From the NCBI GenBank assembly GCA_964479955.1, contig CAYZNK010000001.1, forward strand, positions 77,073 through 141,072: a DNA stretch of 64,000 bases, written 5' to 3'. A program made the position numbers and the translations under genes. Below the pieces are notes generated by a model that ran no database searches, was not told the DNA's origin, and worked only from the letters and a program-made list of their open reading frames with translations. The stretch comes from an uncultured Candidatus Saccharibacteria bacterium. Lineage in GTDB: Bacteria > Patescibacteriota > Minisyncoccia > Minisyncoccales > Staskawiczbacteraceae. Positions 1 to 64,000 of this stretch are shown here, piece by piece; positions within the stretch are counted from its first letter, which is position 1; each line of letters opens with the position of its first letter.

Positions 1-683
1 TCTTTGTTGGGGCCATATGGAGAATATCTACTTGGAGCCTGAATTAAAGCAGCTAACATAGCCGCTTCTGCAATAGAAACGTCGGAAGCGGCCTTATTGA
101 AGTATGTTTGGCTTGCTGCCTCCATTCCATAACAATTTTCTCCTAAGGGTATAGCATTTAAATACCATTCAAAGATTTGGTCTTTTGAGTATTTTTGTTC
201 TAACTCTATGCTCAAAACAATTTCACGGATTTTTCTTGAGATTGTTTTTTGTGTGCTTAAATACACCGTTCTAATAAGTTGCTGCGTTATGGTAGATCCG
301 CCATGGCTTGTAGACTGTAATTTTAAGTCTATTAATAACGACCTAAAAAGTCCCTCAATTGATATTCCGCTGTGTTGATAAAAATTAGCGTCCTCTGTTG
401 CTAAAACAGCATTTTTTATATTTTCTGAAATTTTATCAAAGGAAATAATTTCCCTCTTTTCTTCTCCATAAATATCATATAAAAGAACCTTTCCAGTCCT
501 GTCATAAATTTTAGTAGATTGAATAAACGGAGTTTCTGTAAATTTTTCCGGCTGAGGTAAGTTCCACGTGTAATAAAAAACCAAAAAAATAAATCCCGCC
601 ACAATTGCTAAAAATAAAAATAAAAAATATTTTAATCCCTTCAAAACAATTTTTTTAGGGCCATATTTTTTAAGCACATCCAT
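1..683 (-). CDS. Class A penicillin-binding protein, N-terminal peptidoglycan glycosyltransferase (GT51) part; 3' end runs off the window
   Basis: Own minus-strand translation from ATG at 683: MDVLKKYGPKK..., one TM helix, then GT51 motifs EDANFYQHSGI, GGSTITQQL, RKIREIVLSIELEQKYSKDQIFEWYLN. Missing from the ORF track because there is no stop inside the window. Confidence 0.85.
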   Translation of the reverse strand, partial: MDVLKKYGPKKIVLKGLKYFLFLFLAIVAGFIFLVFYYTWNLPQPEKFTETPFIQSTKIYDRTGKVLLYDIYGEEKREIISFDKISENIKNAVLATEDANFYQHSGISIEGLFRSLLIDLKLQSTSHGGSTITQQLIRTVYLSTQKTISRKIREIVLSIELEQKYSKDQIFEWYLNAIPLGENCYGMEAASQTYFNKAASDVSIAEAAMLAALIQAPSRYSPYGPNK

Positions 684-771
684 TTTTTTAAACATAATAT
701 TTAATCACATTTTATTCATTATATATAACCTTTAAAAACAATACCACAAAAAGTTGGTAAAATCAAAAAAC

Positions 772-806
772 AAAAGAGCGCGTTTCCGCGCCTTTCTGTT
801 TTTTGA
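772..806. terminator. Bidirectional intrinsic terminator (GCGCG-TTTC-CGCGC stem-loop with T/A runs on both sides)
   Basis: 5-bp all-GC stem at 778-791, followed by tttctgtttttt on plus and ctcttttgtttttt on minus. Sits just downstream of the minus-strand 66-aa ORF. Confidence 0.55.
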
Positions 807-811
807 TTTTT

Positions 812-1012
812 TTATTCATCTTCAACCTCTGTTTCATCGTCGTTATCCGCGTCTAGCCCATCTTCATCTTCCTCGTCGTCCTCGTCTTCATCCTCCCCCC
901 CTGCGTCCTCTTCCCAATTATTATCATCTTCAAAGTCATCGTCGCTATTAATTAACCGGGTTAAAAATTCCTCTTCCATTTTTTTTTGCTTATTTTTTAG
1001 AAATAAACTCAT
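812..1012 (-). CDS. Small, extremely acidic hypothetical protein (66 aa, D/E-rich tail)
   Basis: ORF with ATG start, ending directly at the terminator hairpin. C-terminal 45 aa are almost entirely D/E/N/G. No family recognised and no clear SD. Confidence 0.4.
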   Translation of the reverse strand: MSLFLKNKQKKMEEEFLTRLINSDDDFEDDNNWEEDAGGEDEDEDDEEDEDGLDADNDDETEVEDE

Positions 1013-1132
1013 ATTTATGGGTTGATCTCTAAAAAAATAAGCTTAATTTTGAAATTTATTATTCTTTTGTCCTTATTATATTTTTTAAAAAATTATTGTC
1101 AAGATTGTGTTTTCCACAAGGGATTAATTATT

Positions 1133-1624
1133 TTAAAAAACCTTAAAACTAGCACAAACAGCGACACCAAGGGCGTCAAAAGCATCATCTTTTTTCCTGT
1201 TTTTTTGCTTAAAATCGAAACCATCTAAATCCAGAATTTTTTTTATCATTTCTTGTAGTTGTTTTTTTTCAGCTCTTCCATATCCGCAAACGGCCATTTT
1301 AACCTGCAATGGGGTAAATTCTGTAACAGGGATATTTTTTTGGGCGCAGGCCAACAATATTACTCCTTTTGTTTGGCTTACCGGAATAATCGTTTTTAAA
1401 TTTTTAAAAAAATACAAGCTTTCAATGGATATCAAATCAGGCCTGTATTTTTCGATTAATTTAAAAATTTCTTTGTAGTTTTTTTTCAGTTTTTCTCCCG
1501 AATTCATAAATCCATCAACTATTATACACCCAAAATCAACAACCTTTAAAATTTTTTTATCCGACTTATTTAAGATAGCATATCCTATAATAGCAGAGCC
1601 AGGATCAATTCCTAAAATTACCAT
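1133..1624 (-). CDS. ruvC: Crossover junction endodeoxyribonuclease RuvC
   Basis: N-terminus ILGIDPGSAIIGYAIL is the RuvC catalytic Asp motif. Size 163 aa; sits downstream of yebC as in many bacteria. Confidence 0.9.
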   Translation of the reverse strand: MVILGIDPGSAIIGYAILNKSDKKILKVVDFGCIIVDGFMNSGEKLKKNYKEIFKLIEKYRPDLISIESLYFFKNLKTIIPVSQTKGVILLACAQKNIPVTEFTPLQVKMAVCGYGRAEKKQLQEMIKKILDLDGFDFKQKNRKKDDAFDALGVAVCASFKVF

Positions 1625-2343
1625 TAACTTTTTAAATTAGAATAAATATCATTAACGGCATCATTCTCATCTAATGCTTCAAAAAGTTTCTGAGCTTGTT
1701 CTTTTTCCTTTTCAGAAATTTCCATTTCTTCTTTTGCTATGTATCCCAAAGAAGAAGATTCAACTTTTATTTGTTTTTCTTCAAGAGTTTTTCTTACAGC
1801 ATCAAGGTCTTCGGGCTTAGTGTGGATTTCCAAATTCTCTTCATACCACCTTACGTCATCGGCTCCAGCCTCAATTGCTGCCATTTCCAGGTCTTCTTTG
1901 GGTTTTCCCTCGGGCAAGACAACAATAGACCCTTTTCTTTCAAACATCCACCTTACAGCCCCTTCACCTGCCATTTTGCCGTTATTTTGATTTAGAATAA
2001 CCTTTATCTCAGTAAGCGTTCTATTTGAATTATCAGTAATGCCCTCTATTATTAAAGCAATTCCTCCCGGGCCAAAACCTTCGTAAGAAACCTCTTCAAG
2101 AGATTCCCCGGCCAATTCGCCTGTACCCTTTTTAATAGCTCTTTCAATATTTTCTTTAGGCATATTAAAAGACTTAGCCTGTTCTATAACTGCCTTTAAC
2201 TTTGAATTTTTATTGGGGTCTCCGCCACCTTCTTTGGCGGCAATAGTGATAAGCCTCCCAAACTTAGAATAAATTTTACCTTTTTTTGCAGCATTGGCCA
2301 TCTTTGTGGCCATTACTGTTTTTGCATGACTATGTCCTGACAT
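1624..2343 (-). CDS. yebC: YebC/PmpR family DNA-binding transcriptional regulator
   Basis: MSGHSHAKT..., KKGKIYSKFGRLITIAAKEGGGDPNKNSKLK and NMPKENIERAIKKG are canonical YebC/TACO1 motifs. Confidence 0.92.
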   Translation of the reverse strand: MSGHSHAKTVMATKMANAAKKGKIYSKFGRLITIAAKEGGGDPNKNSKLKAVIEQAKSFNMPKENIERAIKKGTGELAGESLEEVSYEGFGPGGIALIIEGITDNSNRTLTEIKVILNQNNGKMAGEGAVRWMFERKGSIVVLPEGKPKEDLEMAAIEAGADDVRWYEENLEIHTKPEDLDAVRKTLEEKQIKVESSSLGYIAKEEMEISEKEKEQAQKLFEALDENDAVNDIYSNLKS

Positions 2344-3313
2344 TTGTTTTTGATAGTTTTAATTTTATAAATAATACGACTGTGGCAGAAATTATAGTTA
2401 AAATTACAGCTATTAAAAATAAAAACCAAGGATTTGTTGAGCTTTCTTGTATCGCGGACAAACCTTTTTCTTGGATTGTATTTAAGTTAAAATTTTTATC
2501 TATAAGCCCTGCTTCTATATTATTAACAGAGTTTTCTATTTTTAGCAAGCCTTTATCTGTTTCAGAAGAGATAATATTTTTTGTTCCCTTTGTTATGTCT
2601 TGGCTCCATTGCCACCCTGGGGAAATTTTATTATAAGATTGTCCCGTGGGAGATTTTTGAAAAATAACACTATCTGCAATCTCCCCATTCGGATATAAAA
2701 GGAATAATCCGTCTTCGTTATTATTCAATATTATTTTTGTTTCAGGCCTTGTAAAAACTAAATATCCGTTTGAAAAAATTTTTGTTCCAGTCGGAATAAT
2801 AAAAACAACAACAGTCCCAACACTGTCTTTTATTTGCCATCCAGACAGGTCAACATCAAAATTATTGCTGTTAAAAATTTCAATCCATTCTTCTGAGTCG
2901 TCTGCACCTTGCGGGGATGGAAGAATCTCGTTCAGAAAAACTCCTTTTGGGTATTCAATAATGGAAAGCTCGGGATTATTGTTATCTTCTTTATTTTCTG
3001 CACTAATTGTGGCAGAATTTTCTGCACTAATTGTGGCAGATAGTGGTTCTATGGCTTCTGTCTGGCAATCTACGCATGCAAAACCCTGGTCTTTTATTTT
3101 TTGCAAAGTTTTTTCTCCAATACCTTTTACTTCGAGCAAGTCGTCTAATGACAAATATGGACGGCCATCAATAATTCGTTGAGCGTATGTCGGGCCAATT
3201 CCTGTCAGTTGGTCTAACTGCCCCAAGGTTGCTGTATTAATATCTATTTGTTCTGCGAAAATTAAAAAAGGAAAAAATAAGGCCAGTAAAAGAAAAAATA
3301 TAATTTTTTTCAT
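2330..3313 (-). CDS. Secreted/anchored ComEA-like helix-hairpin-helix DNA-binding protein fused to a lamin-tail (LTD) domain, C-terminal TM anchor
   Basis: Signal-like N-terminus. ComEA-type HhH segment INTATLGQLDQLTGIGPTYAQRII...VKGIGEKTLQKI. LTD-like LNEILPSPQGADDSEEWIEIFN...LSGWQIKD. Hydrophobic C-terminal helix. Confidence 0.7.
   Translation of the reverse strand: MKKIIFFLLLALFFPFLIFAEQIDINTATLGQLDQLTGIGPTYAQRIIDGRPYLSLDDLLEVKGIGEKTLQKIKDQGFACVDCQTEAIEPLSATISAENSATISAENKEDNNNPELSIIEYPKGVFLNEILPSPQGADDSEEWIEIFNSNNFDVDLSGWQIKDSVGTVVVFIIPTGTKIFSNGYLVFTRPETKIILNNNEDGLFLLYPNGEIADSVIFQKSPTGQSYNKISPGWQWSQDITKGTKNIISSETDKGLLKIENSVNNIEAGLIDKNFNLNTIQEKGLSAIQESSTNPWFLFLIAVILTIISATVVLFIKLKLSKTNVRT
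2995..3040. repeat. Tandem 24-bp duplication inside the ComEA/LTD gene (encodes SATISAEN twice)
   Basis: tttctgcactaattgtggcaga occurs twice back to back (2995-3016 and 3019-3040). Confidence 0.9.
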
Positions 3314-3350
3314 AAAACCATAGATAAAAACTGGCGATGGGCGTCAGTTT

Positions 3351-4358
3351 TTAAATAAGCTGTTTTTTTATATGAAACAAATCTAAATGTTCATATGCAA
3401 GCCTGGATGCAATTCTTCCCCTGGGAGTTCTTTCTATAAATCCGCACTGCATTAAATAAGGTTCATAAATATCCAAAATTGTGTCTTCCTCTTCCATTGC
3501 GGCGGCTGATAAAGATTGCAATCCAACCGGGCCTCCATTGAATTTTTCAATAAGCGCTGTCAGAATTTTTCTATCTCCAGACTCAAGTCCCATTCTGTCT
3601 ATTTCCAAAAAATCTAGGGCATTTTCAGAAATTTCTTTTGTTATTATTCCTGTTCCATTAACCTCCGCAAAATCTCTCACTCTTCTTAAGAGCCTATTGG
3701 CAACCCTTGGTGTAAAGCGCGACCTTTTGGCAATTGAATTTAATGCATCATTTTCTATTTTTGTTCCCAAAATATCCGCTGACCTTTGGATGATTTTTTC
3801 TATATCCAACAAATTATAAAAATTAAGTTGAAAAGTTGCCCCAAATCTGTTTCTTAATGGGGCAGATAAAAGCCCAGGTCTTGTTGTTGCTCCGATAATA
3901 GTGAATCGAGGTAATTTTAATTCCATTGTCCTCGCCATGGGCCCTTTTCCTAAAATAAGGTTTAGCTTATAGTCTTCCATTGCAGGATAGAGATATTCTT
4001 CAACGGTGTTGCTTATCCTGTGAATTTCATCTAAGAACAAAACATCTCCTTCATTTAAATTAGTTAAAATAGCAGCTAAATCCCCGGCCCTTTCAATAGC
4101 GGGGCCCGAGGTAATCCTTATATCCTTTCCCATTTCAAGAGCAACCAGGTGAGCCAATGTGGTTTTTCCCAAACCCGAGTTTCCATAAAATAATAAATGG
4201 TCTGGAGCTTGACCTCTTTGTTTTGCGGCAGTGATAATTATTTTTATATTTTCCTTAATTTTTTCCTGGCCAACATAATCAGACCAATTTTTTGGTCTTA
4301 AGGCAAAATCTAGGCTTTCCTCTTCGGGTGTTAATTTTTGCGAGTTAGGTCTTGACAC
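3351..4358 (-). CDS. ruvB: Holliday junction branch migration helicase RuvB
   Basis: AAA+ Walker [12 protein letters not shown], Walker B LFLDEIHR, and the RuvB C-terminal winged-helix region; 335 aa. Confidence 0.95.
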
Positions 4359-4414
4359 AAGTATTTTAAGGTGATATAATTTATATTATACAAATAATTT
4401 GGTATTTTAGAAAG

Positions 4415-4552
4415 AAAACGGCTCTGGAGTTGGAGGTAATATTTTGGATTTGTTTCAGTTTATGGATAACTTTGCTCTGGCTCAGTTATTCCTCAAACAA
4501 ATCTTTGTTTATGTCCCAGACATAAAACTACCTCCAACTCCAGAGCCGTTTT
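4415..4552. repeat. Long inverted repeat / extended hairpin between pilB-like gene and ruvB (24-bp perfect arms, 90-nt structured spacer)
   Basis: aaaacggctctggagttggaggta (4415-4438) is the exact reverse complement of 4529-4552. The spacer holds further nested pairings (gatttgttt/aaacaaatc; tttatgtc/gacataaa). T-runs flank it on both strands. Confidence 0.8.
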
Positions 4553-4572
4553 TTGCAAAAAGAAAGATGTTT

Positions 4573-5925
4573 TTAAACTTCAGATTTTGAATTTTCAAAA
4601 AACTCATCTTCTTCTACCATTCTCCTAACTTCATCTAAGGTTGTTTTCCCTTCTGCTACATCCAGTAGTCCTGACTGGTACATTGTCACCATACCCTTTT
4701 TAATTGCCAAATCCCTAATTGATGAAACTGGCGGGTTTGTCAGAATAAACTTTTCCATTTCAGAGTCAACCAAAAATGCTTCAAATAATCCCTGCCTACC
4801 CTTAAAGCCAGTAAAATTGCAGGTCTCACAGCCTTCTTTTTTAATTCTTGCAATCTTGATTTTGTCTAAGTTTGGCAGTTTTATTTTTGATTTTAAAGAC
4901 AAAGATTTTAATCCTTTTTTAATTTCAGCCAATTCTTCTGGTTTAGGATTTTCCAGAGCAGAGCATTTTTTGCAAACTTTTCTTACCAGCCTTTGAGCAA
5001 CGGCCATCTTCAAAGCGGGCGCTATTGAAGAAGATTCTGCCCCCAAATCAACAAGCCTTGGTATTGTTCCGGCCGCATCATTTGTGTGCAAAGTTGAAAG
5101 CACTAGGTGTCCGGTTAAAGCCGCCTGCAAGGAGATTTTTGCGGTTTCCAAATCCCTAATTTCTCCAACCAGAATAACATCCGGATCTTGTCTTACAATA
5201 GACTTTAAGCCGTCGGCAAAAGTATATCCTTTTTCGGGGGCAATCTGTGTTTGAGAGATTCCTTTTAAATGATATTCAATCGGATCTTCAATAGTGATAA
5301 TTTTGACTTCCGGGTTTTGTATTTTTTTTAAAAAAGCATACAGCGTTGTTGTTTTTCCAGATCCAGTGGGGCCTGTAACAATTATCATTCCATTGGGTTT
5401 TTGAATTTCTTTTTGAAAAATTTTATATAAGTCTTCTCTTAAACCAAGGCTGCTCAAATCAATCAAATTTTTGGGATTTAATATTCTTAAAACAATTGAT
5501 TCTCCGTATTCAGCCGGCAAACTGGAAGTCCTTATTTCAACCAATGTCTCGTTAACTTCAATCGAAAACCTGCCATCTTGGGGCTTGTCTGTTATATTTA
5601 ATTTTAGTTTTGAAAGAAGTTTTATTCTTGAAAGAAGGCTGCGGTAAATATTTTGTTCAAAAAAAACAACATCTTGTAAGATGCCGTCTAATCTAATTCT
5701 AAGCTTGGCTTGGTCCTCTTGGGGCTCTATATGGATGTCAGAAGCATCAAGCTCTATTGAGCCAAAAAGAATCATGTCCACAAGTTCTGTGGTGCTTTTT
5801 GAAATTGTTTTTTCAATTATATTTTTAAGGCCACCAATATTCTTGGCCGATTTTTTGAATTCTTCAATGGTCTGACCGGAGATGGACACAGAGCCTAATA
5901 TTTTTTTTGTGGAATCATCTGGCAT
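4573..5925 (-). CDS. Type II/IV secretion system ATPase (GspE/PilB family)
   Basis: Walker A GPTGSGKTTT, Asp box, Walker B ILVGEIRD, His box LVLSTLHTNDA, and a C-terminal tetracysteine CxxC...CxxC motif. Confidence 0.88.
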   Translation of the reverse strand: MPDDSTKKILGSVSISGQTIEEFKKSAKNIGGLKNIIEKTISKSTTELVDMILFGSIELDASDIHIEPQEDQAKLRIRLDGILQDVVFFEQNIYRSLLSRIKLLSKLKLNITDKPQDGRFSIEVNETLVEIRTSSLPAEYGESIVLRILNPKNLIDLSSLGLREDLYKIFQKEIQKPNGMIIVTGPTGSGKTTTLYAFLKKIQNPEVKIITIEDPIEYHLKGISQTQIAPEKGYTFADGLKSIVRQDPDVILVGEIRDLETAKISLQAALTGHLVLSTLHTNDAAGTIPRLVDLGAESSSIAPALKMAVAQRLVRKVCKKCSALENPKPEELAEIKKGLKSLSLKSKIKLPNLDKIKIARIKKEGCETCNFTGFKGRQGLFEAFLVDSEMEKFILTNPPVSSIRDLAIKKGMVTMYQSGLLDVAEGKTTLDEVRRMVEEDEFFENSKSEV

Positions 5926-5926
5926 A

Positions 5927-6667
5927 TTATATTTTTAAGTTTTCATTTATTTTTTTTAAATCCGCTCCGCTTTTTATTAGCAATGCGGCTGCCTCAAAAA
6001 TATCCGCAGTAGTTTTGTCTCCCTTAAAATTATCCGTATAAGTTATCAATCCTGCCAATAAACAGTCCGTAGAATCCTTGTTTATATTCCCGTCTTTAAT
6101 AGAGGTGATTAATTCTAAGACAATTTCAGTAAGGGAAACCCTATCCGTCAAATTAATTTTACCAAAATTTTTATTGTTTTGGCTACTGTTTTCAGAATCT
6201 ATATTAAGTATGGGGGATCCCAGTAAAAATCCAAAAGGATTGAGCTTTGTTTCAAGCAGTTCTTGGTAATCTTTTATTTTTAATGTAATTACAATATCTG
6301 GCCTTACTTCGGAAAAATAAAAAGAAATATCGTCTTTTTTGACAATTCCTTTTTCTACGGTCAAGTGTATGTTTAAAGAGTCATCATTTTTTTCATAATA
6401 GATCTGAGAAACATCGACGATTTTTTTAGGGATTGAAATCGTAAAATTTTTCGGGTAAGAAACAAAATCAACCGAGGGAGCTAAAAAATTTAAATTCTGC
6501 GGGAATTTTTCTATAATCAAGTTTACATTTTTTCCTAATTCTTTTAAAGTATAGAAAAGGGCCATAGCAGACGAAATTGATTCCAAATCAGAGTCTTCTG
6601 CAATAAGACAGATATTTTCAGCGCCTGTTATAAATTTTTTAGTTTCTTCTTTTTGGTTTATGGTCAT
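5927..6667 (-). CDS. DHH-family phosphoesterase-like protein with degenerate motifs (NrnA-like fold suspected)
   Basis: The N-terminal pattern ICLIAEDSDLESISSAMALFYTLKELGKNV resembles NrnA/DHH motif I-II spacing, but canonical DHH residues are not evident. Weak call. Confidence 0.35.
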   Translation of the reverse strand: MTINQKEETKKFITGAENICLIAEDSDLESISSAMALFYTLKELGKNVNLIIEKFPQNLNFLAPSVDFVSYPKNFTISIPKKIVDVSQIYYEKNDDSLNIHLTVEKGIVKKDDISFYFSEVRPDIVITLKIKDYQELLETKLNPFGFLLGSPILNIDSENSSQNNKNFGKINLTDRVSLTEIVLELITSIKDGNINKDSTDCLLAGLITYTDNFKGDKTTADIFEAAALLIKSGADLKKINENLKI

Positions 6668-6750
6668 GGTTTATAATTTCAAAGTTATTTTACACTATGC
6701 GATTTTAAGAAATAAGTCAACACAAAAGAAAGTTTTATAAAACATCAACA

Positions 6751-7206
6751 ATGGAAAATATAATTACAACGGAAAATTCCATACAAACCAAAAAGATTGG
6801 CAAACGAACAGCCCAAGAAATAATCCAAAAAACTAAAAAAAATTTAACAAAAAAAGGGGCTGTGGTTGTGGGGTTATCAGGTGATTTAGGGTCAGGAAAA
6901 ACAACGTTTTTACAGGGATTTGCAGAAGAGCTTGGAGTAAAAGAAAAAATATTAAGTCCGACGTTCGTGATATTAAAACATTTCAAAATTAAAAATTCTA
7001 TTTTTTCTGATTTTTATCATATCGATTGTTATCGCATAGGCAAACCGGAAGACATATTGGAGGTGGGATTCGAAAAAATAATTTTGGAAGATAAAAATAT
7101 AATTGCCATCGAATGGCCTGAAAAAATAAAAAAATTTTTACCCAAAGATTTTATTAGAATAAAATTTAAGAGTATTAATTTTAATAAAAGGAAAATAGAA
7201 AAATAA
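6751..7206 (+). CDS. tsaE: tRNA t6A37 biosynthesis ATPase TsaE (YjeE)
   Basis: GLSGDLGSGKTTFLQGFAEELGV P-loop, SPTFVILKHF and YHIDCYRI motifs are typical of TsaE. Confidence 0.88.
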   Translation: MENIITTENSIQTKKIGKRTAQEIIQKTKKNLTKKGAVVVGLSGDLGSGKTTFLQGFAEELGVKEKILSPTFVILKHFKIKNSIFSDFYHIDCYRIGKPEDILEVGFEKIILEDKNIIAIEWPEKIKKFLPKDFIRIKFKSINFNKRKIEK

Positions 7207-7243
7207 TATTTTATTTTTGGGCATATTTGTAATATAATAAATT

Positions 7244-8143
7244 ATGGATAAAAAAAGGCTGATTATCATTGACTCAAATGCTTTATTGCACAGGTCGTTT
7301 CACGCCTTGCCGCCCCTAAAAACTAAAACAGGGCAAGAGACAGGAGCTGTCTATGGATATTTGCTTACACTATTCAAAGCAATAAAAGATTTACAGGCGA
7401 ACTACATTGTTGCTTGTTTTGACACAAAAGCCAAAACCTTTCGCCACGAGAGATTTCAGGAGTATAAGGCCAAAAGGCCTGTCACACCCGAAGGGATAAT
7501 TTTCCAAATACCGATTACAAAACAGGTCTTATCCAGCCTTAATATACCAATTTTTGCAATGGAAGGGTTTGAAGCAGATGACTTGATAGCTACTATTTGC
7601 GAAATGGCGCAAAAGAACAGCGCAAACAAAGATTTGGAAATTTTTATTGTTTCTGGAGATTTAGACAATTTACAACTGGTAAATGAAACCGTAAAGGTAT
7701 ATACTTTAGGAAAGGGGATAAAAGATACAATTATATATGATGCAGAAAAAGTAAAAGAAAGATTTGGGGTAGATCCTTTGCAGATGAATGATTTTAAGGC
7801 TTTAACAGGAGACCCCACAGACAATATTCCTGGCGTTCCTGGCATTGGAAAAACAACAGCAGCAGACTTAATCCAAAGATTTGGGACAATAAAAAATCTT
7901 TATGACGAAATTTCAACGGATACGGCAGTTTTAAAACCTAAAACCAAAGAATTACTTAAAAAAAACAAACAGCTTGCGTTTTTATCACTAGACCTCGTAA
8001 AAACAAAAAAGGACATAGACATAAATTTTAAAATTGAAGACTCAATATTCGGAAATTTTGACAAAAATTTAGTAGAAGAAATTTGTAAAAAGTTAGAATT
8101 TAATTCATTAATTGTTCGTTTATCATCATTAATTGATAAATAA
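7244..8143 (+). CDS. Stand-alone 5'-3' exonuclease / flap endonuclease (Pol I N-terminal domain homolog)
   Basis: LIIIDSNALLHRSFHALP, EADDLIAT, GDLDNLQLV, and HhH region LTGDPTDNIPGVPGIGKTTA. At 299 aa there is no polymerase domain. Confidence 0.9.
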   Translation: MDKKRLIIIDSNALLHRSFHALPPLKTKTGQETGAVYGYLLTLFKAIKDLQANYIVACFDTKAKTFRHERFQEYKAKRPVTPEGIIFQIPITKQVLSSLNIPIFAMEGFEADDLIATICEMAQKNSANKDLEIFIVSGDLDNLQLVNETVKVYTLGKGIKDTIIYDAEKVKERFGVDPLQMNDFKALTGDPTDNIPGVPGIGKTTAADLIQRFGTIKNLYDEISTDTAVLKPKTKELLKKNKQLAFLSLDLVKTKKDIDINFKIEDSIFGNFDKNLVEEICKKLEFNSLIVRLSSLIDK

Positions 8144-8144
8144 T

Positions 8145-8669
8145 ATGTCAAAAGTTTCAGTTAAAATAGCGTTTCCAATGATTCTGGCGGCGGTTTTCGT
8201 CGCTGTAATCTTAATCTCCGTTGATTATGAAAGGCTTAGTTTGGCTTCATATATTACAATCTCCTTTCTTTTTATCTTTGTATTTTTTTTCGGATTCAAT
8301 ACAGGCCAAAGCTTTTCAGCCCCCATTAAAAAAATATTGAGCAGGGCAATTGACCTTAATAAAGGGGACTTAAAGACAAGAGTTTATTTGGAGACCAAAG
8401 ATGAATTGTCCGAATTGGCAAGAGCTTTCAACCAAATAGCGGAAAAACTTGAAGAGAGTAAATGTCTTGAGGAACAAACGGAAAAATCAGTTGATATGAA
8501 GGTAAGGGCTAAAACAAAATCTTTAGAAGAAACAATAACTGCGCTAGAACAGAAAGTCAAAAACAGGACAATAGAGCTTGAACGGGCGAACGAAGCCTTA
8601 AGGAAACACCAGCCAAAATCAAAATCTGAATCTGTAGAAGACAGTGAAACAAGCGATAAACAGCCATAG
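8145..8669 (+). CDS. Membrane protein with HAMP domain and coiled-coil tail
   Basis: Two TM helices, then HAMP-like PIKKILSRAIDLNKGDLKTRV...DELSELARAFNQIAEKLEE. No kinase or output domain. ATG at 8145 preferred over the TTG at 8133. Confidence 0.6.
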   Translation: MSKVSVKIAFPMILAAVFVAVILISVDYERLSLASYITISFLFIFVFFFGFNTGQSFSAPIKKILSRAIDLNKGDLKTRVYLETKDELSELARAFNQIAEKLEESKCLEEQTEKSVDMKVRAKTKSLEETITALEQKVKNRTIELERANEALRKHQPKSKSESVEDSETSDKQP

Positions 8670-8685
8670 CCTAATTAAAATCATA

Positions 8686-8718
8686 AAAACCGCCGCACAT
8701 TATTTGTGTGGCGGTTTT
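8686..8718. terminator. Bidirectional intrinsic terminator between convergent genes
   Basis: aaaaccgccgcaca / tgtgtggcggtttt stem with one G-U pair, A-run upstream and T-run downstream. Confidence 0.8.
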
Positions 8719-8726
8719 ATTGACTG

Positions 8727-10181
8727 TTAAGCTTTTGCTTTTTCAAATTTAATATTTTCTTCTTCTAACCTTCTATAAAGCATTATGTTGTATATCGCGG
8801 CCTGCGCATATCGGGATAGCGTTTCTAATAAGTCAAAGTCTTCTTGCATATAATCGCTTTCATATTTTTTTTCGTTTAATATTATCATGCCTAACAAATT
8901 ATTTCCGCCCATCAGAGGGACACAGACGGGAGCATTATTTTGGTGAATTTGATTTTCTACTTCATGCAGAAGCCCTTTGTCATCTTTTGAATTTTCTATT
9001 AAACTTTCAATGCTTTTTTTGGTAATAATTTGTTTATTTTTTTTAAAAAATTCCGAGAATAAAAGGTAGTCTATTTTTAGGAGCTTTGCCTCATTGAGGT
9101 TGTAGTTTTTATTAATTTCAAAACAATTGTCTTTGAGATTAAGATTTTTAAGAAGCAGGATGGCCATTCCATGAGGTTGTATCGTTTGTTTGATGGTTTC
9201 CGTCATTATGTTTATTATTTTTTCTGAACTGTCAGCATAACTTAAAATAAGCGAAGATTTTTTAATTGCCTGCTGATAATTATATATGGAAGGAAAAAGA
9301 TTTTTGTTAATAAACGCAAAAAGCAGGTTGCTGCTAGAATATAAAATAACGGCAAAAATTGGGGCTAAAATCATTCCAGCAAAATAAGTTTCCGCGGCTA
9401 AAATATTTCCAAAGGATATTTTGTATATGAAGGCGACAATATAAAAAGCGGAATAAAGAAAAAAAGATAAACCAAAATATAAAAATAAATTTCTTACTAA
9501 TATTTTTATATTCATTAATTCATATCTGGTTATGGCATAGGCTATTAATATAACATAGATAGGCACAAGTCCGTTGGCTATAGGTGGAATTGGAATTCTA
9601 AACCATGGTACAAAGTTGAATGAGCCTGATATAAAAGCGATTATTACTCCAATGGCCACATATTTCATTTGCGACCTTACAACTCCTTTAGATGTTCTAT
9701 ATTTTTTAATAAGCAAATAAAAAGAATAAAAAACATAGAAACCAAAAAAAACAAGATATGAGGCAAACATTGGAGTTGCTATCGGCCAATATTTAAATTG
9801 CATTACGGGTTCTACCTTTTCAATGAATATTGGGGTTGCATTTGTGAGCAAAAAAAAGCAGAAGATGGAATAAGCGATAATCAAGGATTTTTTTCTTTTT
9901 TCCAAAATCTCTGTTATTGCCAGCGTAAAATGGAAAAAAGCAGGTGGGATCATAATTGTAAAAAACATTAATATTCTGCACCATATTAACGCAGCCTCTT
10001 CATTGTCTGTTATATTTTGCCAGAAAAAATAAGACAGACTCCATAATCCGACCAACATAGCAAGGATAAAAAAAGAAACACATTTTGGGTTTTTTTTGTT
10101 ACGCAAAATAACAAGAATTGCCAAGACGCTGCTGGTTAAAAAATTAATAAAACCAGTTATTGTATAAAAATTAATAACCAT
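8727..10181 (-). CDS. Polytopic membrane sensor-like protein (7TM N-terminal domain) with C-terminal GAF-like domain
   Basis: About 8 predicted TM helices in the first ~290 aa. The cytoplasmic tail (VCVPLMGGNNLLGMIILNEKK...DFDLLETLSRYAQAAIYN) resembles the end of a GAF domain. No kinase domain. Confidence 0.5.
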   Translation of the reverse strand: MVINFYTITGFINFLTSSVLAILVILRNKKNPKCVSFFILAMLVGLWSLSYFFWQNITDNEEAALIWCRILMFFTIMIPPAFFHFTLAITEILEKRKKSLIIAYSIFCFFLLTNATPIFIEKVEPVMQFKYWPIATPMFASYLVFFGFYVFYSFYLLIKKYRTSKGVVRSQMKYVAIGVIIAFISGSFNFVPWFRIPIPPIANGLVPIYVILIAYAITRYELMNIKILVRNLFLYFGLSFFLYSAFYIVAFIYKISFGNILAAETYFAGMILAPIFAVILYSSSNLLFAFINKNLFPSIYNYQQAIKKSSLILSYADSSEKIINIMTETIKQTIQPHGMAILLLKNLNLKDNCFEINKNYNLNEAKLLKIDYLLFSEFFKKNKQIITKKSIESLIENSKDDKGLLHEVENQIHQNNAPVCVPLMGGNNLLGMIILNEKKYESDYMQEDFDLLETLSRYAQAAIYNIMLYRRLEEENIKFEKAKA

Positions 10182-10297
10182 TTTAAATATTAATTAAAGT
10201 TTGTTTATAATATTTTATCACAATTTAAGCCGTATGGCTATTATCGAGCTTTTTTGTTAAACTCAAATTAAATCAAATAAATAGCATCCCATATAAT

Positions 10298-11173
10298 ATG
10301 CCAGAACTCCCAGAGGTTGAGACAACGGTAAAAAGTTTAAGGAAAAAGGTTTTGAATAAAACCTTTGTCGGTGTTTGGTCTGATGCTGAAAAGATAATAA
10401 AAAAGCCTGCTAATTTTTTGGAATTTAAAAAACTTATCAAAGAAAAAAAAATAAAAAAGGTTTGGCGAATGGCAAAAAATGTAATTTTTGATTTATCTGA
10501 CGGATACTCTTTGTTGATTCACCAAAAAATGACAGGCCACCTTCTGTTTGGAGAATGGATTTTAAAAAACGGATTATGGCGACCAACAACCCTCGGACCC
10601 CTTAATGATCCATATAACAGATTTTTACACGTTATATTTTTCTTTGATGATGAAAAAATGATGGCCCTTTCTGATGCCAGAAAATTTGCGAAAATTGAAT
10701 TGCAAAAAACACAGAGTATGCTAGATTCAAAAGAGATTAAAGGCCTGGGGCCTGAGCCATTGAGTAAAAATTTTAGTATAGGAAAATTTAAAAATATTTT
10801 AAAAAATAAAAAAGGCAAGATAAAGCAGGTTTTAATGGACCAAAAAAACATATCGGGCATAGGAAATATCTACGCTTCAGAATCTTTGTGGCAGGCAAAA
10901 ATACACCCTGAAAAACAAGCGTCAAAATTAACCCTGAAGGAGTTAAAGAGTCTGCATGAAGCCATAAAAAAAGTTTTAGCTACAAGCATCAGATTAGGAG
11001 GAGAAAGTTTTTCTGATTATAGAAAACCGGATGGCAGCAAGGGAAGATTTGACGCGGAGAGAAAAGCATACAAAAGAGATGGCCAAATGTGCAGCAGATG
11101 TGGAGAAAAAATTAAAAGAATAAAAATTGGACAGCGCAGCACTTTTTATTGTCCCTTTTGCCAAAAAATTTAA
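10298..11173 (+). CDS. mutM: Formamidopyrimidine-DNA glycosylase (Fpg/MutM)
   Basis: Starts MPELPEVET (catalytic Pro2/Glu3). H2TH region and C-terminal zinc finger CSRCGEKI...YCPFCQ. Confidence 0.93.
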   Translation: MPELPEVETTVKSLRKKVLNKTFVGVWSDAEKIIKKPANFLEFKKLIKEKKIKKVWRMAKNVIFDLSDGYSLLIHQKMTGHLLFGEWILKNGLWRPTTLGPLNDPYNRFLHVIFFFDDEKMMALSDARKFAKIELQKTQSMLDSKEIKGLGPEPLSKNFSIGKFKNILKNKKGKIKQVLMDQKNISGIGNIYASESLWQAKIHPEKQASKLTLKELKSLHEAIKKVLATSIRLGGESFSDYRKPDGSKGRFDAERKAYKRDGQMCSRCGEKIKRIKIGQRSTFYCPFCQKI

Positions 11174-11179
11174 CAGCTT

Positions 11180-12115
11180 ATGTTATATTTTATTTACGGA
11201 CAAGATTCTTATAGGTCAAAAAAAAAGCTTGAAGAAATAGTTGAAGAATACAAAAAGATCCATAGATCCGGATTGAATTTTATATCCATTGACGCCAGTA
11301 AAAAAGAGTTTGAAGACTTTTTTAACAGTTTTAAGATATCCCCAATGTTCTCTGAGAAAAAGCTGGTTATTTTAAACAACGTTTTTTCAGATAAAAAATT
11401 TCAGGAAAAATTTTTAGAAAATTTTAAAAAAATAAAAGATATAAAAGATATCATTATTATTTTTGAAGGAGAAAAAACTGACGAAAGAACAAAGCTTTTT
11501 AAAATCCTTAAAAAAGAAGCAAAATGCCAAGAGTTTTCTTTTTTGACCCAAGCCAATCTAAAAAAATGGATAGAAAATGAATTTAAAAAATGCGGGGCCA
11601 AAATTGATTTTCAAGCTGAGGATTTTCTTTTAAATATTGTTGGAAATAATCTTTGGCAAATGGAAAATGAAATTAAAAAATTGTCCCTTTTTAAAAAGGG
11701 ACAAATAATAAAAAAAGAGGATATTGAATTGCATGTAAAACCTAAAATAGAAAACGACATATTTAAAACAATAGAGGCCTTAGCTGCAAAAAATAAAAAG
11801 CAGGCTCTCTCTTATTTGCATAATCATATAGAATCCGGAGACAATGAGATATATATATTATCAATGATAGCTTATCAATTCAGAAATCTTTTGATAATAA
11901 AAGAGCTGGCTGACAAGGGAAATCCCTATTACGCTATAGCCCAAAAAAGCGGGCTACACCCTTTTGTGGTTAAAAAAACTTTTTATCTTTGTAGTAAGTT
12001 TTCCCTGGAACAGCTTAAAGGGATATACAAAAAAATTTTTCAGACAGATTCAGATATCAAATCGGGAAAAATTGATTCTGAATTAGCCTTGGATATGCTT
12101 ATTGCAGAAATTTAA
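11180..12115 (+). CDS. holA: DNA polymerase III subunit delta
   Basis: 311 aa; N-terminus YFIYGQDSY and overall HolA-like helical pattern (LWQMENEIKKL). Confidence 0.75.
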   Translation: MLYFIYGQDSYRSKKKLEEIVEEYKKIHRSGLNFISIDASKKEFEDFFNSFKISPMFSEKKLVILNNVFSDKKFQEKFLENFKKIKDIKDIIIIFEGEKTDERTKLFKILKKEAKCQEFSFLTQANLKKWIENEFKKCGAKIDFQAEDFLLNIVGNNLWQMENEIKKLSLFKKGQIIKKEDIELHVKPKIENDIFKTIEALAAKNKKQALSYLHNHIESGDNEIYILSMIAYQFRNLLIIKELADKGNPYYAIAQKSGLHPFVVKKTFYLCSKFSLEQLKGIYKKIFQTDSDIKSGKIDSELALDMLIAEI

Positions 12116-12150
12116 GATATTCAAAAACTCCGCTTCAAGCAGAGTTTTTA

Positions 12151-12194
12151 GAAATGTTGGGAAATTTCACGGCCGTGAAATTTCCCAACATTTC
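12151..12194. terminator. Perfect 44-nt palindrome (22-bp arms) acting as a bidirectional terminator between holA and rpsT
   Basis: gaaatgttgggaaatttcacgg|ccgtgaaatttcccaacatttc. Preceded by a second smaller hairpin (12125-12149). Confidence 0.75.
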
Positions 12195-12222
12195 TTATAA
12201 TTAAATTAATATTTAGGTTATT

Positions 12223-12483
12223 TTATTTTTTATCTATCATTTTTGCAAATCTTGATTTCTGGCGGGATGCAGTGTTCTTTTTTAAAACATTTACTTTGAC
12301 TGCTTTATCCAATGCCTTAAATAGTTTTGGCAGGATTTTTTTGGCTTCTTCTGTGTTCTTTTTGGAAACAAAAGTTTGAACCTCTTTTGAGAGGTCTTTT
12401 ATATTATTCCTATAAAGTAAATTTTGGTTTTTCCGCCTTAAAGACTGGCGAATAGCTTTTTTAGCTGATTTTGTAATTGCCAT
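12223..12483 (-). CDS. rpsT: 30S ribosomal protein S20
   Basis: MAITKSAKKAIRQSLRRK...; 86 aa, basic, classic S20 N-terminus. Confidence 0.93.
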   Translation of the reverse strand: MAITKSAKKAIRQSLRRKNQNLLYRNNIKDLSKEVQTFVSKKNTEEAKKILPKLFKALDKAVKVNVLKKNTASRQKSRFAKMIDKK

Positions 12484-12589
12484 ATATAAACATCATAGCA
12501 GATAAATATGGTTTTGTAAATAGTAGTTGCCTTGACCAATTGATGCGTTAAGTTTAAAATAAAAAAATAATCTTTATTCAAAAATTATT

Positions 12590-14074
12590 ATGGAGAACAA
12601 AGAGCCGCAACAAAATGAACCCAGGGAAAAAGGAGATCCAGATTGGGAGTCTCTTTTAACGCCCGTAATACCTGAAAGTGGAGCAGAAAAATCAGAAACC
12701 ATAACAGACTCATCTAAGCAATCTAAAGAACAGTCTGAAAAATCAGAAAAATCCGTATCGGAAACAAAAACAGGTTTACCAAAAGAGACGGAGAATCCTT
12801 CGGAAGATTCTAAGGGAAAAAGATCGAGATTAAAGATGGGAGATAAAAAAGGATGGCAGGAAATTTCACAAGATAGAAAAGAAGAAGTAGTAGAAGTAGA
12901 AGAACCGTCTGCAAAAGAGAAAGTCAAAAAACATGCTGAAATAAAATCCGAAACAAAAAAACATACTACAGAAGTCGCTGAAAAAAAGCTACCAGAAGGA
13001 GATATTGATTCAGCCGCAGAATTTTTATCAAAGCCTGACTTTGAAAAAGATATAAAAAGAACAGTTGAAGCTTTTAGAAATATTACAACCAACGAAAAAG
13101 GGGAGCATAGGCATTTGGCAAAAGAAAGGAATGAAATGGTGGCCCTTAATATAGAAGCTCGTGGAGGCAGGATAATAAGAGGAAAAGAAGCAATAGAAAA
13201 AGCCAGGCAGGAGATTGCAGTAAAAGAAGTTGCAAAAATCAGAAGTGAACTTCATGAAAAAGCAATGGAGACTTTAATTGCAAGGCTTCCTGAAAAATAT
13301 AAAAATAATAAAGAAGCGCTGACAGCTTATATAGAAAACATAAAAGATAAATTAGAGCTTGTTGGGCCAGATAGGGATGTGGCATTTGATAAGCTTGTCA
13401 ATGACGGGTATTTGGTTGAAAATGCCAAAAAAAGATGGTTCTCCTACGAGTTTAAAATTCCCAAATCAGGAGAAAGAGAACCGGTAATGTATAATCCGGC
13501 TCTTCATTTTGAAACTCTTACAAAAAACGCAAATTTAAGCATAGTAAGCACAGCCCAGGAAAGGGCAGACTTCAAAATTGAACAAGGCAGAAAAAAAATG
13601 AAGCAGGAACGGCAAAAAAGCATGAAAGAAATAGTAGCAGGAGCACTTTCTGATTATATGGTAAAGCAACAGGAAAAACCTAAAAAAATAAAAGAAGGCA
13701 AACGAATGACTACATCTGCAAAAACTGCATCAGAAAGATATAGAGAAGACAGGTTAAAAGAAATCCAAGAAAAACAATCCAGAGGAGAAAAACTTACGGG
13801 AGCTGATAAAGTCGTTTTGGGAAAGTTAGGGATAAAGCCAGAATCTGGAAGTTTTTCTAGGGCAGATGATATTATAAACTATCTTCGGGAAAATATTACT
13901 GAGAGAACTAAAATTGACAGTGGAGACAATCATGGAAAAGCAAAGAAACAAGCCAAAAAAGAGTATAATCCGGCTGAAAACGGAGGTAGAACATTTAAAA
14001 AACGTCAGAGAGAAGGTATAAAACATAATTCCGTAATCAGTAAAAGAGACTACAGTAAATCAAAAAAGCCTTAA
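12590..14074 (+). CDS. Hypothetical K/E-rich protein (494 aa), no recognisable domain
   Basis: Long ORF with a low-complexity, charged N-terminal third. No TM segment, signal peptide or family motif that I can name. Its 3' end overlaps the uvrB 3' end by 4 nt (convergent). Confidence 0.55.
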   Translation: MENKEPQQNEPREKGDPDWESLLTPVIPESGAEKSETITDSSKQSKEQSEKSEKSVSETKTGLPKETENPSEDSKGKRSRLKMGDKKGWQEISQDRKEEVVEVEEPSAKEKVKKHAEIKSETKKHTTEVAEKKLPEGDIDSAAEFLSKPDFEKDIKRTVEAFRNITTNEKGEHRHLAKERNEMVALNIEARGGRIIRGKEAIEKARQEIAVKEVAKIRSELHEKAMETLIARLPEKYKNNKEALTAYIENIKDKLELVGPDRDVAFDKLVNDGYLVENAKKRWFSYEFKIPKSGEREPVMYNPALHFETLTKNANLSIVSTAQERADFKIEQGRKKMKQERQKSMKEIVAGALSDYMVKQQEKPKKIKEGKRMTTSAKTASERYREDRLKEIQEKQSRGEKLTGADKVVLGKLGIKPESGSFSRADDIINYLRENITERTKIDSGDNHGKAKKQAKKEYNPAENGGRTFKKRQREGIKHNSVISKRDYSKSKKP

Positions 14075-16065
14075 TAAGGCTTTTTTGATTTGTCTATCTT
14101 TTCAATTAAGTTTTTTATTTCAGCAGCCCTTTCAAAATCTAAATTTTGAGCGGCTGTCTTCATTTCTTTCTCTAAAAGTTTTTTGTCGTGAATTGCCCAA
14201 AATTCTTCTGCAACGTCTTCTTTTTTAGACAAACTCCAGTCGCGAATATCTTTTATTATTGCCTGCGGGGTTATCTTATTTTTTTTGTTGTATTCTTCCT
14301 GGATTTTTCTTCTTCTGTTAATTTCATTTATTGCTTCTTTCATTGAGAAAGTTATTTTATCAGCATACAGAATGATATGTCCGTTTATATGCCTTGCGGC
14401 CCTTCCCATTGTTTGTATAAGAGTTGTTTTATTCCTTAAAAAACCTTCTTTGTCAGCATCCAAAATCGCAACCAGCCCAACTTCAGGCAAATCTATACCC
14501 TCCCTTAAAAGATTTATCCCAACAAGCACATCGTATTTTCCCTGTCTTAGGTTTTTTAAAATTTCAGGCCTTTCCAATGTTTTTATTTCAGAATGCAAAT
14601 ACTGGGTTTTTATACCTTTTTCAATCAGATAATCTGATATTTCTTCTGCAAGCCTTTTGGTCAGGGTTAAAACAAGAACCCTTTGATTTTTTTTGACTCT
14701 GACATCAACTTCTTTTACCAGGTCTTTTATCTGGCCGTCTCTGTCAGCTGGCGGGTTTGCCGGCCTGATTTCAATTGAAGGCTCCAACAAACCTGTTGGT
14801 CTTATTAACTGCTCAACTATATTTTTTCCAGATTTTTGTTTTTCAAAGTCAGACGGGGTGGCTGAAACATAAATTGTCTGGTCCTGCCTTTTTTCAAATT
14901 CAGAAAAAGTAAGAGGTCTGTTATCAATAGCCGAGGGAAGCCTAAAGCCAAAATCAATCAAAGTCTGCTTCCTTATTCTGTCCTGCGCAGACATTGCCCT
15001 TATTTGCGGAATTGAAATATGCGATTCGTCAATAAACATCAAAAACCCTTTGGGATTAAAATATTTAAAATGGTCTATTAAAGAAAAGGGAGCTTGGCCG
15101 GGTTTTCTGAATTCAAGGTGGCTTGAATAGTTTTCAATGCCTTTGCACCAGCCAGTTTCTTCCAACATTTCCAAGTCATAATTTGTTTTCTGCTCCAACC
15201 TTTGGGCTTCCAGTCCACCGGTTGGCGGATCTTTCTTTTTTAACTCTTTTAATCTATTTTGCAGTTCCAGTTTTATATTTCCGATTGCAATTTTAACTCT
15301 GTTTTGCGGAGCAACCCAAAAACTGGCAGGAAAAATTTTAAGCGCATCACCCTTTATTTTTTGGTATTTCAAATTTAGGTTGGGAAGGGACTCAAAAATA
15401 TTTTCTATGCGGTCTTCTGAAAATTCCACTCTTAAGATTTTTTCTCCGGTAACAATAAAAATTTCAACAGCATCTCCTCTGACGCGAAAGTACCCGGGTT
15501 TAAAATCAATATCATTCCTCTGATATTGCAGGCTTGTCAGCAAAAACAAGAAATCTTTTCTTTTCATTCCCTGTTTGAGTCTTATTTCCAAAGAAATATT
15601 TTCATAGTTTTCAGGAGAGCCTATATTATATATACACGATACAGAAGCCACAATAATTGTATCGCTTCTTATACTTAAATCCTGGACAGCAGAATGCCTT
15701 AGCCTGTCAATTTCTTCATTTACCTTTGCATCTTTTTCTATATAGGTGTCAGACTGGGGTATGTAGGCTTCCGGCTGGTAATAGTCATAATAAGAAACAA
15801 AATAATGGACAGCATTGTTGGGGAAGAATTCTTTAAACTCCTGATAAAGCTGGGCAGCTAAAGTTTTATTTGGAGAAATTATTAGTGCGGGTTTTTTTAC
15901 TTTTTCTATAACAGACGCCATTGTAAAAGTTTTTCCAGAGCCTGTTACGCCCAAAAGTACCTGGTTTTTTATACCGGATTTTAAATTTTCAGACAACCTT
16001 TTTATTGCTTTTGGTTGGTCGCCTTTTGGTTTAAATTTTGATTTTAGTTCAAATTTCATATACAA
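14071..16065 (-). CDS. uvrB: Excinuclease ABC subunit B
   Basis: GVTGSGKTFT Walker A, DESH box, beta-hairpin region, C-terminal UVR motif (LDFERAAEIKNLI). Confidence 0.96.
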   Translation of the reverse strand: MYMKFELKSKFKPKGDQPKAIKRLSENLKSGIKNQVLLGVTGSGKTFTMASVIEKVKKPALIISPNKTLAAQLYQEFKEFFPNNAVHYFVSYYDYYQPEAYIPQSDTYIEKDAKVNEEIDRLRHSAVQDLSIRSDTIIVASVSCIYNIGSPENYENISLEIRLKQGMKRKDFLFLLTSLQYQRNDIDFKPGYFRVRGDAVEIFIVTGEKILRVEFSEDRIENIFESLPNLNLKYQKIKGDALKIFPASFWVAPQNRVKIAIGNIKLELQNRLKELKKKDPPTGGLEAQRLEQKTNYDLEMLEETGWCKGIENYSSHLEFRKPGQAPFSLIDHFKYFNPKGFLMFIDESHISIPQIRAMSAQDRIRKQTLIDFGFRLPSAIDNRPLTFSEFEKRQDQTIYVSATPSDFEKQKSGKNIVEQLIRPTGLLEPSIEIRPANPPADRDGQIKDLVKEVDVRVKKNQRVLVLTLTKRLAEEISDYLIEKGIKTQYLHSEIKTLERPEILKNLRQGKYDVLVGINLLREGIDLPEVGLVAILDADKEGFLRNKTTLIQTMGRAARHINGHIILYADKITFSMKEAINEINRRRKIQEEYNKKNKITPQAIIKDIRDWSLSKKEDVAEEFWAIHDKKLLEKEMKTAAQNLDFERAAEIKNLIEKIDKSKKPY

Positions 16066-16072
16066 TGGCTTA

Positions 16073-16633
16073 ATGATAAGCTATTTGGACGGGAAAATTA
16101 TATTAAAGCAGGACAAGTTTGTTATATTGGAAGTCAATAATATTGGCTATAAAGTTTTTCTATCTAAGCAAACCTTATTTAAAATACCACAAATAGGAGG
16201 AAATTTAAAGGTTTTCTGTTTTCAAAATGTTAAAGAAGATGCACTGGATTTATACGGATTTTTAACTTATGAAGAATTAGAGTTTTTTGAAATTTTAAAT
16301 GATGTGCGGGGGGTTGGCCCAAAGGCTGCTTTGGAAATTTCTGTAGTGGGGCCTTTGGAAAAGATAAAAGACAAAATTTTAAAGCATGATGAAAATGTTT
16401 TTGCCGGCATTCCAGGAATAGGCCAAAAAAGGGCTTCGGCGATTATTTTAGAGTTAACGGGAAAAATAAAAACTTTTGGAGAAAAAAAGCTGTCTTCAGA
16501 TGAGGCTGAAAACACATTAACACAGCTTGGGTTTTCAAAACAGCAGGCAAAAGAAGCATTAAGTTATATTCCGCCCGAAATTAAAGATACAGAAGAAAGG
16601 GTAAAAATTGCGCTTAAAAATTTAGGAAAATAA
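16073..16633 (+). CDS. ruvA: Holliday junction DNA helicase subunit RuvA
   Basis: MISYLDGKI...VNNIGYKVFLS OB-fold start and HhH motifs (VRGVGPKAALEI, IPGIGQKRASAIILEL). Confidence 0.9.
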   Translation: MISYLDGKIILKQDKFVILEVNNIGYKVFLSKQTLFKIPQIGGNLKVFCFQNVKEDALDLYGFLTYEELEFFEILNDVRGVGPKAALEISVVGPLEKIKDKILKHDENVFAGIPGIGQKRASAIILELTGKIKTFGEKKLSSDEAENTLTQLGFSKQQAKEALSYIPPEIKDTEERVKIALKNLGK

Positions 16634-16646
16634 AAATTTATTAGGC

Positions 16647-16674
16647 TTGACACTTATTTTATTGGGTGTATATT
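16647..16674 (+). promoter_or_regulatory. Sigma70-like promoter (TTGACA - 16 nt - TATATT, TG immediately upstream of -10)
   Basis: Consensus -35 at 16647-16652 and -10 at 16669-16674, in the 196-nt gap after ruvA. Confidence 0.5.
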
Positions 16675-16775
16675 AAAAATAGAATGAATAAGATTTTCAG
16701 AAACATAATTATTATTAAGATTATTAACCTCTCTTAGAGAAGGAGCGTTTTTATAAAAATAAAAACTTAAAAGCG

Positions 16776-16799
16776 CCTCTTCTCAAAAAGAGGTTTTTT
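16776..16799 (+). terminator. Intrinsic terminator / possible attenuator upstream of the 72-aa ORF
   Basis: cctctt-ctcaaa-aagagg followed by tttttt. The upstream copy of aacctct (about 16727) could pair with the 3' arm instead. Confidence 0.45.
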
Positions 16800-16829
16800 A
16801 TTGGTCTTTGACAATTAAGGGGAAAGCTT

Positions 16830-17048
16830 ATGAGCACAGCTCAGGACATTTGTGAAAGGGAAAGTATTTTGTTGGTTTTAAATGCTGAGCCACATAAATA
16901 TTTGTCTTGCGGCGACAAAGCCAGTATTGTTGTATGTAAAAAAGAACATATAATTGCAAATGATAGGATAAAAGGAGGGGTTCTGGTTTGGGGGGAAAAA
17001 GAAGTTTTTCACTTCAAATGGAATAAAAAAGAAAAAAAGTGGTTTTAA
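16830..17048 (+). CDS. Small hypothetical protein (72 aa)
   Basis: ATG preceded by aaggggaaag SD. Followed by a terminator hairpin gccggcctttggtcggc plus a T-run at about 17062-17087. No family recognised. Confidence 0.5.
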   Translation: MSTAQDICERESILLVLNAEPHKYLSCGDKASIVVCKKEHIIANDRIKGGVLVWGEKEVFHFKWNKKEKKWF

Positions 17049-17113
17049 CCGCAAGCAATCGCCGGCCTTTGGTCGGCTTTTTTTTATTTGAAGTTTGTGA
17101 TAGATTGTAGGTA

Positions 17114-18298
17114 ATGAACATAAAGGAAATAATTAAAAAATTCATACCTAAGTTTTTATTAAAAGTTTATCATTTTAAGCTGGCTTTTATTGGGGCGGTT
17201 ATTTTTGGTTTTCCGGGAAAAAGTAAAAAAATAAAAGTTATAGGAGTCACAGGAACCAGCGGAAAATCAACAACCTGCGACTTAATATCCCGCATTTTAG
17301 AAGAGGCCGGCAATAAAGTATCCTCTATTTCAACAATACGGTTTAAGGTCGCAGATAAAGAATGGGAAAATAAATACAAAATGACAATGCCAGGGAGATT
17401 TGTTATACAAAAATTTTTAAGGCAGGCAGTGGAAGCTGAGTGTAACTTTGTTGTTTTGGAAGTTACCTCAGAGGGTATAAGGCAATTTAGGCACAAGTTT
17501 ATAAATTTTGACACAGCTGTATTTACTAATCTTTCAAAAGAGCATATTGAGTCGCACGGCAGTTTTGAAAAATACAGGAATGAAAAATTAAAATTATTCA
17601 AGGTAACAAAAAATATCCATATTATAAATTCAGATGACCCTAATGCAAAATATTTTTTGGATATTCCTGCTAATAAAAAAATAAAGTTTTCAAAAAAAGA
17701 CAAAGAAAAGTATAACTTTAAACTAAGCTTGGCAGGAGACTTTAATATAATGAACGCTTTATCTGCCATTTTTGTTGCAGAAAACTACGGTATTGATTTT
17801 GAGGTTTGCAGAAAAGCTTTGGAAAAAGTAAAGGGAATTCCAGGAAGAATGGAAGTTATTTCAGAGGATCCGCTTAAAGTTGTTGTTGATTACGCCCATA
17901 CTCCAGACCAGCTTGAGAATGTTTATAAAAGCTTGGGAGAAAATCTTATTTGTGTTTTGGGTTCGTGCGGAGGAGGAAGAGATAAATGGAAAAGGCCTGT
18001 TTTGGGTGCGGTTTCCAATAAATATTGCAGTAAAATATTTGTTACAAACGAAGACCCGTATGATGAAAACCCAATGGATATAATAAATGAAGTTGCAATA
18101 GGCGCGCGAAACAAAGCTGAAAAAATTTTAGATAGAAAAGAAGCAATTAAAAAAGCAATAAAGTCTGCAAGTCCGCAAGATACAGTTATAATTACAGGCA
18201 AAGGTTCGGAGCCCTGGATGTGTGTTGCCGGAGGGAAAAAAATTCCATGGAGCGATGTAAAAATAGCAAAAGAAGAAATAGAAAATAAAAACAATTAA
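17114..18298 (+). CDS. Mur ligase family protein (MurE-like, lacking the usual N-terminal substrate domain)
   Basis: GVTGTSGKSTT P-loop, DYAHTPDQLENV, GGGRDKWKRP, TNEDPYDENP (MurE-type C-terminal motifs). Only 394 aa, with a hydrophobic N-terminus. Confidence 0.7.
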   Translation: MNIKEIIKKFIPKFLLKVYHFKLAFIGAVIFGFPGKSKKIKVIGVTGTSGKSTTCDLISRILEEAGNKVSSISTIRFKVADKEWENKYKMTMPGRFVIQKFLRQAVEAECNFVVLEVTSEGIRQFRHKFINFDTAVFTNLSKEHIESHGSFEKYRNEKLKLFKVTKNIHIINSDDPNAKYFLDIPANKKIKFSKKDKEKYNFKLSLAGDFNIMNALSAIFVAENYGIDFEVCRKALEKVKGIPGRMEVISEDPLKVVVDYAHTPDQLENVYKSLGENLICVLGSCGGGRDKWKRPVLGAVSNKYCSKIFVTNEDPYDENPMDIINEVAIGARNKAEKILDRKEAIKKAIKSASPQDTVIITGKGSEPWMCVAGGKKIPWSDVKIAKEEIENKNN

Positions 18299-18313
18299 AT
18301 ATATTCACAAACA

Positions 18314-19270
18314 ATGAAAATAAATGATATTTTTAATTTGGCAATTGAAATGGGAAAGGACGCTGATTTTCGCGGAAAGGACGGGGTAGAAAAAATATTG
18401 CAGGAAAAAAAGAAAAAGTTTGAAAAGCTTTCTGAAAGAGATAAGGAAAATTTTGATAAGGATGCCTTAATAAATCCATTTTTGGATTCAGGGGTTTATA
18501 ATGTTGCAGATTTTCCAGCTGGAGAAAAAGAGATTAAAAAAGTTTTGATTGGCATTGATATAGGGCCTGAAGAAATTTTGATTGCAAAAGAATTAGGAGA
18601 TATTGATTTGGTGATAGCTCACCACCCCGTTGGTAAAGGCCTGGCCCAGCTGGCGGATGTTATGGATTTGCAGGCAGATGTTTATAATTATTATGGGGTT
18701 CCAATAAATGTTGCAGAGGGATTAATGAAAGAAAGAATTTCCGAGGTTGCCAGGGGTGTTAATGCTTCAAACCATCAAAGAACGGTTGATGCCGCCAGGA
18801 TATTGGGAATCAGTCTGATGAACTCCCATACTCCCTGTGATAATTTAGCGGCCCAATTTTTGAAAAAAATAATCGAAGAAAAAAATCCTGAGTTTATAGA
18901 AGATTTAATTGGGTTATTAAAAGAAATTCCAGAGTACAAAGAAGCTATGAAAATTGGTGTGGGGCCTAAAATTTTTGTTGGAAATTCTGATAATCATTGC
19001 GGGAAAATAGCGTTAACAGAAATAACAGGCGGTACAGAGGGCTCTCCTAAGCTTTATGAAAAATTAGCTCAAGTGGGGATCGGTACGGTTATTGGAATGC
19101 ATATTTCAGAAGATCACAGAAAGGAAGCTCAGGCAGCCAATGTTAATGTTGTAATAGCAGGGCACATATCTTCTGACTCTTTGGGGGTTAATTTGTTTTC
19201 CGATGAATTAGAAAAAAAAGGAATCGAAATTATTCCATGCTCCGGATTCACAAGGGTCTCCAGATGCTAA
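18314..19270 (+). CDS. NIF3-like dinuclear-metal-centre protein (tentative)
   Basis: Spacing of LVIAHHP, NSHTPCDN, TGGTEGS and IAGHISSD matches the NIF3/YbgI metal-ligand pattern. Confidence 0.45.
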   Translation: MKINDIFNLAIEMGKDADFRGKDGVEKILQEKKKKFEKLSERDKENFDKDALINPFLDSGVYNVADFPAGEKEIKKVLIGIDIGPEEILIAKELGDIDLVIAHHPVGKGLAQLADVMDLQADVYNYYGVPINVAEGLMKERISEVARGVNASNHQRTVDAARILGISLMNSHTPCDNLAAQFLKKIIEEKNPEFIEDLIGLLKEIPEYKEAMKIGVGPKIFVGNSDNHCGKIALTEITGGTEGSPKLYEKLAQVGIGTVIGMHISEDHRKEAQAANVNVVIAGHISSDSLGVNLFSDELEKKGIEIIPCSGFTRVSRC

Positions 19271-19326
19271 TCATTTTTTTCCAAAATATATTAAAGGTCA
19301 AAGTAACCATATTATATTAAAAAAAT

Positions 19327-19668
19327 ATGATAAAAAAGAAAAAAATATCAAAGTCCCCCCAAAAACTTTTAAAGAAGAAAACCGTTAAAGCCAAAAATCC
19401 TAAAAAAGAAAAACCTCCTGTTCTCAAGAAAGCAGGAAAAATAACGCATTATTTTTCCGAAATTAAAGTTGCTGTTGTAAAGTTATCTTGTCCCTTAAAA
19501 ATTGGGGACAGTATAAGAATAATTGGCGGCAAAGACACGGATTTTAATCAAAAAGTAAAATCAATGCAGGTTGACCACAAGAGCGTTAAAACTGCCAAGA
19601 AAGGAAAGACAATAGGATTAAAAACAGACAAAAAGGTCAGGGAGGGATACTTTATATATAAAGTATAA
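19327..19668 (+). CDS. Small basic protein with a translation-factor-like beta-barrel C-terminal domain (tentative)
   Basis: Lys-rich N-terminal 40 aa, then KVAVVKLSCPLKIGDSIRIIGG...TIGLKTD, which resembles EF-Tu domain-2-type barrels. Weak call. Confidence 0.35.
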   Translation: MIKKKKISKSPQKLLKKKTVKAKNPKKEKPPVLKKAGKITHYFSEIKVAVVKLSCPLKIGDSIRIIGGKDTDFNQKVKSMQVDHKSVKTAKKGKTIGLKTDKKVREGYFIYKV

Positions 19669-19669
19669 T

Positions 19670-20161
19670 ATGGAAAATATAAAAGAAGAAATAAAAGACA
19701 AGATTATTGACTTGATTTCTGCTTCAAGTTCAGGCAGGCTGATAGTTTTTAAGCCAGAAAATAAAGTTTTTGGGGAGGATTTGTCGGTTGCAAAAAGGGC
19801 TGACTACGATGGAAAAAATATTTTAATAAGGGTTGTCAGTTTGATCGGCCCGTCTGATAGCACTGTTTTGCAAAAAGACTTTTTAAAAGAGGACATTAAA
19901 ACAGATGATAATTTTTATTTTATTTTTGCTTACTTTGATATTATAAGACAAAAAATAGGAGATTATATCTGGATGGTCCCCTCTTTGAAGTTAAAAGAAT
20001 TGGCAAACAAGGATAACCCCGAAAACAATAATAATATTTTAACCGTAAAAATATTATTAAATAGTAAAGAAAAAAATAAATATTCTGAATTTTCTGTTCC
20101 TATTAAAAATTTAGGTAAATTAATATTTGATTTAGCAACTTCTGAAAAAAATAAAAAATGA
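19670..20161 (+). CDS. Hypothetical protein (163 aa)
   Basis: ORF tightly packed between neighbours, with a 4-nt ATGA overlap with the next gene. No motif recognised. Confidence 0.5.
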   Translation: MENIKEEIKDKIIDLISASSSGRLIVFKPENKVFGEDLSVAKRADYDGKNILIRVVSLIGPSDSTVLQKDFLKEDIKTDDNFYFIFAYFDIIRQKIGDYIWMVPSLKLKELANKDNPENNNNILTVKILLNSKEKNKYSEFSVPIKNLGKLIFDLATSEKNKK

Positions 20162-21420
20162 AAATAATAGCCGACTTGCACATACACTCAAAGTATTCCA
20201 GAGCAACTTCGCCCCTGACGGATTTGAATAATTTGGATAAATGGGCAAAAATAAAGGGAGTTAATGTTCTGGGTACAGGAGACTTTACTCATCCTCTATG
20301 GGTAAAAGAATTAAAGGAAAAACTGGAGCCGGCCGAACAGGGACTTTTAAAATTACGAAAACTAAAATCCCCAACAAGGTTTATTTTAACGGCAGAAATA
20401 AGCTGCATATATTCAAAAGAAATTACAGGGAAACCCAAAAAAACCAGAAAAATCCACATTGTTATTTTGGCTCCGTCTTTTGAGGCAGTTGATAGAATAA
20501 ACGCAAAACTTAGCCTAATTGGGAATTTAAAATCAGACGGAAGGCCCATATTGGGCCTTGATGTCAAAGAGTTGGCAAAAATTATTTTGGATATAAATAG
20601 GAGCTGTCTTATTGTACCCGCTCACATCTGGACGCCGTGGTTTTCTGTTTTCGGGTCAAAATCCGGATTTGACACATTGGAGGAATGCTTTGAAGATTAT
20701 ACAAAATATATTTACGCCGTAGAAACGGGGCTTTCTTCTGACCCTGCGATGAATTGGAGGCTGTCTATGCTGGATAATATTGCCTTGATTTCAAATTCGG
20801 ATTGCCATTCTCCTCAAAAAATTGGCAGAGAAGCAAATGTTTTTGATACGGACATGAGTTATGACGCAATAATAGATGCGATAAAACAAAAAAACAGGGA
20901 TAAATTTTTATATACAATAGAGTTTTTTCCCGAAGAGGGGAAATATCATTATGACGGCCACAGGCTGTGTAATGTGGTTTTAAAGCCCGCAGAATCAAAA
21001 AAAAACAACAGTATTTGCCCTGTTTGCAAGAAAACTTTAACAATAGGTGTTTTAAATAGGGTAGAAGAGCTTGCTGACAGACCGGAAGGCTTTGTCCCTA
21101 AAAATGTAGTCCCTTTTAAAAGTTTAATTCCGCTTGAAGAAGTAATAGCCGATTCCATAGGAACAACAACGGCTTCAAAAAGAGTGCCTGTTATTTATGA
21201 TGGCCTAACAAATAATTTAGGAAACGAATTCAATATTTTATTAGAAGCTGATGCAAAAGATATAAAGAAAGCCAGCTCCCAGAATATCGCAGATGGAATT
21301 TTGAAAGTGAGAAACGGCAATATTAAAATAAGCCCCGGATATGACGGGGTTTACGGAAAGATAAAAATTTTTGAAGATTTTCCGAATAATAAGCAGTTTT
21401 TACAAAAGCCGTTGTTGTAA
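20158..21420 (+). CDS. Endonuclease Q-like PHP-domain protein
   Basis: N-terminal ADLHIHSKYSRATSP PHP motif, GTGDFTHP, and a central CPVCKK...GVLNRVEELA zinc-finger segment. About 420 aa, as in archaeal/bacterial EndoQ. Confidence 0.6.
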   Translation: MKIIADLHIHSKYSRATSPLTDLNNLDKWAKIKGVNVLGTGDFTHPLWVKELKEKLEPAEQGLLKLRKLKSPTRFILTAEISCIYSKEITGKPKKTRKIHIVILAPSFEAVDRINAKLSLIGNLKSDGRPILGLDVKELAKIILDINRSCLIVPAHIWTPWFSVFGSKSGFDTLEECFEDYTKYIYAVETGLSSDPAMNWRLSMLDNIALISNSDCHSPQKIGREANVFDTDMSYDAIIDAIKQKNRDKFLYTIEFFPEEGKYHYDGHRLCNVVLKPAESKKNNSICPVCKKTLTIGVLNRVEELADRPEGFVPKNVVPFKSLIPLEEVIADSIGTTTASKRVPVIYDGLTNNLGNEFNILLEADAKDIKKASSQNIADGILKVRNGNIKISPGYDGVYGKIKIFEDFPNNKQFLQKPLL

Positions 21421-21508
21421 TAGTTTTTAACAGGGTTGACATAGGTCTCTTGTAATAATAAAATGATAAATACTCTTACAGAGTTTATAAATAAAGTTAT
21501 AAAGTACA

Positions 21509-21985
21509 ATGAACAAAAAAGTTTTTTTTATAACCAAACTAAAGCTGCAAGAGCTTGAACAGGAATATAAAAAACTACTTGAGCTTGAAAGGTTAAAAAC
21601 CACCGGTGAAGAAGCGCCCAAAATTTTTGAATCAGAAGACATTAATCCTGAATTTTTGAGTTTTCAGGAAGATATGGGGGTTTTAAGGTCAAGAATCGAT
21701 GAGATAAAAAATATTTTGGACCATTACGAGATTATTAAGGCTCCAAATAAAGAAAAAGCCCAGTTTGTTGATTTAGGGGCAAAAATAAAGGTTGATGTAA
21801 ATGGCCAAAAAGACGAATTTATAATAGTGGGTACCCTTGAAGCAAATCCTGCTTTGCAAAAAATAAGCAATGAGTCCCCTGTTGGAAGGGCGCTTTTGGG
21901 CCATAAAGTTGGTGACGAGATTACAGTTGATTCTCCAGTCAAAACCGTTTACAAGATAAAGAATATAAGATACGAAAGTTTATAG
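21509..21985 (+). CDS. greA: Transcription elongation factor GreA
   Basis: N-terminal coiled coil and C-terminal SPVGRALLGHKVGDEITV motif; 158 aa. Followed by the aaacccctctttaagaggggttt terminator at about 22000-22024. Confidence 0.88.
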   Translation: MNKKVFFITKLKLQELEQEYKKLLELERLKTTGEEAPKIFESEDINPEFLSFQEDMGVLRSRIDEIKNILDHYEIIKAPNKEKAQFVDLGAKIKVDVNGQKDEFIIVGTLEANPALQKISNESPVGRALLGHKVGDEITVDSPVKTVYKIKNIRYESL

Positions 21986-22082
21986 CCGTGTTTTGTATAA
22001 ACCCCTCTTTAAGAGGGGTTTTAAATTACTAAAGAGACAAATTGTAGTATAATATAAAAAATATAATATCTAATTTAAATAT

Positions 22083-22724
22083 ATGGCAAAACTAATAAAT
22101 AAAATAGTAAAAGCATTAATAATAAGTGATTTTTTTCTAAACTTAGGGTGGGGACTTTTGTCACCGGTTTTTGCTTTGTTCATTTTGGAAAAAATAACGT
22201 TTCAAGATCCGTTAAAGGCAGCTGAAGTTGCGGGTCTGTCAGCTTTATTCTATTGGATATCAAAATCTTTTCTTGAAATTCCAATAGGATATTTTTTAGA
22301 TAAGAAACGAGGAGAAAGAGACGATTTTTGGTTTATGGTAATAGGTACACTCATAACTGGTTTTGTCCCAATAGGATTTTTATTTTCAAATACTCCGCCG
22401 CATATTTATTTATGGCAGGTAGTCCATGCCGTTGGAATGGCAATGGCTTTGCCTTCGTGGCTTGCTATTTTTACGCGCCACATAGATAAAGGAAAAGAAG
22501 GTTTTGAATGGGGAATGGAAACCACATCAATAGGCACGGGAGCTGGAATTGCGGGAGGAATTGGCGGTATAATTGTAGGATATGTAGGGTTTAATACTTT
22601 ATTTTTTATAGTTAGTGGAATGAATTTTATTTCTGTAATTTGCCTCCTGTTTATTAGAAACAGCATGCACGCTAGAAAAGAAAGCGAGACCATAATTACA
22701 GAAAGGCCCGTAATTGAACCTTAA
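22083..22724 (+). CDS. Six-TM membrane protein, MFS-like half-size transporter (tentative)
   Basis: Six hydrophobic helices and the loop GYFLDKKRGERD, which resembles the MFS D-R/K-x-G-R-R/K motif. Confidence 0.35.
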   Translation: MAKLINKIVKALIISDFFLNLGWGLLSPVFALFILEKITFQDPLKAAEVAGLSALFYWISKSFLEIPIGYFLDKKRGERDDFWFMVIGTLITGFVPIGFLFSNTPPHIYLWQVVHAVGMAMALPSWLAIFTRHIDKGKEGFEWGMETTSIGTGAGIAGGIGGIIVGYVGFNTLFFIVSGMNFISVICLLFIRNSMHARKESETIITERPVIEP

Positions 22725-22729
22725 GTAAT

Positions 22730-24463
22730 ATGAGTCAGAAAAACCAAGAATTATCAAAAATTTTTTACAGCATAGCGGAGTTTTTGGAGGTAGACGGGGT
22801 AAGCTTTAAACCTTTTGCATACAGAAGAGCGGCCTTATCTTTGGAAAACTTAAAAGAGGATATTTTTGATATTTACAAAAAGGGAGGAAATAAATTGTTG
22901 CAGAAAATTCCGGGCGTTGGAGAAAATATTGCAAATCACATCGAAGAATATTTAAAAACAGGGAAAGTTAAAATCTATGAGCAATATAAAAAGAGTTTGC
23001 CGCTTAAAATGGACGAGCTGATGAGAGTTGAGGGGTTGGGCCCCAAAAAAATAAAAATTCTCTATCAAAAATTAGGTGTTAAAAATTTAAGAGATTTAGA
23101 AAAAGCCGTAAAAAACCATAAAATAGCTCCCATATTCGGTTTTGGAGAAAAAACAGAGCAGAATATTATGCAAGGTATTGAATTTCAGAAACAAAACAAA
23201 GGAAGGGTTTTGCTGGGGCAAATTTTACCCCTAGCAGAAAACGTATTATTGGAGTTAAAAAATTTTAGCAGTATTGACGGTGCTGATTTGGCGGGTTCTC
23301 TCAGGAGACGCAAAGAAACAATTGGAGATATTGATATTCTTGTTGTATCTGAAGATTCCGAAAAAGTAATGGATTTTTTTATTTCGCTGGATTTAGTTAA
23401 AAAAGTTTTAGCAAAAGGCGAAACTAAAACTTCAATATACACAAAAGAAGGATTTGATATTGATTTAAGGGTTGTTCCAATGGACAGTTTTGGGTCAGCT
23501 CTTCAGTATTTTACGGGTTCGAAAGAACATAATATTGCTCTAAGAAAAATTGCTATTGAAAAAGGTTTTAAATTAAGCGAATATGGGCTTTTCAAGGGCC
23601 AGGAAAAAATTGCAGGCAGAACGGAAAAAGAAATTTACGAAGTTTTGGGTTTGCAATATGTACCCCCGGAAATTCGTGAAGACCAAGGAGAAATTCAGGC
23701 CAGCTTAGACAGTAGTCTGCCTGAGTTAGTGGAATTGAGAGACATAAAAGGAGACCTGCATTGCCACTCTGATTGGGATGGAGGAAAAAATTCAATTGAA
23801 GACATGGCAAAGTCTGCTATGGCTTATGGATACAGCTATATAGGGATTTCAGACCACACAAAATTTTTAAGGATTGAAAAAGGGCTGAATGAAAAGCAAT
23901 TGCTTTCCCAGCACAGTCAAATCAAAGAGACAAACGAAAAATTCAAAAAATTTGGCTTTACAATTCTTCACGGGTGCGAAACAAATATTTTAAATGACGG
24001 GTCAGTTGATATAAAAGATGATGTTCTGGAAAAAATGGATTATGTTATTGCGGGCGTCCATTCCAGCCTGAAAATGCCAAAAAAGGAAATGACAGACAGA
24101 ATAATAAAAGCAATGGAAAATCCCAATATTGACATTGTTTCTCACCCCACAGGAAGACTTATTAATAGGAGAGAGGAATATCAGCTGGATTTTGATAAAA
24201 TTCTGGAAACCGCAAAAAGAACAGGAACGATTCTGGAGATTAACTCGTCTCCTGAAAGACTGGACTTAAGGGACATATATATAAGAAGAGCAAAAGAGTT
24301 TGGGATTAAAATGATTATTAATACGGATTCACACCAAAAAGAACAACTAGGGCTTATGAAATACGGAATATTCCAGGCCCGTCGCGGTTGGGCAGAAAAA
24401 TCAGACATAATAAACACTTTAACGTTAGAAAAATTATTAAAAAGCTTTAAGCCAATTAAATAG
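22730..24463 (+). CDS. polX: Family X DNA polymerase with C-terminal PHP 3'-5' exonuclease domain (PolX)
   Basis: HhH motifs (IPGVGENIANHI, VEGLGPKKI), nucleotidyltransferase GSLRRRKETIGDIDIL, and PHP GDLHCHSDWDGG...SDHT...HPTGR. Confidence 0.92.
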   Translation: MSQKNQELSKIFYSIAEFLEVDGVSFKPFAYRRAALSLENLKEDIFDIYKKGGNKLLQKIPGVGENIANHIEEYLKTGKVKIYEQYKKSLPLKMDELMRVEGLGPKKIKILYQKLGVKNLRDLEKAVKNHKIAPIFGFGEKTEQNIMQGIEFQKQNKGRVLLGQILPLAENVLLELKNFSSIDGADLAGSLRRRKETIGDIDILVVSEDSEKVMDFFISLDLVKKVLAKGETKTSIYTKEGFDIDLRVVPMDSFGSALQYFTGSKEHNIALRKIAIEKGFKLSEYGLFKGQEKIAGRTEKEIYEVLGLQYVPPEIREDQGEIQASLDSSLPELVELRDIKGDLHCHSDWDGGKNSIEDMAKSAMAYGYSYIGISDHTKFLRIEKGLNEKQLLSQHSQIKETNEKFKKFGFTILHGCETNILNDGSVDIKDDVLEKMDYVIAGVHSSLKMPKKEMTDRIIKAMENPNIDIVSHPTGRLINRREEYQLDFDKILETAKRTGTILEINSSPERLDLRDIYIRRAKEFGIKMIINTDSHQKEQLGLMKYGIFQARRGWAEKSDIINTLTLEKLLKSFKPIK

Positions 24464-24465
24464 TT

Positions 24466-24942
24466 ATGCCAAGAGAAAAATCAGCGGGAGCAATAATTTT
24501 TAGAAGAGAATCGGGTAATGTTTATTTTTTGCTTTTGCACTACCCCGGAATAAATCGTAAGGGCGGACATTGGGAATTTGCCAAAGGTCATATAGAAAAT
24601 AATGAAGCTGAAGAAATAGCGGCCATAAGAGAAATAAAAGAAGAGACGGGAATTTCAGACGTCCAGATTTTGTCTGGATTCAAAAAGTACATTAAATATT
24701 TTTTTAAAAAAAACAAAAAATTTTTAAAAAAAGAAACGGAAAAGTCCGGGAAAAAATCAGCCTGGATTTTTAAATTGGTGGCATTTTTTATAGCAGAAAC
24801 CAAAACCAAGGAAGTAAATCTTTCTCCAGAACATACAGATTTTTTGTGGCTACCGTTTGATGAAGCTCATAAAAAAGTAACCTATAAAAATTCAAAAGAG
24901 CTTTTAAGAGAAGCCAACGATTTTTTAAGGAACCATAGATAG
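24466..24942 (+). CDS. NUDIX hydrolase (Ap4A hydrolase-like)
   Basis: Nudix box GHWEFAKGHIENNEAEEIAAIREIKEETG. Confidence 0.85.
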   Translation: MPREKSAGAIIFRRESGNVYFLLLHYPGINRKGGHWEFAKGHIENNEAEEIAAIREIKEETGISDVQILSGFKKYIKYFFKKNKKFLKKETEKSGKKSAWIFKLVAFFIAETKTKEVNLSPEHTDFLWLPFDEAHKKVTYKNSKELLREANDFLRNHR

Positions 24943-24979
24943 TTTTGAAAACAATGCACATCAAGCAGTTGTCCGGTAT

Positions 24980-25018
24980 CAAACAAAAAAAAGGAGCATC
25001 GCTCCATTTTTTTGTTTG
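24980..25018. terminator. Bidirectional terminator (ggagc-atc-gctcc core extended by A-run/T-run pairing)
   Basis: caaacaaaaaaaaggagcatcgctccatttttttgtttg, between the convergent NUDIX gene and rplT. Confidence 0.7.
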
Positions 25019-25023
25019 ATTAA

Positions 25024-25371
25024 TTAGGATTTTACTTCTTCAATAATTTTTGCAAATACCTGCGGATAGTTTTTTGCAAGTGTTGAAAGAGATTTTCTAT
25101 CTAATTCTATTTTTTTGTTTTTCAATCCGCTTATTAGCTTGCTGTATGTTATTCCATTCTCTCTTGCTAATGCGTTTATTTGGAGGTTCCAAAGATTTCT
25201 GAAGTTTCTTTTTTTGGCTTTTCTGTCGCGGTATGCATAGGTAAGAGCATGCCTTAATGCGTCTTTTGCTAATTTAAATTTTGATTTTCTGCCGTATTTA
25301 AAACCCTTTGTTTGTTTTAAAACATTTTTCCTATGTTTTCTGGCTTGTACGGCTCTTTTTATTCTTGTCAT
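25024..25371 (-). CDS. rplT: 50S ribosomal protein L20
   Basis: MTRIKRAVQARKHRKNVLKQTKGF... is the canonical L20 sequence. Confidence 0.95.
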   Translation of the reverse strand: MTRIKRAVQARKHRKNVLKQTKGFKYGRKSKFKLAKDALRHALTYAYRDRKAKKRNFRNLWNLQINALARENGITYSKLISGLKNKKIELDRKSLSTLAKNYPQVFAKIIEEVKS

Positions 25372-25387
25372 GTTTGCGAGTCTTCGC

Positions 25388-25579
25388 CTATCGGCTCAAA
25401 TATTTTTTAATTCTTTTTGCTTCGGTTTTTGAGAGACTTACCCACTTGCGACCTTTTCTTTTTCTCTCTCCCGTTTTTTTAGACCTGTAATGGTTTTGCC
25501 CGGACATTCTTCTTAAAATTTTTCCGTTTTTGGTAATTTTAAATCTCTTTGTCAGGGCCTTTTTTGTTTTTGTTGTCAT
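25388..25579 (-). CDS. rpmI: 50S ribosomal protein L35
   Basis: MTTKTKKALTKRFKITKNGKILRR... ATG at 25579 gives 63 aa. The track's longer TTG start (25606) is less likely. Confidence 0.9.
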   Translation of the reverse strand: MTTKTKKALTKRFKITKNGKILRRMSGQNHYRSKKTGERKRKGRKWVSLSKTEAKRIKKYLSR

Positions 25580-25652
25580 AGACTTTTCGCTAAAATCAAA
25601 ATTCAAAAATTTTCTATTTGTTTTTCAACCTTTGATTTTAAATATTATTTTT

Positions 25653-26159
25653 TTATGATTTTGAAATAATTGTTGTAAAACCTCTTGGCTCTTTTTTTAG
25701 TTCCCTTTCGGTTTTTATTGGAAGCAGGTCGTTTACCGCTTTTAAAAAAAATTCCACTTTATCCTTTGCCATATATCCAAATGCTTTTTCCCTGCCTCTT
25801 AAAACCAGGCTTATTTTTACCTTATTTCCTTCCTCCAGGAATTTTTTGGCCTGTTTGGCTTTTGTCTGGGAGTCATGCGGAGAAATGGTAAAACTTAACC
25901 TTATTTCTTTCAATTCTCCTCCTTTGGGATGGCCTATTTTTTTTTCTTTTTTCTGTTGGGAATACAGGTATTTTCCATAATTTGTAATTTTACAAATTGG
26001 TGGGTCAACTTTTTCTGTAACCTGTATTAAATCCAGGCCTTTTGATTTTGCCAAATCAATAGCATCAAATATATTCATTATGCCCAACTGTTTTCCTTCC
26101 TCGTCTATTATTCTTACCTCTTTTGCCCTTATAAAATTGTTGACTAATATTTTATTCAA
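25653..26159 (-). CDS. infC: Translation initiation factor IF-3
   Basis: IRAKEVRIIDEEGKQLGIM, and C-terminal domain KEIRLSFTISPHDSQTK. No ATG is available; the frame opens with TTG (26159), consistent with the non-canonical infC start used for autoregulation in other bacteria. Confidence 0.9.
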   Translation of the reverse strand: MNKILVNNFIRAKEVRIIDEEGKQLGIMNIFDAIDLAKSKGLDLIQVTEKVDPPICKITNYGKYLYSQQKKEKKIGHPKGGELKEIRLSFTISPHDSQTKAKQAKKFLEEGNKVKISLVLRGREKAFGYMAKDKVEFFLKAVNDLLPIKTERELKKEPRGFTTIISKS

Positions 26160-26173
26160 ATTATGTTTTTTAG

Positions 26174-26518
26174 TGGAAGTGGGGATGTTGAAATCCCGTC
26201 TGAAAAATTTTTTAAAATAATTCTACAAGTTTAGTTAATTTTGTTGTTCGGGCATTAAATAAAAAATTAACAAAATTTTTAATGCCTTATCTTCTTAATT
26301 TCAGCTGCTTTCCGAAGACTAAAGCAGCCCATCCTAATAATATAACACCTTTATCCGTTTATTAGGAGTCAACGGAAAAGATGCGGCATTAAGCGTATGC
26401 TAACGCCGGTTGCTTATTGAATAAATTAGCAATTATGTTTTTCTCAGAAGATTAATGAGCTGTGAGAAAGCTCAACCTGCCTTATTTTAAAGAACGATCC
26501 ATCGAAACATTCACTCCC
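26174..26518 (-). ncRNA. ssrA: tmRNA (SsrA), about 345 nt
   Basis: Minus-strand 5' GGGAGUG pairs with 3' CACUUCC, giving the G3-U alanine identity pair, then discriminator A. T-arm-like GGGAU-UUCAAC-AUCCC. UUCGAUGG near the 5' end. Internal tag frame GCU AAU UUA UUC AAU AAG CAA CCG GCG UUA GCA UAC GCU UAA = ANLFNKQPALAYA* (26430->26389). Directly downstream of smpB. Confidence 0.82.
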
Positions 26519-26969
26519 GTGATAATTCCCGGTTAACCTCCCGGCTAATGTCTCTTTTTTTAATTTTCTCTTTTTTATCGTATTTTTTCTTTCCCTTAGC
26601 TAATCCAAATTCAAGTTTTATTCTACCACTTTTATCATAAACTTTCAAGGGTATGAGGGAAAATCCCTTTTGTTTGGCTTTTCCTGTAAGCTCGTTTATT
26701 TCCTTTTTATTTAAGAGCAATTTTCTTAATCTTTCTTCGTTATAGCCGGCTCCCGCGTTATTTGGCTGGTATGGGGGTATTTTTACTCCTACTAAATAGA
26801 GCTCGCTGTCTTTTAAGGAAACATAGGACCCTGACAGATTTATACGTCCTGTTCTGATTGATTTTACCTCCTGTCCAAACAAAACAATCCCGGCTTCAAA
26901 CTTGTCCAGAATATTATAGTCGTAATAACCCTTCTTGTTCTCTGAATAGATTTTAGACATAACAAACAT
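26511..26969 (-). CDS. smpB: SsrA-binding protein SmpB
   Basis: YDYNILDKFEAGIVLFGQEVKSIR...LYLVGVKIPPY and a basic C-terminal tail. An alternative ATG lies at 26960. Confidence 0.93.
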   Translation of the reverse strand: MFVMSKIYSENKKGYYDYNILDKFEAGIVLFGQEVKSIRTGRINLSGSYVSLKDSELYLVGVKIPPYQPNNAGAGYNEERLRKLLLNKKEINELTGKAKQKGFSLIPLKVYDKSGRIKLEFGLAKGKKKYDKKEKIKKRDISREVNRELSRE

Positions 26970-27096
26970 TTATATTATATATTTTAATGATAACATAATA
27001 CCATTTTTATTTAATAGTAACAAGGCGCAATAATCCAGGATTTTTATGCTTATCATCTTTATTTTTGTATTGTTTTGTGATAAATTTAACTATAAT

Positions 27097-27810
27097 ATGA
27101 GGAAAAAATCAGCTATTGCCAAAGCCAATGGTTTGGCAAGGGAAACAATTGTGATTTCTTTGGGCGGGAGTCTAGTTGCCCCTGATGGCATTGATATTGA
27201 ATTTTTAAAAAGATTTAAGCAGTCTTTGCAAAAATTTTTGAGTAGCAAAAACTTTATTATTTTTGTTGGAGGAGGTAAAATAGCAAGGGTTTATCAAAGA
27301 GCCCTGGCAGAGTTTGGAGTAAAGGACAAAGAAAAAGATTTAATTGGTATTGCTGTTTCAAAATTGAATGCAGAAGTTGTAAAAAATGTTTTTAGCAAGA
27401 CAGCAGAAAAAGAAATCATCGTAGACCCAACTAAAAGAATCCGAACTAAAAAAAATATTATAGTGGGAGCAGGATGGAAGCCAGGATGGTCTACAGATTA
27501 TGTTTCTGTTTTGTCTGCCAAAATTAACAAAATAAAAAAAATAATAAATCTAACCAATATCGATTATGTTTATGACAAAAACCCAAAAGATTTTCCTGAA
27601 GCAAAGCCTATAAAAGAAATCAATTGGAAAGATTTTTTAAATATTGTAGGAAATAAGTGGAGCCCAGGGTTATCAATGCCCTTTGACCCAAGGGCTTCAA
27701 GAATAGCCCAAAAATTGAAAATAAAAGTGGTAATCATAAACGGAAAGAATTTGGAAAGGTTTGAGGATTTTTTAAACAACAGGCCATTTGAAGGAACCAT
27801 CATACAATGA
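27097..27810 (+). CDS. pyrH: UMP kinase, archaeal-type (amino-acid kinase fold)
   Basis: VISLGGSLV, FVGGGKIARVY, GWKPGWSTD. ATG at 27097 preferred, since the track ORF starts upstream in a hydrophobic non-conserved leader. Confidence 0.7.
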   Translation: MRKKSAIAKANGLARETIVISLGGSLVAPDGIDIEFLKRFKQSLQKFLSSKNFIIFVGGGKIARVYQRALAEFGVKDKEKDLIGIAVSKLNAEVVKNVFSKTAEKEIIVDPTKRIRTKKNIIVGAGWKPGWSTDYVSVLSAKINKIKKIINLTNIDYVYDKNPKDFPEAKPIKEINWKDFLNIVGNKWSPGLSMPFDPRASRIAQKLKIKVVIINGKNLERFEDFLNNRPFEGTIIQ

Positions 27811-29474
27811 TAAAAGAACAAATAAAAAATATAATCAAAAAAGCAGCAGATGAAGTTTCTGATGATTTTTCCGTTGAGGTTTCTGCCAGCAATGAACACG
27901 GAGATTATTGCACAAATTACGGATTAATTAAGGCAAGAGAGTTGAAAAAAAATCCAAGAGAATTTTCAGAGCTATTAAAACAAAAAATAGAAAAAAACAG
28001 CTTGTTTGAAAAAGTTGAAGTTGCAGGACCGGGATTTATTAATTTTTTTATTTCAAAAAAATATTTTGTTGATACCTTTAAAAAAATAAATAAAAATTTT
28101 GGCAAAAACACTGTTTTAAAAAACAAAAAAATTGTAATTGATTATACAGATCCAAATCCTTTTAAAGAGTTTCACATTGGGCATTTAATGAGTAATGCAA
28201 TTGGAGAATCTATTTCAAGAATTTTTGAATTTGAGGGAGCTAAAGTAAAAAGAATTTGTTTTCAGGGGGATGTTGGAATACATGTCGCAAAAGCCGTATG
28301 GGATTTAAAAAATAAAGGCATATATTATCCGACGCCTCAATTAAGTGCAACAGCTTATACTGTTGGTTCGGAAATGTACAAGACCGGTGGAGATATAGAA
28401 AAAGAGATAAACGAGATAAACAAAAAAATATATGATAGAGGCGACAAAAGTATAAACAAAATTTACGATGAGGGGAAGAAAGCAAGTTTAAAATATTTTG
28501 ACGAAATTTATAAAAAACTTGGCACAAAATTTGACTGGTTAATTTTTGAATCAGAGACAGGAGAACTCGGTAAAAAAATTGTAGAAAAAGGATTAAAAAA
28601 CGGAATTTTTGAAAAGGGAGAAGGCGGAGCAATTATTTTTAGAGGAGAAAAATATGGATTGCACACAAGGGTTTTTATAAATTCAGATGGACTGCCAACT
28701 TATGAGGCAAAAGACTTGGGGTTGGCTGAAATAAAAAACAAAAAATACAGATATGACAAATCAGTTATTGTAACAGGAAATGAAGTCAATGATTATTTCA
28801 AGGTTATGCTCTGCGCGATGAAACAGGTGATGCCGGATCTGGCCGAAAAGACCGTGCACGTAGGCCATGGAATGTTAAGATTGCCAGAAGGTAAAATGTC
28901 TTCAAGAACTGGAAATATAATAACAGGGGAATCTTTAATAGAAAAAGTAAAAGAATTAGTTTTACAAAAAATAAAAGATAAAAGATTATCGGAAATAGAA
29001 GAATCAGAAATTTCGGAAGCTGTTGCAATTGGGGCAATAAAATATTCCATTTTAAAACAATCTATTGGGTCAGATATTATTTATGATTTTGACAGGTCAA
29101 TTTCTTTTGACGGGGATTCCGGGCCATATTTACAGTATTCTTATGCAAGAGCAAAGTCTGTTTTAAAAAAAGCAAAACAAGAAGGAATAAAACCTAATTT
29201 TAAAAGAACGCCTGATTATGTGGGTGAGCTTGAAAAAAAGATAGTTCTTTTTCCAGACGCTGTTCTTCAGGCAAATAAAAGCTTAGACCCGCATTTTATA
29301 GCTTTGTATCTTTCAGAATTGGCGTCAGAGTTCAATAGTTATTACACTAAAAATAAAATTGTTTCCAGGGATGATAAATTTTCAGCTTACAAAGTGGCTA
29401 TAACAGAAAAGTTTGTCCTAATAATGGAAAACGGATTATGGCTTCTTGGTATTAAGCCGTTAGAAAAAATGTAA
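27807..29474 (+). CDS. argS: Arginine--tRNA ligase
   Basis: Class I HIGH motif FHIGHL, KMSSRTG (MSxR variant), and a C-terminal DALR anticodon-binding region. Confidence 0.93.
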   Translation: MIKEQIKNIIKKAADEVSDDFSVEVSASNEHGDYCTNYGLIKARELKKNPREFSELLKQKIEKNSLFEKVEVAGPGFINFFISKKYFVDTFKKINKNFGKNTVLKNKKIVIDYTDPNPFKEFHIGHLMSNAIGESISRIFEFEGAKVKRICFQGDVGIHVAKAVWDLKNKGIYYPTPQLSATAYTVGSEMYKTGGDIEKEINEINKKIYDRGDKSINKIYDEGKKASLKYFDEIYKKLGTKFDWLIFESETGELGKKIVEKGLKNGIFEKGEGGAIIFRGEKYGLHTRVFINSDGLPTYEAKDLGLAEIKNKKYRYDKSVIVTGNEVNDYFKVMLCAMKQVMPDLAEKTVHVGHGMLRLPEGKMSSRTGNIITGESLIEKVKELVLQKIKDKRLSEIEESEISEAVAIGAIKYSILKQSIGSDIIYDFDRSISFDGDSGPYLQYSYARAKSVLKKAKQEGIKPNFKRTPDYVGELEKKIVLFPDAVLQANKSLDPHFIALYLSELASEFNSYYTKNKIVSRDDKFSAYKVAITEKFVLIMENGLWLLGIKPLEKM

Positions 29475-29482
29475 AACAAACT

Positions 29483-32461
29483 ATGTTAAATTTTTCAGAA
29501 GAAGAAAAAAAAATATTAAAGTTTTGGCAGGATAATGAAATTTTTGAAAAGTCTTTGGAACAGACAAAAAACAAAAAGCCTTTTGTTTTTTATGATGGCC
29601 CGCCTTTTGCAACAGGAACTCCGCATTACGGACACTTGTTGCAGAGCGCAATTAAAGACGCAATTCCTCGCTATAAAACAATGCAGGGATTTTATGTTGC
29701 CCGCCAATGGGGTTGGGACTGCCATGGGCTTCCTATTGAAAATATTGTTGAAAAGGAAATTGGCACAAAAACAAAAAAAGAAATTGTGGAAATGGGAGTA
29801 AAAAAATTTAATGACTTGTGCCGCGAGAGAATTTTTACTTTTATTCATGAGTGGGAACAGATGATTCCAAGATTTGGCAGATGGGCCGATATGAAAAATC
29901 CTTATAGGACAATGGATTTTGAATATATGCAGGCAGAATGGTGGGCTTTTAAAGAGCTTTATAAAAAAGGCCTTATTTATGAAGATTATAAGTCGCTTCA
30001 TATTTGCCCCAGGTGTGAAACAACATTAAGCCAAGGCGAAGTTGCAGACGGATATAAAGATGTAAAAGATTTATCTGCAACATTAAAATTTAAAGTAAAA
30101 AATCCTGAAAAGCATGGTTTATCGGAAAATACTTACTTATTAGCATGGACAACAACCCCGTGGACATTGCCCGGAAACGTTGCTTTGGCAGTTGGGGCAG
30201 ATATTGATTACGTCGTTATTAAAAAAGCACCAGCAAAAGTAGAAGTTACGCCCATAACGGGAAAAACTCCAGAAAATATTTTTGATAATAATAGCTACAT
30301 TATTGCCGAAAATATATTTGCAAAAGAAGATCAAAAGGTTAATCCATTAGGAAAATTAGAGAGATATTATTTTGGAGCAGATAAAGAAATGTTTGATGTA
30401 GAGACGCATATAAAAGGCAAAGATTTAATTGGTATTGAGTACGAACCGTTGTTTGATGTTTATCAAAAAGATGAAAATCTAAAAGATAGAGAAAACGGGT
30501 GGAAAGTTTATCCGGCTAATTTTGTTACAACAGAAGACGGTACAGGGATTGTGCATATTGCCCCTGCATTTGGAGCAGATGATATGGCTTTGGGCAAGGA
30601 AAAAGAATTGCCGTTTGTTCAGCATGTAAAAATGGATGGAGCCTTTAAGGATGAAATGGCAGAATTTGCAGGATTGGATTTAAAACCCAGAGCAAAAAAT
30701 AGGCCAGACGAAATCCGCGAAGCAGATTTGGCAATTGTAAAATATTTGGAGCAAAAAGGACTTTTATTTAGTTATGAAAAATATACTCACTCATACCCCC
30801 ATTGCTGGAGATGCGATACAGCTTTGTTAAATTATGCAACATCTTCTTGGTTTGTTGCTGTTGAAAAAATAAAATCTAAATTATTAAAAACAGCCAAAAA
30901 AATAAATTGGTCCCCAAAACATATTAAAGAAGGCAGGTTTGGTCAGTGGCTGGAGGGAGCGCGTGACTGGTCAATTTCAAGGCAAAGATTTTGGGCCAAC
31001 ACAATTCCTGTTTGGAGGTGTAAAAAATGTAAAAAAGAAATGGTTTTTGGCTCAGCAGAAGAACTTGAAAAGGCCAGTGGAATAAAAGCTGAGGATTTAC
31101 ATAAAGATGTTGTTGACAGGGTTGTTTTTAATTGCAGCTGCTCGGGCAAAATGGAAAGAGTGCCCGATGTTTTAGATACTTGGTTTGATTCTGGTTCTGT
31201 GCCATTTGCCACAAAAAGTTCAATTCCCGCAGATTTTATAGGAGAAGCCCAGGATCAAACCCGCGCATGGTTTTATTACCAGCATGTTTTAATTGGGGCG
31301 CTATTTAACAAAGAAGCATTTAAAAATTGTATAGTTACGGGCATAGTGCTGGCAGAAGACGGTAAAAAAATGTCCAAAAAATTAAAAAATTATCCTGACC
31401 CATCTGAAATGATAGAAAAATACGGGGCTGATGCCATGAGGTTTTATATGTTAAGTTCTCCTGTTGTGCAGGCAGAAAATTTTTCATTTTCAGAAAAAGG
31501 CGTTGATGAAATAGTAAAGAAAAACATAGGCAGACTTTATAATGTTTTGTCTTTTTATCAGCTTTACAAAGACCAAACACCTGCTAATGACAACAGTAAA
31601 AATATTCTTGATAGCTGGATATTATCCAGACTCAACAAGCTTACAGAAAGTATTACCCAGGGTTATGAAAATTACAGGATTGATTTGGCTACAAAACCTT
31701 TGACTGATTTTATAGATGAGTTTTCTGCCTGGTATTTAAGAAGGAGTAGGGATAGGTTTAAAGACCAGACACAAGACAAAATAATGGCTTTGGCAACATT
31801 AAGATTTGTATTATATAAGCTTTCCTTACTAATGTCGCCCGTTATGCCATTTTTTGCCGAAATAATTTACAAAGAGATAAAAGACAAAGACATGCCTGAA
31901 TCTGTGCACCTTTGCGACTGGCCAATAGTTGACAATAAAAGAATAAACGAAGATTTAGAAGAAGATATGCAAAAGGTTAGAAGTATAGTGAATTTGGCTT
32001 TGGCAGAAAGAACTGCAAGGTCTATAAAAGTAAAACAACCACTTCTATCACTTGAGGCGGAGGGACCAAAATTTAAAACTAACTATTATGAGGATTTAAT
32101 TAATTTGATAAAAGATGAAGTTAATGTGAAAGAATTTATAGCAAATTTTAAGCCAGTAAATATAAAAATCACAATTCCGTCTATGACAGCAACATATAAA
32201 ATAAAACTTGATACAAATATAACAAAAGAGCTGAAAGAGGAAGGAATGATAAGGGAGTTGGTAAGGGCAGTTCAGGCAGAAAGAAAAAATCAAAATTTGG
32301 TTCCGCAAGATAAAATTTTAGTTGAATTATCTTTACCAGAAACAGAAAAAGAAATTGTTGAAAAAAACAAAGAGTTTTTTATAAAAGAATTTAGGGCAAC
32401 AGAAATATCTTTGGACGAATCTGGCGATGGTGATAAAAAAATAAAAATTAAAAAGATTTAA
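29483..32461 (+). CDS. ileS: Isoleucine--tRNA ligase (type 2, eukaryote-like)
   Basis: FYDGPPFATGTPHYGHLL, CP1 editing domain, KMSKKLKNYPDP; 992 aa. Confidence 0.95.
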   Translation: MLNFSEEEKKILKFWQDNEIFEKSLEQTKNKKPFVFYDGPPFATGTPHYGHLLQSAIKDAIPRYKTMQGFYVARQWGWDCHGLPIENIVEKEIGTKTKKEIVEMGVKKFNDLCRERIFTFIHEWEQMIPRFGRWADMKNPYRTMDFEYMQAEWWAFKELYKKGLIYEDYKSLHICPRCETTLSQGEVADGYKDVKDLSATLKFKVKNPEKHGLSENTYLLAWTTTPWTLPGNVALAVGADIDYVVIKKAPAKVEVTPITGKTPENIFDNNSYIIAENIFAKEDQKVNPLGKLERYYFGADKEMFDVETHIKGKDLIGIEYEPLFDVYQKDENLKDRENGWKVYPANFVTTEDGTGIVHIAPAFGADDMALGKEKELPFVQHVKMDGAFKDEMAEFAGLDLKPRAKNRPDEIREADLAIVKYLEQKGLLFSYEKYTHSYPHCWRCDTALLNYATSSWFVAVEKIKSKLLKTAKKINWSPKHIKEGRFGQWLEGARDWSISRQRFWANTIPVWRCKKCKKEMVFGSAEELEKASGIKAEDLHKDVVDRVVFNCSCSGKMERVPDVLDTWFDSGSVPFATKSSIPADFIGEAQDQTRAWFYYQHVLIGALFNKEAFKNCIVTGIVLAEDGKKMSKKLKNYPDPSEMIEKYGADAMRFYMLSSPVVQAENFSFSEKGVDEIVKKNIGRLYNVLSFYQLYKDQTPANDNSKNILDSWILSRLNKLTESITQGYENYRIDLATKPLTDFIDEFSAWYLRRSRDRFKDQTQDKIMALATLRFVLYKLSLLMSPVMPFFAEIIYKEIKDKDMPESVHLCDWPIVDNKRINEDLEEDMQKVRSIVNLALAERTARSIKVKQPLLSLEAEGPKFKTNYYEDLINLIKDEVNVKEFIANFKPVNIKITIPSMTATYKIKLDTNITKELKEEGMIRELVRAVQAERKNQNLVPQDKILVELSLPETEKEIVEKNKEFFIKEFRATEISLDESGDGDKKIKIKKI

Positions 32462-32462
32462 T

Positions 32463-32768
32463 ATGGCGTTATTTGATAAAAAGTCAGAGATTCCAAGGTC
32501 TCAACTGAAGAATATTTTGGGAAAGTCAGATGTAAGGGCTGGCGGAGGAAAACAGCTTTCCGCAAAGCAAAAAATATTAATGGAAAAAAGGGATTTTCCA
32601 AGAAAGTTTGGTGAATCAATTTCAAAAGGAGAATATAAAATGACAGTTAACAAGCTAAAAGCCGAAAGAAGGGGACAGGAAGATTTCACTAAGAAATTGA
32701 AGCTTGGCAAAAAAATAAAATTTTTGGAAGAGCTGGAAAAAAAAGGAGACAACTCTAATAATGTTTAA
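32463..32768 (+). CDS. Hypothetical basic protein (101 aa)
   Basis: ORF starts 2 nt after the ileS stop; K/R-rich; no recognisable family. Confidence 0.45.
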   Translation: MALFDKKSEIPRSQLKNILGKSDVRAGGGKQLSAKQKILMEKRDFPRKFGESISKGEYKMTVNKLKAERRGQEDFTKKLKLGKKIKFLEELEKKGDNSNNV

Positions 32769-32779
32769 CTTAAAGGATT

Positions 32780-33502
32780 ATGGCAAACTGTTGCAGGGCA
32801 TCTGGTTTTGTTTTTAAAAAGGAAGATAGGTCAGATTCAGACAGAATGTTTTATTTATTTACAGACGAATTTGGGTGCCTGAGTGTTTTTGCAAAAGCAA
32901 TAAGGAAAATAAATTCAAAGTTAAAAAGCGGCATAGATATTTTTTCAATATCCCAGATAGAATTTATACAAGGAAAGAACAGAAAAACGCTTACAGACGC
33001 GGGCTTTGTGCAGAAATTTGTAAACATAAAAACTTCCCCGAAAAGATTTAAGATGGCCCATATGATTTGCCGGGTCCTGGATGACTTTATAAAAGAACAG
33101 GAAAAAGACAGGGAAATTTTTAATTTATTAAAAAAATGTTTTGAAGAGCTGGACAGTGAAGACCTAAAAGAAGAAAAGTGTGATTTGATTTATTACTATT
33201 TTGCATGGAATCTTTTTTCCTTGTTGGGATTTAAACCAGAATTGCAAAGGTGTGTAAACTGTTCTTTGAAACTGGAGGCCATGGAGATTTATTTTTCTGC
33301 AGGCTGTGGAGGAGCTATTTGTAAAAAATGTTATGGAAAAATTAATTTTTTGCAAAAAATAAAACCGGATGCCGTTAAAATTTTAAGGATTATTTTAGGA
33401 AAAGATATTAAGAAAGCCTTAAAATTAAAAACAACGGAAGAATTTAAAATTTTACTGGAAGACGTTACAAATAATTACGGAAGTTATATTATAAATAAAT
33501 AG
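32780..33502 (+). CDS. recO: DNA repair protein RecO
   Basis: N-terminal OB fold (ASGFVFKKEDRSDSDRMFYLFTDEFG) and Cys4 zinc motif CVNC...CKKC. Confidence 0.85.
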   Translation: MANCCRASGFVFKKEDRSDSDRMFYLFTDEFGCLSVFAKAIRKINSKLKSGIDIFSISQIEFIQGKNRKTLTDAGFVQKFVNIKTSPKRFKMAHMICRVLDDFIKEQEKDREIFNLLKKCFEELDSEDLKEEKCDLIYYYFAWNLFSLLGFKPELQRCVNCSLKLEAMEIYFSAGCGGAICKKCYGKINFLQKIKPDAVKILRIILGKDIKKALKLKTTEEFKILLEDVTNNYGSYIINK

Positions 33503-33534
33503 CATTTTATAAATAAATAATATAGTAATCAGGG

Positions 33535-35226
33535 TTGTCTAAAATTGATAAGCTCATATACGGGCAGCTCACAAAAATTGTGAATAAAAAGATACTTTTT
33601 ATTATTTTGTTTCTTGTTGTGGTTTCGGGGTTTATAGTTTTCGCGATTTACAGGGGCGCAATGTTTTCAAAAGAAATTTTAAGGTTGGAAATTTTGGGGC
33701 CTGAAAATGCCAAGGCGGGAGATGAAATAGAATACACCATCAAATATAAAAACAACGGAAATTTTGCGTTGGAAAACCCAAAGCTTATTTTTGACCTGCC
33801 GGAAAATTCTCTGACAGAAGATGAAAAAACAAGGATTACTAAAGATTTGGAAGACATTTACCCGGGAGACGAAGACTTTGTAAAAATTAAAGCTCGCCTT
33901 TTAGGCAAGGAAGGAGATTTAAAAGTTGCTAAAGCATATCTTTCATATGTCCCCAAAAATTTAAGCGCAAGGTATGAATCTGACACCACTCTTACAACCA
34001 AGATTGAGACAACCCCCATTACCTTGGATTTTGATTTGCCAACAAAAGCAGAAAAAGGAAAGAGTCTGCAGTATTCGCTTAATTATTTTTCAAACATAGA
34101 TTATCCTCTGGAAAATTTAAGTATAAAAATATCTCCGATAAACGGTTTTCAGATAGAATCTTCCAGCCCTTCATCTTTGGATAATCAGGAATGGAAGCTT
34201 AAAACCATAAACAAAGCGGAGGGGGGGAGAATAACCGTAAACGGAATAGTGGGAGCTGATGTAAACCAGGATTTGGATTTTAATGCGCAAATAGGCATGT
34301 GGCAAAACGGAAGCTTCGTTGTGATAAAGGAAACAACGGCCCAAGTCAAAGTTATTCAGTCAATGATTTATATTTCCCAGCAGGTTAATGGATCTTCTAA
34401 TTATGTTGCTTGCCCCGGAGAAAAACTACATTATCAAATATTTTTCAGAAACATAGGCTCTTCTTCCTTTGAGGATTTATTTGTAATAGTCAATCTTTCC
34501 GGCCAGGCCCTTGATATGTCCACTTTGGAATCCCCAAATGGAGTTGTACAACAGAGCAGTAATATGATTGTTTGGGACTGGAAAAACACTCCTCAACTTA
34601 AAAAAATAAATGTTCAAGAAGAAACAAGCATTGATTTCTATGTAAAGACAAAGCAGGACTGGGTGCCAGGGACTTCAAGCGAAAACGAAATGATAATTTC
34701 TGACCAGGTTAATGTTTCCCAGATAACGCAAAAATTTGATATAAAGATAAATTCAGGGTTGGTGCTTTCCCAAGATGCTATTTTTGATAGCTCTATTACA
34801 AATGCAGGCCAAATTCCTCCGATTGCGGGCAAAGCAACAATTTATACGGTTAATTGGAATATTAAAAACTATTCAAGCGATGCCAAAAACGTGAAAGTAA
34901 AGGCAATTTTGCCCAGTCAGGTATCGTTGACCGGCGAAGTTTTTCCCACAAACGAATCTTCAAATTTTTCTTTTGATTCTGCCAGCCGCGAAATAGTCTG
35001 GTCTGTAGGAGATGTTTTGGCAGGAACCGGGGTCAATGGAGACCCCATCACGCTTTCATTCCAAATTATTTTAATTCCAACTATGTCGCAAAAAGGTACA
35101 AACGCAAATTTAATAGGCAAGGCAACCATCATGGGAGAAAATCAGTTTACAAATTCAATAATATCTTCTTTTGACCAAAGCATTGACTCAAGCCTGAAAA
35201 ACACGGCTTCCGGAATTGTGCAATAA
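33535..35226 (+). CDS. Membrane-anchored surface protein with repeated beta-sandwich (DUF11/CARDB-like) domains
   Basis: N-terminal TM anchor, then repeated segments of about 110 aa with the patterns GDEIEYTIKYKNNG, GEKLHYQIFFRNIG and ATIYTVNWNIKN. TTG start as given in the track. Confidence 0.45.
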   Translation: MSKIDKLIYGQLTKIVNKKILFIILFLVVVSGFIVFAIYRGAMFSKEILRLEILGPENAKAGDEIEYTIKYKNNGNFALENPKLIFDLPENSLTEDEKTRITKDLEDIYPGDEDFVKIKARLLGKEGDLKVAKAYLSYVPKNLSARYESDTTLTTKIETTPITLDFDLPTKAEKGKSLQYSLNYFSNIDYPLENLSIKISPINGFQIESSSPSSLDNQEWKLKTINKAEGGRITVNGIVGADVNQDLDFNAQIGMWQNGSFVVIKETTAQVKVIQSMIYISQQVNGSSNYVACPGEKLHYQIFFRNIGSSSFEDLFVIVNLSGQALDMSTLESPNGVVQQSSNMIVWDWKNTPQLKKINVQEETSIDFYVKTKQDWVPGTSSENEMIISDQVNVSQITQKFDIKINSGLVLSQDAIFDSSITNAGQIPPIAGKATIYTVNWNIKNYSSDAKNVKVKAILPSQVSLTGEVFPTNESSNFSFDSASREIVWSVGDVLAGTGVNGDPITLSFQIILIPTMSQKGTNANLIGKATIMGENQFTNSIISSFDQSIDSSLKNTASGIVQ

Positions 35227-35249
35227 TATTTAGAATTAAATTTTTAACT

Positions 35250-36545
35250 ATGAAAAAAGAGAAACAATCTGCAGACAGTAAAATGGAAAAAATAGTGTCT
35301 TTGTGTAAAAGGCGGGGGTTTATTTTCCCTGGGTCTGAAATTTACGGAGGATTGGCAAATTCGTTTGATTACGGCCCCTTAGGAGTTGAGCTGAAAAATA
35401 ACATAAAAAATCTATGGTGGAAAAAGTTTGTGCATAATAGGGACGATATGGTTGGAATTGATGCGGCTTTAATAATGAATCCAAAAGTTTGGGAAAATTC
35501 AGGCCACCTTGAAACTTTTACCGACCCATTGGTTGAATGTAAAAAATGCCATCACAGATTTAGAAAAGATCATCTGGAAAAAGATAAATGCTCTGACTGT
35601 GGAGGAGAATTAACGGAGCCAAAACAATTTAACTTAATGTTGAAAACTTTTTTAGGACCCGTTGAGGATGCTGACAATACAGTATATTTTAGGCCAGAAA
35701 CAGCCCAGGCAATGTTTGTTGACTTTAAAAATGTTTTGGAAACTTCAAGGAAAAGAATTCCTTTTGGTATTGCTCAAATAGGCAAAGCTTTTAGAAATGA
35801 AATAACCCCGGGTAATTTTATTTTCAGGACCCGCGAATTTGAGCAGATGGAAATTGAATATTTTATTAAAGAAAAAGATTGGAAAGAAACGTTTGAATAT
35901 TGGAAAGAACAAATGGAAGAATGGATAAAAGAATTAGGAATAGATTTAAAAAATATTCATGAAGTTGAAATTCCAGAAAAAGAACTTGCGCATTATTCAA
36001 AAAGAACAATTGACTTTGAATATGAATATCCCTTTGGGCAGAAAGAGTTATACGGCTTAGCATATAGGACAAATTTTGACTTAAAAAACCATTATAAATC
36101 AGAACCCTATGAAGACCCAGAAACCAAAGAGAAATTTTATCCGCATGTTATTGAACCTACATTTGGGGTGGACAGGTCTGTTCTGGTTGCTCTTTTGGAA
36201 GCATATAACGAAGAGCAAGACAGGGTGGTTTTAAAGCTCCCTGCAAAGTTGGCGCCGTATAAGGTTGCTGTGTTTCCGCTTTTAAAAAACAAACCAGAGC
36301 TCGTTAAGAAAGCAGAAGAAATTTATCAAGAGCTTAAAAAAGAATTTAATGTTGCTTTTGACGACAGGGGAAACATTGGCAAAAGATATTACAGCCAGGA
36401 TGAAATTGGCACGCCATTCTGCATTACGGTGGACTTTGATACTCTAAAAGACAATACTGTCACAATAAGAAACAGGGATACGACAAAGCAGAAAAGGATT
36501 TTAATAGAAGAATTAAAAAACTTTTTGGAAAACAACATAAAATAA
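35250..36545 (+). CDS. glyQS: Glycine--tRNA ligase (dimeric class II)
   Basis: RRGFIFPGSEIYGGLANSFDYGPLG, FRNEITPGNFIFRTREFEQME (motif 2), and a C-terminal anticodon-binding domain. Confidence 0.94.
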   Translation: MKKEKQSADSKMEKIVSLCKRRGFIFPGSEIYGGLANSFDYGPLGVELKNNIKNLWWKKFVHNRDDMVGIDAALIMNPKVWENSGHLETFTDPLVECKKCHHRFRKDHLEKDKCSDCGGELTEPKQFNLMLKTFLGPVEDADNTVYFRPETAQAMFVDFKNVLETSRKRIPFGIAQIGKAFRNEITPGNFIFRTREFEQMEIEYFIKEKDWKETFEYWKEQMEEWIKELGIDLKNIHEVEIPEKELAHYSKRTIDFEYEYPFGQKELYGLAYRTNFDLKNHYKSEPYEDPETKEKFYPHVIEPTFGVDRSVLVALLEAYNEEQDRVVLKLPAKLAPYKVAVFPLLKNKPELVKKAEEIYQELKKEFNVAFDDRGNIGKRYYSQDEIGTPFCITVDFDTLKDNTVTIRNRDTTKQKRILIEELKNFLENNIK

Positions 36546-36546
36546 T

Positions 36547-37818
36547 ATGCATAAAAAAATAACATTTAATAATGGGTTGAGGCTTATCACTGTTCCCATG
36601 GAAAATTCAAACAGTGTGACGGTTTTGATATTGGTTGGGACTGGTTCTAAATATGAAACAAAAGATGTAAATGGCATTTCTCATTTTTTGGAGCATATGT
36701 TTTTTAAGGGAACAGAAAAAAAGAAAAACACACTGGCAATATCAGAAACACTGGACAGTATCGGGGGAGAATACAATGCTTTTACATCAAAAGAGGTTAC
36801 CGGATTTTGGGCAAAAGTTGATAAAAAACATTCAGATATTGCTTTGGACTGGATAACAGACATATTTTTAAATTCCAAGTTTGATGCTAAAGAGCTTGAA
36901 AGAGAAAAGGGCGTGATAATAGAAGAAGTTAATATGTATTTGGATACGCCAATGGCTTATGTGTCAGACCTTTTTGAAAAACTGCTTTACGGAGACCAGC
37001 CCGCTGGCTGGATGGTTATAGGAGAAAAAGAGAATATTTTATCTTTTAACAGACAAAAACTTTTGGAATATTACAATACCCACTATTCTTTGCCAAATGT
37101 TGTTGTATGTGTGGCAGGAGCAATTGATAGTCAGAATATTGAAAATAAAATTGAAAATTATTTTAAAACAGCAAAAACAGAAAACTCCAGCCAGAAATTA
37201 AAGGTTGTAGAACAGCAAAAAAATCCGGAAATTTTATTGTACAACAAAAAAACTGACCAAACTCATTTTTGTTTGGGGGTAAGGGCTTATGACCAAAATC
37301 ATCCGAGAAAATATGCGTTGATTTTGTTATCAATAATTTTGGGGGGAAACATGAGTTCGCGCCTTTTTATAAAAGTGCGCGAAAAAAATGGCTTGGCTTA
37401 TTCTATCCATACGTTAGCTGATATTTCCACAGATACCGGATATCTGGTCACGCAGGCCGGAATTGACCATAAAAATTTGGAAAAATCAATCAGATTAATT
37501 TTAGAAGAATACAAGGATTTGAAAAACAAAAAAGTTTCAGAAAAAGAGCTTCAGAAAGCCAAAGATTATTTAAAGGGGAAAATGTTTTTATCTTTGGATT
37601 CTTCTTCCAAACAGGCATCTTATTATGCAACACAGGAGTTGCTTGAAAAAAATATATTAACCCCTGAGCAGGAATTTGAGAAGATTGACAAAGTCTCTGT
37701 AAGTGATATAAAAAAAGTAGCAGAAGATATTTTTGTTTCTTCGGGGCTCAACCTGGCCGCAATAGGGCCGCTTGAGGATTCGGAAAAATCCAAGCTGCTA
37801 AAAATTTTAAAAATATAA
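36547..37818 (+). CDS. M16 family (pitrilysin/insulinase-like) zinc peptidase
   Basis: Inverted zinc motif HFLEHMFFKGT, plus a downstream E in EREKGVIIEE. Confidence 0.88.
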   Translation: MHKKITFNNGLRLITVPMENSNSVTVLILVGTGSKYETKDVNGISHFLEHMFFKGTEKKKNTLAISETLDSIGGEYNAFTSKEVTGFWAKVDKKHSDIALDWITDIFLNSKFDAKELEREKGVIIEEVNMYLDTPMAYVSDLFEKLLYGDQPAGWMVIGEKENILSFNRQKLLEYYNTHYSLPNVVVCVAGAIDSQNIENKIENYFKTAKTENSSQKLKVVEQQKNPEILLYNKKTDQTHFCLGVRAYDQNHPRKYALILLSIILGGNMSSRLFIKVREKNGLAYSIHTLADISTDTGYLVTQAGIDHKNLEKSIRLILEEYKDLKNKKVSEKELQKAKDYLKGKMFLSLDSSSKQASYYATQELLEKNILTPEQEFEKIDKVSVSDIKKVAEDIFVSSGLNLAAIGPLEDSEKSKLLKILKI

Positions 37819-37830
37819 AAAATTAATTCA

Positions 37831-38856
37831 ATGGAAAGAGAACAAACACTGAACATTTCATGGAATGCTATAGTTAAGGTATTTATAGCGATTTTTGTTT
37901 TTTATCTTATATACTTGGCCAGAGAAATAGCCCTTTGGTTCTTTTTTGGGCTGGCAATTTCTATTTTATTTGAACCTGCAATAAATTTTTTAAGAAGAAT
38001 GTGGATACCGAAGATGCTGGCAATAATCATGGTATATGTTTCCACATTAGGGCTTTTAGGGCTTTTGATTTATTTAATGGCTCCTATTTTTATTGTTGAA
38101 TTAAAGCAATTTTCTGTTTATTTGCCAGATTATTTTAATAAAATAAATCCGCTTTTACAGCAGATTGGAATTGATTTTGCGGAAAGCTTTAGTGAACTTA
38201 CAAGCTCTTTGGTGGCGGGACTGGAACAGAGTTCAAAAGGTGTTATTAACGCGGCCATAGCTTTTTTTGGTGGGTTAGCATCAACGATTGTTATTTTAAC
38301 AATTGCGTTTTTTCTATCTTTAGAAGAAAAGGGCCCTGAAAGATTTTTGGCGTTTATATCTCCAAGAAAGTATCAGGAGCAGATAGTTTCTTTTTTTGAG
38401 AAAGCTCAAGCAAAGGTTGCTGGATGGTTTGGGGCAAGAATAATAGCCTGTGCTTTTGTTGGCATTGCGTCTTTTATTATCTTTTATATTTTTGACGTTG
38501 AATACTCTTTTTTACTGGCTCTTATGGCGGGAGTTTTAAACTTTATTCCTTACATAGGCCCGTTAACAACAGCAATACTGCTAATAGTGTTTGTTATGGT
38601 TTCCTCAAATTCATGGATTGTGACGCTTTATGTCTTGCTGGCCGTTTGGGCTGTTCAGGTAGTTGAAAACAACCTTTTAACACCTTTTTTAATGAAAAGA
38701 ATGATAAACCTGCCTCCGGTATTGGTTTTGATATCTTTATTGTTGGGAGCTAAAATTTTTGGGTTTTTAGGAACAATATTTATTGTTCCGGTTGCCGGGA
38801 TAATTTATGAATTTATAAAAGAATTATTGGAGAAAAAAAGAGAAATTTCAGAATAG
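37831..38856 (+). CDS. AI-2E family transporter (PerM/UPF0118)
   Basis: Eight TM helices and conserved C-terminal region NFIPYIGP...VENNLLTPFLM. Confidence 0.8.
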   Translation: MEREQTLNISWNAIVKVFIAIFVFYLIYLAREIALWFFFGLAISILFEPAINFLRRMWIPKMLAIIMVYVSTLGLLGLLIYLMAPIFIVELKQFSVYLPDYFNKINPLLQQIGIDFAESFSELTSSLVAGLEQSSKGVINAAIAFFGGLASTIVILTIAFFLSLEEKGPERFLAFISPRKYQEQIVSFFEKAQAKVAGWFGARIIACAFVGIASFIIFYIFDVEYSFLLALMAGVLNFIPYIGPLTTAILLIVFVMVSSNSWIVTLYVLLAVWAVQVVENNLLTPFLMKRMINLPPVLVLISLLLGAKIFGFLGTIFIVPVAGIIYEFIKELLEKKREISE

Positions 38857-38858
38857 GT

Positions 38859-39308
38859 CTATGATTTTAGCAAAAATATAAAGATTACAACCCACGCAAC
38901 CTGAGTTGAAAATCTCCAAAGTTTGGGGATTTTTTTGTTTTTAAGAATGTGGACCATATTATGGTGAAAATGGTCGTGTTTTTTTAGCAGTTTATTTGAA
39001 GAGAACTTGCTTAATATTGTTAGTCCGTCCGGAAGAACCGCAAAAAAAGCGGAGGCATAGATTTTAAAAGAATTTTCAGACAAAAGCCAAATAAGAAAAA
39101 TTCCCAGAACAAAATCAATGGTAATAGCCAGTATTTCAAAAAAAGATTGACCCCAGCGGTTATTTTTGATATTTTCAATAGGGTATTCAATATGTGGGAA
39201 AAGATCAAGAAAATAGTGTCCTAAAAAGGAAAAGAATACAGCCAAAGGCAGGCTTTTTAGAACAGAGCCGATAACCGCTCCAAATAGCAAGTGTATGAAT
39301 AAAACCAT
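38859..39308 (-). CDS. Small membrane protein, YdjM/DUF457-like metal-dependent hydrolase (tentative)
   Basis: Four TM helices with His-rich motifs (LGHYFLDLFPH, HDHFHH). Confidence 0.35.
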   Translation of the reverse strand: MVLFIHLLFGAVIGSVLKSLPLAVFFSFLGHYFLDLFPHIEYPIENIKNNRWGQSFFEILAITIDFVLGIFLIWLLSENSFKIYASAFFAVLPDGLTILSKFSSNKLLKKHDHFHHNMVHILKNKKIPKLWRFSTQVAWVVIFIFLLKS

Positions 39309-39365
39309 AGAAAATTTAGAAGAATAGTGTTAAAATCAACATAAGAATTACCTTAAGTATACATT

Positions 39366-40820
39366 ATGTTTAGAAAAAACAAAAAATTTTATGTGACTAC
39401 CAGCATACCTTACACAAATGCCTCTCCGCATATTGGTTTTGCTTTGGAAATTATACAGGCCGATGTATTGGCAAGGCATCAGAGGGTCTTGGGAAAAGAA
39501 GTGTTTTTTTTGACCGGTACAGACGAACACGGATTGAAAACATTAAGAGCTGCCAATCTTGCTGGAAAAGAGCCGCTGGAGTTTGCCGACGAAATCTCAG
39601 AAAAATTTAGAGAGCTGGCAAAGGATTTAAATATTTCAAACACTGATTTTATTAGGACAACTGACCAAATAAGGCATATGCCTTCAGTCTATAAATTATG
39701 GAAAAAATTTGAAGAAAACGGGGATATTTATAAAAAAAAGTATAAGGGGTATTATTGTCCTGGGTGCGAAGCATTCAAAACCCAAAAAGAACTTATAGAC
39801 GGAAAATGCTCTTTGCACCAAAAGGATGTTGAAATTGTTGAAGAGGAAAATTATTTTTTTAGACTTTCAAAATATTTGCCAAAAATAAAAAAAATAATTG
39901 CAGAAGAAAAATTAAAAATAATTCCGACAACAAGAAGGGCGGAAATTTTGAATATGATTGACCAAGGACTTGAAGATGTAAGTTTTTCAAGGGCAAAAGA
40001 AAAATACTGGGGATGGCCCGTTCCGGGCGATAATACCCAGAATTTTTATGTTTGGCAAGACGCATTGCCAAATTATATATCAGCTTTGGGATATTCAGAA
40101 GACAGCGAAAATTTTAAAAAATATTGGCCCGCAGATGTTCATTGCATAGGAAAAGATATTGTAAAATTCCATGCAATTTATTGGCCTGCAATGCTATTAT
40201 CAGCTGGGATAAAGCTTCCTGAATTAATTTTTATACACGGGTTTATAAATGTTGCGGGCCAGAAAATGTCCAAGTCCTTGGGAAATGTTGTTGACCCTTT
40301 TGAACTGGTTAAAAAATACGGAGTTGATGCTGTAAGATATTACCTTTTAAGAGAGATTATTCCCACAGAAGACGGAGATTTTACCTATGAGAAATTTGAG
40401 GCAAGATATAATGCTGATTTGGCCGGTGGGCTTGGGAATCTTTTATCAAGAACATTGGGAATAGCCGGCAAAATTTCTAATTTTAAATTTCTAATTTCTA
40501 ATAAATCTTTAAGCAATAATTCAAAAAAAGCCTTAAAGTATACAAAAGAAAAATATGTATTGGCTTTGGAAAATTTTAAATTCAATGAGGCCTTGGCAGC
40601 TGTTTGGGAACTTATAGGATATTGCGACAAATACATAAACGAAGAAAAACTTTGGCAGACAAAAAATCCTAAAGTTATAAACGAAATACTTTTCATATTA
40701 AAAGAGGTTTCGAGTTTGCTGTATCCTTTTTTGCCGGATTCATCAATAAAAATAAACCAAGCAATCAGCGGGGATTCTCTTAAAAAAGAAATTCCTGCTC
40801 TGTTTCCAAGAACGAATTAA
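39366..40820 (+). CDS. metG: Methionine--tRNA ligase
   Basis: YVTTSIPYTNASPHIGF (HIGH variant), zinc knuckle CPGC...C, KMSKSLGN. Confidence 0.94.
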   Translation: MFRKNKKFYVTTSIPYTNASPHIGFALEIIQADVLARHQRVLGKEVFFLTGTDEHGLKTLRAANLAGKEPLEFADEISEKFRELAKDLNISNTDFIRTTDQIRHMPSVYKLWKKFEENGDIYKKKYKGYYCPGCEAFKTQKELIDGKCSLHQKDVEIVEEENYFFRLSKYLPKIKKIIAEEKLKIIPTTRRAEILNMIDQGLEDVSFSRAKEKYWGWPVPGDNTQNFYVWQDALPNYISALGYSEDSENFKKYWPADVHCIGKDIVKFHAIYWPAMLLSAGIKLPELIFIHGFINVAGQKMSKSLGNVVDPFELVKKYGVDAVRYYLLREIIPTEDGDFTYEKFEARYNADLAGGLGNLLSRTLGIAGKISNFKFLISNKSLSNNSKKALKYTKEKYVLALENFKFNEALAAVWELIGYCDKYINEEKLWQTKNPKVINEILFILKEVSSLLYPFLPDSSIKINQAISGDSLKKEIPALFPRTN

Positions 40821-40972
40821 ACATTCCATAAAGGGGATGCTATGTTTTGCAAATTGTTGAAAGTGTTTTTAGGTATATTAAAAACATTTCTTTTGCTAAT
40901 GGGAATTATGCACCCGGAAGAAGAGATTAAAAGCCCTAAATCCAAGGCAAAGGAAGAGTTGGAGAAGAGATG

Positions 40973-41001
40973 TTGACTTTGTTCTTATAATTTGCTATAA
41001 T
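40973..41001 (+). promoter_or_regulatory. Near-consensus sigma70 promoter for csrA (TTGACT - 17 nt - TATAAT with TGC upstream)
   Basis: ttgactttgttcttataatttgctataat. The 16-mer tgctataataaatata is shared exactly with the promoter of the DGR target gene at 48821. Confidence 0.65.
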
Positions 41002-41077
41002 AAATATAGACCCTATTATCTTAAGCCACGACGGCTTAAGGCGTTGGCGAAACGCGTTTCCAGAAGGAGGAAAAAAG

Positions 41078-41299
41078 ATGTTGGTATTATCCCGAAAGAA
41101 AAACGAAAGTATTGTCATCGCAGATGACATTACAATCGTTGTCGTTGAAATCAGGGGTGACAAAGTTCGCCTCGGGGTAGAAGCCCCAAAAGAAGTGCCG
41201 GTGCACCGACGCGAAGTCTTCGACGCTATTCGGCGCAATGAAGCTGCTGCCAACGAAGGCAAGGGAGATATCGCTCAAAAGGGTGATAAGAACGACTAA
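41078..41299 (+). CDS. csrA: Carbon storage regulator CsrA/RsmA (RNA-binding translational regulator)
   Basis: MLVLSRKKNESIVIADDITIVVVEIRGDKVRLGVEAPKEVPVHRREV is a near-canonical CsrA sequence. AGGAGG SD. The gene is visibly GC-richer than its flanks. Confidence 0.93.
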   Translation: MLVLSRKKNESIVIADDITIVVVEIRGDKVRLGVEAPKEVPVHRREVFDAIRRNEAAANEGKGDIAQKGDKND

Positions 41300-41360
41300 G
41301 TTGGGATATCCCAACAAACCAAACCATGGGCAGGAAGCCTTGAGCAGCCTGCCTTTTTAT
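41300..41360 (+). terminator. csrA 3' structures: 16-nt palindrome gttgggatatcccaac, then ggcagg...cctgcc hairpin plus T5
   Basis: Hand-folded. The T-run at 41354-41358 follows the second stem. Confidence 0.65.
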
Positions 41361-41525
41361 TTTGTTCTCAATTATAAAATATATAAAAAAAATAACCCTT
41401 CACCAATTTTAATAATAACCTTGTATTAGAATAAAGGCAGCAGAAGGCGCTTCTCCTTTTAATCCCGACACACTGATAACTATTTTGAAATTGGTGATGA
41501 GGTTATTTTGTGTTAAAATATAGTC

Positions 41526-42350
41526 ATGATTATAATAGATACACACAGTCATTTAAATTTTAAGGCATATGATTTTGATAGAAACGATGTTATAAAAAGA
41601 ACCCAAGAGCAGGGTGTTTTTTGCATTGACGTTGGCACAAAATACGAAACTTCAAAAAGGGCTGTTGAGTTGGCAAAAAATAACGAAAATATATATGCTG
41701 CGATCGGGATGCATCCCATTCATATAAAAACGGATTTGTTGAAAATAAAAATGGACAGCAACGAAGGGGATTTTATGCCGCATGGAGAAGATTTTAATTA
41801 TGAAAACTATAAAAAGCTAGCTCAAAGCAGCAAAAAAGTGGTTGCAATCGGTGAAATAGGTTTGGATTATTATTACAAGCCAAAATCAAAAATAAAATTT
41901 GAAGAATTTAGAAATATCCAAAAACAGGTTTTTATAAAACAGCTGGATTTGGCAGAAGAATTGGGTTTGCCGGTTATTATTCATTGCAGAATGGCGCACA
42001 AAGATGTTATTGAAATTATTAAAGATAGAAAATTGCGCGGAGTTGTACATTGCTTTACCGGGACAACAGAAGAGATGAAGCAATATCTTGCCCTGGGATT
42101 TTACATTGGCATTAACGGAATAGTTTTTAAGCTTGATTTGGATGAGGTTGTAAAACAATGCCCGCTTAATAAAATTTTGACAGAAACAGACTGCCCATAT
42201 CTTACTCCTCCTGCAGAAGGAAAAGACAAGAAGAATGAGCCAATTTTTGTAAAATACATAACCCAAAAAATTGCGGATATTAAAAAATTGGATTTTGAGG
42301 AGGTAGCTGATGCAACTCTTAAAAACGCAAAAGAATTATTTAATATTTAA
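41526..42350 (+). CDS. tatD: TatD family metal-dependent hydrolase/DNase
   Basis: IIDTHSHLNF, GEIGLDYYY, IIHCR, VHCFTG, ETDCPYL. Confidence 0.9.
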   Translation: MIIIDTHSHLNFKAYDFDRNDVIKRTQEQGVFCIDVGTKYETSKRAVELAKNNENIYAAIGMHPIHIKTDLLKIKMDSNEGDFMPHGEDFNYENYKKLAQSSKKVVAIGEIGLDYYYKPKSKIKFEEFRNIQKQVFIKQLDLAEELGLPVIIHCRMAHKDVIEIIKDRKLRGVVHCFTGTTEEMKQYLALGFYIGINGIVFKLDLDEVVKQCPLNKILTETDCPYLTPPAEGKDKKNEPIFVKYITQKIADIKKLDFEEVADATLKNAKELFNI

Positions 42351-42400
42351 AGCAAAAAAGAACGCCCTAAACCCAAAGATGGGTCGGGCGATTTTTTTGT

Positions 42401-42757
42401 TCAGATTTTCCTGTATCCATATTTGATTTCCCCCTTTTCCCAAATATCTAATATTGTTTGGGGGACATTGCGCAAGATTATGAAACGGGGCTTTTTATTG
42501 TAACAGATTTCTCCGTCAAATTCTCCGACAACCGCGAGACCTCTGTTATAGTCGGCAAAGAAAAAACAATATTCCTTGCCAACCTCAAAACCTGTTTTTT
42601 CTGTTGCTGAATCTGGCTCTGGCTCTACCAAAGTGATGAGCATTTGATTTGTCTGATTTATTTGCCGACCCTGTCTATCAATCTCGCGTTTATTCATAAT
42701 TGTCATAACAAAGAAAAAGACAGACAGTACAACAAGTGCTTTGTGTCCGTTTTTCAT
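42401..42757 (-). CDS. Hypothetical membrane-anchored protein (118 aa)
   Basis: N-terminal TM helix (ALVVLSVFFFVMTIM) and a soluble domain with no recognisable motif. Confidence 0.5.
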   Translation of the reverse strand: MKNGHKALVVLSVFFFVMTIMNKREIDRQGRQINQTNQMLITLVEPEPDSATEKTGFEVGKEYCFFFADYNRGLAVVGEFDGEICYNKKPRFIILRNVPQTILDIWEKGEIKYGYRKI

Positions 42758-42874
42758 TGCGTTTTCCTGTTTTCAATTCTGGTGAAGTTGTAAAAGAAGC
42801 TAAGTCAAGAATAACATAATTAAAACAAAGGTCAAGATTTACCCGAATAAATTTATTTGATATTATAAATTATT

Positions 42875-45316
42875 ATGATAAGGTATAATCCCCAAAAAAT
42901 AGAGAAGAAGTGGCAGGATAAATGGTATAAATCCGGAGTTTTTGCTGCCAGAGATAAATCCAAAAAAAGAAAATTTTACCTTTTGCTTGAGTTTCCTTAT
43001 CCCTCAGGAGACGGGCTTCACGTGGGACATTGCAGGCCTTACGTTGCCCTAGATGCCTTGGCGCGCAAAAGAAGAATGGAAGGTTATAATGTTATGTTTC
43101 CAATGGGTTGGGATGCTTTTGGGTTGCCAACCGAAAACTATGCGATTAAAAAGGGGGTGCATCCGTCTGTTGTAACAAAGAAAAATACAGATAATTTTAG
43201 AAGGCAAATGAAGAGTCTGGGGCTGTCTTTTGACTGGAGCCGGGAGATAAACACAACGGACCCCAAATATTACAAATGGACGCAATGGATATTTCTGCAG
43301 CTATTCAAAAACGGAATGGCTTATAAAGATAGGATTGCGATAAACTGGTGCCCTTCATGTAAGATTGGTTTGGCAAACGAAGAAGTTGTTTCAGGGAAAT
43401 GCGAGAGGTGCGGGCAAAAAGTTGAAAAAAGGGAAAAGGAACAATGGATGATAAGGATAAAAAAATACGCAGACAGGTTGATTAAGGATTTGGATTTGGT
43501 TGATTTTCAGGAAAGAGTAAAAATCCAGCAGAGAGACTGGATTGGGGAGTCAAAAGGAATGCTTGTAAAGTTTTTAATAAAGGGGGTTGAAGACCCTGTT
43601 GAAGTTTTTACAACAAGAATAGACACTATTTTTTCCGGTACATTTTTAATATTGTCTCCCGGAAATAATTTTATAGATAGACATAAAAATAAAATAGAAA
43701 ATTTAGAAGAGGTTTTAAAATATAGAGAGGACGCAAAAAATATTTCTGATGCTGATAGAACAAAGGAAGAAAAAGAAATAACAGGGGTTGAACTGAAGGG
43801 GATAAGCGCCATCAATCCTGCAACAGGAGAGGATATGCCTGTTTGGATAGCTGATTTTGTATTGGAAAATTATGCAACAGGGGCTGTTTTTGCCGATGCC
43901 CATGATAGCAGGGATTTTAAAATGGCAAAAAAATACGGTATACCGCTAAGGACATCCATAGAGCCCGATAATCAGGAACTTGCCTCTAAAGTTAAAAATT
44001 TGGAAGAATGTTATGAGGGAGACGGCATATTATATAACTCTGCGCAGTTCAACGGAATGAAATCTGAGCTTGCCAGATTTGAAATTGGAAGATGGCTTAA
44101 TTCAAAAGGACTGGCTGAAAGTAGGACAAACTATAAATTAAGGGACTGGGTTTTTTCAAGGCAGCACTATTGGGGTGAACCAATACCAATGGTTTATTGT
44201 CAAAAATGCGGATGGCAAGCGCTAAATGAAAAGGATTTACCTATAGAGCTTCCAAAAGTGAAAAAATACAAGCCAACAGATACGGGGGAATCTCCTTTGT
44301 CGGTAATTAAAAAATGGGTAGATGTTAAGTGTCCGAAATGCAAGGAAAAGGCTGTCAGGGAAACAGATACAATGCCGAATTGGGCAGGTTCAAACTGGTA
44401 TTTTTTAAGATATACTGACCCTAAAAATAATAAAGAATTGGCAGAAAGAAAACTTTTGAGATATTGGATGCCTGTTGATTGGTATAATGGTGGAATGGAG
44501 CATACAACTCTGCATTTGTTATATTCGCGTTTTATTTATAAATTTTTATGGGATATAAAAGCTGTCCCCCAGTCTCTTGGGCCCGAGCCTTATAAAAAAA
44601 GAACTTCCCATGGAATGGTTCTGGGAGAAGGCGGAATAAAAATGTCCAAATCAAAAGGAAATGTTATTAATCCCGACAAGGTTGTGAAAGATTATGGAGC
44701 AGATACATTAAGGGTTTACGAAATGTTTATGGGACCGTTTGAACAGATGATTCCTTGGGACACAAAAGGAGTTGTGGGTTCCCGCAGGTTTTTGGAAAAG
44801 ATTTATAAGTTAGTTTTAAAAAATGAGCCGTCAAATCCAAGCGAAGAAAATTTAAAAAGAGCTTTGCATAAAACAGTAAAAAAGGTTTCAGAAGATATTG
44901 AAACAATGAAATTTAATACGGCAATAAGCTGCTTGATGGAGTTTATTAACACATGGGGTAATTCCGAAAATAAGAATTTGGATAAAAAAGATTTAGATTC
45001 TTTCCTAAAAGTTTTGTCTGTTTTTGCCCCCCATTTGTCAGAAGAGTTATGGCAACAGAAAAAAAATGAAGGTTTTTGTTGCAACCAGAAATGGCCAAAA
45101 TATGACCAGACCCTGATGAAAGAAAATAAAGTAATGATTATCGTCCAGGTGAACGGAAAGGTCAGGGACAAGATAGAAGCTCGAGCTGGAATTTCCCAAA
45201 TCCAGGTTGAAAAATTAGCTAAAGAGAGTTTAAAAATAAAATCTTGGATAAAAAATTTTGATGAAATAAAAAAAATTATATTTATCCCCGATAAATTAAT
45301 AAATATTGTAATATAA
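42875..45316 (+). CDS. leuS: Leucine--tRNA ligase
   Basis: FPYPSGDGLHVGHCR (HIGH), CP1 editing domain, KMSKSKGN; 813 aa. Confidence 0.95.
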   Translation: MIRYNPQKIEKKWQDKWYKSGVFAARDKSKKRKFYLLLEFPYPSGDGLHVGHCRPYVALDALARKRRMEGYNVMFPMGWDAFGLPTENYAIKKGVHPSVVTKKNTDNFRRQMKSLGLSFDWSREINTTDPKYYKWTQWIFLQLFKNGMAYKDRIAINWCPSCKIGLANEEVVSGKCERCGQKVEKREKEQWMIRIKKYADRLIKDLDLVDFQERVKIQQRDWIGESKGMLVKFLIKGVEDPVEVFTTRIDTIFSGTFLILSPGNNFIDRHKNKIENLEEVLKYREDAKNISDADRTKEEKEITGVELKGISAINPATGEDMPVWIADFVLENYATGAVFADAHDSRDFKMAKKYGIPLRTSIEPDNQELASKVKNLEECYEGDGILYNSAQFNGMKSELARFEIGRWLNSKGLAESRTNYKLRDWVFSRQHYWGEPIPMVYCQKCGWQALNEKDLPIELPKVKKYKPTDTGESPLSVIKKWVDVKCPKCKEKAVRETDTMPNWAGSNWYFLRYTDPKNNKELAERKLLRYWMPVDWYNGGMEHTTLHLLYSRFIYKFLWDIKAVPQSLGPEPYKKRTSHGMVLGEGGIKMSKSKGNVINPDKVVKDYGADTLRVYEMFMGPFEQMIPWDTKGVVGSRRFLEKIYKLVLKNEPSNPSEENLKRALHKTVKKVSEDIETMKFNTAISCLMEFINTWGNSENKNLDKKDLDSFLKVLSVFAPHLSEELWQQKKNEGFCCNQKWPKYDQTLMKENKVMIIVQVNGKVRDKIEARAGISQIQVEKLAKESLKIKSWIKNFDEIKKIIFIPDKLINIVI

Positions 45317-45317
45317 T

Positions 45318-46943
45318 ATGCCAAAAGAAATTTTGTTAGGAAACGACGCAATAATAATGGGGGCCTTAAGGGCGGGAGTAAGTTTTGTTTCAGGGTATCC
45401 TGGGTGTCCTTCCGCTGAAATCGGAGACGATTTTGCAAAAATTGCAAAACAAAAAGGAATGTATGTTGAGTGGTCAAGCAATGAGAAAACAGCCCTAGAA
45501 GCTGCTATTGGAGCAAGTTTTTCAGGAGTAAAATCGCTGGTAAATATGAAAAGTTTTGGTATAAATGTATGTTCTGATGCCCTGTTCCCATTAGCCTATA
45601 CGGGCACAAAAGCTCCCATGGTTATTGTTGTTGCCGACGACCCTTCATGTCATAGCTCCGCTCAGTCTGAGCAAGACTCAAGGGGTTATGCTTTTATTTC
45701 AAAAATTCCGATATTAGACCCGGCTGACCCGCAGGAATGTTATGACTTTACAAAATTAGCCTTTGAAGTATCTGAAAAATTTAACACGCCTGTAATTCTA
45801 AGACCAACAACCAGGGCTGCGCATCAAAGAGCGGTTGTTGTTTTTGAAAAAACTGATAAGTTGCCGGAAAAAAATGGAGAGTTTGTTAAAAATCCACACC
45901 AGTATTCTACGATGCCTCCAAGGACGCTAGAAATGAAAAAAGAACTGTTAAAAAAAATAAAAAAAATAAAAGCATATTCTGAAAAGTCAAAAGCAAATCG
46001 TATACTGGGAAATAAAAAATCTAAATTGGGGATTATAGCCTCCGGTGTTTCTGTTTTGTATGCCAAAGAAGCATTGCAAGAGATGAATATAGATGCAACA
46101 ATTTTAGAGTTAGGATTTTTTTATCCTTTGCCTGAAAAATTAATTTCAAATTTTTTAAAAAGCAAAAATATCGTTTTGGTGGCAGAAGAGATGAGTTCTT
46201 ATATTGAAAAAGAAGTCTTATCGATTGCCAAAGATACTAATCCAAAAATCAAAATTTTTGGAAAAAATGTTTTGCCGGAGGCAGGGGAATTGAATCCTGA
46301 AACTGTTTGTATTGCTTTAGTAAAAATAACAGGAAAAAAATATAATAAATTCCCAATAAAAAAATTGAACTTGCCCAAGAGAACAGCAAGGCTCTGCGAA
46401 GGATGTCCTTATTGGTATATTTTGCCGACAGTAAAAAGAATAGCTCCGGAAGGAACAATTTTTGCAGGAGACATAGGGTGCAATATGATGGGAGTATTGC
46501 CCCCGCATTCAATGTATGATTTTATGTTTTGTATGGGTTCATCAATCGGAATCTCCCACGGCATAAGAAAAACAACCAGTCAGAAAGTCATTTCTTTTAT
46601 GGGAGACGGCACATTTTTTCACTCCGGAATTGAAGGTATGATAAACGCTGTTTATAATAAATCAAATCCGTTAATGATTATAATGGATAATAGAATAACA
46701 GCAATGACAGGTCACCAGACAAATCCTGGAATGGGAAAAACAATAATGGGAGAAGATTCGCAAGAGCTTCAGATAGCAGATATTGCAAAATCTTGCGGAG
46801 TAAAGCACATAAAAGTTTTAGACCCCATAAACGTAAAAGAGCTTGAAGATTCTGTTCTGGAATTTTTAAAAAAAGACGAGATATCTTTAATAGTATGCAA
46901 ACGCGTTTGCGCCCTGCTGGAAAGGAGACAAAAAAAACTATAA
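45318..46943 (+). CDS. iorA: Indolepyruvate:ferredoxin oxidoreductase subunit alpha (TPP-binding)
   Basis: GNDAIIMGALRAGVSFVSGYPGCPSAEI, and a C-terminal TPP motif GDIGC...GDGTFFHSG. No ferredoxin-type Cys cluster domain at the C-terminus. Confidence 0.8.
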   Translation: MPKEILLGNDAIIMGALRAGVSFVSGYPGCPSAEIGDDFAKIAKQKGMYVEWSSNEKTALEAAIGASFSGVKSLVNMKSFGINVCSDALFPLAYTGTKAPMVIVVADDPSCHSSAQSEQDSRGYAFISKIPILDPADPQECYDFTKLAFEVSEKFNTPVILRPTTRAAHQRAVVVFEKTDKLPEKNGEFVKNPHQYSTMPPRTLEMKKELLKKIKKIKAYSEKSKANRILGNKKSKLGIIASGVSVLYAKEALQEMNIDATILELGFFYPLPEKLISNFLKSKNIVLVAEEMSSYIEKEVLSIAKDTNPKIKIFGKNVLPEAGELNPETVCIALVKITGKKYNKFPIKKLNLPKRTARLCEGCPYWYILPTVKRIAPEGTIFAGDIGCNMMGVLPPHSMYDFMFCMGSSIGISHGIRKTTSQKVISFMGDGTFFHSGIEGMINAVYNKSNPLMIIMDNRITAMTGHQTNPGMGKTIMGEDSQELQIADIAKSCGVKHIKVLDPINVKELEDSVLEFLKKDEISLIVCKRVCALLERRQKKL

Positions 46944-46955
46944 ACTAAAAAAACT

Positions 46956-47528
46956 ATGGAAAAAATTTTCAATTTAATACTAAACGGAGTAGGCGGACAG
47001 GGGGTGATAACCATGCTGTCTTTGATTGACCAGGCGGCTCTTATTGAAGGATATGACGTAAGGTCTTCTGAATTGCACGGTTTGTCTCAAAGGGGAGGAA
47101 GTGTTGAAACCCATATCCGATTTGGGAAAAATGTTAACTCACCATTAATTTCAAATGGAAAGGCGGACCTGATAATTTCTTTGGAAATTTTAGAAGCGCT
47201 TAGGGAAACAGAAAAATCAGGAAAAGATACAAAATTTTTGATAAATGAATTTTTGCTCCCTTTTCAGGGAAGTTTGCAAAAAGAAGAAATAAAACAACAA
47301 CTTTCTTTAATTAAAAATGAAATGCACATAACAAAGGCATCGGAAATATGTAAGGAAAAACTGCAGAACGAAATTGTCAGTACAACTTATCTTTTGGGGT
47401 ATGCTGTGAATAAAAATTTGATACCCCTAAAAAAGGAGTCAGTTTTGTCTGCAATAGAAAAAATAATTCCGGAAAAATACAGACAAATAAACATTAATGC
47501 GTTTAATTTAGCTTATGCCAATAACTAA
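46956..47528 (+). CDS. iorB: Indolepyruvate:ferredoxin oxidoreductase subunit beta (gamma-domain family)
   Basis: LNGVGGQGVITM...SSELHGLSQRGGSVETHIRFG. Confidence 0.8.
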   Translation: MEKIFNLILNGVGGQGVITMLSLIDQAALIEGYDVRSSELHGLSQRGGSVETHIRFGKNVNSPLISNGKADLIISLEILEALRETEKSGKDTKFLINEFLLPFQGSLQKEEIKQQLSLIKNEMHITKASEICKEKLQNEIVSTTYLLGYAVNKNLIPLKKESVLSAIEKIIPEKYRQININAFNLAYANN

Positions 47529-48285
47529 AGTTGTAATCGCGGCCGCTGGGCAAGGGACTCGCATGTTAAGACTGACAAATAACAAGCCAAAACATCTTAT
47601 AAATGTATGCAAGAGGCCATTTTTGGCTTATTTGCTTGATAATTTGTTTGAGGCAGGATACAAAGACATAATCCTGGTAGTGGGATACAAAGAGGACTTG
47701 ATGAAAAAATTTTTGGAGGGATATAAGTCTTCAATAAAAGATCCTAAGAAAATAATAACACTTGTAAGTCAATATGAAATTTTAGGGTCAAAAGAAAAAG
47801 AATATGGAACAGCTTGTCCTGTAAAGTGTGTAAAAGATGCAGTGGGAGATGAGTCGTTCGTCTTTCTATATGGAGATAATTTGTATTCTATAGAAGACCT
47901 AAGAAAAATGAACAGAGATGATGAATACTGTTATGTGGCTGGAATTGAAAACGAAAACCCTGAGAAATACGGGGTCTTGATAACAGAAGGAGGGTTCCTA
48001 AAAGAAATTATTGAAAAGCCGAAGGAATATGTAGGGAATTTAATAAACACCGGACTTTATAAATTCACCCCGGATATTTTTAAAAAGTTACCGCAGATAA
48101 AAAAATCTTCCAGGGGAGAATTTGAGATTACGGATGCCGTTTCTCTTTTAGCTAAAGAAAAAAAGGTTAAAGTTAAAAAGATTGAGGACTATTGGAAAGA
48201 TTTTGGAAACCCGGGAGACGTTATAAAGATTTCAAAGCTTTTTAAAAATGGATTTTTTAAAAAATTCAAAAGGCGCGCTAAATAA
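47515..48285 (+). CDS. Sugar-phosphate nucleotidyltransferase (NTP transferase family)
   Basis: N-terminal VIAAAGQGTRMLRLTNNKPKHL signature G-x-G-T-R; 256 aa. Confidence 0.8.
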   Translation: MPITKVVIAAAGQGTRMLRLTNNKPKHLINVCKRPFLAYLLDNLFEAGYKDIILVVGYKEDLMKKFLEGYKSSIKDPKKIITLVSQYEILGSKEKEYGTACPVKCVKDAVGDESFVFLYGDNLYSIEDLRKMNRDDEYCYVAGIENENPEKYGVLITEGGFLKEIIEKPKEYVGNLINTGLYKFTPDIFKKLPQIKKSSRGEFEITDAVSLLAKEKKVKVKKIEDYWKDFGNPGDVIKISKLFKNGFFKKFKRRAK

Positions 48286-48817
48286 AACAGCAGAGTTTAT
48301 TATTAAGGGAGGTGTTGTTGTCTGTCCCACAGACACTGTTTACGGATTTTTGGCTGATGCTTCAAGTAAAAAAGCTGTTGAAAAAATATATAAAATAAAA
48401 AAAAGGCCCCGACAAAAACCATTAGCTATTTTTGTGAAAGACTTAAAGGCAGCAAAAAAGCTTGCTGAGATTAATGAAAAACAGGAAAAAATATTAAAGA
48501 AAAAGTGGCCGGGGAGATTTACTTTTATATTAAAAAGAAAGCCATCTAAACTATACGGCCTTAACAAGGATACAATTGCTTTGAGAATTCCAAAATACAA
48601 ATTTTTGAATGATTTGTTAAAAAAAATTAACAGACCATTAGCTCAGACTTCTGTAAACATTTCAGGGCAACCACCACTTACAAAAATTAGTGATATTGTA
48701 AAAGTTATTGGGAGGTCGGACCTCCCAATGATTATAATTGATGCTGGAGAGTTAAAAAAAGCTAAAGTTTCAGTTATAATTGATATAACTCAAGATATCT
48801 TGACGAGGATGAGATAA
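48248..48817 (+). CDS. tsaC: L-threonylcarbamoyladenylate synthase (TsaC/YrdC family)
   Basis: GGVVVCPTDTVYGFLADA, RPRQKPLAIFV, AQTSVNISG. Confidence 0.88.
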   Translation: MDFLKNSKGALNKTAEFIIKGGVVVCPTDTVYGFLADASSKKAVEKIYKIKKRPRQKPLAIFVKDLKAAKKLAEINEKQEKILKKKWPGRFTFILKRKPSKLYGLNKDTIALRIPKYKFLNDLLKKINRPLAQTSVNISGQPPLTKISDIVKVIGRSDLPMIIIDAGELKKAKVSVIIDITQDILTRMR

Positions 48818-48828
48818 AATGCTATAAT
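48800..48828 (+). promoter_or_regulatory. Consensus sigma70 promoter for the DGR target gene (TTGACG - 17 nt - TATAAT), embedded in the 3' end of tsaC
   Basis: ttgacgaggatgagataaaatgctataat. Followed by an 8-bp leader hairpin gggtaaaa/ttttaccc (48838-48860) and a weak SD aaaggga. Confidence 0.65.
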
Positions 48829-48890
48829 AAATATATAGGGTAAAATATTGGGTTTTACCCAAAAACAGTTTTTTACAAAGGGACAACGCA

Positions 48891-49511
48891 ATGACTAATT
48901 CAGTCACGACCCAGTCCACCATCACCAATGGTCAGATCGGACAGATCAATGACCGTCTCGCTACCAAGTTGCGCGAGTCAGGCTTGCCCGCGGAGGTGGT
49001 GCAAATCGTCCTGTCCACTCCTGGTGGTAAGGTTATCGACGAGATGGTTATTGCACTCCGTCGCCGAGTGGAGGCCATCAGTAAGATGGTCGTCCGCCGC
49101 GTGAAGGTGAACCGCACTCGCACGCCGCAAGGGGCTATCCATGCCACCGGGCGTACCGAGTACCTTAACGACGAGGTGGTGAACAGCATGCCTCATAGCA
49201 CGCAAGAGGAAGTGGAGGTTTGCTTCTTCCCGCTCGAGAAGTTCACCGGCGTCGCCGATGTGCAGAAGATGCTCGAAGATCATGGCCTTGAGCCCGACCC
49301 CTACGCCTTGGCGGCTGTCAACGAAGAGGATCCATCTTTCGCCGACATTTATCCCAACAATACCCAGTGGGCGGACAGCAACGGCAATCGCTGCTTTCTC
49401 GCCTTCGGCAGGTTCGGCGGCGGGCGCAAGGTGTACTGCTACCGTAGTGAGGACGGCTGGCGTGGCAGCTGGTGGATCGGCGGCGTCCGCAAGCAATCTT
49501 CGGGCGCTTGA
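48891..49511 (+). CDS. DGR target (variable) protein, 206 aa, GC-rich, no signal peptide or TM; C-terminal variable region
   Basis: The last ~35 codons are the VR copy of the downstream template repeat. ATG start, strong terminator 48 nt after the stop. No named domain recognised in the N-terminal 165 aa. Confidence 0.85.
   Translation: MTNSVTTQSTITNGQIGQINDRLATKLRESGLPAEVVQIVLSTPGGKVIDEMVIALRRRVEAISKMVVRRVKVNRTRTPQGAIHATGRTEYLNDEVVNSMPHSTQEEVEVCFFPLEKFTGVADVQKMLEDHGLEPDPYALAAVNEEDPSFADIYPNNTQWADSNGNRCFLAFGRFGGGRKVYCYRSEDGWRGSWWIGGVRKQSSGA
49390..49494 (+). repeat. DGR variable repeat (VR), 105 bp, with invariant GC-rich 3' end (IMH-like ctggtggatcggcggcgtccgcaa)
   Basis: Aligns without gaps to 49851-49955 (offset 461). 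19 mismatches by hand count, all where the TR copy has A. Confidence 0.9.
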
Positions 49512-49558
49512 CACCCTGGACTCTCGGTTCTTTCGTTTCGTTTTGGTCCCTTGGACAA

Positions 49559-49597
49559 AGCCCCGTTTCGCGTAAGCGAAGCGGGGCTGATTTTTTT
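49559..49597 (+). terminator. Strong intrinsic terminator / VR-flanking hairpin (13-bp stem, GTAA tetraloop, T7)
   Basis: agccccgtttcgc-gtaa-gcgaagcggggct followed by gattttttt. Confidence 0.8.
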
Positions 49598-49850
49598 ACT
49601 AAAGAATGTTATTATATATTCAGATAATAGGCTAATATGTCCGCGGCTAAGGCTTCGGGCGGCCGAATTCCGAAATCAGATAAAGCGCGGAGTTCTGAAG
49701 GCTAAGGCTGACAGAAGAGTCGCTCCTGATTTCTAAAAAATGAAGATTGCTTGGTGCAAAGCGCTATCGCATTAAAGATGCGGAATTAGATACAGCCTTG
49801 ATATCGCGAAAGCTTCGATGGGCAGTGGTAAGGGGGGCGCTTTGCATGAT

Positions 49851-49955
49851 GCTGCTATCTCACCTTCAACAGGTTCAACGACAAGCGCAAGGTGAACTGC
49901 AACCGTAATGAGAACGACTGGAATGACAACTGGTGGATCGGCGGCGTCCGCAAAC
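49851..49955 (+). repeat. DGR template repeat (TR), 105 bp, rich in AAC/AAT codons in the target reading frame
   Basis: In the target frame it reads CYLTFNRFNDKRKVNCNRNENDWNDNWWIGGVRK. It carries an adenine at all 19 positions that differ from VR. Confidence 0.9.
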
Positions 49956-49965
49956 CATTTCATTT

Positions 49966-49984
49966 CCCGCCTAAGGCGGGTTTT
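49966..49984. terminator. Hairpin cccgcc-taa-ggcggg plus TTTT, immediately 3' of TR and abutting the avd stop codon
   Basis: 6-bp GC stem at 49966-49980 and a T-run at 49981-49984 on the plus strand. The avd stop (TAA) is the complement of 49983-49985. Confidence 0.6.
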
Positions 49985-50312
49985 ACTTTACTGCTTTAAT
50001 CCAACCCCCAAGCATCCTTCCGATTTCATTTGTTTTCTCAGAGATTAGAATATATCTCTTGTTATCAAGGCTTTTAATCTCCCATGCGATTTGTAAAAAG
50101 AATTTTAATAAATCAAGTTTGGCAGAAGCGTTTTTAAGGCAAACCATCTTCTCTAATCTGTCTGAATTACCCGCTCTAATTGTTAGCTCAATAGTTTCTA
50201 AAAATAATGAATCAATTTTAGTTCCCATCGTATATTTTGAATCCTTAGGGAAGCTTTTCAGAAATCCATACCACGTTTTATAAATTATGACCAGCTTCTG
50301 TATGAGTGTCAA
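49983..50312 (-). CDS. avd: Avd-like DGR accessory protein (four-helix-bundle, 23S rRNA IVS protein family)
   Basis: 109 aa. The pattern ...YGFLKSFPKDSKYTMGTKIDSLFLETIELTIRA...LDLLKFFLQIAWEIKSL...EIGRMLGGWIK matches Avd/PF05635-type proteins. TTG start. Opposite strand to TR and RT. Confidence 0.75.
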   Translation of the reverse strand: MTLIQKLVIIYKTWYGFLKSFPKDSKYTMGTKIDSLFLETIELTIRAGNSDRLEKMVCLKNASAKLDLLKFFLQIAWEIKSLDNKRYILISEKTNEIGRMLGGWIKAVK

Positions 50313-50323
50313 ATTAAAACTGG

Positions 50324-50341
50324 TTTTTTTTTGGGGGGGGG
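50324..50341. repeat. T9G9 homopolymer tract in the divergent avd / RT intergenic region
   Basis: ggtttttttttgggggggggtatt. Lies 11 nt upstream of the avd start (as C9A9 on that strand) and 24 nt upstream of the RT ATG. Confidence 0.9.
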
Positions 50342-50365
50342 TATTAAAGGCCTAAGGCTATTGTC

Positions 50366-51340
50366 ATGAAAAATATTTTTATTCATAAATTTGAAAACAT
50401 CATAAGCGTTGATAATATTCTGGAAGCCTGGCAGGAATTCCTCAAAGGCAAGAAAAACAAGCCTGACGTTCAAGAATTTTCTCTTCGCTTAATGGATAAT
50501 ATTTTTAATTTGCACTACGAATTATTAAATCATATATATAAACACGGAAAATATCAAAAGTTTAAGATAAACGATCCAAAGCCAAGGATAATTCACAAAG
50601 CAAGCGTAAGGGACAGGCTATTGCATCATGCCATATATCGCAAACTGTATCCGTTTTTTGATAAAAAGTTTATATCGGATTCCTATTCCTGCCGGAACAA
50701 TAAAGGAACTCACAAAGCATTAAGCCAATTCAAAAAATATTGTTATGGCGTTTCTAAAAACAACACGAATCAATGCTGGATTTTAAAATGCGACATCAAA
50801 AAATTCTTTGCAAGTATTGACCAGAATATATTGATAAAGATTCTGGATTCCCGCTTTCGCGGGAACGACACTATGTGGTTGCTAAAAGAAATTATTCTCA
50901 GTTTTAAACCAAACGGATTACCCTTGGGAAACCTCACAAGTCAACTCTTTGCAAATGTTTATTTAAACGAATTTGACCAGTTCACAAAACACAAGCTAAA
51001 AGTAAAATACTATGTCAGATACGCAGATGACTTTGTGTTTTTATCTCGAGACAAAAAATATTTGGAAAATTTGATTCTCAAAATACAAAACTTTTTACAA
51101 AACAAATTAAAATTAATACTTCACCCCGACAAAATATTTATTAAAACAATTTACTCTGGAATAGATTTTCTTGGGTGGGTTAACTTCAAAGACCACAGGG
51201 TTTTAAGAACTAAAACAAAACAGAGGATGTTAAACAGGATAAAAAGCGCTCCAAACGCAGAAACTATAAATTCTTATCTGGGGCTTTTAAAACACGGGAA
51301 TAGTGGTAGAATAAAAGAGAATATTTTAAATAAAATTTAA
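50366..51340 (+). CDS. DGR-type reverse transcriptase
   Basis: RT motifs PRIIHKASVRDRLLHH (1), SYSCRNNKGTHKA (2), LKCDIKKFFASID (3), GLPLGNLTSQLFANVYLNEFD (4, the DGR-diagnostic [ILV]GxxxSQ), RYADDFVF (5), HPDK (6), and GIDFLGW (7). At 324 aa there is no maturase or endonuclease domain. Confidence 0.9.
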   Translation: MKNIFIHKFENIISVDNILEAWQEFLKGKKNKPDVQEFSLRLMDNIFNLHYELLNHIYKHGKYQKFKINDPKPRIIHKASVRDRLLHHAIYRKLYPFFDKKFISDSYSCRNNKGTHKALSQFKKYCYGVSKNNTNQCWILKCDIKKFFASIDQNILIKILDSRFRGNDTMWLLKEIILSFKPNGLPLGNLTSQLFANVYLNEFDQFTKHKLKVKYYVRYADDFVFLSRDKKYLENLILKIQNFLQNKLKLILHPDKIFIKTIYSGIDFLGWVNFKDHRVLRTKTKQRMLNRIKSAPNAETINSYLGLLKHGNSGRIKENILNKI

Positions 51341-51350
51341 GATAAAAACT

Positions 51351-52673
51351 ATGGCAAAATTACAGCAACAAGACCCCAAAATATATGAATTAATAGAGGA
51401 AGAGAAAAAAAGACAAAAGGAGGGCTTGGAGTTGATACCCTCTGAAAGCTATGCCTCATCTGCAGTGTTGGAAGCTTCAGGAAGCGTTTTAAACAATAAA
51501 TATGCTGAGAATTATCCAGGCAAGAGGTATTATGGAGGATGCAGGGTTGTTGATGAGGTTGAAACTTTGTGTCAGGAAAGAGCGATAAAGACTTACGGAG
51601 CAGACGGTTATCATGTTAATGTCCAACCATATTCCGGAAGCCCGGCTAACCTCGAGGTCTATTTTGGAGTTCTTGAATTTGGAGACACTATAATGTCTTT
51701 GAGGCTGGATAACGGTGGGCATCTAACCCATGGAAGTCCGTCTAATCTTTCAGGAAAGGCTTATAAATTTGTTCATTATGGATTAAAGGCAGATGAAACC
51801 ATAGATTATAACGAAATGCTAAAACTTGCCAAAGAATGCAAGCCAAAAATAATTTTATCTGGATTTACCGCTTACCCAAGAATAATTGATTTTAAAAAAG
51901 TAGATGAAATTGCAAAAGAAGTGGGAGCTTTATCAATGGCTGACATATCTCATATCTCGGGGTTAGTTATAGCGGGTGTTCATCCGTCTCCGTTTCCTTT
52001 TACAGATATTGTCACTTCAACAACCCATAAGACATTGCGGGGCCCCAGGGGAGCTATGATATTTTGCAAGCAAGAGTTAAAGGATAAAATTGATAAAGGA
52101 GTTTTTCCTGGAATGCAAGGAGGACCTCATGAGCATACAATAGCCGGGATAGCGGTGGCTTTGGAAGAGGCAACAAAACCGGAATTTAAAGAATATGCTG
52201 AACAGACAGTGAAAAATTCAAAAGCTTTAGCAAAGTCGCTAATGGATGAGGGTTTAAAATTAATGTCGGGTGGAACAGACAACCATTTAATGGTTATAAA
52301 TTTAGTTGATTTTGGAAAAGGAAAGGGTTTTTTTGCAGAAAAAGCTTTGGAGGCCTGCGATATTAGTGTAAACAAGTCAACTGTTCCAAATGAGCCTTCT
52401 GTCCCATATTATCCTTCGGGGATAAGACTGGGGACTCCGGCAGTCACATCTCGCGGAATGAAAGAGAAAGAAATGGAACAGGCAGGAAAGATTGTTGCAA
52501 AAGTTATTAAAAAATTTGCGACGCTGGACATGCCTGAATCTAAAGACGAAAGAAATGTTGTAGCAAAAGAATTTAAAGAAAAAATAAAAGAAGACCCGTT
52601 TATCTTAGAAATTAAAAAAGAGGTTAACGCCCTGGCGAACAACTTCCCTGTGCCGGGAATAGATGACAAATAA
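51351..52673 (+). CDS. glyA: Serine hydroxymethyltransferase
   Basis: LELIPSESYAS, the PLP site TSTTHKTLRGPRG, and VTSRGM. Confidence 0.95.
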   Translation: MAKLQQQDPKIYELIEEEKKRQKEGLELIPSESYASSAVLEASGSVLNNKYAENYPGKRYYGGCRVVDEVETLCQERAIKTYGADGYHVNVQPYSGSPANLEVYFGVLEFGDTIMSLRLDNGGHLTHGSPSNLSGKAYKFVHYGLKADETIDYNEMLKLAKECKPKIILSGFTAYPRIIDFKKVDEIAKEVGALSMADISHISGLVIAGVHPSPFPFTDIVTSTTHKTLRGPRGAMIFCKQELKDKIDKGVFPGMQGGPHEHTIAGIAVALEEATKPEFKEYAEQTVKNSKALAKSLMDEGLKLMSGGTDNHLMVINLVDFGKGKGFFAEKALEACDISVNKSTVPNEPSVPYYPSGIRLGTPAVTSRGMKEKEMEQAGKIVAKVIKKFATLDMPESKDERNVVAKEFKEKIKEDPFILEIKKEVNALANNFPVPGIDDK

Positions 52674-53166
52674 CATGAACGTTGATTTATATTTTTTTAA
52701 TCTAATAAACGGATTTGCAAAAAAATATCTATGGTTGGATTATCTTGAAATATTTTTTGCAGAATACTTAGGATATATTTTGATTGCATTTTTGTTTTTT
52801 CATTCTATTGGAGAAAATATCGGGATATTTTTAATTCCAATTTTAGCTGGATTATTCTCAAGATTTGCGCTAAATGAGCTAGTTTACCTCTTTTATAAAA
52901 GGAAGCGTCCGCCGGATACTACTAATGTAAACTTGTTGATTAAAAAGCCGGAATACCCATCATTTCCATCCGGCCATACATCTTTTCTTTTTGCAATGTC
53001 TTTTTCTTTGGTTTTTTTTGATATAACACTGGGTGCAGTATTTATTGTTTTAAGTTTTTTTGTTTCTTTCGGCAGGATTTTTGTAGGAGTCCATTGGCCA
53101 TCAGACATTTTATCCGGGATTATCGCGGGATTATTTTCAGCATTTTTTATAGATAAAATAATATGA
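52663..53166 (+). CDS. PAP2 family phosphatase (BcrC/PgpB-like undecaprenyl-diphosphate phosphatase candidate)
   Basis: PAP2 motifs KRKRPP, PSGHT, GRIFVGVHWPSD. An alternative ATG lies at 52675. Confidence 0.8.
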   Translation: MTNNMNVDLYFFNLINGFAKKYLWLDYLEIFFAEYLGYILIAFLFFHSIGENIGIFLIPILAGLFSRFALNELVYLFYKRKRPPDTTNVNLLIKKPEYPSFPSGHTSFLFAMSFSLVFFDITLGAVFIVLSFFVSFGRIFVGVHWPSDILSGIIAGLFSAFFIDKII

Positions 53167-53933
53167 CAATAGTTGAATCCATATTTTTGGCAATAGTACA
53201 GGGCCTGACAGAATTTTTACCGGTTTCAAGCTCCGGACACTTAGTTTTGTTTCAAAAAATATTTGGCATGCAGAAAGCCCCGGTTTTTTTTGATACAATG
53301 GTTCATGGAGCAACTTTAGCCGCTGTTATTTTTTATCTTAAAAAAGATATATTAGATATTATATTTAGTCCTAAAAAAAATTTCAGACTAGTGGTAAATA
53401 TAATTATTGGAACCTTGCCCGCTGTTTTTTTTGGGCTATTTTTTAAAGATTTTATTGAAAAAACATTCAACTCTCTGCTGCTTTTATCTTTTTGTTTTTT
53501 TATAACAGCCCTGCTTTTATTTTTAACAAAATTTTTTGGCGAAGAGGGTAAAGATGTTCAGCAAATAAATGTAAAAGATTCTTTTATTATAGGAATTTTT
53601 CAGGCTTCCTCAATATTGCCTTCAATATCAAGGTCTGGAGCAACGATTGCCTCAGGAATATTCCGGGGATTAGATAGAAAGTCTGCTATGAAGTTTTCTT
53701 TTCTTTTATCAATCCCGGCAATAGCGGGAGCTATGGCTTTGCAGATTTTTAATATAAGCAATGTTTCCCTAAATGAGATTTATTCTTCTTTATGGGGATT
53801 TTTTCCCGCCTTGATATTCGGCTTTGTATCCTTGAAATTTTTGGATAAATACATGGCAAATAAAAAGTTTTCTGTTTTTTCTTATTATTGCCTTCTTCTG
53901 GCGATAGTCTCTTTGGTGTTAAACTATATTTAA
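53163..53933 (+). CDS. uppP: Undecaprenyl-diphosphate phosphatase UppP (BacA)
   Basis: IVQGLTEFLPVSSSGHL and SRSGATI motifs; 8 TM helices. Followed by the aaccgg-tttaag-ccggtt terminator. Confidence 0.92.
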   Translation: MTIVESIFLAIVQGLTEFLPVSSSGHLVLFQKIFGMQKAPVFFDTMVHGATLAAVIFYLKKDILDIIFSPKKNFRLVVNIIIGTLPAVFFGLFFKDFIEKTFNSLLLLSFCFFITALLLFLTKFFGEEGKDVQQINVKDSFIIGIFQASSILPSISRSGATIASGIFRGLDRKSAMKFSFLLSIPAIAGAMALQIFNISNVSLNEIYSSLWGFFPALIFGFVSLKFLDKYMANKKFSVFSYYCLLLAIVSLVLNYI

Positions 53934-53977
53934 TGTAATCAAAGAAACCGGTTTAAGCCGGTTTTTTTGATTATAAT

Positions 53978-54640
53978 TTATCTTTTTTTTGCCTTAATCA
54001 ATAAGTATTCCGGTATTTTCATGTTTTTAAAAATCCTGCAGGTTCCCTGGTTTTCTTCTGCATACAAAAGGTCAAAATGATTTAAAAAATAATTAGACAG
54101 ATAATCTATTAGTGTGTGCGAGGGTTGTGAAATTTTTATTTTTCCGAATATTTTGACGACTATTTCTTTTTTCTTAAAATAATCTTTATTTTTTTTCAGG
54201 AAAAAAACGCTCATAGGGTGATGGACAGACATAATCAAAATGCCGTCTTTTTTTAAGCACCTGAAAAATTCTTTAAAAGCAAAATTGGGGTTGTCTAAAT
54301 AATGCACCGCGTATTTGCTGACCACCAAATCAAAAAAATCATTCTTAAAGGGAAGCTTTTTTATATTTGAAACAAATAAGTTTTTAGCCAAATGAGGATA
54401 CTTTTCTTTAGCTATTTTAATAATATGTTCGGAAATATCAGCCCCAAAAACATATGCTCCTTTTTTAAGCATAGCATCTGTGTCATATCCAAATCCGCAG
54501 CCGGCATCTAAAACAGTTTTATTTTTAAGGGAGCCGGCTATTTTAAAAATTTGTTTTTGCCTTACAGCGCCCTTTTTTTCCCAATTTTTCATTGATTCCC
54601 TATAAAAGTCATAGGAAATTTTTTTGTTATAACGGCGCAT
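53978..54640 (-). CDS. Class I SAM-dependent methyltransferase
   Basis: Motif I VLDAGCGFGYDT and motif II FDLVVSKYAVHY. Start moved to the ATG at 54640 because the track's upstream extension reads through the tRNA-Leu gene. Confidence 0.85.
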   Translation of the reverse strand: MRRYNKKISYDFYRESMKNWEKKGAVRQKQIFKIAGSLKNKTVLDAGCGFGYDTDAMLKKGAYVFGADISEHIIKIAKEKYPHLAKNLFVSNIKKLPFKNDFFDLVVSKYAVHYLDNPNFAFKEFFRCLKKDGILIMSVHHPMSVFFLKKNKDYFKKKEIVVKIFGKIKISQPSHTLIDYLSNYFLNHFDLLYAEENQGTCRIFKNMKIPEYLLIKAKKR

Positions 54641-54660
54641 AGAAAGAGAAATAAATGCAG

Positions 54661-54744
54661 TGCCCGAGGTGGGAGTTGAACCCACAATTCCGTAAGGAAA
54701 TGCGATTTTGAGTCGCACGCGTATGCCAATTCCGCCACTCGGGC
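54661..54744 (-). tRNA. tRNA-Leu (anticodon CAA), type II with long variable arm
   Basis: Hand fold: acceptor GCCCGAG/CTCGGGC, discriminator A, anticodon stem TGCGA/TCGCA with loop CT-CAA-AA, long extra arm, T-arm GTGGG-TTCAACT-CCCAC. CCA is not encoded. Confidence 0.88.
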
Positions 54745-54749
54745 AAAAA

Positions 54750-55001
54750 TTAAATACTTTTTATATATTCTTTTCCAAATCCAGATTTTAAAAATTTTTC
54801 TCTTTTTCTAGCTTCAATACGATTTGGAAGCATTTCGATTAAAATTGTTTTAAATGGTTTATAAGGTTTTGTTGTTTTGCTATATCCTTTATTATGTTCT
54901 CCAATCCTTCTTTTTATATTATCAGTTATACCGACATAAATATAATTTTTAAATTCGCTTTTGATTGCGTAAACGTAATACATGATATTCTGAATTTTCA
55001 T
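54750..55001 (-). CDS. GIY-YIG domain nuclease (small URI-type, COG2827-like)
   Basis: YYVYAIKSEFKNYIYVGITDNIKRRIGEHNKG...ARKREKFLKS carries the GIY, YVG, R, E and N elements. The stop is 5 nt before tRNA-Leu +1. Start ATG at 55001 or 54983; the track's TTG at 55013 lies in the tRNA fragment. Confidence 0.8.
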   Translation of the reverse strand: MKIQNIMYYVYAIKSEFKNYIYVGITDNIKRRIGEHNKGYSKTTKPYKPFKTILIEMLPNRIEARKREKFLKSGFGKEYIKSI

Positions 55002-55004
55002 ATT

Positions 55005-55048
55005 GTATGCCAATTCCCTGCCTGCCGGCAGGCAGGCGCCACTCGGGC
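55005..55048 (-). pseudogene. Displaced tRNA-Leu 5' fragment (nt 1-24) interrupted after nt 12 by a perfect 20-nt palindrome cctgcctgccggcaggcagg
   Basis: Exact match to the intact tRNA on both sides of the palindrome (55017-55036). No anticodon or T arm follows. Confidence 0.8.
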
Positions 55049-55061
55049 ATTTTATAGAAAA

Positions 55062-55089
55062 ATTATAGCATAATCTGCAATATTTTCAA
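55062..55089 (-). promoter_or_regulatory. Sigma70-like promoter (TTGAAA - 16 nt - TGCTATAAT) reading into the tRNA fragment, GIY-YIG ORF and tRNA-Leu
   Basis: Minus strand: ttgaaaatattgcagattatgctataat. The tRNA fragment +1 lies 13 nt downstream of the -10. Confidence 0.55.
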
Positions 55090-55092
55090 CAC

Positions 55093-56859
55093 TTATTCCC
55101 ATGAAGCATCTATTATTTTTTCGGGAAATTTTTCCGATAATTTGATAAAATTTGGGCAGGAAACCCTGTGCAATACTGCAGACCTTTGTTTTGTAAGATA
55201 TGCTTTTACTTTATCTCCGGGTTCTGGTTTGCAACATTTTGCGATGTTTATTAGCATTCCTTTCTGTCCGGCTAAATAAATATGTCTTAATTTTTCCTTT
55301 TTTATTTGTTCCTGTTGTATTTTTTTACTTTTTGCAGCTTGCGCTATTTCAATAATTTTCTTTTTTATAAATCCGGGGATGGGGAAATTAAATGTTTCTT
55401 TTTGATTAAAAAACCTCTTGATATGATTTTCTGCAAGGCTTGTTTTCACAAATTTAAGCCAGTCTTTTGAAGGGTTTCTTTTTTTATTAATTATTATCTC
55501 TACGATGTCTCCATTTTCTAGCCTGGTTGAAAGGTTGGCGATTTTGCCATTGATTTTTGCTGATTCGCAATGGTTTCCAATTTCAGAGTGTATGGCATAA
55601 GCAAAGTCAACGGGAGTTGAATCTTTTTTTAAAACAATAATATCTCCCCTTGGAGTTAAAACAAATACCTGATTTTCAAAAAAATCAATTTTAAAGCTTT
55701 TCCAAAATTCAGGCAAAGACTCTTCTGTTAAATCGCTGTTTTGGTTTCTGAGCGTATTTACCCATTCAAAATCTTTATCAAATTTTTTAAGGTTTATTTT
55801 TTCTTTGTATGACCAATGCGCGCAGATGCCATGTTCTGCTTCATTGTGCATTTGTTTGGTTCGTATTTGTATTTCAGTTATTCTGTCTTTGTCGGAAAAA
55901 ACAGTTGTGTGTAAAGATCTGTATCCGTTTGATTTTGGCTTTGCTATATAGTCGTTTATTTCTTCTGAAATAGGTTTAAAATATTTATGGACAATACCAA
56001 GCACTTTGTAACAGGTAGGCATGTCTTCGACAATAATGCGCAAGGCTAAAAGATCATGGACTTTTTTGAAATCCATATTTTTTTTAACAAGCTTTTTATA
56101 TACACTCCAGTAAGATTTTGCCCTATAATTTGTTTCAAAATTTCTAACCCCTTCTTTTTTAAGAATCTTTTGCAGTTTTGCGATAAAGCGTTTTAAATAT
56201 TTTTCCCTTTGCCTATACTCCTCTTTGATGTTTTCATGGAGCCAATTAAACTTTTCGGGAAACAAAAAAGAAAAAGAGATATCTTCAAGAGATCTTCTTA
56301 TTTTATTTAATCCTAATCTGTTTGCAATCGGCGAAAAAATTTGTAGAGTCTCAAAAGCAAATATTTTTTGTTTGTCTTCCGAAAGAGTATTCAAAAAATT
56401 CAGTCCGTCAAGCCTTGAAACAAGCTCAACCAAAACAACTCTCAAGTCTCCGGCAATGGCCAAGAACATTTTTCTTAGGTTTTCTATTTTCTCTTTTGAA
56501 AAATTTTTCTTTTCAGAAAAGTTAGCCGCTAAAGGATAACGTATTTTTGCAAGGTCCGAATTTTTTTTGACAAGACCCGCGATTTCCTTCCCGAATTTTT
56601 TTTCTATTTCTTGAAGCTGCAGTTTTTTTGCCGAATCGGGGATATCGTCCAAAGTATCATGTAATAGGGCATAGGCTATTGTTGTGGAATTAAGTCCGGC
56701 TTCGGCCAAAGTTAAGGCTACCCTTGTTGCATGATATATATAATTTTCTCCGGAAAGACGATTTTTGTCTTTGTATGCCTCTTTTGCAAATTCAAAAACA
56801 TCGCTGATTAGTTTGGGATCAGAGCTGTTTTTGATTAATTTTTGCAATTCATTTTTCAT
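55093..56859 (-). CDS. Bifunctional (p)ppGpp synthetase/hydrolase, RelA/SpoT (Rel) family
   Basis: HD domain (HATRVALTLAE...LHDTLDD), synthetase (YIAKPKSNGYRSLHTTV, EIQIRTKQMH), TGS (VFVLTPRGDII...DFAYAIHSEIG). ATG at 56859 preferred; the track's longer start overlaps topA by about 100 nt. Confidence 0.9.
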   Translation of the reverse strand: MKNELQKLIKNSSDPKLISDVFEFAKEAYKDKNRLSGENYIYHATRVALTLAEAGLNSTTIAYALLHDTLDDIPDSAKKLQLQEIEKKFGKEIAGLVKKNSDLAKIRYPLAANFSEKKNFSKEKIENLRKMFLAIAGDLRVVLVELVSRLDGLNFLNTLSEDKQKIFAFETLQIFSPIANRLGLNKIRRSLEDISFSFLFPEKFNWLHENIKEEYRQREKYLKRFIAKLQKILKKEGVRNFETNYRAKSYWSVYKKLVKKNMDFKKVHDLLALRIIVEDMPTCYKVLGIVHKYFKPISEEINDYIAKPKSNGYRSLHTTVFSDKDRITEIQIRTKQMHNEAEHGICAHWSYKEKINLKKFDKDFEWVNTLRNQNSDLTEESLPEFWKSFKIDFFENQVFVLTPRGDIIVLKKDSTPVDFAYAIHSEIGNHCESAKINGKIANLSTRLENGDIVEIIINKKRNPSKDWLKFVKTSLAENHIKRFFNQKETFNFPIPGFIKKKIIEIAQAAKSKKIQQEQIKKEKLRHIYLAGQKGMLINIAKCCKPEPGDKVKAYLTKQRSAVLHRVSCPNFIKLSEKFPEKIIDASWE

Positions 56860-58900
56860 TTTTTTCTTTTGAAAAGTCGCATTCTTTGTTCGAACATTTA
56901 ACTTGTTTTTTGTTTTTTTCCACCAAAATAGAATCACACGTGGGACATAATTCATTTATTGGTTTATCCCAAACTGCAAAATCGCACTTTGGAAATCTAT
57001 TGCACCCGTAAAATATTTTACCTTTTTTTGTTCGTTTTTGTACAATATCTCCTTCCTTGCATTTGGGGCATTTTATATCCAATTTTTCTTTTTTATCTCC
57101 CATTGATTCAGTATACTTGCATTCCGGAAATTTTGAACAGGCATAAAATCTTCCAAACCTGCCAAGTCTTTCAATTAATTCTGAACCGCACTTAGGACAC
57201 TTTTTGTCTGTTTTTTTTGTAAGGTCAGTTTTTTTTACTTCTTCATACTTTTCCTCCAAATTTTTTGAAAAAGGAGCATAGAAATCCTTACAAGTTTTTT
57301 GCCACGTATCTTTTCCCTCTGCAACTTCATCTAACTCTTTTTCCATTTTAGCCGTAAAATCAATATCAACTACTTCCGGGAAATTTTTTATCAAAACATC
57401 ATTAACTATAATTCCCATTTCTGTTGGGACAAACTTTTTCTGTTCATTTTTTTGCACATAATTTCTGTTTTGGATTGTTGCCAGGGTTGGGGCATAGGTT
57501 GACGGCCTTCCAACGCCGTATTTTTCAAGCGCCTTAATTAAGCTTGCTTCACTGTATCTGGCAGGGGGCTCAGTAAAATGTTGTGAAGAATCAAGGCTTA
57601 TTAAATCCAAAACTTCATTTTTTGAAAGGTTTGGCAGTTCTTTTTCTTCAAATTTTGTAGGGTATATTTTTAGAAAACCGTCAAATTTTAATGTTTGTCC
57701 GGTTGACCTGAAAGTGTATTCTTTTTTATGCAAAGACGATGCCTTTATATCCACGGAAACCGAATCAAGAACAGCGGGGACCATTTGGCATGCAATAAAT
57801 CTCTGCCAAATTAACGTGTAAAGTTTTAATTGCCTTGTATCTAATTCTTTTAATGACTGCGGAGTTTTGTCCGGATACGCGGGCCTTATAGCTTCGTGCG
57901 CTTCTTGGGCTGTTTTGTTTTTTGTTTTATATCTCACCGGTTTTGGCGGGCAATAATTATTCCCCATGTTTTTTGAAATAAACTCTTTTGCCGCAGTTAA
58001 AGAAAAGTCTGATAAATTTAAAGAGTCTGTTCTATGGTATGTAATATATCCTTCTTCGTAAAGTTTCTGGGCAATGGCCATTGTTGCTTTTGCTGAAAAG
58101 TGGAATTTTTGCCAAGAGGCCTGTTGCAGGGTACTGGTTGTAAAAGGCGGGGCGGGATATTTTTTTGTTTCTTTTTTGTCTATGTTTTCTACTACGTATT
58201 CTGCCCCATTTAATTCCGCTAAGATTTTATCAGCTTGCTCCTTATCTTTTATATCTAGTTTTTCGATATTTTTATCGCTCTCTTTTATTAAAATTGATTC
58301 AAATTCAGCATCTTTTGATTTAAGCAGAGCTTTTATGCTCCAATATTCCTGCGCGACAAAATTTTTTATTTCCTCTTCCTTTTGGACAACAAGCCTGACT
58401 GCCACAGACTGAACCCGTCCTGCAGAAAGTCCCCTTGAAATTTTTTTCCACAAAAACGGAGAAAGTTTGTATCCTACAATTCTATCTAAAACCCTTCTTG
58501 CCTGTTGGGCCGAAACCAAGTTCATATCAATTTTTCTGGGAGACCCAAGCGCATCTTCAATCGCTGTTTTTGTGATTTCGTGAAAGACAATTCTTTCAGG
58601 ATTTTTCAGCTTTAATGCTTCTGATAGATGCCATGCAATTGATTCTCCTTCGCGGTCTTCGTCGGTTGCCAGAATTGTTTCATCTGCCTTTTCAGATTCT
58701 TTTTTCAGCTCTGAAACCGTCTTTCGGGCTTTAGTTGGAATAATATATTCTGGCTCAAACCCGTTTTCAATATCTATCCCAAACTTTGCTTTTGGTAAAT
58801 CCCTTACATGCCCAAAGGATGATTTTATCTTAAATTCACTGCCTAAAAATTTTTGAATTGTTTTTGCCTTTGTAGGGCTTTCAACTATTACAAGCTTCAT
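56849..58900 (-). CDS. topA: DNA topoisomerase I
   Basis: Toprim MKLVIVESPTKAKTI, DEDREGE, active-site region YITYHRTDS, and three C-terminal CxxC...CxxC zinc ribbons. Confidence 0.96.
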   Translation of the reverse strand: MKLVIVESPTKAKTIQKFLGSEFKIKSSFGHVRDLPKAKFGIDIENGFEPEYIIPTKARKTVSELKKESEKADETILATDEDREGESIAWHLSEALKLKNPERIVFHEITKTAIEDALGSPRKIDMNLVSAQQARRVLDRIVGYKLSPFLWKKISRGLSAGRVQSVAVRLVVQKEEEIKNFVAQEYWSIKALLKSKDAEFESILIKESDKNIEKLDIKDKEQADKILAELNGAEYVVENIDKKETKKYPAPPFTTSTLQQASWQKFHFSAKATMAIAQKLYEEGYITYHRTDSLNLSDFSLTAAKEFISKNMGNNYCPPKPVRYKTKNKTAQEAHEAIRPAYPDKTPQSLKELDTRQLKLYTLIWQRFIACQMVPAVLDSVSVDIKASSLHKKEYTFRSTGQTLKFDGFLKIYPTKFEEKELPNLSKNEVLDLISLDSSQHFTEPPARYSEASLIKALEKYGVGRPSTYAPTLATIQNRNYVQKNEQKKFVPTEMGIIVNDVLIKNFPEVVDIDFTAKMEKELDEVAEGKDTWQKTCKDFYAPFSKNLEEKYEEVKKTDLTKKTDKKCPKCGSELIERLGRFGRFYACSKFPECKYTESMGDKKEKLDIKCPKCKEGDIVQKRTKKGKIFYGCNRFPKCDFAVWDKPINELCPTCDSILVEKNKKQVKCSNKECDFSKEKNEK

Positions 58901-58921
58901 AAAATAAACTTTTAATTACAA

Positions 58922-59794
58922 TTAAATGATTGAATATATATTGGCTCCTAAATTACGTATTTTATCTGAAACTTCCATTAAAGCAAGCCTGGCGGCCGCT
59001 TTATTTGCCTTAAGGCCGGTTTTTTCGATTATTTTATCTATATCAAGGGGACCCTCCTTCAATGCTTTAAAAATTATTTCTTCTTCAGAATTTTCCGCGC
59101 AAGCTTTGTTTTGTTCTATAGATTGGAATTGTAAACCAAACTCCTTCAATATATCATCTGAATTTTCAACAAGCTTTGCTCCGTTTTTAATCAATTTATT
59201 GGGGCCTCTGGAGTTTAGGGAATAAATCGGTCCCGGCACGGCAAATAACTTTTTATTTTGTTTTATGGCGCAGTTTGCGGTTATTAAAGACCCGGATTTT
59301 TCTTTTGCTTCTATTATTATTACTCCTAAAGACAGTCCTGAAATTATTCTGTTTCTTCTTGGAAAAGAAAACTTTGAGCCGCAGGTTCCTGGGGGAAGCT
59401 CGGAAATCAGACACCCTCCATATTCAATAATTTTTTTTGATAAAGCAAGATTTGACTGGGGGTAAATTGATTTTTCATCCAGCCCCGTTCCCAAAACCGC
59501 AATTGTGCGCTTTTTGTTTTCAATGACGGCTTTGTGCCCAAAAGTATCAATTCCCGGAGCCAATCCTGAGACAATACTTATTCCCCGTCCTGATAATTCA
59601 GAAGATATCTGCAGGGCCGCCTGTTGTCCATAAGCAGAAGGATTTCTTGTGCCAACAATAGCAAAACATATTTCTTTGGGACTTGGCAGTGTTCCTTTAT
59701 AGTATAAAATTTTAGGAGCGTCTTTTATGTTTTTTAATGAGAGGGGGTATTCTTTGCTTTCTATTGATATTTGTTCTATTTTGTCTGCATCCAT
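58922..59794 (-). CDS. dprA: DNA-processing protein DprA (Smf)
   Basis: Rossmann-like core IVGTRNPSAYG...SGLAPGIDTFGH...FPRRNRIISGLS. Confidence 0.9.
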   Translation of the reverse strand: MDADKIEQISIESKEYPLSLKNIKDAPKILYYKGTLPSPKEICFAIVGTRNPSAYGQQAALQISSELSGRGISIVSGLAPGIDTFGHKAVIENKKRTIAVLGTGLDEKSIYPQSNLALSKKIIEYGGCLISELPPGTCGSKFSFPRRNRIISGLSLGVIIIEAKEKSGSLITANCAIKQNKKLFAVPGPIYSLNSRGPNKLIKNGAKLVENSDDILKEFGLQFQSIEQNKACAENSEEEIIFKALKEGPLDIDKIIEKTGLKANKAAARLALMEVSDKIRNLGANIYSII

Positions 59795-59892
59795 GAAATA
59801 TTAAATTATTAATTAAACTATAACATACAAAATCAATAGTTGCCCAAAAGAGTAAATTTATTACGCGGGTAAATGCCTGCTTTTTTGTGCCA

Positions 59893-61914
59893 TCATTCTC
59901 TTAATTTTTCAACCGCTTCTGATAGAATTTGAGAATATAAATTTAATCCGATTTTATTTATTGTCCCCGACTGCTCTTTCCCTAAAATATTTCCGGCTCC
60001 TCTTAATTCCATATCTCTAATTGCGATTTTGTATCCCGACCCAAGCTCTTGAGAATCTTCCAAAGCATCAAGTCTTTCCTTTGCCAAGGGCGTCAAAGAT
60101 TTTGGGTCATATAAAAAATAAGCAAAACTGTTTGTATGAGACCTGCCAACCCTTCCTCTGATTTGGTGTGCCTGCGAAAGCCCAAGCTTTGTTGCGTCTT
60201 CTATTATAATGGTATTTACTTTAGGCATATCCAACCCGTTTTCAATAATTGTTGTTGCCAGCAGAACGTTTATTTTTTCATTTTGGAAGTCGTCCATTAT
60301 TTTTAAAAGATTATGTTCTGCCATTCTGCCATGTATGATTCCAATTTTTGCCCTGGAAACATTTTTTTTAATTTCCTGTTTTGCCTTCTGTATTGTTTGG
60401 ATTCTGTTATGTAGGAAATAAACCTGGCCCTTTCTTTTAAATTCAAAATTCATTGCTCTTTTAATTACTTTAAAACTGTATGGCAAAACCTGAGTTTTTG
60501 TGGCTTGTCTGCCCTGCGGAGGAGTCTGTATCATACTTATTTTTTTAAAAGACGACAAAGCCAGATAAATAGTTCTTGGAATTGGTGTTGCTGAAAGGCT
60601 TAATACGTCCAATGATGAGCGAGCTTGGCGCAATCTTTCCTTTTGTTTTACGCCAAATTTTTGTTCGTCATCTATTATCAGCAATTGCAAATTTTTAAAT
60701 TCTATATCTTTTGACAGTATTCTATGGGTACCAATTACTATATCTGTCCTGCCATCTTTCAAATCTTTGATTATTCTCTTTTGCTCTTCTTTCTTCTGCA
60801 GTCTTGAAAGCATAGCAACCCTTACGGGAAGTTTTTCAAATCTTTTTTTAAAAACATTGTAATGCTGATTGGCCAGAATAGTGGTTGGGCAAACCAAGGC
60901 AGTCTGCCTGTTGTTTGCAGCTGCCAGCAGAGCAGTTCTTAATGCTACCTCCGTTTTTCCAAAACCAACGTCTCCGCACACAATCCTGTCCATTGGCTGG
61001 GTTTTTGAAAGGTCTTTTTTAATGTCTTCGATTGTCTGCAACTGGTCGGAAGTTTCTTCAAAGGCAAACCCTGTTTTTAATTGAAATTCCAACCCTTCAT
61101 CAGAAACATAGGGGGAGCGCCTTGAAACTTCTTTTGCTGCATACAAAGATAGTAATTCTTTTGCAAGCTTTTCAACTTCTTCTTTGATTTTTCTTTTTGT
61201 TTTTTGCCACGTCAAAGACCCCAATCTTGAAATTTTTGGGTCTTGAAAGCCTATATATCTTGAAAGTTTTCTTTCCAACCCCAAAGGAACATAAAGCTTG
61301 TCTTCCTTATCATACTCAAGCACATAATATTTGCATTCCTCTTGTTTTTTTTGTCTGCCGTATTTTTTTTCAACGCCAGATTCTTCTGGCTGAGCCAGAG
61401 AAAATTGAAAATTTTCAATTCCGCTAAACCTGGCTATTCCGTGGTCCAAATGAACAAGATAATCTCCGGGTTTTATTCCTTTTAAATCAGAAAATAATTT
61501 TTGAGAAGAAAGTTTTTTCTTTAAAATTTCGCGTGATTTTTTTTCGTTGTCCAGTTTTATTTTCAATGATTCTATAAGGTCAACTTCATTTCCTAAAAAA
61601 TCCATCCTTACAGCCCGATTTGAATTTATGGGGAAAATATCAACAGTCCCTCCTTTTTGCGAAAATTCTCCGGGAGCTTCAACCTTCAAAACCCTTTCAT
61701 ATCCCATTTCGTCAATCTTCCTTAAAAATTGGGAAAAATTGCAGTTCTGTCCCTTTTTTAAAAATATTATATTTTCCTGAAAAAAAGCCTGGGTTTGATT
61801 TGCCCTTAGTACATCTTCAAGATTTTCTTCGTACCATAAAAGCTCCTTATCAATAAAATATGGAGTAATTGAAACAATCAAAACAGAATCAAGTTTGTTG
61901 TTTTCGTTATTCAT
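59893..61914 (-). CDS. mfd: Transcription-repair coupling factor Mfd, compact form (673 aa)
   Basis: CarD/RNAP-interaction domain GDYLVHLDHGIARFSGI, SF2 helicase motifs GDVGFGKTEVA, DDEQKFG, SATPIPRT, QIRGRVGRS, and a TRG-like tail. Much of the N-terminal UvrB-homology module and the C-terminal D7 domain are missing. Confidence 0.85.
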   Translation of the reverse strand: MNNENNKLDSVLIVSITPYFIDKELLWYEENLEDVLRANQTQAFFQENIIFLKKGQNCNFSQFLRKIDEMGYERVLKVEAPGEFSQKGGTVDIFPINSNRAVRMDFLGNEVDLIESLKIKLDNEKKSREILKKKLSSQKLFSDLKGIKPGDYLVHLDHGIARFSGIENFQFSLAQPEESGVEKKYGRQKKQEECKYYVLEYDKEDKLYVPLGLERKLSRYIGFQDPKISRLGSLTWQKTKRKIKEEVEKLAKELLSLYAAKEVSRRSPYVSDEGLEFQLKTGFAFEETSDQLQTIEDIKKDLSKTQPMDRIVCGDVGFGKTEVALRTALLAAANNRQTALVCPTTILANQHYNVFKKRFEKLPVRVAMLSRLQKKEEQKRIIKDLKDGRTDIVIGTHRILSKDIEFKNLQLLIIDDEQKFGVKQKERLRQARSSLDVLSLSATPIPRTIYLALSSFKKISMIQTPPQGRQATKTQVLPYSFKVIKRAMNFEFKRKGQVYFLHNRIQTIQKAKQEIKKNVSRAKIGIIHGRMAEHNLLKIMDDFQNEKINVLLATTIIENGLDMPKVNTIIIEDATKLGLSQAHQIRGRVGRSHTNSFAYFLYDPKSLTPLAKERLDALEDSQELGSGYKIAIRDMELRGAGNILGKEQSGTINKIGLNLYSQILSEAVEKLRE

Positions 61915-61991
61915 TTTTTATAATTATGGCAAAATATGGAATTTGGGTCAAATTGCAGTAAAAAACTCCGTAAAATTATTCTGCGGAGCTT

Positions 61992-62546
61992 TTATTTTTT
62001 TAAATTATACTTGTTCATTGCTTTTTCCAATCCCTCGCCGGCAATTATTTTTACAGCATCAGAAGAGTTTCTAATCGCTTCGTTTATTTGTTTTTGCTCT
62101 TCTCCTGAAAAATTTTTTAAAACAATTTTTTTTGCTTCAGTGTCTTTTTCAAGGCCTATGCCAATACGTATTCTTATTAGGTTTTTATTTCCGATGTTTT
62201 TGATTATTGACTCAACCCCTTTGTGTCCGGCAGAGCCCCTTTCTTTTACTATTTTTATTTTTCCTGCAGGCAAATCAATGTCATCGTGAACCACAATCAG
62301 ATTTTCTGCGTCAATATTATCTGAAATTTTTTTTACAGCTTTTCCAGATTCATTCATAAAAGTTTGGGGCTTTGCCAGGATTATGTTTTCAGATTCAGAA
62401 ATTAAGGAGTTTGATTTTTTTTGCAATTCAAAATCAGGAAAATTATTTTCTTTTGCAAATTCATCAAGCGCCATAAAGCCTACGTTATGGCGGGTTTTTT
62501 CAAATTTTTTGCCAGGATTTCCAAGGCCTATGATTATTGTTTTCAT
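61992..62546 (-). CDS. pth: Peptidyl-tRNA hydrolase
   Basis: IIGLGNPGKKFEKTRHNVGF, VHDDIDLPAGKIKI, GHKGVESI. Confidence 0.93.
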   Translation of the reverse strand: MKTIIIGLGNPGKKFEKTRHNVGFMALDEFAKENNFPDFELQKKSNSLISESENIILAKPQTFMNESGKAVKKISDNIDAENLIVVHDDIDLPAGKIKIVKERGSAGHKGVESIIKNIGNKNLIRIRIGIGLEKDTEAKKIVLKNFSGEEQKQINEAIRNSSDAVKIIAGEGLEKAMNKYNLKK

Positions 62547-62601
62547 TTTAATCTAATGTATATTTATTTAAATTTACTCTTTTTATGTTAATTTGTAAAA
62601 T

Positions 62602-62630
62602 TTGACTTTGTTTTTTATTGGCATTATTAT
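62602..62630 (+). promoter_or_regulatory. Sigma70-like promoter (TTGACT - 17 nt - TATTAT) at the left edge of a GC-richer island
   Basis: ttgactttgttttttattggcattattat. The first 11 nt (ttgactttgtt) are identical to the csrA promoter -35 region. Confidence 0.5.
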
Positions 62631-62824
62631 AAAAACAGTACCTTTTAGAAAGGAGGTGGTCAACATCTGGTTGTTTTTTCTATTCTCTAACAGGAAAGGA
62701 GAACAAAGCAGTCAGAGCACATTGTACTTGCCGTTTTTGGGGAGGGGAATCTTAGCTAACCAAACAGGGCGGAGAAGAGGCACAAGTTCAAACTTGTAAC
62801 AATGGCTCAAAGAAAGGATTTGAC

Positions 62825-63055
62825 ATGTCAGGAACCGTTTGTCACACTGCTCGAAAGTTGAATGCCAGCCAAAGGTCATTTATTCTTTCCCATGTCAATG
62901 GAGGCACGGTCACCACTGACCTCCTCAAAGAGGTCTCCAAAGAATTTGGGAGGAAATTTGGGTGGAAAGTCCACCCAATGGCGATTCGCAAGTTGTGTGG
63001 CACTCGGAGAACAGTTTGGGGGAGGCGTAGACCCAAATTAATGAGGCGCTGCTAG
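62825..63055 (+). CDS. Small basic hypothetical protein (76 aa), possible HTH DNA-binding protein
   Basis: ATG with SD aaagga 6 nt upstream, R/K-rich C-terminus, GC-richer than flanks, and followed by a strong terminator. The HTH guess rests only on the pattern LNASQRSFIL...TTDLLKEVSKEFG...HPMAIRKL. Confidence 0.45.
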   Translation: MSGTVCHTARKLNASQRSFILSHVNGGTVTTDLLKEVSKEFGRKFGWKVHPMAIRKLCGTRRTVWGRRRPKLMRRC

Positions 63056-63070
63056 CCTTTCTTCCTGTAT

Positions 63071-63105
63071 GGGCTGGATAATCAGCTGATTTTCCGGCCC
63101 TTTTT
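63071..63105 (+). terminator. Intrinsic terminator (30-nt hairpin gggctggataatcag/ctgattttccggccc plus T5)
   Basis: Hand-folded stem with two mismatches; T-run at 63101-63105. Confidence 0.7.
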
Positions 63106-63174
63106 ATTGTTTTAAATAGCGCTTGCAATAACTTTAAAATATGTTAAAATAGAGATAATTTTAACCTAAACAAA

Positions 63175-63786
63175 ATGGAAGAAACAAAACAAACAATCAA
63201 CCAGCAAAATAAAGAGCAAAACACTCCAAAAGAAGGCGTGATAAAAAAATATTTATCCTTTTCTTTTGAGATTTTTAAAATAGCAGTTATTGCATTGGCA
63301 ATTGTTTTGCCAATCCGCTATTTTCTATTTCAGCCGTTTATTGTAAAAGGAGAATCAATGTCCCCAAGCTTTGAATCAGGGGATTATCTTATTGTTGACG
63401 AAATTTCATACAGGATTTCAGAGCCGCAAAGAGGAGATGTAGTTGTTTTTAAATATCCCAAAAATACTACGCAAAGGTTTATAAAAAGAATAATCGGGCT
63501 TCCGGGTGAAACAGTTGTTATAAAAAGTGGAAATGTCACTGTGGTGAAAGCAACGGGAGAAGAAGTTATTTTAGATGAGCAATATTTGCCAGAAGATTTA
63601 AAAACTTACGGAGATACAGGCACAACACTAAAAGCAGACGAATATTTTGTTTTAGGAGACAATAGGATGTATTCTTATGATTCAAGGTCATGGGGGATAG
63701 TTCCAAAAGCCAATATTATAGGAAAAGCTTTTTTAAGACTCTATCCCATAGACGAATTGTCTAAAATTTCAACTCCAAACTATTAA
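63175..63786 (+). CDS. lepB: Signal peptidase I
   Basis: TM anchor, catalytic Ser box GESMSPSF, RGDVVVF, Lys box FIKRIIGLPGE, GDNRMYSYDSRSWG. Confidence 0.93.
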   Translation: MEETKQTINQQNKEQNTPKEGVIKKYLSFSFEIFKIAVIALAIVLPIRYFLFQPFIVKGESMSPSFESGDYLIVDEISYRISEPQRGDVVVFKYPKNTTQRFIKRIIGLPGETVVIKSGNVTVVKATGEEVILDEQYLPEDLKTYGDTGTTLKADEYFVLGDNRMYSYDSRSWGIVPKANIIGKAFLRLYPIDELSKISTPNY

Positions 63787-63797
63787 ATCAAAAATTA

Positions 63798-64000
63798 ATG
63801 AGCAAGCCAAAATATCAAAGTTTGACTGGAATGCACGATGTTTTGCCTGAGGACCAGGTATATTTTAAAAGGGTTCAAAAAGTAATAGAGGGGGTTTCAA
63901 ATTATTACAGTTTCCAAAAAATAGAAACTCCAATTTTGGAATCCGTTGAAATTTTTTCAAGGACAGTGGGTCAGGACACTGATATTGTTGGGAAAGAAAT
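63798..64000 (+). CDS. hisS: Histidine--tRNA ligase, N-terminal fragment (continues beyond the window)
   Basis: Own translation from ATG 63798: MSKPKYQSLTGMHDVLPEDQVYFKRVQ...FQKIETPILESVEIFSRTVGQDTDIVGKE, which includes HisRS motif 1 and its context. Confidence 0.88.
   Translation, partial: MSKPKYQSLTGMHDVLPEDQVYFKRVQKVIEGVSNYYSFQKIETPILESVEIFSRTVGQDTDIVGKE

Follow-up and report, generated by a model that had tools for sequence, protein, structure and literature searches.

A 77-residue GIY-YIG nuclease gene and a palindrome lodged in a partial tRNA copy form a candidate selfish element of bacterial tRNA-Leu genes

The main finding of this study is a candidate small selfish element of tRNA-Leu genes—a gene for a 77-aa GIY-YIG protein together with a palindrome in a partial copy of the tRNA—which would spread via tRNA homology and be driven by the promoter of the tRNA gene that it occupies, a reading to which we assign a probability of roughly 55%. 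We describe it from one locus in a 64-kb stretch of DNA (the window, meaning the whole stretch that was analysed) and from its relatives in other genomes. The cassette arrangement, which recurs across distant bacterial phyla, appears to be undescribed. Literature searches for the 20-nt palindrome, for its 12–18-nt cores, and for GIY-YIG combined with tRNA-Leu, palindrome or Patescibacteria returned no description of it, and the only relevant paper was the Ssn study (PMC11893778).

The locus reads on the minus strand in the order promoter, tRNA nt 1–12, a 20-nt perfect palindrome, tRNA nt 13–24, GIY-YIG ORF and intact tRNA-Leu(CAA), and the cassette is flanked by RelA/SpoT and class I methyltransferase genes. 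This is the order proposed in the initial annotation, every part of which we found in its place. The sigma-70-like promoter of the original tRNA gene (55062..55089, minus strand) consists of TTGAAA at 55089–55084, a 16-nt spacer and TGcTATAAT ending at 55062; 11 of 12 consensus positions agree, the −10 is extended by a TG, and no promoter-like site within 53900–55300 is stronger. A native 13-nt leader, ttttctataaaat (55049..55061, minus strand), connects it to tRNA position 1. The half of the stub far from the ORF, GCCCGAGTGGCG (55037..55048, minus strand), is identical to nt 1–12 of the intact tRNA and represents the gene's resident 5′ end. The half on the ORF side, GAATTGGCATAC (55005..55016, minus strand), matches nt 13–24 of the intact tRNA. 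Between the two lies the palindrome CCTGCCTGCCGGCAGGCAGG (55017..55036, unstranded), a clean insert between tRNA nt 12 and 13, and once it is taken out the alignment confirms that the 24-nt duplication claimed earlier is exact. The stub is followed by AAT and by an in-frame ATG at 55001, a start that would give 83 aa. The ORF of about 84 aa in the initial annotation is thus a nuclease gene as proposed but shorter, since the start conserved in the family (MYYVYAIK) is the second ATG, at 54983, which yields 77 aa plus a stop codon (54750..54983, minus strand; TAA at 54752–54750). A 5-nt spacer, TTTTT (54745..54749, minus strand), separates the stop codon from nt 1 of the intact tRNA-Leu(CAA) (54660..54744, minus strand), which opens with the same 24 nt as the stub and is supported as a tRNA gene both by ARAGORN and by the Rfam tRNA model (56.9 bits, E 3e-11). 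An Rfam scan of 54000–55600 at E-value thresholds gave this tRNA and, on the opposite strand, a plastid match due to chance, and nothing else. The whole insert measures about 310 bp, and the 77-aa GIY-YIG gene is the sole ORF inside it. The identical sequence is found in two independent assemblies, L081 and L082, so the arrangement is not an assembly artefact, an explanation that was ruled out by its presence in three assemblies and in more than 80 genomes.

Comparison with relatives provides the empty site against which this anatomy can be read. In L118 and L119, whose RelA is 89% identical, the tRNA-Leu(CAA) site has essentially the promoter of the window, differs little from it in the leader and not at all in the tRNA (100% identity), and the ORF, the stub and the palindrome are all absent. 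The promoter of L118 is identical to that of the window at 26 of 28 bases, and its leader reads ttttttataaaat. Loci L120–L124 also possess the RelA gene, the promoter and the tRNA-Leu(CAA) with no ORF, stub or palindrome, and relatives at 69–73% RelA identity are likewise empty. Set against the empty site, the window shows two additions: the palindrome, and some 290 nt that comprise the ORF and a duplicate of tRNA nt 1–24. The earlier proposal of a cassette inserted at tRNA-Leu with an intact tRNA kept, and the comparison of empty and occupied loci that went with it, are therefore borne out: the 5′ end of the tRNA gene, which carries the promoter, survives only as a dead stub, and the complete tRNA stands downstream of the ORF. 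Because the intact tRNA of the occupied window allele is 100% identical to that of the empty allele in L118, any site lying wholly inside the tRNA persists after occupation. Two familiar kinds of insertion were rejected: a tRNA intron, since the tRNA downstream of the ORF is complete, and an integrase-type island, since a recombinase is absent.

The same architecture is found well beyond the window. Among 80 loci that were picked by protein similarity alone and searched to 400 nt around the gene, 74 have a co-oriented tRNA-Leu within that distance, with five anticodons represented (CAA, TAA, TAG, CAG and GAG). The search for other GIY-YIG ORFs beside tRNA genes, proposed at the outset, was thus productive across genomes, and the 64-kb window itself yielded no further GIY-YIG ORF and no further tRNA-stub copy. 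The homologues are 58–79% identical and come from genomes of Patescibacteria, Bacteroidota, Ignavibacteriota and others. Across the family, a partial tRNA copy lies on the side of the ORF opposite the intact tRNA, and it is the 5′ part of the tRNA that is duplicated in the window and in about two-thirds of the loci. The ORF alignment ends 6–25 nt from the tRNA in about two-thirds of the loci, and some stop codons directly abut tRNA nt 1. A stub upstream of the ORF extends to tRNA nt 1 in 32 of 41 cases, and one downstream of the ORF extends to the tRNA 3′ end in 10 of 13. Family-wide, the stub side far from the ORF is nearly perfectly identical to the local tRNA (726/734). The ORF-side segment, typically 9–14 nt long, matches a foreign tRNA in L004 and L058, as does the whole stub in L006 and L062. 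Simple tandem duplication was ruled out on these grounds, some stubs being partly or wholly foreign to the local tRNA. In L168 the duplication runs past the tRNA into the leader, and in L041 and L044 into the terminator, so tRNA homology is not the sole boundary.

Several observations bear on mobility and decay. Tandem ORF–stub arrays occur in L027, L031, L066 and L071, a repeated stub adjoins the ORF in L078 and L080, and four copies carry premature stop codons. Clades on the GIY-YIG tree mix phyla, and between the window and L001 the GIY-YIG protein is 79% identical, RelA only 63%. In many lineages of Patescibacteria, the cassette sits at the same RelA/tRNA-Leu(CAA) locus, and this constancy, along with the conservation of the protein across phyla with its catalytic residues intact and the precedent of SsnA (PMC11893778), might suggest a domesticated host function in which the nuclease and the hairpin control recombination or DNA uptake at tRNA-Leu, or serve tRNA-Leu biology directly. 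We regard such a function as very improbable: the nearest relatives do without the cassette, some copies show premature stops or tandem duplications, the phylogeny mixes phyla, and the one palindrome of the 64-kb window is too few for genome-wide control of uptake.

The protein is a bare catalytic domain. The window ORF matches the Pfam GIY-YIG family PF01541 (63.4 bits, E 2.5e-17), no NCBIfam family being assigned to it, and an alignment of 25 homologues shows Y5, Y16, R25, R26, H30, N31 and E62 to be invariant. AlphaFold2 predicts a single domain for the 77-aa protein with a pLDDT of 94. The nearest folds are UPF0213, the Slx1 nuclease domain and I-TevI (TM 0.58–0.74 for UPF0213/Slx1), and the closest solved relatives by sequence are again of the UPF0213/YhbQ type (PDB 1YWL and 1ZG2) and the Slx1 domain, with E values of 1e-7 to 1e-6 and 26–32% identity. 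The GIY-YIG core spans residues 1–77 and leaves no room for an extra DNA-binding domain. Longer database entries have N-terminal extensions ahead of the conserved 77-aa core, which we read as start codons apparently called too far upstream, through the stub and the palindrome. A tblastn search of plasmids with the window protein gave no match at E ≤ 1e-3. A looser search with a consensus sequence retrieved UPF0213-like genes of chromosomal type and one SsnA-like protein of S. meliloti, and a search of a phage collection found distant GIY-YIG genes only.

These properties weigh against a rival mechanism, in which a classical free-standing homing endonuclease cuts unoccupied tRNA-Leu genes and repair copies the cassette into them, the palindrome either disabling the stub or marking the old cut. 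The GIY-YIG domain is indeed the catalytic module of such enzymes, both empty and occupied alleles are found, and tandem re-insertions are seen. The cassette also occurs at all five tRNA-Leu isoacceptors, which have acceptor and D-arm sequence in common. Phage T4 SegB, a GIY-YIG homing endonuclease encoded in and acting on the T4 tRNA gene region, offers a precedent. We nevertheless think this mechanism unlikely. First, the protein has just 77 aa and is devoid of a DNA-binding domain. Second, the intact tRNA is the same in both alleles, so an occupied allele would not be immune. Third, the end points of the duplication differ among loci—about nt 24, 33 or 45, or else a 3′ segment duplicated downstream of the ORF—so there is no single homing site, and the single site in the D-arm that had been proposed did not survive the comparison. 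Finally, an insert that served to disable the stub need not be the same 20-mer across phyla and tRNA types.

The palindrome is the second constant component of the cassette. CCTGCCTGCCGGCAGGCAGG or a close variant accompanies the ORF, at a distance of no more than 400 nt, in at least 65 of the 80 homologous loci, and family stubs are nearly always split by it, at differing points of the tRNA (positions 6, 12–15, 22–23, 32–33, 38–39 and 64–70). More than 80% of cassettes have one, typically 12–35 nt from the start codon or 24–52 nt past the stop, and the same 20-mer recurs across phyla whose G+C content ranges from 29% to 71%. By a rough estimate, its density in stubs is several hundred-fold above that in the rest of the approximately 480 kb of fetched loci, which hold about 10 extra copies. 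More distant GIY-YIG homologues (32–50% identical) have the same palindrome beside tRNA-Asn, Ser, Arg/Lys and Lys-like genes. The main variant, CCTGTCTACCGACAGGTAGA, is common to a Bacteroidales/Rikenellaceae group whose loci largely cluster on the protein tree, and its five changes are mutually compensatory within two 6-bp stems that are offset from each other. These stems fit better than a full 10-bp nested hairpin, which was rejected as the conserved structure because its covariation was no better than in shuffles. Hairpin folding of the palindrome as DNA is predicted at −8 kcal/mol. One palindrome variant is asymmetric, and its orientation relative to the ORF hints at a polarity, though too few independent lineages have it for this to count. 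Of the three roles originally offered for the palindrome (disabling the stub, attenuation and recognition by the nuclease), the last fits best, and the palindrome is, by analogy with the Ssn nucleases, a probable hairpin recognition element of the GIY-YIG protein. The Ssn search motif itself (SRM), HGTCWYN(0-2)YYVSBRHN(0-5)WNVSBRGN(0-2)RNCYNB, occurs in 0 of 81 loci, the window included, within 500 nt on either side of the ORF.

A predicted stable hairpin next to a gene could also act in the RNA. GC-rich and always placed in the transcribed non-coding part adjoining the ORF, in the 5′ or the 3′ untranslated region, the palindrome might stabilise or attenuate the nuclease mRNA, much as REP hairpins stabilise upstream mRNA. 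We consider this rather improbable, though compatible with our main explanation. A structural role would leave compensatory changes free to accumulate, whereas the sequence is nearly invariant across phyla, and the palindrome is found in either position and either orientation relative to the ORF, and also far from any such ORF.

Copies away from the gene call for separate attention. The search for further palindromes proposed initially found none in the 64-kb window, even at three mismatches (0 of 100 shuffles gave a match), but across phyla it revealed a near-invariant sequence that is also present far from tRNA genes. Solo palindromes are scattered in metagenome and phage contigs: 114 of 127 sampled metagenome palindromes have no GIY-YIG homologue within 400 nt, 32 of these 114 lying within 350 nt of a contig end, and a 29-kb phage contig contains six copies with no GIY-YIG homologue detected. 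A nearby gene is therefore not needed for the palindrome to persist, or to move, which counts against our main reading. Such copies would suit an independent selfish micro-repeat of the REP or MITE kind, mobilised by another enzyme, for which the stub is merely the nearest dispensable DNA and the GIY-YIG gene is unrelated. This possibility gains from the predominance of solo copies in metagenomes and phages, from nested and tandem palindromes (L027, L068, L074 and L087), and from the 7–25-nt direct repeats that often flank solo copies and suggest an insertion process of their own. Yet an unrelated repeat would hardly account for a palindrome in over 80% of cassettes at typical distances from the ORF, for a density in stubs that greatly exceeds the one in the remaining intergenic DNA of these loci, for the retention of the same 20-mer by distant homologues at other tRNAs, or for the grouping of most CCTGTCTACCGACAGGTAGA loci on the protein tree, and no alternative mobilising gene adjoins these cassettes. 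On balance, we find an independent repeat unlikely as an explanation.

Returning to a selfish tRNA-Leu element that comprises both gene and palindrome, the anatomy suggests how it would live with its host. A single RNA from the tRNA promoter would span the stub, the palindrome, the ORF and the tRNA, and RNase P would free the tRNA a few bases past the stop codon. The host would retain its tRNA, and the nuclease gene would borrow a strong promoter. The suggestion that the original tRNA promoter drives both the ORF and the tRNA agrees with a promoter upstream of the stub and nothing promoter-like between the ORF and the tRNA, and co-transcription with release by RNase P fits stop codons 0–25 nt from tRNA nt 1 across the family. 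Comparison among loci supports spread by recombination through tRNA sequence, a homology common to species and to tRNA-Leu isoacceptors, in which exchange on either side of the palindrome would generate either stub–ORF–tRNA or tRNA–ORF–stub. The homology on the far side of the palindrome is often only 12–15 nt, which is short for RecA-dependent exchange and speaks against such spread. By analogy with Ssn, and given its conservation, the palindrome may be read by the nuclease as a DNA hairpin in single strands exposed when the locus is replicated or heavily transcribed from the tRNA promoter. A nick nearby could then create a recombinogenic end flanked by tRNA sequence, leading to excision or to copying into another tRNA gene. 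We infer binding and cleavage of the palindrome by the GIY-YIG protein from the same analogy, and the recombination steps are conjecture, since it is not obvious how cutting of the donor locus by its own nuclease would aid spread. A broader and tentative idea is that the palindrome and the 77-aa GIY-YIG proteins may represent an unrecognised class of mobile DNA. Here, a nuclease acting on a single-stranded DNA hairpin would move both the palindrome, as the smallest mobile unit known, and its own gene, with tRNA homology carrying them across phyla, the tRNA always rebuilt, and Leu, Ser, Arg, Lys and Asn subfamilies.

If the selfish-element reading is true, it has several implications. A 230-bp gene would exploit essential tRNA genes as a parasite that costs its host nothing, by borrowing the promoter and rebuilding the tRNA, and the conserved sequence of tRNAs would act as a portable homology by which transfer between phyla is possible, the streamlined Patescibacteria among them. 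The principle of a tiny GIY-YIG protein reading a hairpin, known from Ssn, would extend to a new protein subfamily with a well-defined 20-nt site, which would be of practical interest for single-stranded DNA tools. It would also explain annotation problems such as tRNA pseudogene fragments, a “GIY-YIG nuclease family protein” beside tRNA-Leu, and gene models seemingly extended through the stub. Its predictions would be testable in culturable carriers, namely Mucilaginibacter psychrotolerans (strain NH7-4, L017), Ekhidna lutea (DSM 19307, L074), and Catalinimonas (L034) and Daejeonella (L072) species.

Finally, the cassette shares features with several known systems. Genomic islands and prophages that enter tRNA genes by means of an integrase bring along a segment that replaces part of the tRNA. 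Here, too, the tRNA stays complete and a partial copy, now displaced, forms a direct repeat with it; where the stub is downstream, the duplicated part is even the 3′ one, as in such islands. Unlike these elements, the cassette encodes no tyrosine or serine recombinase and spans about 310 bp in all; in the window and about two-thirds of the loci its duplication concerns the 5′ part, and repeat lengths vary among loci. Since the palindrome splits the displaced copy and is absent from the functional one, it is not an att core. The free-standing GIY-YIG homing enzymes of phages, such as SegB and I-TevI, have 200–250 aa and recognise a long, asymmetric sequence of the empty allele through DNA-binding domains. 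The cassette resembles their genes in the GIY-YIG fold, in being a small selfish gene between or beside other genes, in presence/absence polymorphism among relatives and, for T4 SegB, in the association with tRNA genes, but its product is a catalytic domain alone, and the phage genes have neither a duplication of the target gene nor a conserved palindrome. UPF0213/YhbQ proteins and the Slx1 domain, the closest solved relatives by sequence and fold, are housekeeping-type proteins of 94–107 aa or subunits of structure-specific nucleases, and they are not known to be associated with tRNAs or palindromes.

Short palindromic repeats offer further parallels, for which REP/RAYT and Rickettsia palindromic elements have been cited as examples (PMC11893778). 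The 20-mer is likewise a short, scattered palindromic repeat whose insertions into RNA genes are tolerated, and, as in REP/RAYT, copies adjoin a small nuclease-type gene whose product is thought to act on a single-stranded DNA hairpin. In contrast to REP/RAYT, the enzyme is a GIY-YIG protein and not an HUH/Y1 transposase, so rejoining of DNA by the nuclease cannot be assumed. The 20-nt repeat is moreover identical across phyla, and its tight link to tRNA duplication has no counterpart in REP. The single-strand-specific Ssn nucleases (CDD cd10448) with their NTS/SRM hairpin repeats, reported by Chenal et al. (Nat Commun 2025; PMC11893778), provide the basis for our analogy. SsnA (94 aa; catalytic Y6, Y17 and E64) binds to a hairpin repeat that borders the gene encoding it, and its cuts fall in single-stranded DNA, a few bases from the hairpin; SsnA and the NTS modulate transformation in Neisseria (PMC11893778). 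There are also differences, of which the lack of an SRM and the profile scores given below weigh against our reading. The window repeat is a loop-less, perfect 20-nt palindrome unrelated to the NTS, with no SRM in the 81 loci; the gene usually has one or two palindromes in its vicinity, and the 64-kb window contains a single one; and the palindrome is embedded in a duplicated tRNA fragment, the word “tRNA” being absent from the text of the Ssn paper (PMC11893778). As a proxy for SsnA, we used a 94-aa S. meliloti protein (L246) with Y6, Y17, E64 and an SRM motif about 170 nt upstream. The family profile scores this proxy, which is not SsnA itself, at 34 bits and UPF0213 proteins at 32–35 bits, so that similarity to the SsnA-like protein is no higher than to UPF0213. 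The likenesses concern the design of the system. Both proteins are small and single-domain (77 aa in the window, with ≤150 aa as the criterion for Ssn), and their catalytic residues are spaced almost identically (Y5/Y16/E62 in the window). Next to both genes stands a short inverted repeat with a conserved sequence and the capacity to fold into a hairpin, and further copies of the repeat lie elsewhere, in an arrangement like that of an insertion sequence.

This analysis shows an insertion polymorphism at a tRNA gene, in which the tRNA is regenerated. On the minus strand of the window (54400-55400), the order given in the initial annotation (promoter, leader, split stub with palindrome, ORF and tRNA) was confirmed. 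The promoter (TTGAAA at 55089-55084, a 16-nt spacer and TGcTATAAT ending at 55062), which scored 11/12 in a promoter scan and is the top-scoring site of the region, is separated by a 13-nt leader, read from the sequence, from the stub, a displaced partial tRNA copy in which GCCCGAGTGGCG (55048-55037) and GAATTGGCATAC (55016-55005) flank the 20-nt palindrome CCTGCCTGCCGGCAGGCAGG (55036-55017). Computed comparison bore out the proposed 24-nt duplication, the two halves being exact matches to tRNA nt 1-12 and 13-24. There follow AAT, an ORF with an upstream in-frame ATG at 55001, its TAA at 54752-54750, TTTTT and an intact tRNA-Leu(CAA) (54744-54660), which both ARAGORN and Rfam (56.9 bits) support. 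The ORF does encode the predicted GIY-YIG domain (Pfam, E 2.5e-17), but not at the ~84 aa first assigned to it: the second ATG, at 54983 (MYYVYAIK), is the start in every homologue, and the protein is therefore 77 aa long. No second copy of the palindrome was found in the 64-kb window with up to three mismatches allowed, and no shuffle produced it. Two independent public assemblies (L081 and L082) have the identical arrangement. Other perfect palindromes in the window are one of 24 nt (11681-11704) and one of 46 nt (12150-12195, AGAAATGTTGGGAAATTTCACGGCCGTGAAATTTCCCAACATTTCT), the latter lying between convergent ORFs (11180-12115, plus; 12223-12483, minus) and probably being a bidirectional terminator.

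The initial annotation had proposed comparing occupied and empty tRNA-Leu(CAA) sites among relatives, and the site is indeed empty in L118-L124. Going by the names of its RelA homologues, the window belongs to a Staskawiczbacteria-like lineage of the Patescibacteria. In L118 and L119, whose RelA is 89% identical to that of the window, the RelA stop codon is followed by the same promoter, a near-identical leader (ttttttataaaat), a tRNA-Leu(CAA) identical to the window tRNA at all 85 nt and a terminator, with no ORF, stub or palindrome at the locus; L120-L124 (RelA 69-73% identical) are likewise empty. Two gains set the window apart from the empty site: the 20-nt palindrome, placed between tRNA nt 12 and 13, and ~290 nt made up of AAT, the ORF, TAA, TTTTT and a further copy of nt 1-24. 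In this occupied arrangement the promoter precedes the stub, and a promoter scan of the window locus found no promoter-like sequence between ORF and tRNA. The tRNA promoter would co-transcribe cassette and tRNA, with RNase P freeing the tRNA. Directly 3' of the tRNA, with no terminator in between, the window has a class I SAM-dependent methyltransferase gene (53978-54610, minus) that is absent from the closest relative, L118, where the order is tRNA, terminator and an undecaprenyl-diphosphatase gene (BacA/UppP); this difference is a second, independent insertion or deletion at the locus. In L123 and L124 (~4790-4850), about four tandem GGGAATAGTT units run across the RelA stop codon, ahead of the tRNA-Leu promoter. 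The conserved RelA/tRNA-Leu(CAA) junction is occupied in many Patescibacteria (L001, L004, L011, L020, L025, L030, L032, L035, L037, L043, L047, L049, L053 and L068), where the palindrome occupies position 12, 15, 23 or 32, a pattern that may reflect either repeated invasion or an old insertion followed by re-insertion of the palindrome.

The architecture is recurrent, with duplication boundaries at tRNA ends. A profile of the 77-aa protein, run against one genome per species, yielded 394 confirmed loci, and the analysis kept the best 80, chosen by protein alone (58-79% identical). Among these 80, whose hosts are many Patescibacteria lineages, Bacteroidota, Ignavibacteriota, Balneolales and a few otherwise-labelled metagenome bins, 74 have a same-strand tRNA-Leu within 400 nt, most of the others ending at a contig edge, and all five anticodons (CAA, TAA, TAG, CAG and GAG) are represented. 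Class A, about two-thirds of the loci including the window, has the order stub, ORF, intact tRNA, the ORF alignment ending 6-25 nt from the tRNA and the stop codon abutting tRNA nt 1 in several loci; class B, mostly Bacteroidota, has the order intact tRNA, ORF, 3' stub. The far end of the stub is a natural tRNA end, nt 1 in 32/41 class A loci and the 3' end in 10/13 class B loci. Tandem ORF-stub arrays (L027, L031, L066 and L071), an ORF with a stub on each side (L005), a complete tRNA copy bearing the palindrome (L007) and premature stop codons in four of the 80 copies (L018, L020, L076 and L080; ORF 3001-3231 in each) are signs of a mobile, decaying element; the last four keep their stub and tRNA context, which fits decay following invasion. 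As judged by sequence comparison, the cassette has spread horizontally, because protein clades mix phyla and the window and L001 share 79% identity in the GIY protein versus 63% in RelA. Of 1.84 billion cluster representatives searched, 12,921 matched at E <= 1e-3, with 2,726 still matching at E <= 1e-10. Some database entries (P0002, P0003, P0005 and many of P0241-P0390) are 100-130 aa long with the conserved core from about residue 25, and we suspect start codons placed too far upstream, in models crossing the palindrome and tRNA stub. A tRNA-Leu(TAA) cassette on a metagenome contig of 31% G+C (L223, 650-877) seems to read UGA as glycine (genetic code 25, Gracilibacteria/Absconditabacteria type), since TGA occupies conserved glycine positions (YVG, KSGxGK).

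In at least 65 of the 80 loci, the stub is split by CCTGCCTGCCGGCAGGCAGG or a variant with at most four substitutions, and the variants of several additional loci differ by small insertions or deletions. The palindrome is a clean 20-nt insertion without target duplication, found in class A after nt 15 (n=17), 32-33 (n=10), 22-23 (n=7), 12-14 (n=4) or 6 (n=1) and in class B mostly after nt 68, positions that we read as loops or stem-loop junctions of the cloverleaf. In most class A loci it precedes the start codon by 12-35 nt, and in class B it follows the stop by 24-52 nt. Its density in stubs exceeds that in the rest of the fetched genome loci, as a rough estimate, several hundred-fold. The far-side stub segment is identical to the local tRNA at 726/734 positions; the segment between palindrome and ORF is short, mostly 9-14 nt, and in L004, L006, L058 and L062 this ORF-adjacent part corresponds not to the local tRNA-Leu but to a foreign one (as does the whole stub in L006 and L062). 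Because the far side is local and the ORF side is foreign in some loci, these alignments suggest that the palindrome is a junction of resident and incoming DNA. In place of the palindrome, L022 (Ignavibacteriaceae, 2940-2975) has GGCGGAA-TCCGCC-TAA-GGCGGA-CAGG, in which an inverted copy of the neighbouring tRNA bases is followed by the palindrome's final four bases (CAGG); this may be the trace of a break at the palindrome repaired by fold-back. Unrelated hairpin inserts occur near the D-loop position in L010 (~20 nt) and L006 (~31 nt).

The palindrome extends beyond tRNA-Leu. Exact CCTGCCTGCCGGCAGGCAGG is present in 35 phage-contig stretches (L083-L117, 38-68% G+C) and at least 120 metagenome contigs (L125-L244, 29-71% G+C). 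Most of the phage and metagenome copies listed have no GIY-YIG gene within 400 nt; among the matches listed, 9 of 127 metagenome copies have a homologue within that distance, six beside tRNA-Asn, -Ser, -Arg/Lys or -Arg genes (L168, L174, L197 and L218), one at tRNA-Leu (L223) and two in L214, where no tRNA was found. The stub-palindrome-ORF-tRNA plan recurs at tRNA-Asn (L168, 780-1190; GIY-YIG 32% identical), tRNA-Ser(GGA) (L174, 4300-4870; 40%), tRNA-Arg/Lys (L197, 640-1145; 50%) and tRNA-Arg(TCG) (L218, 270-700; 46%), and with a tRNA-Lys-like stub in L114 (480-860), whose downstream tRNA copy, without an ARAGORN call, appears to be broken, possibly by an intron, following the CT of the anticodon loop. 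A single stub contains two palindromes in both L218 and L223. Solo palindromes lie in intergenic DNA, nested in further copies and in other tRNA-like sequences, including tRNA-Met (L084 and L107) and a tRNA-Gly-like sequence (L045); direct repeats of 7-25 nt often flank them (e.g., L085, L091, L101, L127 and L170), and one 29-kb phage contig (L103, L110 and L111) has up to six copies.

The AlphaFold2 model of the protein (pLDDT 94) is a bare GIY-YIG core, and the 77 aa contain no DNA-binding domain. Among solved structures, the folds nearest to it are those of UPF0213 (1ZG2), the Slx1 nuclease domain (TM 0.69-0.74) and I-TevI, relatives on which a sequence profile search concurs; Y5, Y16, R25, R26, H30, N31 and E62 are invariant among homologues. 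The most frequent multi-change variant of the palindrome, CCTGTCTACCGACAGGTAGA, differs by five transitions and is common to a Bacteroidales/Rikenellaceae group (L012, L027, L029 and L031, in tandem in two to three copies at L027 3252-3291 and 3609-3668, with a derivative nested within another copy in L038). Its five changes are uncompensated in the full nested palindrome, whereas all five are compensated in two overlapping 6-bp stems (1-6/11-16 and 5-10/15-20). Across 23 distinct variants, compared with 500 shuffles, the nested structure has no excess covariation (470-497/500 shuffles as high), in contrast to the offset stems (3/500 and 0-1/500). Since these variants are few and related, the covariation is only suggestive of single-strand hairpins rather than a symmetric double-stranded site.

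By analogy, the best guide to the action of the nuclease is the Ssn family. SsnA has 94 aa, a single GIY-YIG domain and the catalytic residues Y6, Y17 and E64; it binds a conserved hairpin repeat flanking its own gene and cuts single-stranded DNA a few bases upstream (PMC11893778). Three sequence features argue that the cassette protein likewise reads its palindrome: the 20-mer is near-invariant across proteins only ~60% identical, more distant homologues at other tRNAs keep it, and one variant is common to a group of related loci. Lying close behind a very active tRNA promoter, the palindrome would be exposed as single-stranded DNA, and we conjecture that hairpin-directed nicking would then create a recombinogenic end flanked by tRNA sequence; however, donor-side cutting alone does not explain spread, and most solo palindromes have no nearby nuclease gene. 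Recombination through tRNA homology would spread the cassette: an intermediate, circular or tandem, with a palindrome-bearing tRNA fragment would produce class A or class B according to the side of the palindrome on which exchange occurs. L014, a class B locus inside the class A clade with its palindrome at position 32, fits this. We put the probability of this overall explanation of the cassette at roughly 0.55.

An integrase island and a REP/RAYT system are ruled out, the cassette having no recombinase and its enzyme not being a HUH transposase. In the literature searched, which omits most subscription-journal papers, we found neither the 20-mer in a bacterial context nor a description of GIY-YIG genes linked to tRNA-Leu duplications, and the cassette is widespread and apparently undescribed. 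In the way it works, it comes closest to two systems, an Ssn nuclease paired with its hairpin repeat and a free-standing homing endonuclease gene, but it failed defining tests of both. The Ssn SRM motif is missing in all 81 loci, and an SsnA-like protein scores no better (34 bits) than UPF0213 proteins do; as for a homing endonuclease, the protein lacks a DNA-binding domain and the tRNA of the occupied allele is the same as that of the empty allele. We rate the cassette as joining two known kinds of element, small GIY-YIG nucleases associated with hairpins and insertions that regenerate a tRNA.
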